This document shows, piece by piece, positions 1-64,000 of a stretch of 64,000 nt of DNA; the stretch's first letter is position 1; each line of letters begins with the position of its first letter. The position numbers and the translations under genes were made by a program. The DNA lies in contig CAVUVW010000011.1 in NCBI GenBank assembly GCA_963745035.1, positions 160,001 to 224,000 on the forward strand. Reading direction: 5' to 3'. The notes beneath the pieces were generated by a model. The model was given only the letters and a program-made list of their open reading frames with translations. It was not told the DNA's origin and did no database searches. Source of the DNA: an uncultured delta proteobacterium (lineage in GTDB: Bacteria > Desulfobacterota > Binatia > UBA9968).

Positions 1-638
1 ATCTCGGCTGCGGTTACGGCGCCGCGGCCATCTTATGGCAGCGGGAGTTTGGCGCTGCTGTAACCGGCATCACGATTTCGGAAAAGCAGTTCTTGCACGG
101 AAGATCCGCTGCCGCCGGCAATTCGAATATTCAGTTGCTCTGCGGTGACGCCCTGGAAAGCGGCCTGCCTTCGCAAACCTTCGACGTGGTGACGGCCATC
201 GAAAGCTCCGAGCATATGCCGGACAAAGCGCGCTTCTTTGCCGAAGCGCATCGCCTCTTGCGTCCGGGCGGCCGCTGCGTAGTGGCGGCGTGGTTGACCC
301 GCGACCACCCAGCACGGTGGGAGGCAAAGTACCTCCTCGATCCTATTTGCCGGGAGGGGCGCCTGCCCAGCATGGCCTCAGCGGCGGAATATCTCCGTAT
401 GCTCGAGGACGCGAACTTCCACGACATTCATTTTTCCGACCTGACCTTCCGTGCAAGAAAAACCTGGAGCATCTGCGCGTCGCGCGTCGTCCGGCGCTTC
501 CTCGGCGATTCATCGTTTCGCCGCCTGCTCTCCAACCGGCATTTCACAAATCGCGTTTTTGCCAAAACGGTTTTTCGCATCTGGCTCGCATATCAGATCG
601 GCAGTATGCGCTTCGGCCTCTTCGCCGCGCAGAAGTAG
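1..638 (+). CDS. SAM-dependent methyltransferase (tocopherol/sterol MT-like), 5' truncated by window edge
   Basis: Frame open from nt 3: (D)LGCGYG motif I, VTGITIS, then FDVVTAIESSEHMPDK and LLRPGGR. Confidence 0.85.
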   Translation, partial: LGCGYGAAAILWQREFGAAVTGITISEKQFLHGRSAAAGNSNIQLLCGDALESGLPSQTFDVVTAIESSEHMPDKARFFAEAHRLLRPGGRCVVAAWLTRDHPARWEAKYLLDPICREGRLPSMASAAEYLRMLEDANFHDIHFSDLTFRARKTWSICASRVVRRFLGDSSFRRLLSNRHFTNRVFAKTVFRIWLAYQIGSMRFGLFAAQK

Positions 639-688
639 GAACGGCGCCGCCGCGACGAGTTTGTGAGTAGTACGACTGTTTCGCCGCC

Positions 689-716
689 GTCATTTCGAGC
701 ACAAGCAAGAGATTCC
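689..716 (+). repeat. REP-like half element (GTCATTTCGA family)
   Basis: gtcatttcgagcacaagcaagagattc resembles the reverse complement of 39173-39200 and the left arm at 56358. Confidence 0.4.
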
Positions 717-777
717 TCCTTTTCAGCTTTGACTCCGTGTTGCGATTAAATTTTTCCTGGAGTAGTAAACGACCAAC

Positions 778-1779
778 ATGAAATTTGGCATTTTCATTTT
801 CGGAGACAATCACCCTGACCTCGGCCGTTCCAATCAGAAATATTACGAAGAGGTTCTGACCATCGGCGAGTGGGCCGAAGAACTCGGCTTCGACTCCTTC
901 TGGCTCGGCGAGCATCACATCTACTGGCACGGCACCTGCGTGTCGCCGCCGATGTTGATCGCGGCGTTGGGCCAGCGGACAAAAAGAATCCGGCTGGGCC
1001 CGGCGGTCAGCGTTTTACCCTTGCACCATCCGCTTCTTGTCGCTGAGGAATACGCGCTGGCGGATAATCTCTGCGGCGGGCGGCTGAACTTCGCCATCGG
1101 CAGCGGCTTCTCACCGCACGAATACAAGATTTTCGGTATGACGATGGAGGAGGCAAGAGAAAAATATTGGGAAACTTTTGATGTAATCTTGAAAGCCTGG
1201 ACGCAGGAGGAGTTTTCCCACCAGGGGAAACACTATCAGATCGAGAACGGCTCGTTGTACATGAAGCCCGTGCAAAAACCCTTGCCGCCGACGTGGATCG
1301 CCGCGTCGAGCGACGAAACTTTGATTCGCGCGGGCGAGTTGGGCTTCCCCATTATGGGAATTCCATTCGTGCGCTCTACGTCCCTGTCGGAGGTCAAACA
1401 AAAGAACGAGCTGTTTATGGATTCGTTCGTTCGCGCCGGCCATAAGGAAAAGCCGGACATCATGGTCGCCCTCCATATTTACCTCCACCCCAGCGAACAA
1501 GACGCGGTCGATTCGGCTCGTCCGTACTTCGCGCGCGTCGTTGACTATCTGAAAAAATACCGGCGCCCGGGCGCCAGGGTGCCCGACTTCGATACCATCA
1601 AGAGAGACCAGCTAGCGCTTTTTACCAACCCCGACGGCGCTTGCGCGATCCTTCGCGAATACGAAGAAATCGGCGTCAGTCACGTGATCGCCATGGTCAA
1701 CTTCGGCGGTGTGCCGATGCCCGATGTGCGCCGGACGCTGGAGTTGATGTCAACTGAGGTCTTTCCAAAGTTCAAATGA
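778..1779 (+). CDS. LLM-class (luciferase-like) flavin-dependent oxidoreductase
   Basis: MKFGIF, AEELGFDSFWLGEHH, RTKRIRLG, HPLLVAEE, GRLNFAIGSG, KPVQKPLPPTWIA. Confidence 0.93.
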   Translation: MKFGIFIFGDNHPDLGRSNQKYYEEVLTIGEWAEELGFDSFWLGEHHIYWHGTCVSPPMLIAALGQRTKRIRLGPAVSVLPLHHPLLVAEEYALADNLCGGRLNFAIGSGFSPHEYKIFGMTMEEAREKYWETFDVILKAWTQEEFSHQGKHYQIENGSLYMKPVQKPLPPTWIAASSDETLIRAGELGFPIMGIPFVRSTSLSEVKQKNELFMDSFVRAGHKEKPDIMVALHIYLHPSEQDAVDSARPYFARVVDYLKKYRRPGARVPDFDTIKRDQLALFTNPDGACAILREYEEIGVSHVIAMVNFGGVPMPDVRRTLELMSTEVFPKFK

Positions 1780-1935
1780 ATTAGAATCCGGCTATTTCAA
1801 AGCCGCTGGGCAACCTACCGTACAGGCTAGTCGTTTTCGCAAGTACTAGGAGAAACTCGCCGCAGCGTACATAACAACATTTGCTGACGACACCTCTTTG
1901 ACAGGTGTTACCGCCTGAGGTAGCATTCCGTAGCG

Positions 1936-2130
1936 ATGGGCAAGCTACGGCGTGGTGGTTTTGTTTTTGTTTGGTGGAAAGGAGATCACCCACCCAGACA
2001 TGTCCACGTTTATCGGGACGGTAAGCTGATGGTCAAATGGGACCTCGCCAACAAGAAAGCCATGAAAGGCCGCGCGTCGAGACGTATTATCAATTTGATC
2101 GAAATGCTCGAATCGGAAGGAATGCTATGA
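1936..2130 (+). CDS. DUF4160-like small protein, putative TA toxin
   Basis: 64 aa with DHPPRHVHV motif; ATGA overlap with next gene. Confidence 0.7.
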   Translation: MGKLRRGGFVFVWWKGDHPPRHVHVYRDGKLMVKWDLANKKAMKGRASRRIINLIEMLESEGML

Positions 2131-2594
2131 AGATTCGTTCAGTGACGTTCAATAACAGGCGCAAGACATTTGAGGTCAAAACTTCTTCACGAACATACGT
2201 CTTTCCCTTCAGCAAGTCCGTGCCCGCGCCGACATCCGATAACCCAGTCAAACAGGTTCGTGTAGACAAGGAGATCGGCAGCGAAGGATTTAGCTATGAA
2301 TTGGCGTCGGGCGGGACGGGAACAATCCATGTCGAACAGGTTTTGGAGTACAACAACGATCCCAATTACTTGCGAGATCAGTTGCTTTACAAATTGACTC
2401 TCGAAGCGCAGAGGCGGGTCGCCGCGAGCCCGCTCGCCAAGCGTGAGATCATTCGCCGGCTCGGCACATCCGCGACACAGTTTTATCGGCTATTGGATCA
2501 AACCAATTACAGCAAATCCGTCGACCAGCTCGTGTCGTTATTGCAAATCTTGGATTGCGAGATCGATGTATTGGTGCGAGCCAAGAGTGCGTAA
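2127..2594 (+). CDS. Putative antitoxin with C-terminal HTH
   Basis: ATG 2127 overlaps upstream TGA; C-terminal KREIIRRLGTSATQFYRLLD HTH-like segment. Confidence 0.7.
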   Translation: MKIRSVTFNNRRKTFEVKTSSRTYVFPFSKSVPAPTSDNPVKQVRVDKEIGSEGFSYELASGGTGTIHVEQVLEYNNDPNYLRDQLLYKLTLEAQRRVAASPLAKREIIRRLGTSATQFYRLLDQTNYSKSVDQLVSLLQILDCEIDVLVRAKSA

Positions 2595-2690
2595 CAGTCC
2601 AACATCTGCGGGCAGCGCAAAACATTTTTCGAATGACGCATTCAGTCTCGATCAGTTTCACCAGGATACTCTTTAGGTTATAAAACAACC

Positions 2691-4151
2691 ATGACTGACG
2701 TTCGTTTTGTGGATACGACCCTCCGCGACGGTCAGCAGAGCCTGTGGGCTTACAACATGCGCACCGGCATGATGGTTCCGGTCGCCGCACAAATGGATGA
2801 TGCGGGCTTCGAGGCCATCGAGCTCGGCGGCCCGGTGGAAATGCCGAAGTGCGTGAAAGAGCTGCGCGAGGATCCCTGGGAGCGCTATCGGCTGATCATT
2901 CCGAAATTCAAAAAAACCCCGCTCCGGCTCATCCACGGTACGCGCAGCGGCTTCGCGATCTACCCCGACGCGCTGCACCAGCTCTATGACACCTGCATGG
3001 CCAACGTCGGCGTCACCGAAGTGCGCATCTCGGATTCGTGGAACGATCCGGCCGATTGGGCTTGGCGCGTCAAGCAGGCGAAGAATGCCGGGCTGAAACC
3101 GATCATCAATCTTATTTATACCGTGTCGCCGCGCCACACCGACGAATATTTCGCAGCAAAGATTCGCGACGCCTTCGCTCTGGACGTTTACCGCGTGATT
3201 TTCAAAGACCCCGGCGGGATCTTGACTCCCGAGAGGACCAAGACCGTGGTGCCTGCCGTGCTGGCCGCCGCCGCGGGCAAGACCGTCGAATTGCACACCC
3301 ACTGCACGACCGGGCTGGGCACGCTCTGCTGCCTGGAAGCGATCAAAGCGGGTATGATGAATATCAACGCCGCGGTGCCGCCGCTCGCCGACGGTTCGTC
3401 GAATCCCTCGGTGTTCAACGTCGCCATGAACGCCCGCGCGCTGGGGTACAATACCCTGCTCGATGAAAAACCGCTGCGCGATGCTTCCAAGTTCCTAACT
3501 GTCTGCGCGAAGCAGGACAATCTGCCGATCGGCAAGACTCCTGAGTACGACTACGGCCAGTACGTTCATCAGATTCCCGGCGGCATGATCTCGAATCTGC
3601 GCTACCAGCTCCGCCGGGTCGGCATGGAGCACAAGCTAGATCAAACCCTGGAAGAGGCGGCGCAGGTGCGCGCCGAGTTCGGCTATCCGATCATGGTGAC
3701 GCCGCTGTCGCAGTTCGTCGGCAGCCAGGCGGCGATCAACGTCATCGTCGGCGAGCGCTACAAGGAGGTCACCGATCAGACCATCGAATACGCCATGGGA
3801 ATCTGGGGCAAGGAAGGCGCCGCGCTCATGGATCCGAACGTCAAGGAAAAAGTTCTGAATCGGCCGCGCGCGAAAGAAATCGCCGAGCGGCCGCATCCGA
3901 CGGATTCGCTCCAGGATCTGCGCCGCAAATACGGCGGCCCGGGAGTCAGCGACGAAGAAGTTTTGCTGCGCTTTTTCAGCAGCAAGGAAGACGTCGAGCG
4001 CATGCACGCCGCCGGCCCAGCGCGGACCTACACGAACGGTCGCAATCCCGTGTTGAATCTGGTCGCCGAGCTTTCCAAGCAGGAAGACCGCCGCAGCGTG
4101 TTCATCCAGCGCCCCGGCTTTTCCCTACGCTTGCAACGGCGCAGTGTCTGA
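2691..4151 (+). CDS. Pyruvate carboxylase subunit B / oxaloacetate decarboxylase alpha-like carboxyltransferase, no biotinyl domain
   Basis: DTTLRDGQQSL, DPWER, KDPGG, HTH metal motif, HQIPGGMISNL, GYPIMVTPLSQFVG; no C-terminal AMKM motif. Confidence 0.88.
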   Translation: MTDVRFVDTTLRDGQQSLWAYNMRTGMMVPVAAQMDDAGFEAIELGGPVEMPKCVKELREDPWERYRLIIPKFKKTPLRLIHGTRSGFAIYPDALHQLYDTCMANVGVTEVRISDSWNDPADWAWRVKQAKNAGLKPIINLIYTVSPRHTDEYFAAKIRDAFALDVYRVIFKDPGGILTPERTKTVVPAVLAAAAGKTVELHTHCTTGLGTLCCLEAIKAGMMNINAAVPPLADGSSNPSVFNVAMNARALGYNTLLDEKPLRDASKFLTVCAKQDNLPIGKTPEYDYGQYVHQIPGGMISNLRYQLRRVGMEHKLDQTLEEAAQVRAEFGYPIMVTPLSQFVGSQAAINVIVGERYKEVTDQTIEYAMGIWGKEGAALMDPNVKEKVLNRPRAKEIAERPHPTDSLQDLRRKYGGPGVSDEEVLLRFFSSKEDVERMHAAGPARTYTNGRNPVLNLVAELSKQEDRRSVFIQRPGFSLRLQRRSV

Positions 4152-4227
4152 CCCGCATCACCGGCGTTTTTACTTATTAGCTATGCGTCAATTGAAAACC
4201 GCCAAGCCCGGAGAGGTGGGAACTTGA

Positions 4228-4270
4228 TCCGACGGCTTGGACGATTTGAACGGCTTGACTGCTTGAACGA
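4228..4270 (-). repeat. 9-nt periodic (CGTTCAAGC-like) intergenic element
   Basis: Reverse complement tcgttcaagcagtcaagccgttcaaatcgtccaagccgtcgg matches copies at 22973 and 25981. Confidence 0.65.
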
Positions 4271-4292
4271 GCTGATTTATTCGAGGTAACCC

Positions 4293-4820
4293 GTGGCACG
4301 AGTCGCGCTGATCGAAGAGAGTGACCATCCCGAGCTGGCCGAGTCGATCGCCAAAATCAAAGGCGCGCGCGGCGGCCGGCTGATCAATATTTATCGGTTG
4401 ATGCTGCACAGTCCGGCGCTGGCCAATGCCTGGTTCGATCTGAATCAGGCCGTACGCTACGGCACCGAGATCGACGGGCAATGCCGCGAGCTCGCGGTCA
4501 TTCGTGTCGCGATATTGAACGAGGTGGAATATGTGCAGCGCGCCCACGGCCCCGCTTACGCGTTGAAGGAGGGATTGACGCCGGAACAGGTCAGCGCCAT
4601 CGGGAATTGGCAGCCGTCGAAACTTTTCGACGATCGGCAGCGCGCGCTGCTCGCGTACACGGATGCGATGACGCGCGGGATCGATGTACCCAATACCGTT
4701 TTCGTGGACCTGAGGAATCATTTTAGCGAGCGTCAAATCGTCGAGCTGACCATGCTGATCGGCGCCTACAATATGCTCACGCGTTTTTTGAAAGCCCTGC
4801 GAGTCGATTCAGAGCCCTGA
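4293..4820 (+). CDS. Carboxymuconolactone decarboxylase / AhpD-like family protein
   Basis: LHSPALANAW, RELAVIRVA, EYVQRAH, FDDRQRALLAYTD, QIVELTMLIGAYNM. Confidence 0.88.
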   Translation: MARVALIEESDHPELAESIAKIKGARGGRLINIYRLMLHSPALANAWFDLNQAVRYGTEIDGQCRELAVIRVAILNEVEYVQRAHGPAYALKEGLTPEQVSAIGNWQPSKLFDDRQRALLAYTDAMTRGIDVPNTVFVDLRNHFSERQIVELTMLIGAYNMLTRFLKALRVDSEP

Positions 4821-4829
4821 ATAAGAAGA

Positions 4830-4894
4830 AGTTCAAAAGTTCCAGGTTCGAAAGTTCAACGTCGGGAACCGCATCAGACCTTGAACTTTGAACC
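4830..4894. repeat. Heptamer-built imperfect inverted repeat (GTTCAAA / TTTGAAC)
   Basis: agttcaaaagttccaggttcgaaagttcaacg ... ccttgaactttgaacc in the intergenic gap. Confidence 0.55.
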
Positions 4895-4904
4895 GTTTTG
4901 TAAA

Positions 4905-5996
4905 ATGAAGTTCGTCGTCGAAAACGATAGCTTTCTCCGCCTCATTCAGGTTGTCCTCGACCCGAGCGCGCCCAAGGAGCGTTTCGACGCCTTCGCCCAT
5001 TTCTGTAAGCACGACACGCCTGATTTCCTTGGCTGGTGCGAAGGCATTCGCGCGCAAGCCCCGAATATCTTCCCGACCGACGTTCACCTCGTGGACAATC
5101 AAGCGGAGCTGCTGGCCAATGCCGAAGACGCGAGCGTGATCGTGGTTGAAGAGCTCACCGTCGGCGACAAAGAACTCGCAGCGGCGGGACATTCTCTACG
5201 CTACGTGCAGAAGTACGGCTTCACCACTCGCAACATCGATAGAGCCGCGTGCGCAAGGGGAGGCGTAAAAGTGCTTACGATTCGGCGGCGTGCCAACATC
5301 TCGACAGCGGAGCAGGGACTCACGTTGATGCTCGGTCTGGCGCGCCAACTCACACAGAACGCGAATTTGATCAGCGTCGAGCAGCTCAAGAAAGCCGGTT
5401 ATGAGCCCACGACTTACGACCGAACCCACACGCCAAACGGGAACTGGGCCCGCATCCCCAACATGGTGACGCTCTACCGTAAGCAACTTGGCATCATCGG
5501 TCTGGGAGAGATCGGCCGGGAGCTGGCGCTGCGCGCGCTCGCGCTCGGCATGCGCATCGTCTACACGCAGCGAACTCGGCTGCCCGAAGAAGTCGAACAA
5601 CAATATCAAGCGACTTACTGTCCGCTGGAAGAGCTACTCGCCGGCTCGGACTGTGTGAGCTTGCACCTGCCGCGCAGTCCGGCGACGGTCGGATTCATGG
5701 GAAGCAAAGAATTCTCCGCACTCAAGCCGGGTGCTTTTTTGATCAACGTCTCTCAGCCCAATCTCGTTGACCGCAAGGCGTTGCGTCAATCGCTCGCATC
5801 CGGACGGCTTGGCGGCTACGGACTCGACACGTTCTACGAAGAGCCCGGCGACGCCAACGATCCCCTGCTGAAATTTCCTAATGTCATCATCACGCCGCAC
5901 CTCGGCGGCTCGCCGCGCTGGAATTCTCTCGACGATATCGAAGAAGTGATCGTCAGCCTCGGCCGGCTGCTCGCCGAAACAAAGTCTGGGATCTAA
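4905..5996 (+). CDS. D-isomer-specific 2-hydroxyacid dehydrogenase family, NAD(P)-binding
   Basis: GIIGLGEIG Rossmann motif, VSLHLP, LDTFYEEP, TPHLGG; ATG at 4905. Confidence 0.88.
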   Translation: MKFVVENDSFLRLIQVVLDPSAPKERFDAFAHFCKHDTPDFLGWCEGIRAQAPNIFPTDVHLVDNQAELLANAEDASVIVVEELTVGDKELAAAGHSLRYVQKYGFTTRNIDRAACARGGVKVLTIRRRANISTAEQGLTLMLGLARQLTQNANLISVEQLKKAGYEPTTYDRTHTPNGNWARIPNMVTLYRKQLGIIGLGEIGRELALRALALGMRIVYTQRTRLPEEVEQQYQATYCPLEELLAGSDCVSLHLPRSPATVGFMGSKEFSALKPGAFLINVSQPNLVDRKALRQSLASGRLGGYGLDTFYEEPGDANDPLLKFPNVIITPHLGGSPRWNSLDDIEEVIVSLGRLLAETKSGI

Positions 5997-6003
5997 GAAC
6001 GTC

Positions 6004-6759
6004 TTACGGTTGATCCCGACAAGCCCCACTGAGTGCAGTTTCTTCCATCGCTTTGAGCAAGACCTGACGCGCTAAACCCACCGGGTCACCCGTGATCGGC
6101 GAATTCTCGAGATAGCGAAGAGTAAATTCCACATGGGAAGCGTCATCGACCGGCACGTGCCAGCGCACGCAGATTTCTCCGCCCGATGGCGATTCCGGAT
6201 AGGTCACGAGATTCGGCGCGACAAACTTGGCGCCGTCGAGCGGCGGTCCGAGAACTCCCTGCAGGAAATTATCGGCGCGGAGAACTTTTGTGAGTGCGAC
6301 ACGCGTCGGTGGACTGAGGAAAAATTCATGGACCGGCAAGCCCGGAGTTTCGCCCGGTCCCATGTAAGTCAAAATCACCCCGCTAATTTCGGTGCAGGGA
6401 TATGCCGGTTGTCCTACTTCCATCCGCTTCTCGCCCCCTTCCACCCAAGCGCCGCGCACAATGACCTTGCCGCAAGCATCGAAAAGCCAGCCATGATACA
6501 TGCAGCGGATTCCGTCTTCCTCGACCCGCCCATAAATCATGTCGACGCCTTGATGCGCGCAGTAACGGCCGATGAGCGCAGGATTCCCTCCGCCGTCGCG
6601 AAATAGAACCAGCTCTTCGCCGAGCAATGTCACCGGCAACGGTTTGTCGGGGGCCAGTTCCGCCGACAATGCGGCCGGCTGCCAAAAGCGGCGCATCAAT
6701 TCTCCACACGGTGTGCCGCGTTCGGTTTGCGTCAACCGAGCATTTTGCTCTTGTGTCAT
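6004..6759 (-). CDS. Rieske 2Fe-2S protein, phthalate-dioxygenase-like N-terminus with truncated catalytic domain
   Basis: GTPCGELMRRFWQP, LLGEELVLFRD, CAH...CMYHGW Rieske ligands; only ~250 aa; alternative start 6780. Confidence 0.75.
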   Translation of the reverse strand: MTQEQNARLTQTERGTPCGELMRRFWQPAALSAELAPDKPLPVTLLGEELVLFRDGGGNPALIGRYCAHQGVDMIYGRVEEDGIRCMYHGWLFDACGKVIVRGAWVEGGEKRMEVGQPAYPCTEISGVILTYMGPGETPGLPVHEFFLSPPTRVALTKVLRADNFLQGVLGPPLDGAKFVAPNLVTYPESPSGGEICVRWHVPVDDASHVEFTLRYLENSPITGDPVGLARQVLLKAMEETALSGACRDQP

Positions 6760-7070
6760 CCTCGTTGTGCTCCCGGTCATATTCGGACCTCGCGGCATCG
6801 TAGACACCAGGCTAGCTTTACTGCAAGCGCTTATTGGAAACCGCAAGATCGATGAGATCGGTCTGGCAAGCGAATACTTTTATGGCAATAAGCTGTTGCC
6901 GTTGGCCGTCAGTTTCAAATAGCGGCCAAAAGCGCAAGCCACATTTAATGAGAAAGGAGGCAATCTAGGCATCATTTGACCCAGCCATTTCGATTTGGTA
7001 TAGGCCGACAACTTTATTCCCAGGTAGGGCCATGTAATCGGCATAGTCGTTTGCTGAAGTGGATGCTTCT

Positions 7071-10000
7071 ATGAACAGACTCCTAGGTTTAGCTTCTCTG
7101 ACGCTACTGTTGAGTTCGATTATTTCGCCTGTTCCTCTCGCCGCCCAACAGATAGTCATCCTCCACGTCAGCCGCAGCGATCCTGCATGCGCCGGTCAGT
7201 CTCCCTGTTTCACCACGATTCAGGCTGCCATCAACGCCGCCGGTCCAGGCGACGTCATTCGTATCCAGGCCGGCACATATCCTGAGCAACTCTCGATCAG
7301 CGGCAAGAACGATTTCCAAGGCGCCACCGAAATTGACCGCATCATCATCGAGGCGGACCCAGCCACTCAACCTGGTCAGGTGATGCTAACCGGCGCGTCG
7401 GGTGCATGTACAGGCAATTACGCGATCCGCCTGCAGCAGTCCAAGTTCATCACGATCCGCGGGCTCACCATTACTGGCACCGGGGGACAGGCGATTTCGC
7501 TTATGGGCGGCAACAATCAGAATCAAGATATCCACATCGAGCTCAATCGCATCTTCCGCAACGGCAGCAGCTCCTGTAACGGGGGCATTACCATCGCCCG
7601 CGGCAATCCCGGCACGTTGATCGTCAACAACCTTATCTACAACAACGGACGCAGCGGTATTACCCTTATCGATGCCGACGGCGGTCCGCATTACCTCATC
7701 AACAATACGATTTACGGCAATCAGTGGAACGGCGTCGAGGTGGCGCGCAACCATACGATCACGCTTGCCAACAATATTATCAATCGCAACGGTACGGCGT
7801 CGGGAACGACGGGCGGACGATTTGGTGTACGAAGAGAAGGGTCGACTGTTCCGCAGCCTGCCGGAATCAAACTTTTGAATAATCTCGTCTGCGGCAATAC
7901 GCAGGGACAGATCTCGTCGCAGGTGCTCGATGCGACAGATTCAAGCAATTATACACCGAGCGGGAGTGAGGGGGCGGGTGTCGGCGCGCTGCCGGGATGC
8001 GAGTTAGCAGAAAACCTGTTCGGTAATTTACATGGAGCGGATGGCTTGCCTAACACCGGGGACGATGATTTCAGCCTTAAGCCGAATTCTCTCGCTATCG
8101 ATGTAGGCATGGACCCACGCACGCTCGGATTCAATCCGTCCTACAATCCGATCTTCGAAGCGGACTTTGTGATCGAAAGCGTTCGACCCGCAGACGGCAA
8201 CGCGGACCGCACGCCGGCGTTTGACGCCGGCGCTTTTGAGTTTCCCAACGCGCCGCCGGTCGCCAACGCGGGCCCCAATCAGAGCGTATCCGTCGGCCAA
8301 CTCGTTACCCTCAACGGCACCCAGAGCAGTGATCCCGAAGGCGCGCCGTTGACAAATTTATGGACGATCGTGTCGCAGCCAGCCGGAAGCAACATTACTC
8401 TCACTAGCGCAACCACCGCCGACCCAACATTCACCCCGCCCGTGGCCGGTCAGTACATTCTCCGACTCGTCGTGGACGACGGCCAATTGACCAGCGCCCC
8501 CTCAACGGTGGTCATCACCGCGGTCAGCGCCAATCGAGCGCCTATCGCCAACGCGGGCGGTCCCTACACAGGTAATGTCGGCTTGTCGGTTCAATTCAAC
8601 GGGACTGGTAGCGATTCTGACGGCGACCCTCTGACTTTCTCCTGGAACTTTGGCGATGGCGGCACGGGATCGGGTCCTAGTTCCGCCCATACCTATTCGG
8701 CACCCGGGACATACACAGTCACACTGACGGTCCGAGATCCATCCAACGCTACCGGGGTTTCGCAGACGACCGCGACAATCAGTGCCAGCTTGATTCTGAA
8801 TCCCATCGGCAACAAGACGATCAATCTAGGTGGGACCCTCACCTTCACGGTCACCGCGACCAACCCGAACGGTGGTCCGGTAAGCCTTTTTGTCGCGCCA
8901 CTGCCGCTCATGCAGAACGCGACGTTCAACGCAAGCACGGGTGTGTTTACTTTCAGACCGGGGACGACCCAGGTGGGCAGTTATCAGCTTACCTTCACTG
9001 CCCGCTCGGGAAGCAATATCGCTTCCGAAACGATCACCATCACCGTGCCGCAGCCTCCACCAGGAGGAAGTACCGGCGTGCGCGGCTTGGTGCACAATCT
9101 CAACAACACGCCGCTCGCGAATGTAAGAGTCACGCTCAGATCGAGCGGCCATACCGCTTTTACCGGTCCGGACGGATTCTTTACCATCACGGGAATTCCC
9201 TCGGGCACTCAGCAGCTCATCGTCAACGGCCGCGAAGCCAACCTCGGCGTTTATGCAATTATCGCGGTTGCGGTCGAGCTCATCGACGGTGTGCTCAACG
9301 ATCTTTCTGGCGCTATCTCTTTGCCGGACGTCGACGTCGACGCGGAAGTCCAAGTCAGTCCGACGTTCAATACGGTCGTCAGCAACCCGAGTCTTCCCGG
9401 CGTCGAGTTGGAAATCATCGGCGGCTCGGCGACAAATCCTGACGGCACGCCTTTTACTGGCAAGCTCTCGATCAATCCCGTGCCCGATTATGGCCGGCCC
9501 GAATCGCGTCCGGAAGAGTTGCGCCCCGGCATGGCGGTGACGATTCAGCCGGCCGGCATCCGCTTCAATCCGCCGGCGCGGATTACGTTTCCGAATGCAG
9601 ACGGCATGGTGCCGAACAACGATCTCAATCTCTGGTCGCTGAGTCCCGATACCGGCAAGTTCAATATCGTCGGCAAGAGCGCCGTGTCGGCCGACGGCCA
9701 AAGCATCATCACGGTCGAAGGCGGTGTGACGGCAAGCGCGTGGCATTTTCCGTTGGCGACGAGCACGACATCAAATCCGAGCCAGGGCGACAATTACTGT
9801 GGTTCCTGTCGAACCTCGATAGGATCCGAGGCCAATCTGGAAGAAGGCAGCTTGTTCGTTGCACACGCTTTGCCGTCGTACCGCTCCCTTGGCCAGAACC
9901 GGAGTCTTTCACTCACGTACAGCTCAGTGACCGCGGATCCACGACCGATCATTTCGTTGGACAGTACTCTCGGCGTTCGCGCCGGGGTCCCGAATACATT

Positions 10001-13000
10001 TTCAACCAGGCTCAAGGTTGGTGGAGTGCAGCAGGGGGGAGAAATCTTCACCAACAGCAGTTCTCTACCCGAGGATGCCGACTCCACATCACGCCTTTCG
10101 GTTCAGTTTGACGCGACGAATTTAGCGACCGGCCGTTATCCCTTCGAGGCGACGGTATTCAGCAACTATCTCAATTCCTCCGTCGGCGGAATTTCCACTG
10201 GAAACGTGATTGTCGTCAATCGAAGCGCCAGCGCCTTGGGCGCGGGTTGGGCGATCACCGATTTACAGCAACTCCACGTTCAGACTGCCGGCGGCGTCCT
10301 GCTTACAAGTGGCGACGGCACCGCGCTCTTTTTCACCGGCGGTCCCACTACATTCACTTCACCCGCTCGGGACTTTTCCACTCTGGTGAAAAATTCCGAC
10401 GATAGCTACACGCGAACGTTTAAAGACGGAAGCAAAATCAATTTTAACGCGCAAGGATTACAGACTTCGGTTATCGATCGGAACGCCAACACGACGACCT
10501 TTGGCTACGATGGCGATGGAAGACTGATCACGGTTACCGACCCGGTTGGTTTGGTGACGACGCTAGCCTACAGCGGAGCACGGCTCCAGCGGATTACCGA
10601 TCCAGCCGGACGACAAACACTTGTTCAGTATGACCCCGCCGGAAATCTGACTCGGATCACTAACCCTGACACGAGCTTCAAGGCTTATGCCTATGACGGC
10701 AAAGGCCGTCTCGTTCAGGCGAACAATGAGCGAGGGCTGAGTACAATTTACGCCTACGACTTCGCGGGTAGATTTTCTCAGTCGACGCGACCAGGCGGAG
10801 AGACTCGCGCGTTAGTTCCCAGCAAGCTTCGCGGTTTAGTCGATACTCCGGGCGGTCAGGGCACACCGACAAACCCCGCGCCGATTACAACCAGCTCGAA
10901 CGCGACTGCTTCGCTTACCGACGGTCGCGGCAATCCGAGCAGGTTTACGGTCGACAACCTGGGTCAAGTAATCTCGCAGACCGACGCTCTCGGACAGACC
11001 ACGACAACGATCCGCGACGCCAACGGCTTGCCGACGCGAATCACCCGGCCCAACGGCGCAGTGGTTACGATGACCTATGACGCCAAAGGCAACCTGCTTA
11101 CATCGACCGATCCCGTAGGCGCGACGACGACGTTTACCTACGAGCCGGCCTTCAATCAGGTCAAGACGATTCGCGACCCGAAGGGGAGCGTCACTACGAT
11201 CAACTACGACGTAAAAGGAAACCCCACTGAGATCATCGACGCGCTCAACAATCGCGCGCAAATGACGTACAACTCTCGCGGCTTGCTACTCTCGGTCATT
11301 GCCGCCGTCGGGACTCCTGTACAAACGACGACCAGCTTTACTTATGACTCGCGCGGGAATCTCCTCACGGCCACCAATCCCAAGGGCGATGTTACGACTC
11401 TTGCCTATGACGGCTCGGGCAACGTCATAACGTCTACCGACGCCGAGAACCGGGTAACGCAGTTTACTTACGATCCGCGCAATCGCCTCGTCACAGTCTT
11501 GGACGCCGACCTGAAAACGACGCAGTACGGCTACGATCCGAAAGGGAATCTGTCTCAGGTCCGAGATGCGAAGAATCAGATCACCACGTTCACCTACGAC
11601 GGCCTGGATCGCCTCATCTCCGCGACGAATCCGCTGGGGTTAACCGAGACGTTCGTCTACGACGGCAACGGGAATTTAACCAGCACCACGAACCGAAACG
11701 GTCAGACGATCGCGTTCAATTACGACGCGTTAAGTCGTCTGACCAACAAGACGCGTCCCCCGACGACGATCGAATCCGGTGATCAAGTGACGACGTATTC
11801 CTATGATTCGGTTGGCAATCTTCTTACCGTCGTGAACCCAACGATCGGCGTTGTCAATCAATACGACGCTGCGAACCGGTTGATTTCGACTACGTCAAGC
11901 ACTGAGTCGGCGCTGACCGGAACGACTGTCCCCATCAATGTTGACACCACGATCAGCGCAACGGATTCGCAATTCGAAGGCAAAACGCTGCAAGTGAATG
12001 GTCGGATATTGACCGTTGACGGTTCTCATACGTTTGCAAATCTGATCCTAGTCAACGGAGCGGTCCTTAGACACAGTCCCACCACAGCGAGCTCAGGCGG
12101 TAAGCTGGATATCACTGTAACTGGTGCTATCCAGGTCGACCTCACCAGCCGAATTGATGTTACAGGGTTGGGCTTCTTGGCGGCGGGACGTCCGGGAAAT
12201 CTGACTTCGCGCGGGATGACGGTCGGCTTTCAACCAGGGAGTTTTGACCTGAGTGGCGGCAGTTATGGCGGGGTAGGCGGCTCGGGAGGAAGCAGTATTG
12301 CGAACCCAGTGTACGGGGATTTTAGAAATCCCAATGAACCGGGCAGCGGCGGTGGAGCGGTTGGTGTGCCCGGTGGCAATGGCGGCGGGCTGATTCGGAT
12401 CGTCGCGCAGACGCTGTCATTGAACGGCGCGATACGAGCGAATGGCGGTTTGGTAGATATAGGTGGTAGCGCTTCTGGCGGCAGCGGCGGTGGAATCAGA
12501 ATCGATGTGGGGACGATTTCTGGCAGCGGCTCGATCAGCGCGAATGGGAGCCCCGGCGGAGGAACGACCGGAGGAGGCGGCAGTGGCGGACGAATAGCAA
12601 TCTACTACCAGAACGCTGCTGGGTTCAATTTTGCGAACGTCGGCACGTTTGGTGTCAGCGGTCCCAATGCGACAAATGGCGGTGCGGGGACAGTCTACTT
12701 GCGGGGGCCATCACGAGAGAACGGTGAGCTCGTCGCCGACAACAACAATACAGCGACGCCCTCGCTTTCGACACCGATTCTCGGCGCGGCTGCGTCGACA
12801 CTGGCTTTGACGAATTTCCGCGTGCGCCGCGGCGCGCGAGCGAAATTGGAGGCAACGCTAAGCCTAGCTGGGGCCCTGGAGATCACGACCGCGGAGTTTG
12901 CAGCGGGCAATCGAATTATATCTGACACTACGACTCTCAGTTCCAACGCTGTTCTCACACATCTCGCGACAACAGCAACATCGACGTTCAAAGTAGACTT

Positions 13001-16000
13001 GAGCTCTCGCGATATTGCTATCGATGCCACGAGCCGAATCGACGCGACAGGTTTGGGCTTCTTGGCGGCGGGTCGGCCTGGAAATCTCACTTCGCGCGGG
13101 ATGACACTCGGATTTCAACCGGGGAGCCTCGACTTGAGCGGTGGCAGCTATGGTGGCTTGAGCGGTTCGGGAGGAAGCAGCATTGCGAATCCGGTGTACG
13201 GGGATTTTAGAAATCCCAATGAACCGGGCAGCGGCGGTGGAGCGGTTGGTGTGCCCGGTGGCAATGGCGGCGGGCTGATTCGGATCGTCGCGCAGACGCT
13301 TTCATTGAATGGCGCGATACGAGCCAATGGCGGTTTGGTGGACGCAGGCGGTAGCGCGTCTGGAGGAAGCGGTGGAGGTATACGGATCGATGCAGGGACG
13401 ATTTCCGGCAGCGGCTCTATCAGCGCGAATGGGACTCCCGGCGGAGGGACGACCGGAGGAGGGGGCAGCGGCGGGCGAGTAGCGGTCTACTACCAGAACG
13501 CTGCGGGCTTTAACCTTGGAAACGTCGCGGTGTTTGGTGCGACAGGACCCAACGCGACGAACGCCGGTGCGGGAACGGTATATCTGCAGGGACCAGCACG
13601 AGAGAGCGGCGAGCTTGTTGTCGACAACAACGGTGTCCCCGCGCCATCGCTTTCCACACCGGTACTCGGCTCGCCTACGTCCACTTTAACCTTGACGAAT
13701 TTTCGTGTGCGCCGCGGCGCGCGGGCGAAGCTCGACAGTACGCTGAATTTAACAGGTGCCCTGGAGATTGCCACGAGTGGAGAGTTTGCCGCGGGTAATC
13801 GGATCATTGCCGAGTCTATCGCGCTGACCGGCAATGCGGCTCTCACGCACCTTGCGACAACGGGAACCGCAACATTCAAGGTGGATCTCCATGCCGATAG
13901 TCTCGTGATCGATTCCACCAGTCGGATCGGCGTATCCGGTCGTGGTTTCTTAGCCGCTGGGCGTTCGGGCAATCCGTTTCCGAATAATGGGATGACTTTC
14001 GGATTTCAGCAGGGGAGCGGCTCGGTCAGCGGTGGAAGTTACGGTGGTTTGGGTGGTGGAAGTAGTCCGAATCCGGTGTACGGAAATCCTCAGAATCCGA
14101 ACGAACCAGGCAGCGGCGGAGGGGCGGTTGGCGTGCCGGGAGGAAATGGCGGCGGACTCATTCGCATTGCGGTAGGAACACTCGTCTTGGACGGCCTCAT
14201 TCTATCTAATGGCGGGCCTACGGATATCGGCGGAAGCGCGTCCGGTGGCAGTGGTGGAGCGATACGGATCGACGCAGGAACGATCTCTGGCATAGGATCC
14301 GTAAGTGCTAACGGCAGCCAAGCGACTCAAGTCGGCGGTGGTGGGGGCGGAGGCCGAATAGCGATCTACTATCAGAATAACGGCGGCTTCAATTTCTCCA
14401 ACGTCAGCGCTCTCGGAGCATCAGGTAGTCCGGCTGGTCAAAATGGCACAGTTCATATCCAGCAACAAATCGCGATGCTGGTGCCGGAAGCCGAACAGAG
14501 TCCGGTCATGCGCGCGGATGCTGCCGGCGATCGCGTGGAGCAAGACCATTCGGTAGTTAAGTCGGATACCTCAACCATTGAGAATTTCAACCACCCGCGC
14601 CAACGGGCTTTTACCGGTTTAATCCGTGATTTCCATTCATCGACCAATGAAACTCCGGCAAACCTATATCTCGCCATGGTCGCGGCGGGAAAAAGCAAGC
14701 CTTTTCCTCAAACCAGCGCGGCTAGCCGCGGAAGCGCGTCAGAAGCGTTTACCTCCGATGGTTTGGTCCACGAAGCCCGAGCTGCGTCGTTAGACGACCT
14801 TGATCCCATCTACGCCTACGACCTCAACGGCAACCGCGTCTCGATGATCGACCCGACCGGCCTGACAACCTACGCATACGACGCGTTGAACCGGTTGACT
14901 TCGATCACCAACAATAAATCTCAGACTACGACGTTTACCTACGACGCGCTCAGCCGGCGAGCTTCGATGACACACGCCAACGGCGTCGTGACAACTTATA
15001 CGTACGATCTGGCTTCTCAACTGACACAATTGAGTCACCAGTTGGGAGCCGTTTCCGTCAATTCGTTTACGTATACGTACGACAAAGTCGGCAATCGAAA
15101 GAGCAAGACCAACCGCGACGGTACACACGACTATACTTACGACACGCTAAACCGCTTGACGCAGTCGCTCAACCCTTTGCCGACAAACCCGCTCGAGACA
15201 TTTAACTATGACGCTGTCGGTAATCGGAACAACTCCAACCAGAACGGCGCGTCGACTTTTAATACGGCGAACCAACTATTGGAAGACGCCAACTTCATCT
15301 ACCAGTACGACAACAACGGCAATATGACGCGCAAGACCGCGAAGTCCGGCGGCGCTGTTACGAGCTACGAGTACGACGCGGAAAACAAACTCGTTCGGGT
15401 CGTGTCGCCCAATAATACGGCCAACTATCGCTATGACGGGGTGGGGAGAAGAGTTGAAAAGGAAGTGATCGCCGGCACAACAGCGGTCACTAAATACGTC
15501 TATGACAACGAAGACATCCTGCTCGAACTCAATGGCTCCAACGCCATTATAGCCCGCTACACCCACGGCGCCGGCATCGACGAACCGCTGATCATGGAGA
15601 AGGGTGGCCAGTCGTTTCACTACCATGCGGACGGATTGGGTTCGATCACGGAGCTGACGAACCAAACTGGAACGGTTGCCCAGCGATATACATACTCGTC
15701 ATTCGGCAAGATCGAGTCGCAATTGGATCGCGAACCTTGTTCAGCCGTACACGTATACGAGCCGGGAGTTTGATGTTGAAACAGGCTTATATTCGTATCG
15801 CGCGAGGATTTATGATTCTCATATTGGAAGATTCCTTCAACCGGATCCGGTAGGTCCTATAGGTGACAGCGTCAACCTATATCCGTATGTACTTAACTCC
15901 CCTCTGAACTTCGTAGATCCATCTGGGAATATAGTCCAAGTAATTTCCCCAGATACCTACATTGACCTGATATTCGTTGGCTATGGTGCATATCGAATCC

Positions 16001-16427
16001 TTGCCGATAATATTCTGAATGACTGTGATAATTTTGGCGACAATCTTGCTTCTTTAGCAGGAGATCTCGTCGGACTTGCCGTCCCGGGCTTAACCGGGAT
16101 AGGAAGTGGTATCAGAGGTGCGAGAAAAGCCAAACTCGTCGTAGGTAAGCTTGACGATCTTGATCCGGCCTCTTTAAAGTCAGGTGAGACTGCGCTTGAT
16201 TGGGCCGATCGAGCAACTCCACAAGCTAATTGGCAGGAGAATTCGAAGCTCTTGCGGGAAGCGATGGCTCAAGGACAGCCAATCCGAGACGCATCGGTCG
16301 ATCCGGATTACAGGATCACTGGAAAACAAACACAGGGTTTCTTCGAGCCGGAGAAATTTATTAGAAAATCGTGGCTGGAGTTACAACCCACAAACTAGGT
16401 ACTGGTAATCCTCCAAGAAGTCGGTAG
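7071..16427 (+). CDS. Giant secreted Rhs/YD-repeat (teneurin-like) polymorphic toxin; frameshift near 15730 and more in the tip
   Basis: Signal peptide MNRLLGLASLTLLL...PLAA; right-handed beta-helix; PKD/Ig repeats (SWNFGDG); carboxypeptidase-regulatory-like domain; YD repeats; core FHYHADGLGS...YSSFG continuing in ORF 15676-16398 as REFDVETGLYSYRARIYD...GRFLQPDPVG...NLYPYVLNSPLNFVDPSG. Confidence 0.9.
12040..14460 (+). repeat. Three tandem ~885-nt Gly-rich coding repeats inside the Rhs gene
   Basis: GFLAAGR motif recurs at 12171, 13056 and 13944 (period 885/888 nt); ~105-nt identical DNA at ~12310 and ~13195. Confidence 0.92.
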
Positions 16428-16438
16428 GAGAACGAACA

Positions 16439-17050
16439 ATGCTGAGATCTGAATCTCCCGTTAAAGAGCCAGCTTAGGTTTTCTTGAAGCGGCAACATCT
16501 GAATTTATGTTTATAGTCGAAGAGTTCGCCTTTTCGTGCGTAAAACGAGACGTGACATTTGTACGGTATGAATCGAAGAATGTATTTGTGAATATTTATC
16601 ACGGTCGCTCATCCTTTGAGCTAACCGTTGAAATTGGTGAACAATCACTCATGTTGAAAGACACTCGTTAGAGAGATCGTTTGCAATAGGCGATATTTTA
16701 TATGTGACAAAGCCTGAAGTGGCCGAGCGCTACTATCCTTATCAAGTAACGACGCCGGAATCAGTAAAAAAGTTTGTAAAAGAACTGGCTAAACTTGTCA
16801 AAGAGTACGCAACGCCTGCATTATCAGGAGACCACGCATGTTTTGAAAAAACAGCCGCGGTGCAATTCGGAGATTTCAAGACTTGTTGCTAGAGTGGGAT
16901 TTGCAGCGCTTGCGTCTGAGAGGTAGATACGGCTTGGCATGAAAAGGACTTTCCACGAGTAGTTGCTATTTACGAACCTGTTAAGGAACACTTAACCCCC
17001 GCCGAAATGAAGAAACTCGAAAATGCGAGGAAGAAAGTGAACTTCTTAAA
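16439..17050 (+). CDS. Putative cognate immunity protein (frameshifted); end approximate
   Basis: RBS aggag + ATG 16439 right after the toxin tip; stitched frames read LGFLEAATSEFMFIVEEFAFSCVKRDVTFVRYESKNVFVNIYHGRSSFELTVEIG...PESVKKFVKELAKLVKEYA...AWHEKDFPRVVAIYE...PAEMKKLENARKK; AT-richer. Confidence 0.65.
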
Positions 17051-17761
17051 GGCGTTGCCTTTTAATCAATTTGCCATACGACTCGGCTCTCGTCATGGAC
17101 CGATAGAGAGCCTATCCGAAATTTTGTGTGTGAAGCAAATTGATTATAGTAACTGCGGCATGAATCGATCAGCGAAGAGAATCGCGAATTGATTCAGGGC
17201 AGCAAACCCTCACTTTTCAGTATCCGATAGCAGCTCGTTCGACCGCTTACGGAACTATCTGGCAAGAGCCCCAGCCATCGCTAGGTTCGCACACGACGGT
17301 GCCCCGCTTCCACTCGTTTGAGCGCAACTCGCGCAAAAATCAAGCGTACTGCATGGATCGAACCTTCGGAGGACCGACCGGTAGTCGGTCATCCGGGGCG
17401 CACCTGGTGGTAATAACTAAGTTATCCATCAGGATCCAGGCTTAGAAGAATTCAAAAAATCTCTTCCCTCCCAGGCAAGGCAGACAACGCCTTGCCTAAA
17501 ACGGCCGCAGATCGAGAAACACTCAAACCGGTGCCGATGGAGATGTGCCGGATCGACGAGAGCCGCCTAATTGGCGCGATCGTCACGTCGGCCCGCTGGG
17601 TTGTCACTGATGACATGGCACTCAGTTAAATGATGCCGGTAATCCGATAGCAAAGTTGAAGATTCGGAACTTCAAGGCACATTCCTTCCCTCGCTGACCC
17701 ATAGATTCATCCCCGACAGGATGGCACCGCATCTGCTTTACGATCCGTCGGGACGGCAGCA

Positions 17762-18262
17762 ATGGATAGCAATTTTACTTCAAAAGCTTTGGGAACGATC
17801 GGTCAGGATCTGGACCTGCGCGGTCTCAAGACGTTTTCAATCAAATGTGAAGACGGCCTCTTTGTGGTCGATGCCGGTTATCAATCGCCTCCGGCTTTAA
17901 CGCCGGTTACGTTGCATTACTGCCGAAAAGACATAGAGCAACTACAACGCGAGGCAGAGGAGAAATGCGATCATCTGTCGGCCACCCGAAAATTTATTTA
18001 CTTATCCGAAATCTTGTCGGTTATAGGAACTTACATTGCCGATAAAACAGGGCACTTATTGATTCTTTCCAATATTGCTTCCACAGAGGCCAGGCCGATC
18101 ATTGATATTGAATATATGACCATTCAGGGCGATCGAATGGTTGAACATCTAACGGCTACTGACGTTTACACGCTCTGTATTCAGAGTTACAAGCGGAGAC
18201 AAAGGCAGGCCATGAACGACATTCGGTTTACCCGCTTCAGCTCGTTGCAGGAAGGGATGTGA
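17762..18262 (+). CDS. Hypothetical protein
   Basis: 166-aa ATG ORF with plausible composition, co-oriented with the next gene. Confidence 0.6.
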   Translation: MDSNFTSKALGTIGQDLDLRGLKTFSIKCEDGLFVVDAGYQSPPALTPVTLHYCRKDIEQLQREAEEKCDHLSATRKFIYLSEILSVIGTYIADKTGHLLILSNIASTEARPIIDIEYMTIQGDRMVEHLTATDVYTLCIQSYKRRQRQAMNDIRFTRFSSLQEGM

Positions 18263-18296
18263 CCGCCAACGGAGGCGGCTAACGGATCGAAGACGT

Positions 18297-18731
18297 ATGC
18301 GCAGTAAAAAGATACTGATCATCGAAGACCATCCGGACTGCCGGGAGCTCCTAAAGATCGTCCTCAGTCGCTCGGGCTACTTGGTCTTTCAAGCCGGGAC
18401 AGGGCTGGAAGCCTTGGAACGGGCGAGCGCGACAAGTCCCGATGTGATCGTCATGGATTTCGGATTACCCGATGTTACCGGTGATAAACTAATACTAAGC
18501 CTTAAAGCCGATCCGCTGACTAAGAGAATTCCTGTGATCGTTACCACCGGTTATATGAGTACAGAGGTCGCAAAGCGCGCAATTCTCGCGGGCGCGGCGA
18601 CGGTATTGCTGAAGCCTTACGACGTCGACGAATTGATCAGCGCGATGGAACAATGCTTCTCATCTGAGTCCGATCGGGAAGCACTGCTAAGCGAAGCGAC
18701 GATCGTCAGGAATCAACTAAACCCAGAATAG
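18297..18731 (+). CDS. Single-domain response regulator (receiver)
   Basis: KILIIEDH, PDVIVMDFGLPD, IPVIVTTG, LLKPY. Confidence 0.92.
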   Translation: MRSKKILIIEDHPDCRELLKIVLSRSGYLVFQAGTGLEALERASATSPDVIVMDFGLPDVTGDKLILSLKADPLTKRIPVIVTTGYMSTEVAKRAILAGAATVLLKPYDVDELISAMEQCFSSESDREALLSEATIVRNQLNPE

Positions 18732-19193
18732 GTACGCCAGCGCTGCCTGTGATTCTTCACTTCGTCGCCAATCAGTGAAGTGGCAACCCTCCTTAGTCCT
18801 AAGCAATTACAGCTCGTCTACAGAAAACAGTTTCCTTGACGCCAGTTCAATAACGGCAATATACAACGGCTGTTCGGAGAGCGGGGCCAGTGATCCGTTC
18901 GTGGCGCGTTCTCTGGCTCACCATCGCGACTTCTCGGGCTGTGCCTGAACTGGGCTCTTGGCTAAACAAGAAGGGTCCGCTACTTCACCAGATCCCGCCT
19001 GGAACGATTCCGGTATGGTCCTGAAACTCGAAGTGCTTACTCCGAAACCCAGCTTGACTCAGTTTCTGTTTCGGGGAATCGACATCCACGATGGAGCCAG
19101 CAATTTAGAATTTTCCAACTTGTAATCCATGAGAGCATGATAGCTTGACGCCGCTATATAGGCCCTGAGCCGACAAAGAGAAAGGAGATGAAC

Positions 19194-19466
19194 TTACGAC
19201 CGATCGTTTGCGGGCAGTTGCCTAATCCGATCCAGAACTTCGGGGCAATGTATAGCAAAAAGTTTGAGTATCGCCTGCGCGCTGCTCTGATCGCACAAGA
19301 TGTGAACCACCTCATCGCCTGTTTCGTTCCGTTCGACGACGCCATTTTGCAATATGTGATATTCGGGTGCGTTAAGAGGCAGCCGGGACAAGCAGAGATG
19401 ATAGTCGCGGATTGGTATCTCCAAAATAACGTTCATAGGTGCCGGATCGTTTATATCTGAAACCAT
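19194..19466 (-). CDS. Small hypothetical protein
   Basis: 80-90 aa ORF (MNVILEIPIRDYHLCLSRLP...); start uncertain. Confidence 0.4.
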   Translation of the reverse strand: MVSDINDPAPMNVILEIPIRDYHLCLSRLPLNAPEYHILQNGVVERNETGDEVVHILCDQSSAQAILKLFAIHCPEVLDRIRQLPANDRS

Positions 19467-19963
19467 GACAATGCAAGTAATCCTTGGTAAGGGGCATGAA
19501 TTGCAAGAAAACGACGACGTCGTCTAGGCGATCCGATAAGCACTCTCGGGGCATCCCACGGCTGCTGAGTGGCGAATACTGATGCGGAAAAGCAATCAGG
19601 CGCGCTGATCGAAGCGTTGGTGGAAAGCATCCGCCGAATCCGATAAAAACCGGCCACCGACGGTAGCCTCAATAATTGGGGACGAGACTTACTACGCCTC
19701 AATGGCGCGAGATTGTGGTGTCCGGCAGATGAGAGATGCTGGCCTTCGGCGGCTTTTGTCTGGCACAATCCGCCGCTTTATTTTTGGCTTACCGCCGCCG
19801 CCAGCGATGCGCTCGGTGAATTTGCCGCGCTTTTGGCGGCCGCTGCTCTTGCTCGAAACTACACTACTCGACGTCATGATTAAAAACGTCAATGAAGAGC
19901 AGAGCTAAGGACTGAGTTCGACCCCAATTCTACGGCAAATAGAAGACCTGTTTTTCTATTTCC

Positions 19964-20662
19964 CTAAAAATCAAAATAGGCGCGAATGTCGGCGGTATCG
20001 GAAACTACGATTTCTTGACTGCGCACGCCTGCGTGTTCATGCCAAGCTTTCAGTGTGTAGTTGCCCGGAGGGACATTGGATATGGTAAATGCGCCTTTGT
20101 CGTCTGTGACCGCAAAAAAAGAGTGATCGAAAACGTGGACAAAGCCTAGCATCCAGGCATGGGTGTCGCAGACGAGTTTGAGAATTCCCGCGTCGCGAAT
20201 CTTTTGAGTCGCATCCAAAATGGTGTTCTTGAACGGCAGGGAAAGCATGAACACGGTCTTTTCATTCAAGTAGGAGTGGGGAATATGGAGCTTGGGATCG
20301 TTGTTTCTGACTCTTAGACGCTCGCCTTTTCTCATGGCGAGGACGCGGGGCACATACTGGCAGCCGGTATTTTCAATGATGTTGTCTCTTTGCGGATCGA
20401 CGGGCGTTGCCGCTTGCAGGACCTCGAGGAAAACGACGACGTTTTTCAATCCGCCGTTTGGATCCACGAGATAGGTTTCATTGGGCAACGTATCGCCGCA
20501 GTAATCCTGGTCCTTGGTGACTTTAACGGAGGGCAGCTTAGGGGCGGTGTCGATAAACTTTACTGCGCCGGTAATCGAACCCGCGTCCGCGGCGTTTACT
20601 GCGAATAACGACGCCGCTATGAATGCGATTTTTACAAGGTGTAGTTTTCCTTGCAGCGTCAT
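19964..20662 (-). CDS. Secreted cupredoxin-like / carboxypeptidase-regulatory-like domain protein
   Basis: Signal peptide, GGLKNVVVFL, GCQYVPRV, CDTHAWM, FTISNVPPGNYTLKAWHE; ATGA-coupled to cytochrome c gene. Confidence 0.8.
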   Translation of the reverse strand: MTLQGKLHLVKIAFIAASLFAVNAADAGSITGAVKFIDTAPKLPSVKVTKDQDYCGDTLPNETYLVDPNGGLKNVVVFLEVLQAATPVDPQRDNIIENTGCQYVPRVLAMRKGERLRVRNNDPKLHIPHSYLNEKTVFMLSLPFKNTILDATQKIRDAGILKLVCDTHAWMLGFVHVFDHSFFAVTDDKGAFTISNVPPGNYTLKAWHEHAGVRSQEIVVSDTADIRAYFDF

Positions 20663-21013
20663 TTTGGCGCGGTCTTGGCCTTGGCCGGCGCGGCTTTCTT
20701 CTGGGCGGCGAAATAGTCGGCGATTTCGTCGACGCCGAACTCTAAGACATACTTCGCGTAGGGTTCCATTTCCGGCGACTGCCGTTTACCTTCGGCATAC
20801 GCGGTGATCGTCTGCTTGAAATACGCCTTGTCCATGCCGGCCAGGGCCGGGACCGTCTTGCTGGGCGGGTTGCCGCCGAAGCCATGGCATGCGCTGCAGA
20901 CCATCGCTTTTTGCGCGCCAGGCGAATCGAGCGGCCCGGCGTCAGCGGCGGATACGCCGATAAAAATTCCCGCCACCAGCGTAGCTAGAGTCGACTTTGA
21001 GTGGGCTTCTCAT
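20659..21013 (-). CDS. Monoheme c-type cytochrome (FCSD cytochrome subunit-like); probable frameshift in signal peptide
   Basis: CSACHG heme motif, VPALAG, distal Met in SPEM; ATG 21013 is out of frame with ORF 20659-20976. Confidence 0.88.
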
Positions 21014-21025
21014 GATTGTCCTCGC

Positions 21026-22270
21026 TCATCCCAAGACGTCGTTCCAGATGCTGGCGCGCCATGCGAGCGAATTCTGCGCGACGGCGACGCTTTTGCCCGG
21101 CGTGAGCTTCTGCTCGATCTGCACGACCTTGCCCTTGTCGATTTTGTACGCATTCACCACGGCGATGGCTTCTTTGTCGTTGACCCAACTATAGCAGGTG
21201 TTGCCGGGCGCCAGCACCGGCGGTTCCTTCCCTTTGAGCAGACTCACCACCGCAGTGGCGCTGATTTTTCCCATGGCATTGGCGATATTGCCGGACTTGG
21301 GCACGGGCAGCCCGATAGTCGCATCGCCGATGACGTGAATGTTTTTCTGCTTCACCGACTCATACGTGACGTGGTCGACTTCGCACCAGCGCTTGTCGGC
21401 GCCGACCAGATCGGCGTCCACCGCGATGCTGTTGGCGCGCTGCGGCGGAATCAGGTTGATGACATCGTAGTTCACTTTGTCGCCGATGTCGGTCGTGACT
21501 TCCCTAGCGCCGACATCGATTTTTTCGACCTTCTGCGCCGGGCGATACTCGAGGTTCGGATAGTCTTTGAATACCGCCTTGAAGAGCCCGGTCTTGGAAA
21601 CGATGTCCTTATTGGCATCGAGCACGATCAACTTCGACTTGGGCTTTTTGGTCTGCAAGAACCAGGCGATCATTGAAGCCCGCTCGTAAGGACCCGGCGG
21701 GCAACGGTAAGCCACCGGCGGTACGGTCATGACCACCACGCCGCCGTCGCTCATCGATTCGAGTTGTTTGGCGAGCTGCACCGTCTGCGGCCCGGCTTTC
21801 CAGGCGTGCAGTACCGTATCTTTAGCTTGCTCGAGGCCTTCGACTTGGTCCCAGAGAAAATCGATGCCAGGCGAAACGATCAGCCGATCGTAGGCGAGCG
21901 AATCCTTGCCGACGCGCACCTGCTTCTTGTCCGGATCGATGGCGCTCGCTGCTTCGTGGCGAATCCTCACGCCGTGTTTACGCAGGCCGTTGTAGTTCAT
22001 GGTTAGCGTTTTCAGATTCTCCACGCCGGCCACGACCAGATTGCTGAATGGGCAGGAAATGAATTCCTTATTCGGTTCAAGCAGGGTTACCTCAAGGCTG
22101 GAATCGTGCAGGCGCAAGTACTTGGCCGCCGACGCACCCCCCCAGCCTCCGCCAATGACGATCACTCTGCGCTTCGCTTCGGCGGCGAAGGCTGGAACAC
22201 CGCCGAGTCCAAGCAACGTCATGCTCGCGCCCGAGGCTTTTAGAAAGCCGCGCCGGCTGATCTGTCGCAT
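21026..22270 (-). CDS. fccB: Flavocytochrome c sulfide dehydrogenase flavoprotein chain (FccB/SoxF)
   Basis: Tat motif SRRGFLK, IGGGWGG, SCPFSN, HAWKAGPQT, YRCPPGPYERAS, IGDA, PKSG, NTCYS. Confidence 0.9.
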   Translation of the reverse strand: MRQISRRGFLKASGASMTLLGLGGVPAFAAEAKRRVIVIGGGWGGASAAKYLRLHDSSLEVTLLEPNKEFISCPFSNLVVAGVENLKTLTMNYNGLRKHGVRIRHEAASAIDPDKKQVRVGKDSLAYDRLIVSPGIDFLWDQVEGLEQAKDTVLHAWKAGPQTVQLAKQLESMSDGGVVVMTVPPVAYRCPPGPYERASMIAWFLQTKKPKSKLIVLDANKDIVSKTGLFKAVFKDYPNLEYRPAQKVEKIDVGAREVTTDIGDKVNYDVINLIPPQRANSIAVDADLVGADKRWCEVDHVTYESVKQKNIHVIGDATIGLPVPKSGNIANAMGKISATAVVSLLKGKEPPVLAPGNTCYSWVNDKEAIAVVNAYKIDKGKVVQIEQKLTPGKSVAVAQNSLAWRASIWNDVLG

Positions 22271-22425
22271 ACTACGCACCTCGCTGTTGCAGATGAAAAG
22301 TCGATGGAATTGCCCGTAGATACTCCTACCACGGGTCGCCTGTCAATAATTTTTGTCGCCGTGAATGCTTGCAAGCATGCAGATGTTGATTGCGCCTGAG
22401 GGATTGATTAGATTCACAAGCACAG

Positions 22426-22965
22426 ATGACAGACGATCCAGCCAAAATGTGCAGTGTTAAATTGTCGCGCCGCTTGTTTTTGAGACTGGCGGCAATGGTT
22501 GGCGCTCTTGGCGCAACTTGGCGGGAGTTTATTGAGCCAGGGGCCGCGTCTGCCCAAGGGCAGGGGCTCGGCTGGCCGCTTGCGGACGAGCCGGTGGAAG
22601 CAACGTTGAAGCGGCTGTTCGGCGATCGTAAGTTCAACTCGGGGGATGGCAGAATTAAAATGACCTTGCCCGCCATCGCCGAAGACGGCGGCAACGTGGC
22701 GATCTCGGTGGACGCCGACTTTCCCGTGACAGGCGCGCCGCGCGCGAATCATATTTATATTGTTTCCGATAAGAACCGCCGGCCGATGCTGGCGAAGTTT
22801 TCTCTCACGAGCGAGTCGGGCAGAGCGGCGGTCGCCACCAGCGTTCGCCTGGCAACGAGCACGGATGTGCGCGCCATCGTCGAGATGAGCGACGGGACGC
22901 TCTACGCGGTCAGTAAACCGGTGCGCGTGACGATCAGCGGCTGCGATCTACCGCCGTCCGGCTAA
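22426..22965 (+). CDS. soxY: Sulfur carrier protein SoxY with atypical C-terminus
   Basis: Tat SRRLFL, LPAIAEDGGNVAISV, DKNRRP, C-terminal VRVTISGC; followed by soxZ. Confidence 0.82.
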   Translation: MTDDPAKMCSVKLSRRLFLRLAAMVGALGATWREFIEPGAASAQGQGLGWPLADEPVEATLKRLFGDRKFNSGDGRIKMTLPAIAEDGGNVAISVDADFPVTGAPRANHIYIVSDKNRRPMLAKFSLTSESGRAAVATSVRLATSTDVRAIVEMSDGTLYAVSKPVRVTISGCDLPPSG

Positions 22966-22972
22966 TAACCGG

Positions 22973-23015
22973 GTTCAAAACGTTCAAGTTGTTCAAAATG
23001 TTCGAAACGTTCGGA
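22973..23015 (+). repeat. 9-nt periodic intergenic element between soxY and soxZ
   Basis: gttcaaaac gttcaagtt gttcaaaat gttcgaaac gttcgga. Confidence 0.75.
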
Positions 23016-23054
23016 CCGAACACGAGATTGATTTTTAGCCAACCGAGTTGAGCA

Positions 23055-23387
23055 ATGGCGGAAGTAGGAAGAGTCAGTATCCGACTGCCATCGTCGATCA
23101 AGCAGGGCGACGTGATTCGCGTGCGCACCCTGGTCATCCATCCGATGGAAATCGTGCAGCGTGATAAGCAGACAAAAATCATCCCTAAGAATTATCATTT
23201 CATTCACGCCATGACGGCGGCGTTCAACGGCAAGGAAATCATGCGCGCCGAGTTGACCCAGGGAGTGAGCCAGAATCCGAGCTTCACTTTTCCGCTGAAA
23301 GTCGATCGACCGGGAAAGCTAACCGTGACGTTCTCCGATACGACGGGCAAGGACTATACCGGGCAGGCGGAGGTGCGGTTGTCCTAA
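23055..23387 (+). CDS. soxZ: Sulfur oxidation protein SoxZ
   Basis: GDVIRVRTLVIHPME, IPKNYHFI, FNGKEI, GVSQNPSFTF. Confidence 0.88.
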   Translation: MAEVGRVSIRLPSSIKQGDVIRVRTLVIHPMEIVQRDKQTKIIPKNYHFIHAMTAAFNGKEIMRAELTQGVSQNPSFTFPLKVDRPGKLTVTFSDTTGKDYTGQAEVRLS

Positions 23388-23396
23388 GCTGTGATG

Positions 23397-23451
23397 GGGT
23401 CGAGGATGGAGGATGGTTTTTTCGATCTTCCATCCTCTATCCTCTATTTTC
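23397..23451. repeat. Heptamer-built palindrome (GAGGATG / CATCCTC)
   Basis: gtcgaggatggaggatgg ... ccatcctctatcctctatttt. Confidence 0.6.
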
Positions 23452-23487
23452 GGCGGATCTCGGTCAGCCGTGCTTGCAACCGTCGTC

Positions 23488-24699
23488 ATGACACCCCAAT
23501 CGCCGGCCTTTGGCTCCTTTCTCCACGAGCAATACGATAAAATATTTGGGCGCCCCTGGCCGGTCGTGCCGTCGGCGCTGGCGGTGGCGATGCTGAGCGT
23601 TTTTCTCTTTGCCTTCGACCGGCCGTGGACCGCGTCGGACGGTCTGCGCAATTGGGGTGATTGGTTTTTTCAGTCGCTCGGCGTCACGGCGCAAGCCGAT
23701 CTGTTGTCGCCGCATCTTTATTCCGGTTCGGTGCTGAATTTCGGCCTGCTCGCCGGCGGTTTGGCCACCGCGCTTCTGAGCCGGGAATTTGCCTTGCGCG
23801 CCGCGCCGCCCACCGAATTGCTCAAGGGCGCGCTTGGCGGCTTGCTCATGGGCTGCGGCGCGATGCTGGCATTCGGCTGCAATATCGGCGGCTTTTTTAG
23901 CGCGCTGGCGGCGCTCTCGGCGAGTGGCGCAGCGATGATGATCGGCTTGGCGCTCGGCGCCTTCGCCGGCACGCGCTATCTTATTCGCGAAAACGCAAAA
24001 GCGATCGAAGCCGGCAAGTTGCCGTTTCCGTCGGCTTGCGAAGCACCGCCGCGTCCGGCGCCGCTCGCCGCGGCTTTCACGCTGCAACCGTGCGCCGGCT
24101 TGTTCGTCTTTGCCGCTGTCTTGGCCGCGGGATTTGCATATCACCAATTGGGCCACACGCGGCTGGCGGTGTTTTTGTACTTCGGTCTTGCCTTCGGCGT
24201 CGTCCTTCAACGCTCGCGCTTTTGCCTGGTCCATGCCTTTCGCGAGCCGTTCATGAGCGGCGCCGGCGAGCACGCGCGCGCGGCGGCGCTGGCGCTTGCG
24301 CTCGCGATGATCGGCTTCGCGATTCTCAAGGCCACCGATTTGAAGGACGCATCCGAGTGGGTTTTCCCGGCGTTTTGGTTTGGCGCGTCGGTCGGTGGTT
24401 TTCTTTTCGGCATCGGCATGGTCTTGGCCGGTGGCTGCGGCGCCGGCTCGATCTGGCGCGCCGGCGAGGGCCACGTGAAGCTCTGGGTTGCGCTGCTTTT
24501 TTTTGCCGCGGGCGCATCGATCATGCGCCAGTCGCTGGCGCGCACAGATCTTATTCGGCAACTGGGCGATGCCATTTTTCTCCCCAACAATTTCGGCTGG
24601 CCCGGAGGGATATCGGCGGTGGCCGCGCTGATGATTATCTGGTATCTGCTAGCGGGATGGAACGAGCACAAAAAGCAGGCTGGAGTCCTGCGATTCTAA
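23488..24699 (+). CDS. YeeE/YedE family thiosulfate/sulfur transporter
   Basis: LAFGCNIGGFFS, LQRSRFC, LFGIGMVLAGGCGAG; multi-TM. Confidence 0.9.
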   Translation: MTPQSPAFGSFLHEQYDKIFGRPWPVVPSALAVAMLSVFLFAFDRPWTASDGLRNWGDWFFQSLGVTAQADLLSPHLYSGSVLNFGLLAGGLATALLSREFALRAAPPTELLKGALGGLLMGCGAMLAFGCNIGGFFSALAALSASGAAMMIGLALGAFAGTRYLIRENAKAIEAGKLPFPSACEAPPRPAPLAAAFTLQPCAGLFVFAAVLAAGFAYHQLGHTRLAVFLYFGLAFGVVLQRSRFCLVHAFREPFMSGAGEHARAAALALALAMIGFAILKATDLKDASEWVFPAFWFGASVGGFLFGIGMVLAGGCGAGSIWRAGEGHVKLWVALLFFAAGASIMRQSLARTDLIRQLGDAIFLPNNFGWPGGISAVAALMIIWYLLAGWNEHKKQAGVLRF

Positions 24700-24717
24700 A
24701 CCGGATGTGAAATACTC

Positions 24718-25401
<684 letters not shown>

Positions 25402-25482
25402 TTGTTTGGAGAGCGGGTTTCAACCCGCTTGGCGGAAAGGAAAGTCCGCCTCGCGCGATGTCGCCCCTGTTGGAGAAACGCG

Positions 25483-25971
25483 GTGTACCCAACCAACGAA
25501 ATCGAAGCACTCGAGGCGCTCAGGGGCGATGACGCCGAGCTCGCGGCTACGGCAGAGGCGATTCTTTGGCGTGTCTGGTGCCGCTCGGACGATCCGGAGA
25601 CCGACCGGCTGTTTCGCGCCGGCGTCGACGCGATGCAGCAGAATCGCTTGGCGGACGCGGAAGATCTCTTTGCCCGCGTGATCGCCATGACTCCCGGTTT
25701 CGCCGAAGGCTGGAACAAGCGCGCGACGGTGCGCTATATGCGACATGACTTCACCGCGGCGGTGGCCGATTGCCGCGAGACTCTCGCGCGCAATCCGCAT
25801 CATTTCGGCGCGGCCTCAGGGCAAGGCCTTTGCCACATGTCGTTGAACCAGTTCCGCGAGGCGGCGGTGTGCTTTCGCCGGGCGCTGGAAATTCATCCGC
25901 ATCTAGATGCCGTGCGTCATAATCTCGCGATGGCGGAGGCCGAGGGCGGCGGCAGCGGGTATCTGCACTAA
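25483..25971 (+). CDS. TPR-repeat protein
   Basis: PGFAEGWNKRATVRY, NPHHFGAASGQG, RALEIHP; GTG start after GGAG. Confidence 0.85.
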   Translation: MYPTNEIEALEALRGDDAELAATAEAILWRVWCRSDDPETDRLFRAGVDAMQQNRLADAEDLFARVIAMTPGFAEGWNKRATVRYMRHDFTAAVADCRETLARNPHHFGAASGQGLCHMSLNQFREAAVCFRRALEIHPHLDAVRHNLAMAEAEGGGSGYLH

Positions 25972-25980
25972 TAAAGATAA

Positions 25981-26025
25981 CGTTCAAAACGTTCCAGCCG
26001 TTCCAATCGTTCAAGCCGTTTCGGA
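25981..26025 (+). repeat. 9-nt periodic intergenic element
   Basis: cgttcaaaa cgttccagc cgttccaat cgttcaagc cgtttcgga. Confidence 0.75.
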
Positions 26026-26263
26026 TATCCTTCCGTTAAGATTCATGCTGAGAGAAGAGGCTTTCGACCCCAGCCTTGCATTGACCATTTGACTTTCACA
26101 CTACTAGCCACGTTCGCGCGCGTTCAGCGCGGCCGTGCAAGTTTCCGCTCGGTTCATTTTTTCCCTCTGGCATTTGACAGCCAGGAAGTTCATCAGGTAG
26201 GCTGCGCGCCAAAAGAAGGCAGCCGATGATCCAATGATTAAGTGCAACGGAGGAGGCACAGGT

Positions 26264-27715
26264 ATGTTGAAGAAGTTTGCTCTCGCGGTCGTGCTGGTGA
26301 GCGTGTGCGGTCCAAGGGCGACCGCGTCGGGCTCCGATCTACAACAGATTGCCGACGCTCTGGATGTCTCGACAACCAAGACGTTTCAGTTCACGGGAAA
26401 TGGTCGAATGTTTTCAGTGGGCCAGAGCCGCGAGCCCCGTGGCGGCCTTTCCCCGGTATTATGTGAAGAGTTTGACGCGAATCTATGATTTCACGGCCGG
26501 CGCCATGCGCGATGAAATGGTGCGCACGCAAGGTGAAGTGCCGCCGCTCGGCGGCGGCGGGCAGCCCATCGAAGGTGATCAGAGCACGGTGTCATTGGTG
26601 CACGGCGATCACGCCTGGAACGACCGGCAAAGTTGCGGCGCCGCGAGTCTGGGAAGCTTCGGACCGCGCGCATCAGATTGTGATCTCGCCGCATGGTGTC
26701 GTGCGCGGCGCTTTCGCCAACAAAGCTGCGGTCAGTAAAAAGAACATCGACGGCCGTTCGATGACGGTGATTACTTTCAGTGACAACAAGCAGAAGGTGA
26801 TCGCCTACGCCAACGACCAAAACGCCATCGAGACAGTCGAGTCCTGGTATGGCCATCCGGTCGCTGGCGATATGAAGGTCGTGACTCACTATGGCCCGTA
26901 CCGGGATTTCGCCGGCGTCAAATTCCCGAGCAAAATAGTTCAATACCAGGAAGGTAACGTGACTTTGGACCTGACCGTCACTGCGGTCAGGGCCAATCCG
27001 CCGCTGGCGGTCGAAGTCCCGCGAAGACGTCCGCACCAACCCGGCCGCCGGTAAAATCCGAGAAGGCGGCCGAGGGAGTTTGGTACATCACCGGCGGCTC
27101 GCATCACAGCGCGCTGATCGAGATGAAAGATTACCTGATCGTCGTCGAAGGGCCGCAGGGCGACCCGCGGTCGATGGCGGTCATGGCCGAAGCCAAAAAA
27201 CTCGTGCCCAACAAGCCGATCAAATATCTCGTCAATACGCACCATCATTTCGATCATTCCTCCGGCGTGCGCGGCTTACGCCGCGGAAGGCGTGACGATC
27301 GTCACCCATGAGCTGAACCGCCCTTACTTCGAGCGCGCGGCCCTCAATTCCTGGAATTATGGACCCGACCGTCTGGCCAAGTCGAAGAAGAAACCAGTGT
27401 TCCAGACGATGGGCGACAACATGGTGCTCACCGACGGAACGCGATCGGTGGAGCTTTACCAGATGGTCGGCAACGCTCATCATGACGGTTTGATCATGGC
27501 TTACCTGCGCAAAGAAAGACTCTTGATCGAAGCGGACGCCTATACGCCCGGGCGCGGCGCCAAAGACGCCGGATCCTTTCAGCGTCAATTTAGAAGCCAA
27601 CGTTCGACGTCTGGGTCTCGACGTCGAGCGCATCCTGCCCTTGCATGGCATGATCGTTCCTTATGGCGAGTTGATGAAGGCGATCGGCAAAGGGCCGGCG
27701 GCGAAAAAGGAGTAG
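26264..27715 (+). CDS. Secreted MBL-fold metallo-hydrolase, copy 1 (several frameshifts)
   Basis: RBS ggaggagg, signal peptide; stitched ORFs give YRDFAGVKFP, KPIKYLVNTHHHFDH, HHDG, LLIEAD; stop TAG 27713-27715. Confidence 0.8.
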
Positions 27716-27834
27716 GGATGTCCCTAGCGCGAGCGTGCCTGTGGCACTTGCGCTTTTTCGAACGGCGAAACGTGGGAAGCAGCGGGTGGCCTGTTCTCGA
27801 GCTTGAATCGACTGAAAAACAGGGGGGCCAAGGT

Positions 27835-29280
27835 ATGATGAAGCGAGTTGTTGTGGCGCTGGCGCTGTGCGCGCTCATGGGCTCTAACGCCAAGCGCAGG
27901 AAACCGACCTTCAGCGTATCGCCGATGCGCTGGATGTATCCACGACCAAGACGTTTCAGTTCACCGCCAACGGCACCATGTATAACCTCGGCCAGAACGT
28001 CCAGCCCGGCCGCGCCGTGGCCCAGGTTTTTTGTCAAGAGTTTCACGCGGGTTTACGATTTCACTGCGCGGAGCGATGCGCGATCAAGTGGTGCGCATGA
28101 CGCGCCGAAGGCCCGACCGTCGGACCTGAGCAGCAAGTTAACATCGCAGTCAGCGGCGATCACGCCTGGAACGTGGCGGGCAAGGATATGCTGCCGAGGC
28201 TTTTCGAAGCCCCTCAGCGGGCGCACGAGATCGTGATCTCGCCTCACGGCTTGCTCCGCGCCGCATTTGCCAATAGCGCCGCCGTTACCAAGAAGACGAT
28301 CGAAGGACGGCCGATGACGGTTATTTCATTTACCGACCGAGGCAAACACAAGGTGGTCGCCTACGTGAATGAGCAGAACGCCATCGAGCGAGTCGAATTC
28401 GTCCTACGGCCACCCGATCGTCGGCGACATGAAGGTTGTGACTTACTACGGTCCTTATCGCGATTTTGCCGGCGTCAAGTTTCCGACCAAGATCATTCAG
28501 TACCAGGATGATAAGCCGACATTGGATTTGACGGTGACCGCCGTCAGAGCCAATCCGCCGGCGGATATCGAGGTCCCCGCCCATGTTCGAAATGAACCCG
28601 TGCCGGTGAAATCGGAAAAGGTGGCGGACGGGGTGTGGTACATCACCGGCGTTAACAACAACAGCGCCCTGATCGAGATGAAGGACTATCTCATTGTGGT
28701 CGAGGCGCCTCACGGGGAGCCGCGTTCTCTGGCTGTCTTAGGCGAAGTAAAGAAGTTAGTGCCGAGCAAGCCGATCAAGTATTTAGTTAACACGCACCAT
28801 CATTTCGACCACGCTTCCGGTGTCCGTACCTACGCGGCTGAGGGCGTTACCATCGTAACCCACGAAGTTAATCGGCCCTATTTCGAGCGGGCGGCGTTGA
28901 ACTCCTGGACATTGGCGCCTGATCGCTTGGCCAAATCGAAAAAGAAACCAGTGTTTCAAACCATGGGCGACAACATGGTGTTGACCGATGGCACGCGCTC
29001 GGTGGAACTTTATCAGATCGTCGGTAATCCGCATCACGATGGCATCATCATGGCTTACTTGCGCAAAGAAAAACTGCTCATCGAAGCCGATGTGTATACG
29101 CCGCTCGCACCTGGAGCCGAGCCGCCCAAGGTTCCCAATCCACAAGCGGTCAATCTGGAGTCCAACGTTCGACGCCTCGGCCTCGACGTCGACCGGATCG
29201 TATCGGTCCACGGCAGGGTCGTTCCTTATAGCGAGCTGCTCTCGACCATCGGCAAGAAGCCAGCGCCGGCCAAAAACTAA
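27835..29280 (+). CDS. Secreted MBL-fold metallo-hydrolase, copy 2 (frameshifted 5' half)
   Basis: Paralog of copy 1; THHHFDH, HHDG, SVHG. Confidence 0.83.
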
Positions 29281-29290
29281 GTTACCATCT

Positions 29291-29316
29291 GCGGGCGCGC
29301 GCTCTGCGCGCCCGCT
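29291..29316. terminator. GC-rich hairpin after MBL copy 2 (terminator or REP-like)
   Basis: gcgggcgcgc-tct-gcgcgcccgc; no clear U-tract. Confidence 0.45.
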
Positions 29317-29467
29317 ATCGGAAGTTCGCACACCCGCTTATTGGAGCGAGGTTCTTTCTCCAATGCTCCAATCGCTCCGCTGTTTCATTGCGCGATGAGT
29401 ACACCTCTTGCCCCACCCAGGCGGTACGATCTAAGATGGCGCGATTCAAAACGAGGCTCTGCAAATT

Positions 29468-30511
29468 GTGAGATCAAAAGCAATTCAAGCGTTAGCTCTT
29501 CTGCTCCTTAGTCTGGCGGCCACAGGGCCGGTTTGGGGACAGGCATCGTTCTATCAGGGAAAGACGATCCGCATCGTCGTCGGCTATCAATCCGGCGACA
29601 CCCACGATCTATGGGCGCGCGCCTATGCGCGCCACATGGGAAAACATATTCCCGGCAATCCGACGTTTGTTGTGCAGAATATGCCGGGGGCCGGCTCCAT
29701 GGTGGCGGCCAATCACGTTTACAACATCGCCAAGCCGGATGGCCTCACTTTGGGCTCCATTGCACCCGGACTTTATCTGCCGCAGATCACGGGCAGCAAC
29801 GAAGTGAAATTCGATTGGGCGAAGTATTCCTGGATCGGCACTCCCGAGCATAACGGAACGCTATTGTTCATGCGCTCGGATGCGCCGTTCAAGTCGATCG
29901 AGGATATTCGCAAAGCGAAAGACGGACCGAAGTGTTCCGCCACCGGCGTCGGCACGAGCGGGCACTTGATACCGCGCCTGCTCGAGGAGACGCTCAATCT
30001 CAAGTTTCAAATCGTCACGGGTTATCCGGGCGGGGCGGAGCAGGATCTCGCCCTGGAGCGCGGCGAAGTGCAGTGCCGCGCGATCACCGTGGCCGCCTTC
30101 TTCGGCCGGCAGCCGTTTCTGAACTGGCACAAGAGCGGCTTCGTGCGCATCATGATTCAAACTTCGCGAAAGCGTCATGGGAAGATTCCCGAAGTGCCGA
30201 CGCTCTGGGAATACATGGAAAAAGACAAACTGCCTGACGCCAATCGCCGCCTCGCCGTGGTTGCTCTGGGCGCGGGCGGTTTCGGTTCGTGGCCGATTGT
30301 CTCCACGCCCAGCTTGCCGCCGGATCGCCTGAAAATTCTGCGCGATGCGTACGCCAAGACGCTGCAGGAGCCCGACTTGCTCGAAGAGGCCAAGAAACGG
30401 GGCTGGGAATTGCGTCCGGTGAGCGGCGAAGATCTAGCAGGACTCGCCCAGGAAGTGAGCCGGCAGCCCGCCGACGTGGTGGAGCGGCTAAAAAAATTGC
30501 TGGGATCTTGA
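29468..30511 (+). CDS. Bug/TctC family tripartite tricarboxylate transporter substrate-binding protein
   Basis: FYQGKTIRIVVG, HIPGNP, VQNMPGAG, KPDGLTLG, VTGYPGG, ALERGEV, VPTL. Confidence 0.92.
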   Translation: MRSKAIQALALLLLSLAATGPVWGQASFYQGKTIRIVVGYQSGDTHDLWARAYARHMGKHIPGNPTFVVQNMPGAGSMVAANHVYNIAKPDGLTLGSIAPGLYLPQITGSNEVKFDWAKYSWIGTPEHNGTLLFMRSDAPFKSIEDIRKAKDGPKCSATGVGTSGHLIPRLLEETLNLKFQIVTGYPGGAEQDLALERGEVQCRAITVAAFFGRQPFLNWHKSGFVRIMIQTSRKRHGKIPEVPTLWEYMEKDKLPDANRRLAVVALGAGGFGSWPIVSTPSLPPDRLKILRDAYAKTLQEPDLLEEAKKRGWELRPVSGEDLAGLAQEVSRQPADVVERLKKLLGS

Positions 30512-30568
30512 AGAAGGCAATAGGCAACAGGCAACAGGCGTGAGTCGGATTCTGGATTCGAGGGGGCA

Positions 30569-31597
30569 ATGAGAAAATTGCTAATCAGTTTCGCGGTAAT
30601 TCTCCTCTCGGTCGCCGGCGCGCAGGCGCAGGCGCCGTTTTACCAAGGCAAGACGATCACGATCATCGTCGGTTATCTTTCCGGCGACGGTTACGACATT
30701 TGGGCGCGACTGTTGGCCGCGCACATGGGCAAGCATATTCCCGGCAATCCGGCGGTCATCGTGCAGAATATGCCCGGCGCGGGATCGATGATCGCCGCCA
30801 ATCATGTTTACAACGTCGCCAAGCCGGACGGTTTGACTCTCGGATCCATCGGACCTTCGCTCTATCTCGACCAAGTCGTCGGCAAAAAGGAAGTGCAATT
30901 CGATTGGGCGAAATTTGGCTGGGTCGGATCAACCGAGAGCACGCCGTGGCTTTTCTACATGAACACCAACACGCCGTTTAAATCCATCGAGGACGTGCGC
31001 AAAGCCAAGGAAGCGCCGAAGTGTTCGGCCACCAGCACGGGCACGAGCGGCCACTTTATTCCCAAACTGCTGGAAGATGCCATGGGCGCGAAATTTACCG
31101 TAGTGATGGGCTACAAGGGCGGCGCCGAGCAGGACCTCGCGTTCGAGCGCGGCGAGGTCGTGTGCCGGGCGCTCAGCATCCCGACCTTCTTCGCACGCGA
31201 GCCGTTTACCACGTGGCGGAAGGAAAATCGGGTGCGCATTCTGATGCAAACCGGGCGCAAGCGCGACGCGAAAATGCCAGATGTGCCGACCATCCATGAG
31301 CTGATGAACGAGTACAAGACGCCGGCGAACACGCGCGCCCTGGTCTCGGCTGTATTGGCTTCAGGCGATATCGGCCGGCCGTTCATCGCGCCGCCGGGCC
31401 TGCCGGCCGATCGAATGAACGTTCTGCGCGATGGTTTCAAGAAGACGATGAGCGACCCTGGTTTTCTCGCCGAAGTAAAGGCGCGAAAGTTTGTGGCCGA
31501 TCCGGAGTACGGCGAGGAACTCGAAAAACTCGCCAAAGAAATCGTTGCCCAGCCGCGCGAGATCGCCGAACTCATGAAAAAGTTACTGACCGAATGA
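30569..31597 (+). CDS. Bug/TctC family substrate-binding protein (tandem paralog)
   Basis: Same motifs as the previous gene; GRPFIAPPG. Confidence 0.92.
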   Translation: MRKLLISFAVILLSVAGAQAQAPFYQGKTITIIVGYLSGDGYDIWARLLAAHMGKHIPGNPAVIVQNMPGAGSMIAANHVYNVAKPDGLTLGSIGPSLYLDQVVGKKEVQFDWAKFGWVGSTESTPWLFYMNTNTPFKSIEDVRKAKEAPKCSATSTGTSGHFIPKLLEDAMGAKFTVVMGYKGGAEQDLAFERGEVVCRALSIPTFFAREPFTTWRKENRVRILMQTGRKRDAKMPDVPTIHELMNEYKTPANTRALVSAVLASGDIGRPFIAPPGLPADRMNVLRDGFKKTMSDPGFLAEVKARKFVADPEYGEELEKLAKEIVAQPREIAELMKKLLTE

Positions 31598-31645
31598 TCC
31601 TTCGCAGCCGAGAAAATTTAGACAGTTCGGCGAGACACTAAACCG

Positions 31646-32152
31646 ATGGCGGCAATAAAATGCCCAAAGTGCGCCCGCGACTTTGTCCGGCGTGTTTCGC
31701 GCGCCGGTCTAGAGAAATTCCTCAGTCTCTTTTACGTCTACCCGTTTAGGTGCCAACTCTGCTCCGAGCGCTTCCGAGCTTTCCAGCCCGGCGTCCGATA
31801 CCGCAGAGTTGCGGAAGATCGTCGTGAATACCAACGCATGGAAATGAAATTTCCGGTCACGATCACCGGACCGGACGGTGTCCAGACCCCAGGAATGCTG
31901 CTCAACCTTTCCATGGGTGGATGCAGTGTTGCCACGGATGCAGATCTTGCCGCTGGCATGATAGTGAAAATCGAGCTGGCAATCACGGGCATGACCCGGC
32001 CGGTGATGGTCGAAGCGGCTCTCGTGCGTGCTATCAACGTGGGGATTGCTGGCATGGAGTTTCTCCGCTGGCAGGAGAAAGAGCGTGAGCGTTTACAACT
32101 TTTTATCAGAGGCCTGCTGATCCAAAGTGACTCGGATTGGAACCGCCCTTAA
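31646..32152 (+). CDS. PilZ-domain protein with N-terminal Zn ribbon
   Basis: CPKC...CQLC then DRREYQR (RxxxR) and NLSMGG (D/NxSxxG). Confidence 0.85.
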   Translation: MAAIKCPKCARDFVRRVSRAGLEKFLSLFYVYPFRCQLCSERFRAFQPGVRYRRVAEDRREYQRMEMKFPVTITGPDGVQTPGMLLNLSMGGCSVATDADLAAGMIVKIELAITGMTRPVMVEAALVRAINVGIAGMEFLRWQEKERERLQLFIRGLLIQSDSDWNRP

Positions 32153-32165
32153 ACGACCGTAAACG

Positions 32166-34094
32166 CTATCGTCCAGCTAGCTTGCCCCGATACTGCATTA
32201 GAAGCGCAAGGCCAAAGAGTCCCAGGCCGATCGCATCCTGTGTCAGTCCTGGGTAGGCCAGAATCAAGCCCGCCCCGATCAGCAGACCTCGCTCCAGCGG
32301 ATTCGTTTTGGCGAGCAACCAACCGGTAAGCCCTGCAGCCAGGGCGCTAAGTCCCACCAGCGCGGTAAGCGCAGTCCAGAGGATATTGCCCCAAGCACCT
32401 TTGAGCAGTAGCCCGATGCCGTCGGGGTGAAGCGTGAACATGAGCGGCACCAGAAATGCCGGCGCCGTATACTTCCACGCCATCATCGTCGTCTTGTACG
32501 CGCTGCCGCCGGTGATCGCGGCGGCGGCAAACGGCGCCAGCGCGGTCGGCGGCGAGACTTCCGAGAGCACGGCATAATAAAAAATAAACATGTGCGCGGC
32601 ATATTCCGGGATGCCGAGCTTGATCATGGCTGGCGCCGTAATCACAGCCGCGATGATGTAGGACGCGGTCACCGGCACCGCCAGGCCGAGGACCCACAAC
32701 GCCAAGGCTGTGTAGAGAACCGTGAGAAAAAGGTTGTTGCCCGCCAAGGTCAGAATGATCAGGGAAAATTTTAGACCGAGGCCGGTGAGAGTTACCACGC
32801 CGACGATGATGCCCGCCGTGGCGCAGGTGGAAGCGACGGACAGCACGTCGGTCGAGCCTTTCTCGAACGTGCGCCACAAGCGCGGCGGCGTCAATGCGGT
32901 ATCACGCCTGAGGAAACTCAGCGCCACGGCGAGCACGATCGCATAGGCGACGGATAGGATCGCCGTGTAGCCCCACATCATAAAGGCCACGATCGCGACC
33001 AGAGAAACGAAATGATAACCGTACTTGCGCGTCAGACTCCAGGCGGTTTCGCCTTCGATGCTTATCGGTTGGGCGCCGAATTTGCGCGCGTCGAGCTCCA
33101 CCATCATGAAAATCGACCAGTAGTAGAGTAGGGTCGGGATCGCCGCCATGGCGAGCACTTCGAGATAGGAAATCCTCAGAAACTCGGCGATGAGGAAAGC
33201 CGCGGCGCCGAGCACCGGCGGCGAAATAATCGCGCCGATGCCGCCGGCAGAGAGAAGGCCGCCAGCCGATTCCCTATCGTAGCCGGCTTTGGACAAAAGC
33301 GGCCACGATACAGAGGTGAGAGTAACCGTTGTCGCTACACCGGAGCCCGACGGACCGCCAAGTAGAAATGAGGCAAGCGTCACGGTGCGTCCGGCGGCGG
33401 CCGGCTTGCCGCCCGTGGCGGCCAGTGAAAAGTTGACGTAAAACTCACCGGCCTTGGAGAATTCCAGGACTGCCCCATAGATCGTAAATAGGATGATAAA
33501 AGTCGCGGCCACGTCGAGCGGCACGCCGAAAATGCCTTCGAGCGTGATGTACATGTGACCCACCAAACGGTCGAGAGCGTATCCCTGATGTGTCCAGGGC
33601 GGCGGCAAATAGGGACCGAGCCAGGCGTAGGCAAGGAATGCGATGGCGACGGCGGGAAGGATCCAGCCGGTCGTGCGGCGCGTTGTTTCGAGGACCAGTA
33701 TAATGGTCAGACCGCCAAAAACCTGATCCTCTGACGTCGGCAGCGCCGCTCGATAAATGAATTCCTCGAAATCCCACAGCGGATAGGCGACGGCGGCGAT
33801 ACTGGCAACAATTAGAAGCCAGTCGTACCACGGCACGCCGTTTTGCCGGGACCGGCGTCGGGCCGGATAGACCAGGAAAGTGAGAACCAGGGCGAACCCA
33901 AGAAATACCAGCCGCAGCACCTGCGCGGTGACCGTCGCCCAGGCCCAGTAAAGAAACAACAGCGACATGGCGACGGCCAGCAGCGCGGCGAGTTTGGCGA
34001 CCATGCCCCCGAGTTGGCGGCGGGGTCCTTCTTCTTGCTCGATGAACTGCTGGGCGGCCTCGAGGCGAGACTGGTCGACGACCTCTTCAGCCAT
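32166..34094 (-). CDS. TRAP transporter fused 4TM/12TM permease
   Basis: LETTRRTTG, EGIFGVP, SGSGVA, PPVLGAAAFLIAE, HMFIFYYAVLSEVSPP. Confidence 0.93.
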   Translation of the reverse strand: MAEEVVDQSRLEAAQQFIEQEEGPRRQLGGMVAKLAALLAVAMSLLFLYWAWATVTAQVLRLVFLGFALVLTFLVYPARRRSRQNGVPWYDWLLIVASIAAVAYPLWDFEEFIYRAALPTSEDQVFGGLTIILVLETTRRTTGWILPAVAIAFLAYAWLGPYLPPPWTHQGYALDRLVGHMYITLEGIFGVPLDVAATFIILFTIYGAVLEFSKAGEFYVNFSLAATGGKPAAAGRTVTLASFLLGGPSGSGVATTVTLTSVSWPLLSKAGYDRESAGGLLSAGGIGAIISPPVLGAAAFLIAEFLRISYLEVLAMAAIPTLLYYWSIFMMVELDARKFGAQPISIEGETAWSLTRKYGYHFVSLVAIVAFMMWGYTAILSVAYAIVLAVALSFLRRDTALTPPRLWRTFEKGSTDVLSVASTCATAGIIVGVVTLTGLGLKFSLIILTLAGNNLFLTVLYTALALWVLGLAVPVTASYIIAAVITAPAMIKLGIPEYAAHMFIFYYAVLSEVSPPTALAPFAAAAITGGSAYKTTMMAWKYTAPAFLVPLMFTLHPDGIGLLLKGAWGNILWTALTALVGLSALAAGLTGWLLAKTNPLERGLLIGAGLILAYPGLTQDAIGLGLFGLALLMQYRGKLAGR

Positions 34095-34596
34095 TTTGGG
34101 GATCTTTACAGTGAGTGATCGTCAAGTGCAGCGTACTGTCTGGCGGCATGACGAGTTCGAGGGAGTTTTGCTCCTGGTCGAAAAACAGGGACAGTGATGC
34201 AGCGGCGCTCGTACGCAAGCTGAGCGACGAAGTCGCCGCAGGCCGAGGTCGCACAACCCACATATTGTTTTTGTGGTTGGCATCTTCATAGCCATAGAAT
34301 TCCGCCAACCGACGCTCTGCATAACGTAGCTCGGTGAGATGAAAGGCATCAGGTGCCAAATGAAAAAGCTCCTCCACCCGACTGCCGTAGATCGAATGCT
34401 GAAAGCTCAAACGCACTTCACTGCCGGAGCTGACCCGTATCGTGCGCCAGGGTAATCCATTCTTCTGGACCTGTATGCAGAGCGATGCCGCGCTCGCGCC
34501 AGCGGGAGGTATGGCTGCAAGCGCGGCAAGCAACAAAAAGAGCTGCGCGGGCAACCAGCGCTTTTCGCAGACGAGATTGACTTTGATGCCAATCAT
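34087..34596 (-). CDS. DUF1850-like protein
   Basis: LSFQHSIYGSRVEELF motif, located between TAXI and permease genes. Confidence 0.7.
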   Translation of the reverse strand: MIGIKVNLVCEKRWLPAQLFLLLAALAAIPPAGASAASLCIQVQKNGLPWRTIRVSSGSEVRLSFQHSIYGSRVEELFHLAPDAFHLTELRYAERRLAEFYGYEDANHKNNMWVVRPRPAATSSLSLRTSAAASLSLFFDQEQNSLELVMPPDSTLHLTITHCKDPQNG

Positions 34597-35585
34597 TTCG
34601 GTGCCGGCACCTTCACTCCTTTTTCCTTGAAGTAACGAAGCGCGCCCGGATGGAAAGGCAGAGGCGATCCGATTACGGCGTTTTTCAGGCTGATTTCGCT
34701 CGCGGCTTTGTGCACGGCGACCAGATCGGCGGTGTGCTCAAGAGTGAGCTTGGTAATTTGATAAGCGAGGTTTTCATCCATCTTTTCGTTGGCGATCAAC
34801 AAATTAGTCGCTCCCGCGACAGGCACAACTTCATCGACACCTTTGTACGTACCTTTGGGCACGTTGGCGACAAAATAGAGCGGTCCGTACTTCCCGACCA
34901 TCTTCGGAACCGCGTCGCCGTGGGGAATCATCGACATCTTGATCCCCGGCGTTGCGGCAAGATCGAGCACCGCGCCGGTCGGTAAGCCGCCGTCCCAAAA
35001 AAATGCGTCGATCTTGCGATCCTTGAGCGCGCCGGCAGATTCGCTCGCGCCAAGGCGTTCCTGGCTCGTAAAATCCTTCGGCCCCAGACCGTAAGCTTCC
35101 AAGACCCGCAGCGCCTTGATCTCAGTTCCTGAGCCGGGCGCTCCGGTGGAAACCCGTTTGCCTTTGAGATCGGCGACGGATTTGATGCCCGCGCCGTCGA
35201 TGGCGACGATGTGCATGAAGTTGGAATAAAGCGACAGCAAGGTGCGTATATTGGCTTTTTCCTTAAAGCCCTTGAGTTGTCCATTGAAACCTTCCAAAGC
35301 GGTGTCAGGCAGGCAGAACGCCAGGCCCACCCGGTTGCCGTGCAAGAGCTTTACATTGTCCACGGACGCGGTGGTTACCTCGGCCGTCGCTTCGGTATTG
35401 GGAATGTGCTTCGAGATCAGCGCCGCAAGACCGCCGCCGAGCGGGTAATACACCCCGCCGGTGCCGCCGGTGGCGATCGAAATCCGGGTTTTGACCTGCG
35501 CGGTTGCCCACTCCTGAGTTGCCAGAAGCGCGATGATGATTGTGCCGGCGATCAGCAGTGCGGGATTTTTTACGGCGAATTGCAT
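34593..35585 (-). CDS. TAXI family TRAP solute-binding protein
   Basis: ISIATGGTGGVYYPLGG, ASVDN, DLKGKRVSTGAPGSGT, PFHPGALRY. Confidence 0.95.
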   Translation of the reverse strand: MQFAVKNPALLIAGTIIIALLATQEWATAQVKTRISIATGGTGGVYYPLGGGLAALISKHIPNTEATAEVTTASVDNVKLLHGNRVGLAFCLPDTALEGFNGQLKGFKEKANIRTLLSLYSNFMHIVAIDGAGIKSVADLKGKRVSTGAPGSGTEIKALRVLEAYGLGPKDFTSQERLGASESAGALKDRKIDAFFWDGGLPTGAVLDLAATPGIKMSMIPHGDAVPKMVGKYGPLYFVANVPKGTYKGVDEVVPVAGATNLLIANEKMDENLAYQITKLTLEHTADLVAVHKAASEISLKNAVIGSPLPFHPGALRYFKEKGVKVPAPK

Positions 35586-35696
35586 GGATACTCCTTGTGC
35601 ACTTACTTTTTTGCTGCCCACTAATGAAGACGTTCGGATCGATGATTTATTCGGTCCGGGAAGCTCAGGCAACTTCTGGACCGCAAATTCGTGGTC

Positions 35697-36674
35697 TCAC
35701 GATATGACCCTGCGCATGGGAATCGTGTAGTAGGGTACGAAACCCTGCCCGCCGTCGACTTCCAAGTTTTCTTCGAAGCCTTCAGGTGTTGGTGTGAGGA
35801 TTTTGCGAGCGCGTTTCCACTGATTGGCATGTCCGGGCGCGAGATCGGCAAATTCGAGAGCTTGCGCGGAACGGGCGATAGCGTATTCGCGCACGATGCC
35901 GCCGTCGGTGAAGGCGTGTGCGGTTATATTTCCCGAAGACGGCTCCGAGCCGACGATGACCAAAGCTTTGTGAACATCTTTGCGGCCGTCGGCAAGCGGG
36001 TAAGACGCGTCCATCCGCAATGCGATGAAACGACCGCCCGCCTCGAAGGAGCCGATCACTTCCTTGTGAAACGCGTACTCGGTCATCGCGTAACGGCCCT
36101 CGCCGCGGAAATGACCGAGCAGGAATCGCAACGGCTTCAAATGAGCGCTGGGTTTGCCGTGATCGTGCACCGGATCGTGGAGATAGTCCTCGGCGTCCCC
36201 GGGATCGATCAACAGAGAACCGGCACGGACCGCCGCTTTGACAAAGCCGAGCACCGCGCGCCAATCGTCCTCAGTGGTCACGTGCGCGAACATCTCGCTG
36301 CGCGCGCCGATGCGAAGAGAAACGATCGGGGCTTGCTTGCATGGTCCCTGGCAGCCGGTTTTAGAGATTGGTAAGCCGACTTCGCGGCTCAGACGATCAA
36401 TCGCCGCGTCCGAAGTGTCGAAACCAATTTTGCTGCAACACGGTTGCGCGGCACAAACATACAAACGGTTTTGGCCGTCGAAATATTTTTCTTTGGCGGC
36501 GCCGAGCGCATCGTCCAACTCATGTGCCGACGGCGACAAACGGCGAAGATTCAGGAAATGGCGAAACTGAGCGAGAGCCGGCTCCGTCCAAGAACCTTCT
36601 ACTTTGACGAGGAAGCCGGAGGCGTGAAAGTTTATTTCCGTCTGTCTTTCAGCGGATGTGCGCGCGCGAGTCAT
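35697..36674 (-). CDS. Thioredoxin-like (2Fe-2S) ferredoxin fused to nitrobindin/FABP-like beta-barrel
   Basis: VCAAQPCC...TGCQGPCKQAP, then HLKPLRFLLGHFRGEG barrel start. Confidence 0.65.
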   Translation of the reverse strand: MTRARTSAERQTEINFHASGFLVKVEGSWTEPALAQFRHFLNLRRLSPSAHELDDALGAAKEKYFDGQNRLYVCAAQPCCSKIGFDTSDAAIDRLSREVGLPISKTGCQGPCKQAPIVSLRIGARSEMFAHVTTEDDWRAVLGFVKAAVRAGSLLIDPGDAEDYLHDPVHDHGKPSAHLKPLRFLLGHFRGEGRYAMTEYAFHKEVIGSFEAGGRFIALRMDASYPLADGRKDVHKALVIVGSEPSSGNITAHAFTDGGIVREYAIARSAQALEFADLAPGHANQWKRARKILTPTPEGFEENLEVDGGQGFVPYYTIPMRRVIS

Positions 36675-36747
36675 CGGAATCCTCCTCCATGGCGCGCAAC
36701 TTACTGCGGGCGGATTCCTGCGTCAAGGAATCGACGTTGTGTGAAAT

Positions 36748-36775
36748 GTAGGGGCGACCGGCCGGTCGCCCCTAC
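36748..36775. repeat. GTAG-family REP palindrome
   Basis: Perfect 28-bp palindrome gtaggggcgaccggccggtcgcccctac. Confidence 0.8.
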
Positions 36776-36786
36776 GTAGCGACGAA

Positions 36787-38153
36787 TTACCGCGGCCAGA
36801 GTTTCTGCCACCACTTTTCGCCGCCGTCGTTAGTCGCGGTCCGAAGATTCATTTGCGCGCGGATGCCGGCGAGGTCCCAGCCGGTGAGCTCGGCCAATTG
36901 GCGCGCTTCGTTCTCCCGGCGCCGCAAGACTTCGCGGCGGTAGTCGTCGGTCGCGGGACAGGATGCCTCTTCGCCCTGCCATGGATGACGCAGCACGTAG
37001 CGCGCCTGAAAGTTATTGCGGTCCGCGGTTTCCTGGAGCACGAGGTCTTCGGGAAAGCGCTGCGCGTCGTAGCGCACGTGCATGCGCGTCACGAAAACAT
37101 TGCGGGCGTCGCCGACCGGCGGTGCAGGACGGCGGCCCTGACCGGGAACGAACACGGGTCCGTCGTTCTTGAGCCAAAAAACACCCAGACTGCGCAATTC
37201 CTCCACGGATAACGGGTCGGCGGCGCACGGATCGCACCAGTTCATGTCCCACGCGTACTCGGTAAAGACGGCGCGCATGTCGGCTTTTTTGACCTGCTGA
37301 TCGAACATATCACGGTAGAAGTCTTTGAAGCGTGTCTTGATGTAGACGGGTAGATCCATATCCAGTGGGCAATTTGATCGATCGATAATTGGTCGGCTCA
37401 ACGCGGCCCTTTTGCGTCAACGTGTAGATGAAAAGCTCCTGATAGCCATCGGCGTTTAATGTCCCGAGGCGCAGCGGCAGCATGAACTTCGGCGATTCGA
37501 AGGCCACCTGGATCGGACGCAGATAGCTGAAGCCGAGCTTGGACTGCTCCTGGAGATTCACCTTGGCGACGAAGAAGTGCATTTTTTGCTTGATGTAGCT
37601 GCCGAGAACTTCCGACGCGCCGCGCGGCAGGCGATAGCCGTTCTCCTTGAGCCAGGTTTCGAGTCCCTGTCCCTGCTTCGCCGAGAGAATGACGATGTCG
37701 TACTCGCCCACCGTGTATTGCGCTTGAACCGTGACGCCGAGGGCTTCGGCACGGCGGCCCGCTGACGGCGGAAGACGGCATCGCTGCATCGCGGCTCATG
37801 CGCCGCTCCAGGAGCGCGAGCTGGCACGGGCTGCCGTCGAAGTATTCGACCAAGCGCGGCGAGGTGTAGGCGTCGAGATGATCGATGACTTTCTTGTCGC
37901 CGACGTTGATCTGGCCCTTTTCGATGAGCGTCGGCACCGGGATGACGACGGCGAATTCCTTCGGATCGCCTTTGAAGTCGTTCACCATGGTGATGACAGT
38001 CTTGTCGTCGTGGCGGGCGAGCACGACTTGCGACGCCTTGTTGAAAATCTTCGTATCGGCCTTGGCGACGTAAAAGCCGCAGAAGCTGTGCGCTGAATCC
38101 GGTTTAGCCAACAGGCCGAGGGACAGGGCGAAGAACCAGGCGACTCTCTTCAT
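36787..38153 (-). CDS. DUF2330 domain protein (two frameshifts)
   Basis: Signal + FCGFYVAKAD, FAVVIPVP, VGEYDIVILSA, WLKENGY, FFVAKV, TEYAWD, NFQARYVLRHPW across three ORFs. Confidence 0.85.
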
Positions 38154-38961
38154 CGGGAATGTCTCCTTTGTTTCCAGTGTTGGGATTGCTCCATTTGTAT
38201 TTCGTTCCGGGCAGCCAGTAATCGATGAATGGAGTCAGCAGCGAGCAGAGCGCCAGCGACCAAAGCAGGCCGTTGGTGCGGTAGAGGACAAACTGCACGT
38301 AGGCGGCGCCGGCGGCGACGAGTACGGCAAACAAGATTCTGCCGGCGCGCGCATCGGGCGTCGTCTTGGGATCGGAAATCATGAAGAAAGTGAAGAGTAA
38401 GAGCGCGCCGCTCTGCAATTGCTTCAGCGGAATCGCCAGCGGATCACCGAGCCAGTAGGCTCGGCCGAAGAGGATCGCGGCGTAGGAAAGAATGAATGCG
38501 CAGCTCACATCGCTGCGCAGCGCGCGATGCACGACCATGCCGCCCAGGCACGCCATCAGAAAGCCAAATTGAAGCTTGCTGCCCCACTGCGCCGGCGAAA
38601 CCCACACGTCGCCGCTGAGCGCAATCATCGCGACGATGCCGAAGTTGGTGGGATTGAAGATGTGTTTGTGATTCCACTTGATCACAAACTTGCTGGCGAT
38701 CGTCACCACGGCTGTCGCGATCAGCAGCGGCACGCTGTTGCTGCGCAGCAAAAGACAAAGAGATATTCCCGAGATCAGCGCGCTGCGCGGATCGAAGGGC
38801 GTCGCGGCGATGAATCTATTGCAAAGGAATTGTGTGGTCAGGACCGAGCCGAGCAGGATCGCGATCTCGGCCATGTCGGTGTCGAAGCTCAGCCAGCCGA
38901 CGCCGTAGACTAAGAGAGAAGCCAGAACTGCGATCTGGTAGTAGCGCGGGTCGCGCGGCAC
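38104..38961 (-). CDS. Stand-alone RnfD/NqrB-like membrane protein; start uncertain
   Basis: RDPRYYQI, SALISGISLCLLLR, SKF...KHIFNPTNFG, FFMISDPKTTP. Confidence 0.82.
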   Translation of the reverse strand: MPRDPRYYQIAVLASLLVYGVGWLSFDTDMAEIAILLGSVLTTQFLCNRFIAATPFDPRSALISGISLCLLLRSNSVPLLIATAVVTIASKFVIKWNHKHIFNPTNFGIVAMIALSGDVWVSPAQWGSKLQFGFLMACLGGMVVHRALRSDVSCAFILSYAAILFGRAYWLGDPLAIPLKQLQSGALLLFTFFMISDPKTTPDARAGRILFAVLVAAGAAYVQFVLYRTNGLLWSLALCSLLTPFIDYWLPGTKYKWSNPNTGNKGDIPDEESRLVLRPVPRPVG

Positions 38962-39172
38962 AAAACGTGACGGGAGGAGCGAAGAAAGTTCTTGTGGGCA
39001 TCGGCGACCTCCGCCTGAACGATGATTCTTTACTGGCTGGATTAGACGGAGCAGCTTGAAAAAAGGTTCGTTGAGGCATCTTGGACGAGTGCATGCACGC
39101 TTGTCAGAAGTTTCTAGATCCTTGCCAACCTCCTGAGGAAGGCGGCGCTGTGATTCCACTGCAGGTTAAGAG

Positions 39173-39200
39173 AGATCTCTCACGTCCGTTCGAGATGACA
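39173..39200 (-). repeat. REP-like half element (GTCAT family)
   Basis: agatctctcacgtccgttcgagatgaca resembles the right arm of 56358-56415. Confidence 0.5.
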
Positions 39201-39373
39201 GGCTGTGCTTGTTGTCACTGGGCACGTTCCGACGAGAAAACTAAGTGTGAGTGCCGCCACAGGAAGCGAAATCGCTCGTCTTGACGAGACGGCAAGATCT
39301 TAAGTAGAGTGATCCAAACTGTAAACTTCATTAACTACTAACGGGGCATCGATAGCAGGAAAGGAGGACGGCC

Positions 39374-40486
39374 ATGTTTGTATGTTTGTCACCCGGAGGT
39401 CAGTCGCTCACTCAAGGTGAGACGGCAAAGGATAAGTTGCTCGTCGGTACCGTCGACGGTATCTTCGCGTTTCAAAAACAAGGCGGCTCGTGGCAGGGGG
39501 ACGGAACCATGGTTCCGGGCAAGCACTTCAGCTCGATCATCTTCGAGCCCACGACGAAGACGCTTTTCGGCGGGACTTACAGTTGTGAGATCTACGCCAG
39601 CTCGGATCTGGGAAAAACTTGGGAGCGGCGCGATAACGGCATCGGCGACAAGGAGATTTATTCTCTAGCGACGCAGATGGTCGATGGCAAGCCGCGCGTG
39701 TATGCGGGCACCCAGCCGGCGCATCTGTATTACAGCGACGATCTCGGGAAAAGCTGGACCGAGCTGCCGGGTGTGCGCCAAGTGCCGGGCGTGGAAAAGT
39801 GGACTTTCCCGGGCCCGCCGCATCTCGCGCACGTGAAGAGCATCACGTTTCATCCGAAGGATCCGAACATCATCCACGTGGCAGTGGAAGTCGGCGGCTT
39901 TCTCAAAAGCACCGACGGCGGCAAGACCTGGACGACCATCGATAATATCAATCCCGACGCGCACCGGGTGCTGATTCCGACCAACGATCCGAGCAAGCTC
40001 TACGGCACCGCGCCGACGACCAACTGCGGTCCGGAAACGGCGGCAGGCTTTTGCGTCAGCAGCGACGGCGGCGCGAGCTGGAAGAGCATGACGCCGAGAG
40101 ATTTTCGCATCGGCTACGTCGATCCGTTCTTCGTCCATCCCGGCGATCCGAACTTGCTGTTTGTCGCCGGCGCCAAGACCGGACCCGGCACCTGGAGAAA
40201 ACTGCACACTGCCGACGCGCGCATCGCGCGCAGCCGCGACGGCGGCAAGACCTGGGACATCTTAACGGGCGGGTTGCCGGATCACATCCGCGCCAACATC
40301 GAAGGCATGGCGATGGACGTGTGGAACGGCGGCTACGCGATCTTCGCCGGAACGACCGACGGCGATGTTTTCTACAGCGAGGATGAAGGCAATCACTGGC
40401 AGACGATCATCAAGGGCATCGGCCCGGTGTCCAAGTCGCACCACCACGTTAATCTGTCCTTGGACGAACAAGCCGCGCATCACTGA
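39374..40486 (+). CDS. BNR/Asp-box repeat beta-propeller protein
   Basis: Repeated SxDxGxTW boxes; RBS aggagg. Confidence 0.9.
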   Translation: MFVCLSPGGQSLTQGETAKDKLLVGTVDGIFAFQKQGGSWQGDGTMVPGKHFSSIIFEPTTKTLFGGTYSCEIYASSDLGKTWERRDNGIGDKEIYSLATQMVDGKPRVYAGTQPAHLYYSDDLGKSWTELPGVRQVPGVEKWTFPGPPHLAHVKSITFHPKDPNIIHVAVEVGGFLKSTDGGKTWTTIDNINPDAHRVLIPTNDPSKLYGTAPTTNCGPETAAGFCVSSDGGASWKSMTPRDFRIGYVDPFFVHPGDPNLLFVAGAKTGPGTWRKLHTADARIARSRDGGKTWDILTGGLPDHIRANIEGMAMDVWNGGYAIFAGTTDGDVFYSEDEGNHWQTIIKGIGPVSKSHHHVNLSLDEQAAHH

Positions 40487-40516
40487 CAATTCGGCAATTC
40501 GGTTATCGGAGTAACA

Positions 40517-40551
40517 AAAGGGGCATGGTACACCATGCCCCTTTGTGTTTT
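40517..40551 (+). terminator. Rho-independent terminator
   Basis: aaaggggcatggt-ac-accatgccccttt followed by a T-rich tail. Confidence 0.8.
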
Positions 40552-40594
40552 ACTAGGCCTGTCCGATGTCACGATCGCGAAGGGAAGCAATCCA

Positions 40595-40933
40595 ATGAAA
40601 ACTTTCTTGTCGGCGCTCGTATTGTTCGTTTTAATTGGAGCCAGCTATCGCACAGCAGAGGCGCAGCCATATGGGCCTTACTACAATGGCCCGTATGGGG
40701 ACCTCCAGTACCAACATTATCTACAGTGGCAACAGTACTTGGCGTATTTGCAACAAGTTGATCCGTATTATGAACTGCATGTGATGCACTACCAGCTCTA
40801 TCGCCAGCCATTCCAGCCATATCTCCTCTATCCGCCATGCTGCTACGCACGGAGTATCGTTCCACAGCATCGAGGATTTCACGTGCGGCGCCCGCCCGTT
40901 ACTCCGATCCCACGATCGACCAAAAGGCGGTGA
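40595..40933 (+). CDS. Small secreted Tyr/Gln/Pro-rich protein
   Basis: Signal peptide MKTFLSALVLFVLIG...AEA, then a low-complexity Y/Q-rich body. Confidence 0.6.
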   Translation: MKTFLSALVLFVLIGASYRTAEAQPYGPYYNGPYGDLQYQHYLQWQQYLAYLQQVDPYYELHVMHYQLYRQPFQPYLLYPPCCYARSIVPQHRGFHVRRPPVTPIPRSTKRR

Positions 40934-41046
40934 TGTTTTTTACAGCGACAGGACGCTGTGCGCCACGTTACGGAAGATCAACTAGGAGAAAAGCGAGAGG
41001 AGCATGAACGTAGCAATAGAAGCCAGGAATGAAGTTCACCGTTCGG

Positions 41047-42174
41047 CTAATCACCGGTAAGATAGGCGTCTCGGTAGTCCTCTTGGCGCGCCAAGGACTG
41101 GCGCGCTGATTCAGCTTCTTCGCGCGCGTCGAAGGGTCCGACGCGTACGCGATAATAAGTTTGTCCTTTCACCTCGGCCTGGGCCACGTAGCCGTTATAG
41201 CCCTGGGCGATTAACCGCTGCGCCAATTTGTCCGCAACATCTTTCGCCGGCGCGGCGGAAATCTGCACCGACCATTTTTTGCCAAAACTGCCGCTTGCCT
41301 GACCGCCCGCCGGGGTCGTCTTCGCCCGAAGCATTCGAACGTCCATCTCATCAACGCTTGTAGCCTTAGTCGCGGCCAATCTCACAGTATCGTTCAGGCC
41401 CGAGGCATTGGCAGGAATATTCGGGGCCGCAAGTATTGGATCGACGTTTTGTTTTCCGGGCGTGCGAGCCGCGTCGCGCGAAGGGGCATTTTGCGGTTTT
41501 GAACCGGCTTTTATCTGACGCGAAACCGGAGACTGCACGATCGAAGTTCGTTGCGACGGTTGTTCGGCCATCGGATTAGCCGGATTTGACTCATTGCCGG
41601 CAGGTCTAAAATAAAAAAGCATCGTTGCGGCTGCAACTAACGCCACCGCCAATGCAGAGCGCCGCGTGCGGTCAAAGTGAAATCGGCGAACTTTGGGGCG
41701 CTTTTCGCCAAGAAAGCGAAATTCGTGAGGATCGAAGTCGCTTTCTGATTCCCGAACAACCTGAACTTCCTCCAACGTGATCGGATCGGCTGCCGGGGCC
41801 CTTTTCCGTAGATCGGCTAGGGTTTGCAGCACCGGGCGGAATCTTGCGATCAGTTCGGACGCCTTGGCCTTGCGTAGTTCCACTGCGCAGGGCTCAAAGG
41901 TAAAACCGGTCGGCCGCAAGTGCTGCGCGTGAAAGTCGGATCCGCTTTCGAGGCGTAACAAGACTTCCTGGATATTTGCCGACTCGCCGATAAAAAGCTG
42001 GCAATTAAAGTTGAAAAGCCCGTATACGCCGGAAGTTGCCGGCGCGCAGGCGAGGATCGCCTCTCTGGTGAAACTATCGCATCGACCGTCCGGCTGCCAA
42101 GACAGAGTCCAGCTTTCCAGCTCTTTGTCGGTAGCAGGGAGCGAATCAAAATCGGGGACCTGAATGGTTTTCAT
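41047..42174 (-). CDS. Membrane-anchored SPOR-domain protein with GIY-YIG-like N-terminal domain
   Basis: APATSGVYGLF...FIGESANI N-terminus; one TM segment; C-terminal WSVQISA...YYRVRVGPF SPOR. Confidence 0.8.
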   Translation of the reverse strand: MKTIQVPDFDSLPATDKELESWTLSWQPDGRCDSFTREAILACAPATSGVYGLFNFNCQLFIGESANIQEVLLRLESGSDFHAQHLRPTGFTFEPCAVELRKAKASELIARFRPVLQTLADLRKRAPAADPITLEEVQVVRESESDFDPHEFRFLGEKRPKVRRFHFDRTRRSALAVALVAAATMLFYFRPAGNESNPANPMAEQPSQRTSIVQSPVSRQIKAGSKPQNAPSRDAARTPGKQNVDPILAAPNIPANASGLNDTVRLAATKATSVDEMDVRMLRAKTTPAGGQASGSFGKKWSVQISAAPAKDVADKLAQRLIAQGYNGYVAQAEVKGQTYYRVRVGPFDAREEAESARQSLARQEDYRDAYLTGD

Positions 42175-42489
42175 AATGGTTATTGAACAGTATGTTAGTG
42201 CACAGATAAAATAACGATTCGAGTTAGTTTAAGCTATTTCGAAAAGCGTGTCACGAAATAGTCGGTCTGCCCATCACTCGGGCGCCTGCCCAACCAGTGT
42301 CCCCGTCAAAGCCCTTTCCCAATCCTTCCTTGACGCCCGCCGATTACCTGGCGTAAAAGACAGCAGACCGCTGGTAAGTGGTTATTGCGCCAATACCGCT
42401 CCGTTCCCTCCTCGCGCAGCCGGCGGCAATTCTTTCCACTTTTTTTCGCCCCTATGGCTGCAAGTACAAAAAAGGGACACAAAAACACT

Positions 42490-45400
42490 ATGGCAAAGCC
42501 GCGCCCGCCGGCTGTGAAAAAAGCCCGGGCCAAATCGCCGCAGATTATTGAGTCGCTAAAGCGCGAGCTTGCCGAGGCGCGGGAGCAGCAGGCGGCCACG
42601 AGCGAGATCCTGCGCGTGATCGCCAGCTCGCCGACGGATCTTCAGCCGGTGCTGGATACGGTGGCTGAAAATGCCGCGCGGCTCTGCGCAGCCGATGATG
42701 CGCAGATCCACAGGTCGATGGGGATGTTTTGCGCCTCGCGGCATCCTACGGATCACGCCAAACCGCGGAAGACTCGGCCCATCACACGAGAAATCGTGGC
42801 TGGCCGCGCGGTGATCGACCGGGAGACGGTCCATATTCACGACATTCGTGCAGCGGAAGATCAAGGGTTCAGACGTGGCGCTGCCTTTGGCATCGGTGAA
42901 AGTCGTACTCTCCTTGCGGTGCCGCTGCTTCGTGAGGGTATTGCTCTCGGCACTATTCTCATTCGCCGGTTCCAAGTGCGCCCGTTCTTGGACAGCCAGA
43001 TTGCGCTTCTCAAAACGTTTGCCGACCAGGCGGTGATCGCCATCGAGAACGCGCGGCTGTTCCAGGAGCGTGAATCGCGCAACCGTGATCTTGCCGCCCT
43101 GCACGATGTGACCGCTGCCGCCAGCCGGTCATTTAGAGATCACAGCCTGTACTGGATGAGGTCGTCAAGAAAATTACCGAGATTTTCAATTTCGATTCCG
43201 TGCGATGTGTTTCCTTTACGATCGCAAGACCGAAACCTTAAATCTGCGAGCGTTGTTTGGCATACCGCAAGTGCAAACCAGTCCAAGCGCATTTCGCCGC
43301 GGCCGAGGACTAACCGGCCGGGTTGCTGAAACCGGTGAGTACATGATCTTCGAGGACGTAAGGGCCGATCTGCGTTATCAGGAGCTGTCCCAGTCAAATT
43401 CTATGCGCCAACTCGGTGCCTGCTTCTTCGCGCTCTTTCCGATCAAAGCCAAAGAACGGTTTCTGGGAACCATCAATTGCATCGGCAAGGCGCCAAGAAA
43501 ATTGACGCTCGAAGAAATCCGCCTGATCCAGTCCATGTGCGATCAAATTGGTGTTGCGGTCGATAACATCAATCTCTTTGAGGAAGTAAAAACCAAGACG
43601 ACTGAGTTGGAGTGCTCCAACGCCGAACTCAGGGAAGCACTGGAGCACCAGACCGCAACTTCCGAAGTGCTCGGCATCATCAGCCGCTCGCCGACTGACG
43701 TGCAGCCTGTCCTCGATGCCATCGTCGAAAGCGCGGCACGGGTTTGTGGGATTGACGATGTGGTACTACGGCTCCACGAGAGCGACGCTATGGTTTTACG
43801 GGCTCATTTTGGTCCCATACCCATACCGAGTAGCCGCGTCGAGATGAGTATCGATGAGCCACGGTTTCGCTGGATGCGCGAGCATGGGACCCTGCATATT
43901 CCCGACCGCCGGGAGCAGAACTATTATCCCGACATCGGGTTCCGTTAGCTGACTGGCGCACCTGGTTAGGTGTTCCTCTTCGCCAGCAAGGGCAACTCGT
44001 TGGGGGACTGGTCGCGCGTCGCATCGAGGTACGCCCCTTCACACCGGCGCAGATCAAGCTGCTTGAAACTTTCGCTGATCAGGCAGCAATCGCCATCGAG
44101 AACGTGCGGTTGTTCCAAGAACTAAAAGAATCGTTGGAACAGCAAACTGCGACGAGTGAAATCTTAGGTGTCATCGCAAGCTCGCCGACGAATATCCAGC
44201 CGGTGCTGGACACCATTGCAGAAAATGCTGCTCAGCTTTGTGGCGCGGACGATGCTGTTATCCGGCGGGTCGAAGGTGGTGCCTTGCGCGTTGCTGCCCA
44301 TTTTGGCTCGATTCCGATGGCGCGGCAGTTGGGCCGTCTTGATCCCATTGAACGTGGCGGCTTCGCTGGGCGAGCGATACAAGAGGGTCGGACACTCCAT
44401 GTTCACGACCTCGCCGCCGCCGAGGACCAGTTTCCTGGCGCAAGGGAGAGAGGGATAGCTTTGGGGGTTCGCACAGCGTTGGCTGTGCCGCTGCTGCGGG
44501 AAGGCGAGCCGATCGGGCTAATCCATATCCGCCGGCTGAAAGTCCAACCCTTCACGGAGAGGCAGATCAAACTCGTTGAAACTTTTGCCGACCAGGCCGT
44601 AATCGCCATCGAGAACGTGCGTTTATTTCAGGAGCTCCAATTACGAAATCGCGAACTGACCGAGGCTCTCGAGCAGCGGACAGCAACAGGAGAGATCCTT
44701 TCCGTTATCAGTAGCTCGCCGACCGATGTGCAGCCGGTCTTCAGCACCATAGCCGAGAGCTCAATGCGACTGTGCGGGGCTCTCTTCAGTTCTGTTTACC
44801 AGTTCGATGGCGAGTTGATTCACATGGTTGCCGAACGCAACTATCCTTCCACGGCTCGTGAGCTCTCCGAGCGCCTTTTTCCATCAAAGCCAAATCGCGA
44901 GCTATTCACAGGCAGAGCCATCCTGGAGCGGGCGGTGATAAATGTCCCCGACGTCCAGAGCGATCTCGAATGGCACAGCGATGCTGACAGATCTCGTGTT
45001 TCTCACACCGCCGGTTTTCGCAGCGTTCTTTCGGTGCCGATGCTTCGCGGCGAGAGCGCAGTCGGTGCAATCACCGTCTGGCACGCGGAGGTGGGCCCGT
45101 TCACCGACAAGCATGTAACCCTTCTTAAAACCTTCGCCGACCAAGCCGTGATCGCCATCGAGAACGTGCGGTTGTTCCAAGAACTCAAGGAGGCGTTGGA
45201 ACAGCAGACAGCGACGAGTGAGATCTTGGGGGTCATCGCCAGTTCGCCGACTGATGTTCAGCCCGTGCTGGATGTCGTGGCGGAAAATGCTGCTAGGCTA
45301 TGTGAGGCAACGGATGCAGAGATTTTTCGCGTCGATGGAGACCTCCTCAGCCCCGTTGCGGTGTATGGACCAATGCCAGCTCCCCCAATACCGCTACCCC

Positions 45401-48400
45401 TGACTCGCAGAACACCTTCGGGGCGAGCGGTTATCGACCGGCAAACGATTCGCGTGGATGACCTTGCGGCAGAGCTTGCAACAGAGTTTTCGGATACCAG
45501 AGCCAGAGCCGAGGTTACGGGTACGCGTACCATCGTTGCCACGCCGCTATTACGTGAAGGCGTAGCTATCGGCTCGCTTGTCATTCGCCGGCCGGAGGTT
45601 AGACCTTTCACTGACAAACAAATTACGCTTCTTAAAACCTTCGCCGACCAGGCGGTGATCGCGATTGAGAATGTTCGCCTGTTCAAGGAAATCCAAGAGC
45701 GCAACGCAGAATTGCGCGAGGCGCTGGAGCATCAGACCGCAACGGCCGAGGTGCTCGGCATCATCAGCCGCTCGCCGACTGACGTGCAGCCGGTGCTCGA
45801 CGCCATCGTCGAGAGCGCCGCTCGGGTTTGCGGGATTGATGACGTGGTGCTGCGACTTCGGGACGGAGATAGGATGGTTATCCGTGCTCATTTTGGTCCA
45901 ATCCCCGTTGGGCTGGTCGAGATAAGCTTTGATCGGTCAGAGTTCCGCTGGATACGCGAGCACGGTACTCTCCACCTTCCCGACGTCCGCGCCTCGCAGA
46001 ACGATTTTCCTATGCTCGGTGCGGTCGGCGGATTTCGCACCTTCTTGATGGCTCCCCTCCATCAGCACGGAGAGACCACTGGATCGCTGACCGCACGTCG
46101 CACCGAGGTGTGCCCCTTCACGCCGGCGCAGATCAAGCTCCTCGAAACTTTCGCCGACCAGGCGGTCATCGCACTTGAGAATGTCCGGCTGTTCAAGGAA
46201 CTGACCGAGGCGTTGGAGCAGCAAACCGCGACGAGCGAGATCTTGGGCGTCATCGCCAGTTCGCCGACCGACATCCAGCCAGTGTTGGATGTGGTTGCAG
46301 AGAATGCCGCGCGGCTATGCGAGGCAAGGATGCCCAATTCCCTCGTTGAAGGCGATACTCTCCAGTCGCGTCGCCCACTTTGGGACTGATTGCCCGACGT
46401 CGGAATCAGATGTCCCATCAGCCACGAGGAACAGTCAGCGGCCGAGCGATTCTTGACCGAGCAGACAATTCATATTCACTGATCTTGCGGCAGAGATGGA
46501 GGACGAGTTTCCGGAAGGACGCAGATCCACGAAACAGCTCGGCATCGGACATCTCTTGTTACACCGATGCTCCGGGAAGGGAAGCCTATCGGAACAATCT
46601 CAATCCGCCGAATGGAGGTTCGTCCTTTCTCCGAGAAGCAGATCAGCTGCTCGAAACCTTCGCCGACCAGGCGGTGATCGCCATCGAGAACGTGCGGCTG
46701 TTCCAAGAGCTCAAGGAAGTCGTTGGAGCAGCAGACGGCGACGAGCGAAATCTTGGGCGTCATCGCCAGCTCGCCGACGGATATTCAGCCAGTGCTGGAT
46801 ACCGTCGCGGAAAATGCCGCCCGGCTGTGCGACGCAAGCGATGCTCAGATTACTCGTGTCGAGGGTGACATACTGCGACTAGTGGCTACCTATGGATCAC
46901 TGCCCAGCCCTCGGCGCTGACGAGCCTGCCATCAGTCGTGGCACGTCTAGCGGCCGAGCAATACTTGACCGACAGACCATCCATGTTCACGATCTCGCTG
47001 CAGAGCTCGAAACCGAGTTCCCCGACGGCAGGTCGCTCAGCAGCTCTGGGGATTCGGACCATGCTTGCCACGCCGCTGCTCCGCGAAGGGCGTTCCGATC
47101 GGTGTAATCACGATTCGGCGCACGGAAGTTCGTCCGTTCACCGACAAACAAATCAAACTGCTCGAAACCTTTGCCGACCAAGCCGTGATCGCGATCGAGA
47201 ACGTGCGGCTGTTCAAGGAAATCCAGGAGCGCAACGCAGAATTGCGCGAGGCCCTGGAGCATCAGACGGCGACCGCCGAGGTGCTCGGCATCATCAGCCG
47301 CTCGCCCACGGACGTGCAGCCGGTGCTCGACGCCATCGTCGAGAGCGCCGCGCGGGTTTGCGGGATTGATGACGTGGTGTTGCGACTCCGCGAGGGGAAC
47401 GCTATGGTTCCGCGGGCTCATTTTGGTCCCATACCCATTGGCCGCGTCGAGATCAGTATTGATGAGCCACAGTTTCGCTGGATGCGCGAGCACGGCACGC
47501 TCCACATTCCCGATGTTCGCGCGCAGAACGATTTTCCGACGGTCGGGTACCAGCGGCTGCGCGCACCTTCTTAGCCGCTCCCCTTCGTCAGCAGGGGGAA
47601 CTCATTGGAGACTGATCGCGCGTCGCACCGAAGTGCGCCCCTTCACCCCGGCGCAGATCAAGCTTCTTGAAACCTTCGCCGACCAGGCCGTGATCGCCAT
47701 CGAGAACGTCCGCTTGTTCAAAGAATTGGATGAGCGAACCAACGAATTGACACGCTCGGTAGGCGAGCTCAAAGCCCTCGGCGAAGTCAGCCAGGTAGTC
47801 AGCTCCACTCTCGACCTCGAAGCCGTGCTGACGAGAATCGTCTCCCATGCGGTCCAGTTGAGCGGCACCGACGGCGGAGCGATTTACGAATACGACGAGC
47901 CCTCCGAAGAGTTTCACCTGCGCGCCACCGATCACATGGAAGAGGAACTCATCACTGCGCTCCGCGCCAATCCGCCCCGGCTGGGAGACGGAGTCATTGG
48001 AAGAGCGGCGGTCAGCCGGGAACCGGTCGAGGTCCCCAATATCCTCGAAGAGCGCGCCTACGCCCCGCGCATGCGCCAGTTGCTCGAACGTTTTGGCTTT
48101 CGTGCCAGCCTGGCCGTTCCCTTGCTGCGCGAAGACCGCATCATCGGCGGCTTGGTGGTACGGCGAAAATCCACCGGCGAGTTTCGCCCCGAAGTGATCG
48201 AGCTTTTGAAAACCTTCGCCACCCAGTCCGTATTGGCGATCCAAAACGCCCGGCTGTTTCGCGAGATCGAGGACAAGAGCCGCCAGATCGAAGCCGCCAA
48301 CCGCCACAAGTCGGAGTTCCTCGCCAACATGTCCCATGAGCTTCGAACCCCGCTCAACGCCATCATCGGCTTCTCCGAAGTCTTAGGGGAGCGACTATTC

Positions 48401-48991
48401 GGCGAGCTGAACGAGAAACAAGCCGAGTACACCGACGACATTCTCACCTCCGGCCGCCATCTCTTGTCTCTTATCAACGAGATTCTCGATCTCTCCAAGG
48501 TCGAAGCCGGGCGCATGGAACTGGAGCTGGCCACCTTTGACCTACCCCTGGCCATAGACAATGCGCGCACCTTCGTGCGCGAGCGCGCCACCAAGCACGG
48601 CATCGCGCTCGATGTCGCGGTGGACGACCGGCTTGGGGATTTCCTCGGTGACGAGCGCAAGATCAAGCAGATACTGCTCAATCTGCTATCCAACGCGGTC
48701 AAGTTCACGCCCGAGGGGGGACGGATCGGAATAGACGCCAGGCAGACGGACGGCTCGGTGGAAATCTCAGTCAGTGACACCGGCGTTGGGATTGCCGCGG
48801 AGGACCAGCCGAAGGTGTTCGAGGAGTTTCGCCAGGTGGGGTCCGACTATGCGCACAAGGTGGAGGGGACCGGACTGGGATTAACCTTGGCCAAGAAGTT
48901 TGTCGAGCTGCATGGGGGAAAGATCTGGGTGGACAGTGAAGTGGGGAAAGGCAGTACTTTTACGTTCACGCTGCCGATTCATTCCGGGTGA
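42490..48991 (+). CDS. Giant multi-GAF sensor histidine kinase 1 (~11 GAF + HisKA + HATPase), many frameshifts
   Basis: Repeated [15 protein letters not shown]...[10 protein letters not shown] modules; [39 protein letters not shown]; no TM seen. Confidence 0.88.
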
Positions 48992-49032
48992 AGGGTAAGG
49001 AGTAAGTCGCGCTGAAGAAGAATTAGGATATC

Positions 49033-49120
49033 TCACCGCCGAGGCGCGGAGGGCGCGGAGAAAAGAGGTTTCTCGTTAAAAAATATTTCGAACTCTGTGA
49101 ACTCCGTGTCTCTGTGGTGA
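49033..49120 (+). repeat. 9-nt periodic imperfect inverted repeat (strand-biased hairpin)
   Basis: tcaccgccgaggcgcggagggcgcggag ... ctctgtgaactccgtgtctctgtggtga; 20 WC + 5 G-T pairs of 28. Confidence 0.8.
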
Positions 49121-49160
49121 ATCATCTGCCACGGCAAACACGACAGAGTCTTTAGCTCTT

Positions 49161-52100
49161 ATGGCCAAGACAACCAAAAAAGCGGCGAAGAAAACCAATC
49201 CAAAGCCGCGCGCGGCGTCCTCGGCGGATTCGGTCTCGAAACTGAAGAAGACGATCGCCGCGCAGGGGCGGGAAATGCGCGAGGCCGCGGAGCAGCAGGC
49301 GGCGACTAGCGATATCTTGCGCATGATCGCCAGCTCGCCGTCCGATCTGCAGTCAGTCTTGGATACGATCGCCGAAAGCGCCGCTCGACTGTGCAGCGCG
49401 GATGACGCACTTGTGTGGCGAGTGAGTGGCAACGTTTTAGTGCTCGCTGCGCACTTCGGTCCGATACCCACGGTGGTGACTGAGGGTAGCGGGCATGTCA
49501 TCGATCGTGACACTCCTGCTGGGAGAGCGGTGGTCGACCGGCAAACTATCCATGTGCACGATCTCGTGAAAGCCGCCATTGATTTTCCCCGCGCTACGAC
49601 CCGCGGCATAGCCGTGGGAGTTCGGACTGCCCTTGCGGCACCCTTATTACATGAAGGAAACGTTATTGGCGTCATTCATATTCGCCGCACGGAGGTTCGG
49701 CCTTTTGCAGATCGTCACATCAAACTGCTCGAAACCTTCGCCGACCAGGCCGTTATCGCGATTGAGAATGCTCGGCTGATTGATGAGCAGCAGTCTCGCA
49801 ACCGTGAACTGACCGAAGCTCTGGAGCAGCAGACCGCGACAAGTGAAGTCCTGCGAGTCATCGCTTCCTCACCGACCGAGCTGCAACCGGTCCTCGACAC
49901 GCTGATCGCGAACGCCGTTCGGCTCTCCGGGGCAACCAGGGGGCATGTCCGGCAATACGGGGATGAGTTCTATCGTGTCGTGGCCCACTATGGCGAGACA
50001 CCGGAAATGATCGCCACACTCCGTGCCAACCCCCTGCCGGCCAGTCCGGAACTCCCTGCGGCTCGGGCGCTTCTCGGTGGCAAACCGGTCCATATACTCG
50101 ATGTTCAAGCGGAGACCGGAGTGCATCTCAATCTCGTGCGGCAAATGGGTACGCGAACATTGCTCGCCGTACCGCTGCTGCGCGAAGGAGCGAATATCGG
50201 TAGCCTCACGATCTGGCGCGATGTTTGTCGAACCGTTTACCGAACGGCAGATCGAGCTGGTCAAAACCTTTGCCGACCAGGCCGTGATCGCCATCGAGAA
50301 CGTGCGGCTGTTCCAAGAACTCAAGGAGTCGTTGGAACAGCAAACCGCGACGAGTGAGATCTTGGGCGTCATCGCCAGCTCGCCGACCGATCTACAGCCG
50401 GTGTTGGACACGATCACAGAGTGTGCCGCACGCGTGTGCGGCGCCGAAGATGCCGCCATGCGACTCGTTGATGGAAATGTGCTGCGCTTGGCCGCACACT
50501 ATGGACCGGTACCAGATGTCGCGCTGGAACGACCGATCGATCGCCACAATCCCGGTGGCCGGGCCGTAGTAGACCGAGAGATAATCCACGTCGAGAATAT
50601 GCACGATCAGGTAGCGAAAGAGTTCCCCGGGATTGTTGATACACATAGTCGCACCGCGGTTGGAACCGTGCTGGCCGTGCCCCTGATGCGAGAAGGTAAC
50701 GCTATCGGCGCGATCCACATTCGTCGCAAACAAGTCCAACCGTTTACCAATAAGGAGATTGCTCTTCTCAAAACCTTCGCTGATCAAGCCGTGATCGCGA
50801 TCGAGAACGTGCGCTTATTTAAGGAACTCGGCGAGCGCAACGCGGAATTGCGCGAAGCGCTGGAGCATCAAACCGCAACGGCCGAGGTGCTCGGCATCAT
50901 CAGCCGCTCGCCGACGGACGTGCAGCCGGTGCTCGACGCCATCGTCGAGAGCGCGGCGCGGGTTTGTGGGATCGATGACGTGGTGCTGCGACTCCGCGAG
51001 GGGAACAATATGGTTCCGCGGGCTCATTTTGGTCCCGTACCCATCGGCCGCGTCGAGATCAGTATTGATGAGCCACAGTATCGCTGGATGCGCGAGCATG
51101 GCACGCTCCACATTCCCGACGTCCGCGCGCAGAACGATTTCCCAATGTAGGTTCCGCAGCGGCTGCCCGCACCTTTTTGTTCGTTCCCCTTCGTCAGCAG
51201 GGGGAACTCATTGGAACACTCAACGCACGTCGCACCGAGGTGCGCCCCTTCACCCCGGCGCAGATCAAACTGCTCGAAACCTTCGCCGATCAGGCGGTGA
51301 TCGCCATCGAGAACGTGCGGCTGTTCCAAGAACTCAAGGAGTCATTGGAGCAGCAGACGGCGACGAGTGAAATCTTGGGTGTCATCGCCAGCTCGCCGAC
51401 GGATATCCAGCCGGTGTTGGAGTCAGTTGCCGAGAATGCGGCGCGACTGTGCGAGGCGACCGATGCGCATGATCTTCGCTGCGTCGAGGGTGACGAACTT
51501 CGTCTGTGGCGCTCATTCGGTTCAATCCCGATGCCGCCGAGCAGAGTTCGTACCCATCGATCGCAGTCGATATCCGCGGCCGCGCCATGATGGACCGGCA
51601 AACCATTCATATCGATGACCTGCAGCGGAGCGCTGAGACGAATTTCCTGACGTCCGAGGCTTCGCCAGCGAGCTGGATTCGGACTGTCTGTCGCACGCCG
51701 CTACTGCGCGAGGGCGATCGCAATCGGCGTTATCATGATTCGCCGCATGGAAGTGCGTCCCTTCACCGCAAGCAGATCAAACTTCTCGAAACCTTCGCCG
51801 ATCAGGCGGTGATCGCCATCGAAAACGTGCGGCTGTTCAAGGAATTGCAAGAGCTCAACGGAACTGCCGAGGCGTTGGAGCAGCAGACGGCGACGAGCGA
51901 AATCTTGCGGTGTCATCGCCAGCTCGCCGACAGATATCCAGCCGGTGTTGGACACCGTCGCCAAGAATGCCGCCCGGCTCTGCGAGGCGACGATGCCCAG
52001 ATTCGACTCGTTCGAGATCGACAGTGATTCGACTAGTGCGCATCCTATCGGCTACTCTCCAAGCGCCAGAATTTGTCCCCGATCGCCCGACTAAATCCCG

Positions 52101-55100
52101 GCGGCCGAGCGATTCTTAAGCGACAGACCTTCCATATTCATGACCTTCAGGAACGATCAAGGACGAATTCCCCGACAGGCACGCTTTAAGACGACGGGCT
52201 CCGGACGTTTCTTAGCGCGCCGATGATCAGAGAGGGAACGCCAATTGGCGTGATCAAATCCGACGCATGGAAGTGCGTCCTTTCTCGGACAACACAAATC
52301 ACACTGCTCGAAACATTCGCCGAGCAGGCCGTGATCGCCATCGAGAACGTGCGGTTGTTCAAGGAGATCCAGGAGCGCAACGCGGAATTGCGCGAAGCCC
52401 TGGAGCATCAGACGGCGACGGCCGAGGTGCTCGGCATCATCAGCCGCTCGCCGACCGACGTGCAGCCGGTCCTCGACGCCATCGTCGAGAGCGCGGCAAG
52501 GGTTTGTGGAATCGATGACGTGGTGCTGCGACTCAACGAAAATAATGTTCATGGTTCCGCGAGCTCATTTTGGTCCCATACCCATTGGCCAGGTCGAGAT
52601 CAGTATTGATGCCCCACAGATTCGCTGGATGCGCGAGCATGGCACGCTCCACATTCCCGACGTCCAAGCGCGGAACGATTTTCCGACGTTAGGGATCCCA
52701 GCGGCTGGCGTACTTTCTTGTCCGCTCCCCTTCGTCAGCAAGGCGAACTTATTGGACTATTGAACGCCCGTCGTATGGAGGTGCGTCCCTTCACCCCGGC
52801 GCAAATCAAGCTCCTCGAAACTTTCGCCGACCAGGCCGTCATCGCACATTGAGAATGTCCGGCTGTTCAAGGAACTGACCGAGGCGTTGGAGCAGCAAAC
52901 CGCGACGAGCGAAATCTTAGGTGTCATCGCCAGTTCGCCGACCGATATCCAGCCAGTGCTCGACGTTGTCGCTGAGAACGCTGCCCGGCTATGTGATGCA
53001 ACCGACGCGGTCATTCATCGCATTGATGGCGACGAGCTCCGACCAGTGGCGAATTACGGGCCATTGCCGGGACGGCCGGGTGAGGGTTCAGGTATTCCGC
53101 TAATGGATCGTCGATCTATACCCGGCCGAACCATAATTGACCGGCAGACACTTCACATTCATGATTTGGCAGCAGAACCAGAAGACGACCTCCCGCAGCG
53201 TTTCGCAGAAGTTCGGCGTTCGGACCGTGCTCGCTACGCCGTTGCTGCGCGAGGGAATTCCCATCGGGACGATTCATATCCGCCGCATGGAGGTCCGCCC
53301 GTTCACCGAGAAGCAAATCAAACTGCTTGAAACCTTTGCAGCACAAGCCGTCATCGCCATCGAGAACGTTCGGCTGTTCCAGGAACTCAAGGAATCGTTG
53401 GAACAGCAAACTGCAACCAGCGAGATCCTCGGCGTCATCGCCAGTTCGCCGACGGATATTCAGCCGGTGCTGGACGTTGTCGCTGAGAATGCTGCGCGAT
53501 TGTGCGACGCCGTGGACGCTCAGATGTGGCTCGTCGAAGCAGACAGAGTTCGATTTGCCGCCCAGTATGGATCGATCCCGAGTCCGAGGGTCCATGAGGG
53601 CAGGCCGATCGTTCGGGGTTTGGCGGGAGGGAGAGCTATCCTCGATCGAGAAGTCGTACATATTCCGGATACTTTCGATCCGGTCGTTGAAAGGGAATTT
53701 CCCGTAACCTGGGCACTGAGCCATGAGGTCCATATCAATACCTTGCTTGCCGCCCCGTTGCTCCGCGAAGGGATTGCCATAGGCTACATTATGATTCGTC
53801 GGCTCGAATCGCGGCCATTCTCGGAGAAGCAAATCGCGCTCCTCAAGACTTTCGCTGACCAGGCCGTGATTGCCATCGAGAACGTGCGACTGTTTAAGGA
53901 ACTGCAGGCGAGAACGCAGGAGTTGGCGCGCTCGGTCGGTGAACTGAAGGCTCTAGGTGAGGTCGGTCAAACGGTCAGCTCGACTCTCGACCTTGAAATT
54001 GTGCTGACGAGAATCGTTTCCCATGCGGTTCAGTTGAGCGGCACCGACGGTGGGGCGATTTACGAATACGACGAATCCTCGGAAGAGTTTCTGTTGCGCG
54101 CCACCCATCAGATGGACGAAGAACTCATCAACGCACTTCGCGCAAATCCGCCGCACTTGGGAGACGGGTTAGTGGGCCGGGCGGCGTCAAGCGTGAACCC
54201 ATACAAATCCCCAATATCCTCGAAGAGCGCACTTACGCGCCGCGCATGCGGCAGTTGCTCGAGCGGTTCGGCTTCCGTGCCAGCCTGGCCGTACCGTTGC
54301 TACGGGAAGACCGCATCATCGGCGGCTTGGTGGTACGGCGAAAAGCGACCGGCGAGTTTCGCCCCGAAGTCATCGAGCTTTTGAAAACCTTCGCCACCCA
54401 GTCCGTCTTAGCGATCCAAAACGCCCGGCTGTTCCGCGAGATCGAGGACAAGAGCCGGCAGATCGAGGCCGCCAACCGGCACAAGTCGGAATTCCTCGCC
54501 AACATGTCCCATGAGCTGCGCACGCCGTTAAACGCGATCATCGGCTTCTCCGAAGTCTTAGGGGAGCGACTGTTCGGCGAGCTGAACGAGAAACAAGCCG
54601 AGTACACCGAGGACATTCTCACCTCCGGGCGCCATCTCTTATCTCTTATCAACGAGATACTCGATCTCTCCAAGGTCGAGGCCGGCCGCATGGAACTGGA
54701 AGCTGGCCGCCTTCGACCTTCCCCTGGCCATCGACAATGCGCGCACCTTTGTGCGCGAGAGGGCCACCAAGCACGGCATCACGCTCGATGTAAGCGTTGA
54801 CGACCGTCTTGGCGACTACGTTGGTGACGAGCGCAAGATCAAGCAGATACTTCTCAATCTGCTATCCAACGCCGTCAAGTTCACGCCGGAGGGGGGACGG
54901 ATCGGCATTAACGCCCAGCAGGCCAACGGCGCGGTGGAAATCTCGGTCAGCGACACCGGCATCGGGATCGCGCCGGAGGACCAGCCAAAGATCTTCGAGG
55001 AATTTCGTCAGGTGGGGGCCGACTACGCGCACAAGAGCGAGGGGACGGGACTGGGGTTAACCTTGGCCAAGAAGTTTGTCGAGCTGCACGGGGGAAGGAT

Positions 55101-55167
55101 CTGGGTGGAGAGCGAAATCGGCAAGGGCAGCAAGTTCACATTCACGCTTCCGATCCCTTCCCAGTAA
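49161..55167 (+). CDS. Giant multi-GAF sensor histidine kinase 2 (~10 GAF), many frameshifts
   Basis: Same modular structure; H-box near 54510; HATPase ends [10 protein letters not shown]. Confidence 0.88.
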
Positions 55168-55209
55168 GGAGTCAGTGGTCAGGAGTAAGGGGCGAAGCAG
55201 AGAGAGGGA

Positions 55210-55370
55210 AAATTTCGAATAGCGAAATCCGAAATCCGAAACAAATTCAAATGATCCAAAAACTACAAATTCAAAACGAGCCAGACCGGATTCGAGGTTT
55301 TGGATTTTCCGATTTTGATTTATTTGGCTTTCGAGTTTGTTTCGGATTTCGATATTCGGATTTCGGATTT
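55210..55370. repeat. Heptamer (GAAATCC)-built inverted-repeat element, copy 1
   Basis: cgaaatccgaaatccgaaacaa ... ttgtttcggatttcgatattcggatttcggattt. Confidence 0.85.
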
Positions 55371-55449
55371 AGTCGGGTGTGGTGAGTTGGCGGGAACATA
55401 CTCCGGAATCAGCAGAGTGTTTTCTCGGAAAATGGAGTGAGGTGGACAT

Positions 55450-56267
55450 ATGCCGATCATCACAATCTATCAGGGCGCGTCCGGCGAAGGTCAGGAATTG
55501 GCGGAATCTCTCGCTACGGCTCTTGGTTATCGATGTGTAGGGCGTGACGTGCTCGTTGAGGCGAGTCGGCGCTATGGCATACCCGAGGCAAAACTCAACG
55601 AGATCATCGACAAAGGCCCTCACTGGTGGGAGCGTCTGCTGCAAGATTTGCGACCCTACCGGCTTGTTCTTCAAGCTGCGCTCTGCGAACTGGCTCAGGA
55701 GGGAAAACTGGTGTACCACGGCCACTTGGGTCACGAGCTTTTGCCTGATATTGGGCACGCGCTGAGAGTACTCTTGACCGCGCCAGTCGAATTTCGCATC
55801 CAACAAATTCGCGCGCGGCAAAATCTGAGTGATGCCGCAGCGCGCCGTTATCTAGAAGAGGTGGACAAGGCGCGCAGCCGCCGGCTCATGGCGATGTTCG
55901 GCGCGGATTGGCGTGATCCGACTCGTTTGACCTTATACTCAATATGAGCACGATGAGCCGAGAGGGGGCGACGCGTGTGATTTTAGAGGCAGCGAAGCTC
56001 GAAGGATATCAGCCGACTCCCGCTTCCGATCAGGCTTTGAAGGATCTCGCGCTTGGTTCTCGGGTCTATGCCGCGTTATTCGGATCGCCCGATTTACGAG
56101 TATCATCCCTCGAGGTTCGTGCCGATAGTGGCCATATCCACGTCAAGGGTAGAGTCAATCAGGGCTCGGAACATCAGCTTGTAAATATAGTGAAAAATGT
56201 ACCCGGTGTGATCAGAGTCACATCCGATGTTTATTCCGCTCCGCCGGAAGGATTTTTAGAACCCTGA
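55450..56267 (+). CDS. Cytidylate-kinase-like protein with C-terminal BON domain (frameshift near 55935)
   Basis: MPIITIYQGASGEGQELAESLA, VYHGHLGH, LRVLLTAP, DKARSRR; then LEVRADSGHIHVKG...VPGVIRV; RBS gaggtgg. Confidence 0.8.
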
Positions 56268-56320
56268 GCGAATTCAGATCCGAAGCACTGGCGGGAGAAG
56301 ATCCAGATCGGAAAAGATTA

Positions 56321-56490
56321 CTCGCGCAAAGACGCAAAGGCGCCAAGATAACCCAATTGTCCTTTCGACCGAAGGGAGAAATCTTTCTTAGATCCCTCAC
56401 ACTCGCTCGGATAACGGGGCTCGGCCGTCACTTGCCGACTTGGCGAAGAAAAGTCGAGAATCCGAGAAGAGTATTCTGGCGCAAAGACGC
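56321..56490. repeat. Composite element: CGCAAAG-periodic arms with a nested REP-like palindrome
   Basis: ctcgcgcaaagacgcaaaggcgccaag (56321) encloses gtcctttcgaccgaagggagaaatct...agatccctcacactcgctcggataac, then cttgccgacttggcg and another gcgcaaagacgc. Confidence 0.65.
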
Positions 56491-56497
56491 GAATCAA

Positions 56498-56657
56498 AAT
56501 ATCGAAGCACGAAATCCGAAATTCGAAACAATTTTCAATGTTTAAAAAAACGAAATTTCAAACAACGACTATTCAGACTCAGTGTTTTGGATTTGCCGAG
56601 TTTGAGAGTTGCTTGATCGCTGATTGTTTCGGATTTCGATATTCGGATTTCGGATTT
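56498..56657. repeat. Heptamer (GAAATCC)-built inverted-repeat element, copy 2
   Basis: Right arm 56624-56657 is identical over 34 nt to 55337-55370. Confidence 0.85.
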
Positions 56658-56678
56658 GGAACTTCCGGGATGTAGAGG

Positions 56679-59600
56679 ATGCCTCCTACTAAGCGACTAC
56701 CATCAAAAAAGCGCAGTCCCGCTCCTAAGGGGGCCAACGCTAAGCTTGTTCGCGAGAACAAGGAGTTACGGCGGGAGCGTGACGAGAGCGCAGAGCAGCA
56801 GGCCGCGACCAGCGAAATTCTGCGCATGATCGCGCGCGCGCCGGCGGATCTTCAGTCGGTGATGGATACGATTGCCGAGAGTGCTGCTCGGTTGTGTGAT
56901 GCCAAGGATGCTGTGATTTTTCGCGTTGAGGGTGATGTTCAGCAACGGGTGGCGGTATATGGAGCAATGCCAACGGCAACAGCTATTGGAATCCGGGGCA
57001 TTACTCGTGGGACTCCCGTGGGCCGAGCTATCATCGATCGGGAGACGATTCACATCCATGACATCGCGGCAGAGATTGAAACAGAGTTCCCAGAATATCG
57101 GACTATCCAAAAGGCTACCGGCATTAGAACTGCGCTGGCCACACCGCTTATGCGCGACGGTGTGCCGATTGGCGTCATTAACATTCGCCGCATGGAAGTG
57201 CGCCCGTTTACAGACAAGCAAATCAAGCTACTCGAGACCTTCGCTGATCAAGCGGTAATCGCGATCGAGAACGCCCGGCTTATTCATGAACAACAGGCGC
57301 GCAATCGGCAACTGACGGAGACTTTGGAACAGCAGACCGCCACCGGCGAGGTGCTGGAGGTGATCAGCAGTTCACCGACCGACCTTGAACCGGTCTTTCA
57401 AACGATCTTGGCGAACGTCACCCGATTGTGCGAATCCAACATCGCACACGTAGCTCTCTACGACGGCGAAGCGCTAGATGTCGTCGCTCAGCACGGCGCC
57501 ACAAGGGAATTTGCCGAATTCCTCAAGGGCAAACGAAACCCCAGTCGTGAGACTCCGACTCGACTGGCGGCGCTGGAGCGGAGGACTGTTCATGTGTCCG
57601 ATCTGCTGACGGATCCCGAGTTCTCACCCCCGCAGATCGAGGTATACCAAAGGGAGAATATCCGGACGGTATTGTCCGTTCCAATGCTACGCGAAGGCGC
57701 CCTTGTCGGAGTCATGACCACGTGGCGGCGCGAAGTGAGAGCCTTCACGGACAAGCAGATAGCCTTGGTGCAAACCTTTGCCGCACAGGCAGTCATCGCC
57801 ATCGAAAACGTGCGGCTGTTCCAAGAACTCAAGGAATCGTTGGAGCAGCAGACAGCGACGAGTGAGATCCTGGGCGTGATCGCCAGTTCACCGACGGATC
57901 TTAAGCCGGTGCTGGACGCTGTTGCTCGAGAGCGCAGCACGGTTGTGCGAAGCGAACGATGCGCAAATTCGTCGTACTCGACGGTGAAGGTCATCCGAGT
58001 TGCAGCATGTTATGGCCAAATACCGCATGTGGAATTGGGAGTAGACAAGGGCATCAGTCGGGAGATCGTCAATGGCCGCGCGATTATCGAGCGCAGGACC
58101 GTTCACGTCCACGACCTAGCGACAGAAATGGAGAACGAGTTCCCAGCCTCGAGAGTATTCCAGGAACGCTTTGGAACGCGCACCGTCCTTGCTACGCCGC
58201 TACTGCGAGAGGGCGTTCCCATAGGAGTGATTCATGATTCGCCGAACCGAAGTCCAGCCCTTCTCGGACAAGCAAATCAAGCTACTCAAAACTTTCGCCG
58301 CTCAGGCAGTGATCGCCATCGAGAACGTCCGGCTGTTCAAGGAGATCCAGGAGCGCAATGCGGAATTGCGCGAGGCGCTGGAGCATCAGACCGCAACGTC
58401 CGAGGTGCTAGGCATAATCAGCCGCTCGCCGACGGACGTGCAGCCGGTCCTCGACGCGATCGTCGAGAGCGCGCGCGAAGGTTTGCGGGATCGATGACGT
58501 GGTGCTGGGGTTGCGCGAGCAGGAGATGATGAACGCGCGGGCTCATTTTGGCACATACCATACCGGCCGCGATGAGATCAGCGTTGATGACGCCACGGTA
58601 TAACTGGATGCGCGAGCACGGCACGCTCCACGTTCCCGACGTCCGCGCCGCGCAGAACGATTTTCCAACGTTGGGTGTTGTCGGGGGTTTTCGCACCTTC
58701 TTGGCTGCTCCCCTTCGTCAGCAGGGGGAACTCATTGGATTACTGGGCGCACGTCGCACCGAGGTGCGCCCCTTCACCCCGGCGCAGATCAGGCTGCTCG
58801 AGACCTTCGCCGACCAGGCGGTCATCGCCATCGAAAACGTTCGACTATTCCAAGAACTCAAGGAATCTTTGGAACAGCAAACTGCGACGAGTGAAATCTT
58901 AGGCGTCATCGCCAGCTCGCCGACGGATATCCAGCCAGTGTTGGACACGGTCGCGGAAAATGCCGCCCGGCTATGCGAGGCGACTGATGCGCAGATTCGC
59001 CTCGTGGAAGGCGACGGCCATCGATTGGTGGCGTCATTTGGAACTCTCCCAGCCCCGGAGTTTCGAACCACAAGCGTAGAAAACCCATTCAGCCGCGCGA
59101 TTCTTACGCGAGAAACAATACATATTCACGATCTTCAGGAAGGGTCTGGTTATGATTCATCCTCTGGAACACGGACCCTTCTAAGCACACCGATGCTCCG
59201 AGAGGGGACGCCGATAGGTCTGATCAATATCAGGCGCACGGAAGTTCGTCCTTTCTCCGACCGACAGATCAACTTCTTGAAACGTTCGCAGGCAAGCCGT
59301 CATCGCGATCGAGAACGTGCGGCTGTTCAAGGAAATCCAGGAGCGCAACGCGGAATTGCGCGAGGCGCTGGAGCATCAGACCGCGACGGCCGAGGTGCTT
59401 AGCATCATCAGCCGCTCGCCGACGGACGTGCAGCCTGTGCTCGATGCGATCGTCCAGAGCGCGGCAAAGGTTTGCGGGATCCATGATGTGGTACTGCGAT
59501 TGCGGGGGCGCGACACGATGAAAGTGCGGGCGCATTTTGGGTCCATCCCAACTGGTCGTCCGGAGATCAGCGTGGATGAGCCGCAGTATCGCTGGATCGA

Positions 59601-62600
59601 CGAGCACGGCGCGCTTCATATTCCCGACGTTCGCGCGCAGAACGAATTCCCTTCACTGGGTTCCACCGGCTTCGTACCTATTTGGTTGTTCCACTTCTCC
59701 AGCAAGGAGAATTCATTGGGGTACTTGGCCGCGCGTCGCAACGAAGTGCGTCCCTTCACTCCCGCGCAGATCAAACTTCTTGAGACATTTGCTGATCAGG
59801 CAGTCATCGCACTCGAAAACGTGCGGTTGTTCAACGAACTCAAAGAATCTTTGGAGCAGCAAACCGCCACGAGTGAAATCTTAGGCGTCATCGCCAGCTC
59901 GCCGACGGACATTCAGCCGGTGCTGGATGCGGTGGCTGAGAGTGCGGCTCGCTTGTGCGAAGCGCCAGATGCCGTGATCTTCCGCCGAGATGAGGGTGTT
60001 ACTCGACCTGCGGCGCGGTATGGATCGATTCCATTGGCCCGGCCTATTGGAGAAGCTTTTCCTGACACGAGTGGATCGCCTCCTGGAAGAGCGATGATCG
60101 ATCGGAAAACGATTCATGTTCACGACATTGCTGCGGAACTCGATCCGAATATCCGGACTCCAAGCCCCGTCACATAACTACCGGTTCGCGCACGATACTG
60201 GCTACTCCATTGCTGCGTGAAGGCGTGTCAGCAGGCGCAATCATGATCCGCCGCACCGAAGTTCGCCCTTTCACTGATAAACAGATCAAACTTCTTGAAA
60301 CATTCGCTAGCCAAGCGGTCATCGCCATCGAGAACGTCCGGTTATTCCAGGAACTCCAACAACGCAATCGAGATCTTACTGAGGCGCTGGAGCAGCAGAC
60401 GGCCACGAGTGAGGTGCTCGGGTCATCAGCGGCTCGCCGACCGACGTGCAGCCGGTCTTCGATGCGATCGTGCAAAGCGCCACCAGGCTGTGCGAAGCAT
60501 CCTTCGGCTCGGCACACCGCTTCGAAGACGGCTTGGTCACGTTCGATGCGCAGCACGGTATGACGCCCGAACAGTTCAAAATCGGCAAAGAGCGATTTCC
60601 AACACCTCCGTCCCGAGAAACTGCTGTAGGTCGAGCGATCATGAGTCGAGAGGTTAGACATATTCACGACATCGAAGCTGATCCTGAATATGTCTTCATC
60701 CCTCATCAACGGCAGCTCAGCTATCGCACCGTGCTGGCTGTGCCACTGTTAAAGGAGGGCAATCCGATCGGTGCGCTTGGCATGTGGAGACGGGAAGTAA
60801 AGCCGTTCACAGAAAAGCAGATCGCTCTCATTGAAACATTTGCCGACCAGGCGGTCATCGCCATCGAGAACGTGCGGCTGTTCAAAGAGCTAGAGGAACG
60901 TAATCGCCAGATTACCGAAGCTGGAGCAGCAGACGGCAACGAGTGAGATCTTGCGTGTGATCGCGAGCTCGCCGACGGATATTCAGCCCGTACTGGATGT
61001 AGTCGCGGAGAATGCGGCGCGGCTTTGTGAGGCGAGTGACGCTCTGATTTATCGGCAGGCGGACGGCCGGGCCCACTTGGCAGCCCGATTTGGTGATATT
61101 CCTGTTGCGCCTGACCCGCTGCCCATCAGCCGTGGCTTCGTAGGCGGGCGGGCAATGGTGGATCGAAAAACGATTCATGTGCACGATGTCTCCGTGGAGA
61201 ACGAGACAGAGTACCCGGAGGCCAGGCATCTGCAACGGATCGCGGGAGCCCGTACCGTTCTGGGCACGCCTCTGCTTCGCCAGGGCGAACCCATCGGCTC
61301 GATCGTGATTCGCAGGCAGGAGGTTCGGCCTTTTACGGAGAAACACATAAAGCTCCTGGAAACGTTCGCCGACCAAGCTGTGATCGCGATCGAGAACGTC
61401 CGGCTGTTCAAAGAACTCGATACTCGCAATCGCCAACTCACCGAGGCGCTGGAACAGCAGACGGCGACGAGCGAGATATTGCGCGTGATCGCCAGCTCGC
61501 CAACGGATATCCAGCCGGTGTTGGATGTGATGGCCGAAAATGCCGCGAGGCTGTGTGACGCCACGGATGCCGCGATCATTACGAATTGAGGGCGACTCAT
61601 ACGGATCGTGGCGAATTATGGCAACATGCCGATATCCGGCGCGATCGAGTCTCGACCACTTGATTCGTGGTCGTTATTCCGGCTAGAGCGATGATCGACC
61701 GGCAAATGATACATATTCATGACATTGAGGCGTGCCGGAAGACAGATGGATTTCCCGAAGCCTCGGCTCTCGTTAGAAGTCTCGGCATCCGCACGGTTCT
61801 GGCAGCGCCCCTGCTTCGTGAAGGAACTGCGATCGGCGCGATTCTGATTCGTCGCAACAACGGTTCGACCTTTTAGCGAAAAGCAGATCGCGCTTCTAAG
61901 AACCTTCGCCGACCAGGCCGTGATTGCCATCGAGAACGTGCGGCTGTTCCAAGAGTTGCAGGAACGGACGCGCGAATTGGTGGAGTCCATGGAGGAAATG
62001 AAGGCACTGAGCGAGGTCGGGCAAGCAGTAAGCTCGACCCTCGATCTTGAAACTGTGCTGGAAACCATCGTCGCGCGGGCCGTCGAACTGTCGGGGACCG
62101 ATTGCGGCGTTATTTACGAATATGACGAGGCGGCCCAGGAGTTTAATTTGAGGGCGAGCCACCACATGGAAGCCGAGGCAGTTGAAGTGCTTAGGACGGC
62201 GCGCATCCGTCTCGGGGAAGGCGCAACCGGGCAAGCGGCGAGCACGCGCGCGCCGGTGCAGATCCTGGATACGTCCGAAGAGCAGCAACGAGCGGTCTCA
62301 AGGGTAAGACCCGTACTGAATCGATTGGGTTACCGCTCACTACTCACGGTGCCGATCCTGCGCGAGCAGCAGATCATGGGTGGACTGACGCGTGTGGCGG
62401 CGGCGGGTTGGGGAGTTTGAACCGGAGGTGGTTAAGCTCCTGCAAACTTTCGCGACGCAGTCGGCTCTGGCGATCCACAACGCGCGGCTGTTCCGCGAGA
62501 TCGAAGAAAAGGGCCGGGAGATCGAGGCGGCCAACCGGCACAAGTCGGAATTTCTCGCCAACGTGTCGCATGAGCTGCGCACGCCGCTCAACGCGATCAT

Positions 62601-63219
62601 CGGCTTTTCGGAAGTATTGCAGGAGAGATTGTTCGGCGAGTTGAACGAGAAGCAAGCCGAATATACCGACGACATTCTGTCCTCCGGGCGCCATTTGCTG
62701 TCGCTGATCAACGACATTCTGGATCTATCCAAAATCGAAGCGGGGCGCATGGAGTTGGAGGTGACGACGTTTTATCTGCCGGACGCCATCGAGAACGCGC
62801 TCCTGCTCGTGCGCGAGCGCGCCAGCCGGCACGGCATCAAGCTCGATCGCGCCATCGACGACCGGCTCGGGGACTTCACCGGCGACGAGCGGAAGGTCAA
62901 ACAGATTCTCGTCAACATTCTCTCCAATGCGGTCAAGTTCACGCCGGAGGGCGGGCAGGTCAAAGTCGATGCACATTTGGGCGACCACAGCGCGATCATT
63001 TCGATTTCCGACAGCGGCATCGGCATTGCCAAGGAGGATCAAGAAGCGATCTTCGAAGAATTCCGGCAAGTCGGCAGCAACTACGCCCACAAGCGCGAAG
63101 GCACGGGTCTGGGGCTCACGCTGACGAAGCGCTTTGTCGAAATGCACGGCGGCAAAATTTGGGTCGAGAGCGAAGTCGGCAAAGGCAGCACGTTCACTTT
63201 CACGCTGCCGATCGGATAA
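56679..63219 (+). CDS. Giant multi-GAF sensor histidine kinase 3 (~11 GAF), many frameshifts
   Basis: Same modules; [34 protein letters not shown], ends FTFTLPIG. Confidence 0.88.
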
Positions 63220-63223
63220 GAAA

Positions 63224-63327
63224 ATTATCTCGCAAAGGCGCAAAGGCGCTAAGTTAAAGGAGGTGGGAGATGAAATTTGTCTGCGTTTGTTTTTCTAAAC
63301 TTTGCGTCTTGGCGACTTAGCGAGAGA
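63224..63327. repeat. CGCAAAGG-periodic inverted-repeat element, empty copy
   Basis: attatctcgcaaaggcgcaaaggcgctaagtt ... tttctaaactttgcgtcttggcgacttagcgagaga. Confidence 0.85.
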
Positions 63328-63348
63328 TCTCCGGATCCGGATCGGAGT

Positions 63349-63795
63349 ATTATCTCGCAAACGCAAAGGCGCTAAGTTATGACGGAGAATGATATCGGAA
63401 GAATCGTTGTCGATGCAGCGATTGCAGTACATCGGGAGCTTGGGCCGGGTTTGCTCGAAAGCGTGTACGAAGTCATTATGGCCTACGAATTAGGACGACG
63501 TGATCTCTCAGTGAGACGGCAGGTTCCGATACCGATCCACTACAAACAGATGATATTCGAAGAGGCGTTCCGCGCCGACTTGGTGGTCGAAGACAAGATT
63601 ATCATAGAGCTAAAATCAATTGAGCAAGTCAGCGAGGCCCACAAGAAACAGCTCCTGACTTATCTGCGGCTAACAGGCTGTAAACTGGGATTCCTTCTTA
63701 ACTTTGGTGAGGCGCTGATGAAGCGGGGCATAACGCGCACTGCAAACGGAATCGAGGATTTCTAAACTTTGCGTCTTTGCGCCTTTGCGAGAGAA
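63349..63795 (+). mobile_element. Putative GxxExxY cassette bounded by periodic inverted repeats
   Basis: Left arm 63349-63378 abuts the ATG; right arm 63759-63795 contains the TAA; mobility is inferred, not shown. Confidence 0.5.
63379..63765 (+). CDS. GxxExxY protein (PD-(D/E)XK nuclease superfamily)
   Basis: VHRELGPGLLESVYE, RQVPIPIHY, FRADLVVEDKIIIELKS, QLLTYLRLTG, GFLLNFG. Confidence 0.95.
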   Translation: MTENDIGRIVVDAAIAVHRELGPGLLESVYEVIMAYELGRRDLSVRRQVPIPIHYKQMIFEEAFRADLVVEDKIIIELKSIEQVSEAHKKQLLTYLRLTGCKLGFLLNFGEALMKRGITRTANGIEDF

Positions 63796-63809
63796 AATCC
63801 GAAAATCCT

Positions 63810-64000
63810 ATGGCTAATGAACTGATTTTGATCGTCGAGGATAATGAAAAGAACCGGAAGCTTGCCCGGGATGTACTCCAGGTCAAGGGTTATAGGACCA
63901 TCGAAAGCGAAACGGCGGAGGAAGGGCTTAAACTCATTGTAGAGAAAGGTCCGGACCTCATTCTTATGGACATCCAACTGCCGGGCATGGATGGCATCAC
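63810..64000 (+). CDS. Response regulator receiver (DivK-like), 3' truncated by window edge
   Basis: MANELILIVEDNEKNRKLARDVLQVKGY...PDLILMDIQLPGMDGIT. Confidence 0.92.
   Translation, partial: MANELILIVEDNEKNRKLARDVLQVKGYRTIESETAEEGLKLIVEKGPDLILMDIQLPGMDGI

Follow-up and report, generated by a model that had tools for sequence, protein, structure and literature searches.

A GxxExxY nuclease gene and its gene-less twin within inverted heptamer arrays: one member of a widespread family of candidate selfish hairpin cassettes

What kind of genetic unit is formed by a small nuclease gene that is framed, from start codon to stop codon, by periodic inverted repeats, and that stands next to a copy of the same frame from which the gene is missing? 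This arrangement is found near the end of the window (the whole stretch of 64,000 nucleotides of an uncultured delta proteobacterium analysed here), between the genes for a histidine kinase and a response regulator. The preliminary description of the locus considered it a minimal selfish or mobile unit with non-autonomous, MITE-like copies, or else the gene of a nuclease acting on the hairpins around it. When placed in a broader genomic context, the element of the window turns out to belong to a cassette family of very wide distribution, in which a GxxExxY gene lies between inverted arrays of the heptamer C-R-C-R-R-A-G. Gene and arms travel together across phyla, and gene-less copies, to which the internal deletion of a filled copy can give rise, occur in dispersed, nested and tandem form, in numbers that shift by two orders of magnitude between congeners. 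On balance, the explanation that we favour is that these are probably selfish hairpin cassettes with MITE- or REPIN-like derivatives, and that the PD-(D/E)XK nuclease which they encode probably acts on their heptamer arms.

Table 1. Features of the hairpin elements and of the adjoining genes, in window coordinates
Feature	Position	Strand	Description
Solo degenerate left arm	56321..56347	+	CGCAAAG a CGCAAAG g CGCCAAG (CGCAAAGaCGCAAAGgCGCCAAG)
Histidine kinase gene, 3' part	62392..63219	+	HATPase_c 9.5e-33, HisKA 8.6e-26 (Pfam); stop TAA 63217-63219
Gene-less twin, left arm	63225..63255	+	CGCAAAG g CGCAAAG g CGCTAAG, then TT; heptamers spaced by 8 nt
Gene-less twin, loop of 36 nt	63256..63291	+	From the sequence; 36-nt direct repeat, 92%
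Gene-less twin, right arm	63292..63327	+	CTTTGCG t CTTGGCG a CTTAGCG AGAGA; direct and inverted repeats
Linker between the two units	63328..63349	+	Small palindrome CTCCGGATCCGGATCGGAG; hairpin 63329-63347
Filled cassette, left arm	63350..63378	+	About 2.5 heptamer units; abuts the ATG at 63379
GxxExxY gene, 128 aa	63379..63765	+	TIGR04256 1.7e-42; PF13366 7.8e-42; TAA 63763-63765
Filled cassette, right arm	63759..63795	+	CTTTGCG t CTTTGCG c CTTTGCG AGAGA; overlaps the GxxExxY stop codon
Response-regulator gene, start	63810..64000	+	Response_reg 5.2e-14 (Pfam); continues past the window end

When the locus is considered in its parts, two copies of one hairpin element occupy the space between the kinase gene and the regulator gene (Table 1), and repeat analysis together with the ORF list located the twin, the gene and the arms where the preliminary description had put them. 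The arms are indeed periodic inverted repeats, although their structure needed correction, since they consist of a 7-nt core in arrays with a period of 8 nt, and the inner left arm is shorter than the others. Likewise, the further copy reported at 56321 is a degenerate arm of the same family, but only a left arm, its partner being absent. A partial second array can be seen close to it, at about 56479-56495. The left arm of the twin departs from the ideal array by one mismatch, its right arm and positions 63759-63794 share 92% identity over 36 nt, and the last bases of its loop, TTTCTAAAC, repeat the 3' end of the GxxExxY ORF including the stop codon; loops related to that of the twin are present at the same junction in congeners. 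The linker resembles the leader preceding the regulator gene (direct repeat of 27 nt, 81%, spacing 125) and, according to the junction comparison, is also found between tandem units in congeners. Within the left arm of the filled cassette, the sequence AAGG, 9-10 nt before the ATG, is a possible ribosome-binding site. The four arms can pair either in a nested manner or as two adjacent hairpins; the far right arm may partner the left arm of the filled cassette or that of the twin; in the latter case, the outer inverted repeat (63225-63255 with 63765-63795) extends over 31 nt with 90% complementarity.

The gene product belongs to a large protein family, with profile matches of 144.5 bits to TIGR04256 (cut-off 35) and 142.8 bits to PF13366, PDDEXK_3 (cut-off 22). 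The eponymous motif reads GPGLLESVYE (residues 22-31), and the PD-(D/E)XK signature, formed by E27, D67 and E77-x-K79, is intact. Across 41 diverse members, there is no variation at G22, L25, E27, D67 and K79, and Y30 and E77 are conserved in at least 90%; judged by its sequence, the nuclease of the window looks functional. The AlphaFold2 model (pLDDT 96) predicts a restriction-endonuclease-like alpha/beta fold, whose matches among solved structures in VIA-align are generic: 3ijm (Z 8.4), the nuclease domain of BpuSI (8.3), Cas4 (7.7) and Hjc (6.3). A Foldseek search with the model returned no match at E <= 1e-3, and since all its E-values lie above this value, the support is limited to the fold class; a sequence search of the PDB with the protein gave no match. 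A homodimer prediction with two copies of the protein gave no answer (score 0.00), which counts neither for nor against a dimer. The PF13366/GxxExxY family comprises 19,911 representatives at 50% clustering (match E <= 1e-3), and the sole functional entry found for it, in the available text of Steczkiewicz 2012, gives the function as 'Unknown'.

The preliminary description had raised the expectation that inverted repeats abutting start and stop would be enriched at GxxExxY homologues, and this was strongly borne out. In the genome of the window, each of the three GxxExxY loci has periodic inverted arms around the gene, immediately adjacent to both codons. Among 28 loci from 20 congeners and one genome of the same order, the framing inverted repeat scores at least 12 at 14, and heptamer arrays are recognizable by eye on at least one printed flank at 24. 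A sample of 77 loci drawn from Desulfobacterota, Planctomycetota, Verrucomicrobiota, Bacteroidota, Cyanobacteria, Acidobacteriota, Chloroflexota, Chlamydiota and Alphaproteobacteria yielded framing scores of at least 12 at 46 loci and of at least 18 at 35, the lower threshold being reached by only 1/130 neighbouring ORFs and 27/229 permuted flank pairs. Cultured organisms such as Flavobacterium faecale WV33, Planctomycetales bacterium ZRK34 and a Nostoc strain are among the carriers. The arms at these genes are almost always repeats of C-R-C-R-R-A-G, with a heptamer density upstream of the gene of 1.36 per 100 nt against a background of 0.08, and with 82 motif-to-motif spacings of 8 nt and 34 of 9 nt. 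They abut the start and stop codons so closely that almost no spare loop is left. The pattern has its exceptions: heptamers are absent at 13/77 loci, at 10/77 the arms are inverted relative to the gene or the gene lies between complete hairpins, and two of the four GxxExxY genes examined in genome G219 have periodic arms of a type other than CRCRRAG. Literature searches retrieved no description of a link between the GxxExxY gene and heptamer arms.

Arms of this family are also dispersed through the genome, as had been supposed: 16 occur at up to one mismatch, in about 20 places according to a reading of the genome scan, and an idealised array of three CGCAAAGG units has 25 matches at up to three mismatches, while five shuffled units have none. 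Of the cassettes to which they belong, three are filled, one being intact and two broken, and the remainder are gene-less. Congeners harbour between 1 and 279 arms per genome (0-2 for a reversed-pattern control), and genomes of the genus with more intact genes tend to have more CRCRRAG arms (rho 0.62, n = 25), a correlation that is weaker for TGGAGTR arms (rho 0.36). At the level of the phylum, in 201 genomes that are related and thus do not provide independent counts, the gene is present in 34/37 with at least three arms versus 39/164 of the others (odds ratio 36); when surplus arms are considered, that is, arms minus two per GxxExxY gene, at least three are found in 21 genomes with the gene and in three without it (odds ratio 17). 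With the strict pattern, the count of arms stays below three in 39 of the 73 genomes that carry the gene.

The most likely alternative holds that gene-independent machinery, either host replication and repair or some other enzyme, makes and moves the hairpins, that small genes settle in their loops, and that the nuclease does something unrelated, for instance in defence or RNA turnover. In its favour, the commonest hairpin flavour of this genome is TGGAGTR, with 225 arms; these and the GTTCAA hairpins are abundant and have no GxxExxY partner, many flavours coexist in the genome, and four-helix-bundle genes occupy periodic hairpins of many of them. As other flavours far outnumber CGCAAAG without a GxxExxY gene, some gene-independent mechanism can evidently make or move hairpins. 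The GxxExxY genes situated between complete hairpins rather than inside one fit the same model, as do the three genomes among the 201 with at least three arms but no gene, and G178, with 58 arms and only a weak match to a gene fragment (E 1.2e-8). What makes this explanation rather unlikely is that GxxExxY genes of different phyla share the CRCRRAG heptamer as their frame, irrespective of the other hairpins in the host. In the present genome, these genes bear CGCAAAG or CGCAGAG arms in spite of the prevalence of TGGAGTR, so that the arms follow the gene and not the host. Furthermore, surplus arms are enriched in gene-bearing genomes, the dominant gene-less flavour is that of a resident GxxExxY cassette in G219, in G223 and in this genus, and the arms adjoin both codons with next to no loop to spare.

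Two candidates that emerged among the other hairpins were discarded. In TGGAGTR pairs that look 'filled', the loop of about 1 kb is just an ordinary gene situated between separate hairpins, and a RAYT-like mobiliser was rejected after inspection of the five Y1_Tnp matches of the genome, which have no CRCRRAG, TGGAGTR or GTTCAA arms. The lone tandem array within 900 nt of these matches is a GTTGCCT repeat with a 7-nt period, next to the C13 copy.

The kinase-regulator junction itself gives a mixed picture of mobility. The order kinase-cassette-regulator is common to at least four congeners, and this synteny counts against recent movement of the window copy; an element-free junction in relatives, which the preliminary description had envisaged, was not encountered among the six junctions examined. 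The content of the junction is nevertheless still dynamic and differs among congeners, including tandem gene-less units (several in a row in G007), broken genes, a different cassette (G003) and a deletion derivative, namely the gene-less copy of G023, which keeps the left arm, the ATG and the first 8-9 codons. A paralogous kinase-regulator junction is filled in G018 and is gene-less, with nested hairpins, in the genome of the window. Similarly, one orthologous intergenic site compared in 19 congeners contains CGCAAAG, CACGAAG or GTTCAA hairpins, or none, whereas the region around a second such site (C14:641651) is not syntenic in congeners. The composite of the window has GAAAAT on both sides, and no consistent target-site duplication was found at other copies or at the orthologous site.

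The conserved gene order, recurring at the paralogous junction, could also be taken to mean that the arms are a domesticated RNA module, serving the kinase-regulator operon in RNase III processing or in stability, and that the cassette is retained for regulation. The region is predicted to fold strongly as RNA (z = -4.1, equalled by 0/100 shuffles), with the outer-left and far-right arms forming an outer stem and the inner-right arm paired with the inner-left one in the minimum-energy structure. Moreover, no promoter-like site was found in 62900-64000, the genome possesses an RNase III gene, and a precedent exists in the intervening sequence of the Coxiella 23S rRNA gene, which in the available text of PMC4990558 is described as having a 28-bp terminal stem that is cut by RNase III and, immediately before its ORF, three heptamers in tandem. 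A search of the hairpins against Rfam assigned them to no family, the sole match being mir-627 at 23 bits versus a gathering score of 86. Such a role is improbable, since in other phyla the cassettes occur in unrelated contexts, as at two Bacteroidota loci, the junction content varies between congeners, and so does the number of arms per genome. In addition, 38 stems contain 30 G.T and 36 A.C mismatches and hence no RNA-strand signature; without an excess of G.T (G.U in the transcript), selection on an RNA stem is not supported.

The preliminary description had likened the locus to the logic of REP and RAYT with a different enzyme class, which holds as an analogy, but in architecture the ORF-bearing 23S intervening sequences (of Coxiella and Leptospira, with an S23p/four-helix-bundle ORF) are closer. 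They and the GxxExxY cassette are alike in their stem of about 28-31 bp, built from terminal inverted repeats, in a small and often decaying ORF that fills the loop, and in tandem heptamers directly before the ORF start. The periodic hairpins around the four-helix-bundle genes of this genome are likewise of this kind. They differ in location, helix 25 or 45 of the 23S rRNA in one case and between protein-coding genes in the other, in the family of the ORF (PF05635 and PF13366, respectively), and in that only the GxxExxY cassette has gene-less copies dispersed through the genome. None of 109 GxxExxY loci (L005-L113) displayed similarity to 23S, and the 23S gene of this genome contains no periodic array.

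Tandem inverted repeats of this size have been reported before, and their interpretation leads to the alternative that the arrays are binding sites for a nucleoid or global regulatory protein, with the position of the gene being incidental. Geobacter metallireducens has 48 paired sites made of four tandem octanucleotide repeats on opposite strands, interpreted as IHF/HU sites (Aklujkar et al. 2009, PMC2700814, available text), and Xanthomonas has 70-75 convergent pairs of GGGAATC repeats (Rehm et al. 2015, PMC4692102, available text). Like the arms described here, these are inverted pairs of tandem 7-8-nt repeats, intergenic, present in many copies and of unexplained function; the available portions of both reports discuss regulator sites or G-quadruplexes and make no tie to GxxExxY or to any encoded protein. 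Binding arrays are nevertheless very unlikely to account for the cassettes, as they would explain neither the exact framing of one gene family at start and stop across phyla, nor deletion derivatives and nesting, nor the coexistence of many flavours in one genome. Finally, that a GxxExxY gene landed by coincidence in a palindromic repeat already in place or in a hot spot for insertions, as the tandem units of G007 might suggest for an intergenic site that attracts hairpins, is extremely improbable and already contradicted by the framing found here and in other phyla in comparison with control ORFs.

If the elements are selfish cassettes, as we favour, the nuclease would recognise the heptamer arrays, both in its own element and in gene-less copies, and cut there, and host repair or replication would then copy or move the element. 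Host functions must be invoked, because a PD-(D/E)XK nuclease of 128 aa cannot join strands alone. The cassette, probably devoid of a promoter, may be read through from host operons; its arms would pair in the transcript into a double-stranded RNA stem of at least 30 bp, which could be cut by RNase III as in the ORF-bearing 23S intervening sequences. With such a cut, the cassette would no longer be coupled to the genes around it, and its insertion into an operon could be tolerated.

The logic of this scheme would be REPIN/RAYT-like or homing-like, with a different class of enzyme. As in REP/REPIN-RAYT systems, the gene is present in few copies and has on either side, in opposite orientation, a repeat whose other copies are scattered as intergenic hairpin doublets and which is essentially confined to gene-bearing genomes. 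RAYT, however, is an HUH/Y1 transposase of the IS200/IS605-like kind, whereas the GxxExxY enzyme has the PD-(D/E)XK fold; and while REP is a single repeat type with a conserved 5' tetranucleotide, the arms of the cassette are tandem heptamer arrays of many flavours, and the gene fills the loop exactly. With MITEs and their autonomous parents, the gene-less copies have in common that they are short, multi-copy and bounded by terminal inverted repeats, that they undergo bursts in copy number, as in G023, G219 and G223, and that in at least one case (G023) they are related to a filled copy by internal deletion; the contrast lies in a target-site duplication that cannot be defined here and in an encoded protein that is no recognised transposase. 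A third parallel is offered by homing endonucleases, among which I-Ssp6803I is a free-standing PD-(D/E)XK enzyme: a small gene of this kind could spread by cutting gene-less sites, followed by repair from the gene-bearing copy. The target of a homing endonuclease is a unique allele, and that presumed for GxxExxY a dispersed repeat; a sequence match or a close structural match was not found.

More generally, GxxExxY proteins might be the element-encoded enzymes of pan-bacterial, as yet unnamed mobile or homing hairpin cassettes, with a nuclease that reads a tandem heptamer 'address' (C-R-C-R-R-A-G and variants) in the arms, cuts there and thereby drives the spread of cassettes and gene-less derivatives alike, a generalization that is offered tentatively and that we consider doubtful. 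If true, it would represent a new mode of moving DNA, requiring a minimal PD-(D/E)XK nuclease and repeat-array ends, and it would account for the long-puzzling inverted repeats of tandem heptamers or octamers in many genomes and perhaps also for the origin of ORF-bearing rRNA intervening sequences. The near-universal packaging of PF13366/GxxExxY genes in heptamer arrays provides a concrete and testable substrate hypothesis. It joins three puzzles, namely intergenic tandem 7-8-nt inverted repeats, ORF-bearing rRNA intervening sequences and the sporadic occurrence of small nuclease and four-helix-bundle genes, and it suggests a partnership of the REPIN/RAYT type in which the enzyme belongs to another class. 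Should the nuclease read heptamer arrays, its specificity could vary with the flavour of the arm, which would be of interest for the study of mobile elements as well as for enzyme engineering.

The region was also compared with four sequencing runs, all of which consist of contigs and therefore cannot show RNA ends. Two contigs from RNA libraries cover parts of the gene (63494-63797 and 63459-63609), which proves neither transcription nor its ends. Contig joints that skip about 513 nt were examined as possible deletions of the window gene and ruled out: they carry 16-40 other letters and therefore represent gene-less hairpins of other organisms. The arms attract contigs from many other organisms in these runs, and in run X7 the depth is about 1459 at the right arm versus about 5 in the gene. 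As a last observation, made by eye, a 2Fe-2S/NuoG-like ORF begins just downstream of the cassette at two Bacteroidota loci.

The GxxExxY gene lies between an ORF terminating at 63219, in which Pfam recognises HisKA and HATPase_c, and an ORF beginning at 63810, which carries a receiver domain. It is framed by arms, that is, inverted arrays in which a 7-nt core, CGCAAAG (with the variants CGCTAAG and CGCCAAG), recurs every 8 nt. All the arms which the preliminary description had named around the gene, together with its empty twin, were recovered by repeat search; the twin's second arm and the right arm of the gene share 92% identity over 36 nt. Of the degenerate copy placed at 56321, an arm is indeed present, in the form of a solo left arm only. 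When treated as RNA, the 591-nt region has a folding z of -4.1 with the outermost arms as predicted closing stem, and no promoter-like site was found in 62900-64000. On the 5' side of the kinase core, 58548-62420 holds a tandem series of six or more GAF-like modules, near-repeats of one another with a recurring peptide. They are spread across several overlapping ORFs in differing frames, which suggests either a single, very long multi-GAF kinase interrupted by frame changes or a repeat assembly problem.

Features of the cassette, of its orthologous sites and of a second hairpin family (C, contigs of G000, the genome carrying the window; other G numbers, comparison genomes; plain positions refer to the window)
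Feature	Genome	Position	Description	Source
GxxExxY gene	G000	63379-63765 (+)	ORF, product 128 aa	
Outer inverted repeat	G000	63225-63255 / 63765-63795	31 nt, 90% complementary	repeat search
Inner left arm	G000	63350-63378	terminates at ATG of GxxExxY gene	repeat search
Right arm of GxxExxY gene	G000	63759-63795	TAA stop inside overlap	repeat search
Gene-less twin, upstream	G000	63225-63255, 63292-63327	two arms, loop 36 nt	repeat search
Kinase-regulator junction	G000		one gene-less unit, then filled unit	
Kinase-regulator junction	G007		at least 3 tandem gene-less units, then filled unit	
Kinase-regulator junction	G023		internal-deletion derivative, then full gene, then gene-less unit	
Kinase-regulator junction	G024		gene broken by TAA, then gene-less unit	
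Kinase-regulator junction	G003 (locus L027)		different GxxExxY cassette, CACGAAG arms, outer ends TTCACC...GGTGAA	
Paralogous kinase-regulator junction	G018		filled	
Paralogous kinase-regulator junction	G000	C14:112421-112671	outer CGCAAAG arms, no gene	
TGGAGTR hairpin	G000	C17:292316-292393		
TGGAGTR hairpin	G000	C6:68101-68180		
TGGAGTR hairpin	G000	C19:100039-100115		

In profile searches, the product matches TIGR04256 'GxxExxY protein' (E 1.7e-42) and Pfam PF13366 PDDEXK_3 (E 7.8e-42), a very large family entered as 'Unknown' in the table row devoted to it by Steczkiewicz 2012. Among 41 diverse members, E27, D67 and K79 never vary and E77 rarely does. The AlphaFold2 model (pLDDT 96) matches the general restriction-endonuclease fold only (Z 8.4 for 3ijm, 8.3 for BpuSI, 7.7 for Cas4 and 6.3 for Hjc), while Foldseek returned no match at E <= 1e-3 with this model and the PDB none by sequence. 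Copies decay: in-frame stops occur in 7 of 58 match rows among relatives, and six loci consist of two adjacent rows each, that of G000 lying in two frames and the other five being deduced from row coordinates.

Across phyla, the gene is conserved as one unit with its heptamer arms. G000 contains three GxxExxY loci. Of the two besides the window copy, one is broken by a TAG and the other by a frame change, and in both, periodic inverted arms (CGCAAAG-like and CGCAGAG/CGCGGAG) enclose the gene at its start and stop. Among 28 loci from 20 congeners and one same-order genome, the framing inverted repeat scores at least 12 in 14, and heptamer arrays are visible by eye on at least one printed flank in 24. 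A cross-phylum scan of a public collection (one genome per species), with an alignment of the 41 members as query, confirmed 601 of 603 candidate stretches; flank length sufficed in 77 of the best 80 of these 601. At these 77 loci, inverted repeats at start and stop are clearly enriched, with 46 scoring at least 12 and 35 at least 18, compared with 1/130 neighbouring ORFs in the same loci and 27/229 permuted upstream/downstream flank pairs at the lower threshold. The permuted pairs outscore the ORFs because the arms across phyla share one motif, C-R-C-R-R-A-G, seen as CGCAAAG, CGCAGAG, CACAAAG, CACAGAG and CACGAAG; CGCAACG is a near variant. Upstream of GxxExxY genes, this heptamer reaches a density of 1.36 per 100 nt against a background of 0.08, and its spacing is mostly 8 nt (82 cases) or 9 nt (34), being longer in Flavobacteria. 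As exceptions, the motif is absent at 13 of the 77 loci and the arms have the opposite orientation at 10, about half of which sit between two complete hairpins, the remainder being truly inverted. In one comparison genome (G219), four GxxExxY genes were read, and two of them have periodic arms with other cores, GGAACCCA and GGAAAAAT. At two loci from Bacteroidota MAGs (L110 and L113), a GxxExxY gene with inverted-orientation arms was seen by eye to precede closely the start of a 2Fe-2S/NuoG-like ORF; they may be one and the same site within an operon, seen in two lineages.

At the DNA level, derivatives lacking the gene arise, become nested, form tandem duplications and proliferate. The arms are dispersed in the 7.43 Mb (28 contigs) of G000, where an idealised three-unit array finds 25 matches at up to 3 mismatches and five shuffled units find none; in our reading of the scan these represent roughly 20 mostly intergenic places, several with convergent arm pairs 60-250 nt apart. 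Among 24 congeners, the threefold CRCRRAG pattern occurs 1 to 279 times (reversed-pattern control, 0-2); in a sister genus, pattern and gene are both absent from 11/11 genomes. Within the genus, the intact genes that we counted correlate with CRCRRAG arms (rho 0.62, n = 25) and more weakly with TGGAGTR arms (rho 0.36), and the number of CRCRRAG arms does not follow genome size (rho 0.17). The unpublished genome G005 is one among many in the genus-level counts, and no statement depends on it by itself. An even draw from the phylum (201 genomes, 144 genera, the gene present in 73) ties surplus arms to the gene: among 37 genomes with at least 3 arms, 34 carry it, versus 39 among the remaining 164 (odds ratio 36), and, once two arms are subtracted per gene match, at least 3 remain in 21 gene-bearing and 3 gene-less genomes (odds ratio 17), although p-values overstate this association since related genomes are not independent. 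Real exceptions are G178, with 58 arms and only a fragment match of the gene, and G066 and G086, with arms and no gene. Gene-less hairpins in G219 and G223 are predominantly of the same flavour as a resident cassette. The gene-less copies behave like the non-autonomous, MITE-like derivatives initially proposed.

Turnover is evident at orthologous sites. The G023 deletion derivative retains left arm and ATG, with the first 8-9 codons, and then jumps to the outer end of a right arm; at the paralogous G000 junction, the outer arms enclose two complete smaller CGCAGAG hairpins (TCACCGCAGAG...CTCCGCGGTGA), an element nested in an element. The G003 junction suggests that one cassette replaced another or that a single site was targeted repeatedly. 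An element-free allele, sought in relatives, was found at none of the six junctions read, and the window copy is therefore old and syntenic. A second, intergenic site, anchored in 19 of 21 congeners, has a spacer ranging from 61 nt without hairpin (G013) to 315 nt, with CGCAAAG, CACGAAG or GTTCAA hairpins differing by species; no target-site duplication was definable there in the 19 anchored congeners.

G000 also holds other 8-nt-periodic hairpin families, chiefly TGGAGTRN and also GTTCAANN. TGGAGTR arms number 225 at up to 1 mismatch in G000 and 6-353 in all 24 congeners, with none in 16 other same-order genomes; the hairpin loops measure 8-40 nt, and in G000 no cargo gene came to light. Large 'loops' between arms of this type proved to be ordinary genes between separate hairpins. 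A 396-aa ORF with a TIR-domain-like beginning (MNRIFISYRSSD...; C21:144247-145963, ORF 144662-145852) lies, without abutting them, between arms of the CGCCAAGG type (144247 and 144419, plus strand; 145941, minus strand). Very many contigs from metagenomes of soil and rhizosphere, and from a metatranscriptome library (runs X3, X7 and X15), match 62800-64000 in the arms only and have different loops, from which it follows that soil communities abound in CGCAAAG hairpins.

As to mechanism, the GxxExxY nuclease would recognise and cut the heptamer arrays, host repair or replication then doing the copying by REPIN/RAYT-like or homing-like logic, a reading to which we give roughly even chances. By analogy with 23S rRNA intervening sequences, the promoterless cassette would be transcribed from the host operon and its arms would pair as dsRNA cuttable by RNase III, whose gene is present in G000; insertion between co-transcribed genes could thereby be tolerable. 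The abundance of other hairpin flavours without a GxxExxY partner counts against the nuclease as sole explanation; against a reading by RNA alone, G.U-compatible mismatches are not in excess on the coding strand of the stems (30 vs 36). In our rating, the cassette falls among the selfish hairpin elements that have a gene associated with them, and it has a fair chance of representing a new mobility mechanism. In a search of openly accessible articles, the family turned up only in the table row cited above and in incidental mentions, and no description of the gene-arm link was found. Tandem octa- or heptanucleotide repeats arranged as inverted pairs are noted, with no gene link in the portions consulted, for Geobacter metallireducens (PMC2700814, whose PDF supplements list neighbouring genes and could bear on priority) and Xanthomonas (PMC4692102).

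The closest known thing, going by parts of Warrier et al. 2016 (PMC4990558), is the 428-nt Coxiella 23S rRNA intervening sequence, which has the same architecture: terminal inverted repeats forming a 28-bp stem, cut by RNase III at the first repeat, a decaying four-helix-bundle (S23p) ORF in the loop and three tandem heptamers, GACAGAT, directly 5' of it. Since none of 109 GxxExxY loci (L005-L113) has a 23S gene nearby, the cassette is IVS-like in build and not an rRNA IVS. The four-helix-bundle family PF05635 is described, in the part of PMC10053308 consulted, as a homologue of Avd, which belongs to diversity-generating retroelements. TIGR02436 ('23S rRNA IVS protein', likewise four-helix-bundle) has 18 matches in G000, one (C11:224346-224666) about 350 nt beyond the window end and 11, by our count, within 23 kb (C13:1773819-1796930). 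At the 14 matches whose flanks were read, these are mostly periodic inverted arrays with differing cores (TAGGCANN, GTTCAANN, AGTGAGNT, TTTCGATN, AAGGATAN, GGTCGAGG).
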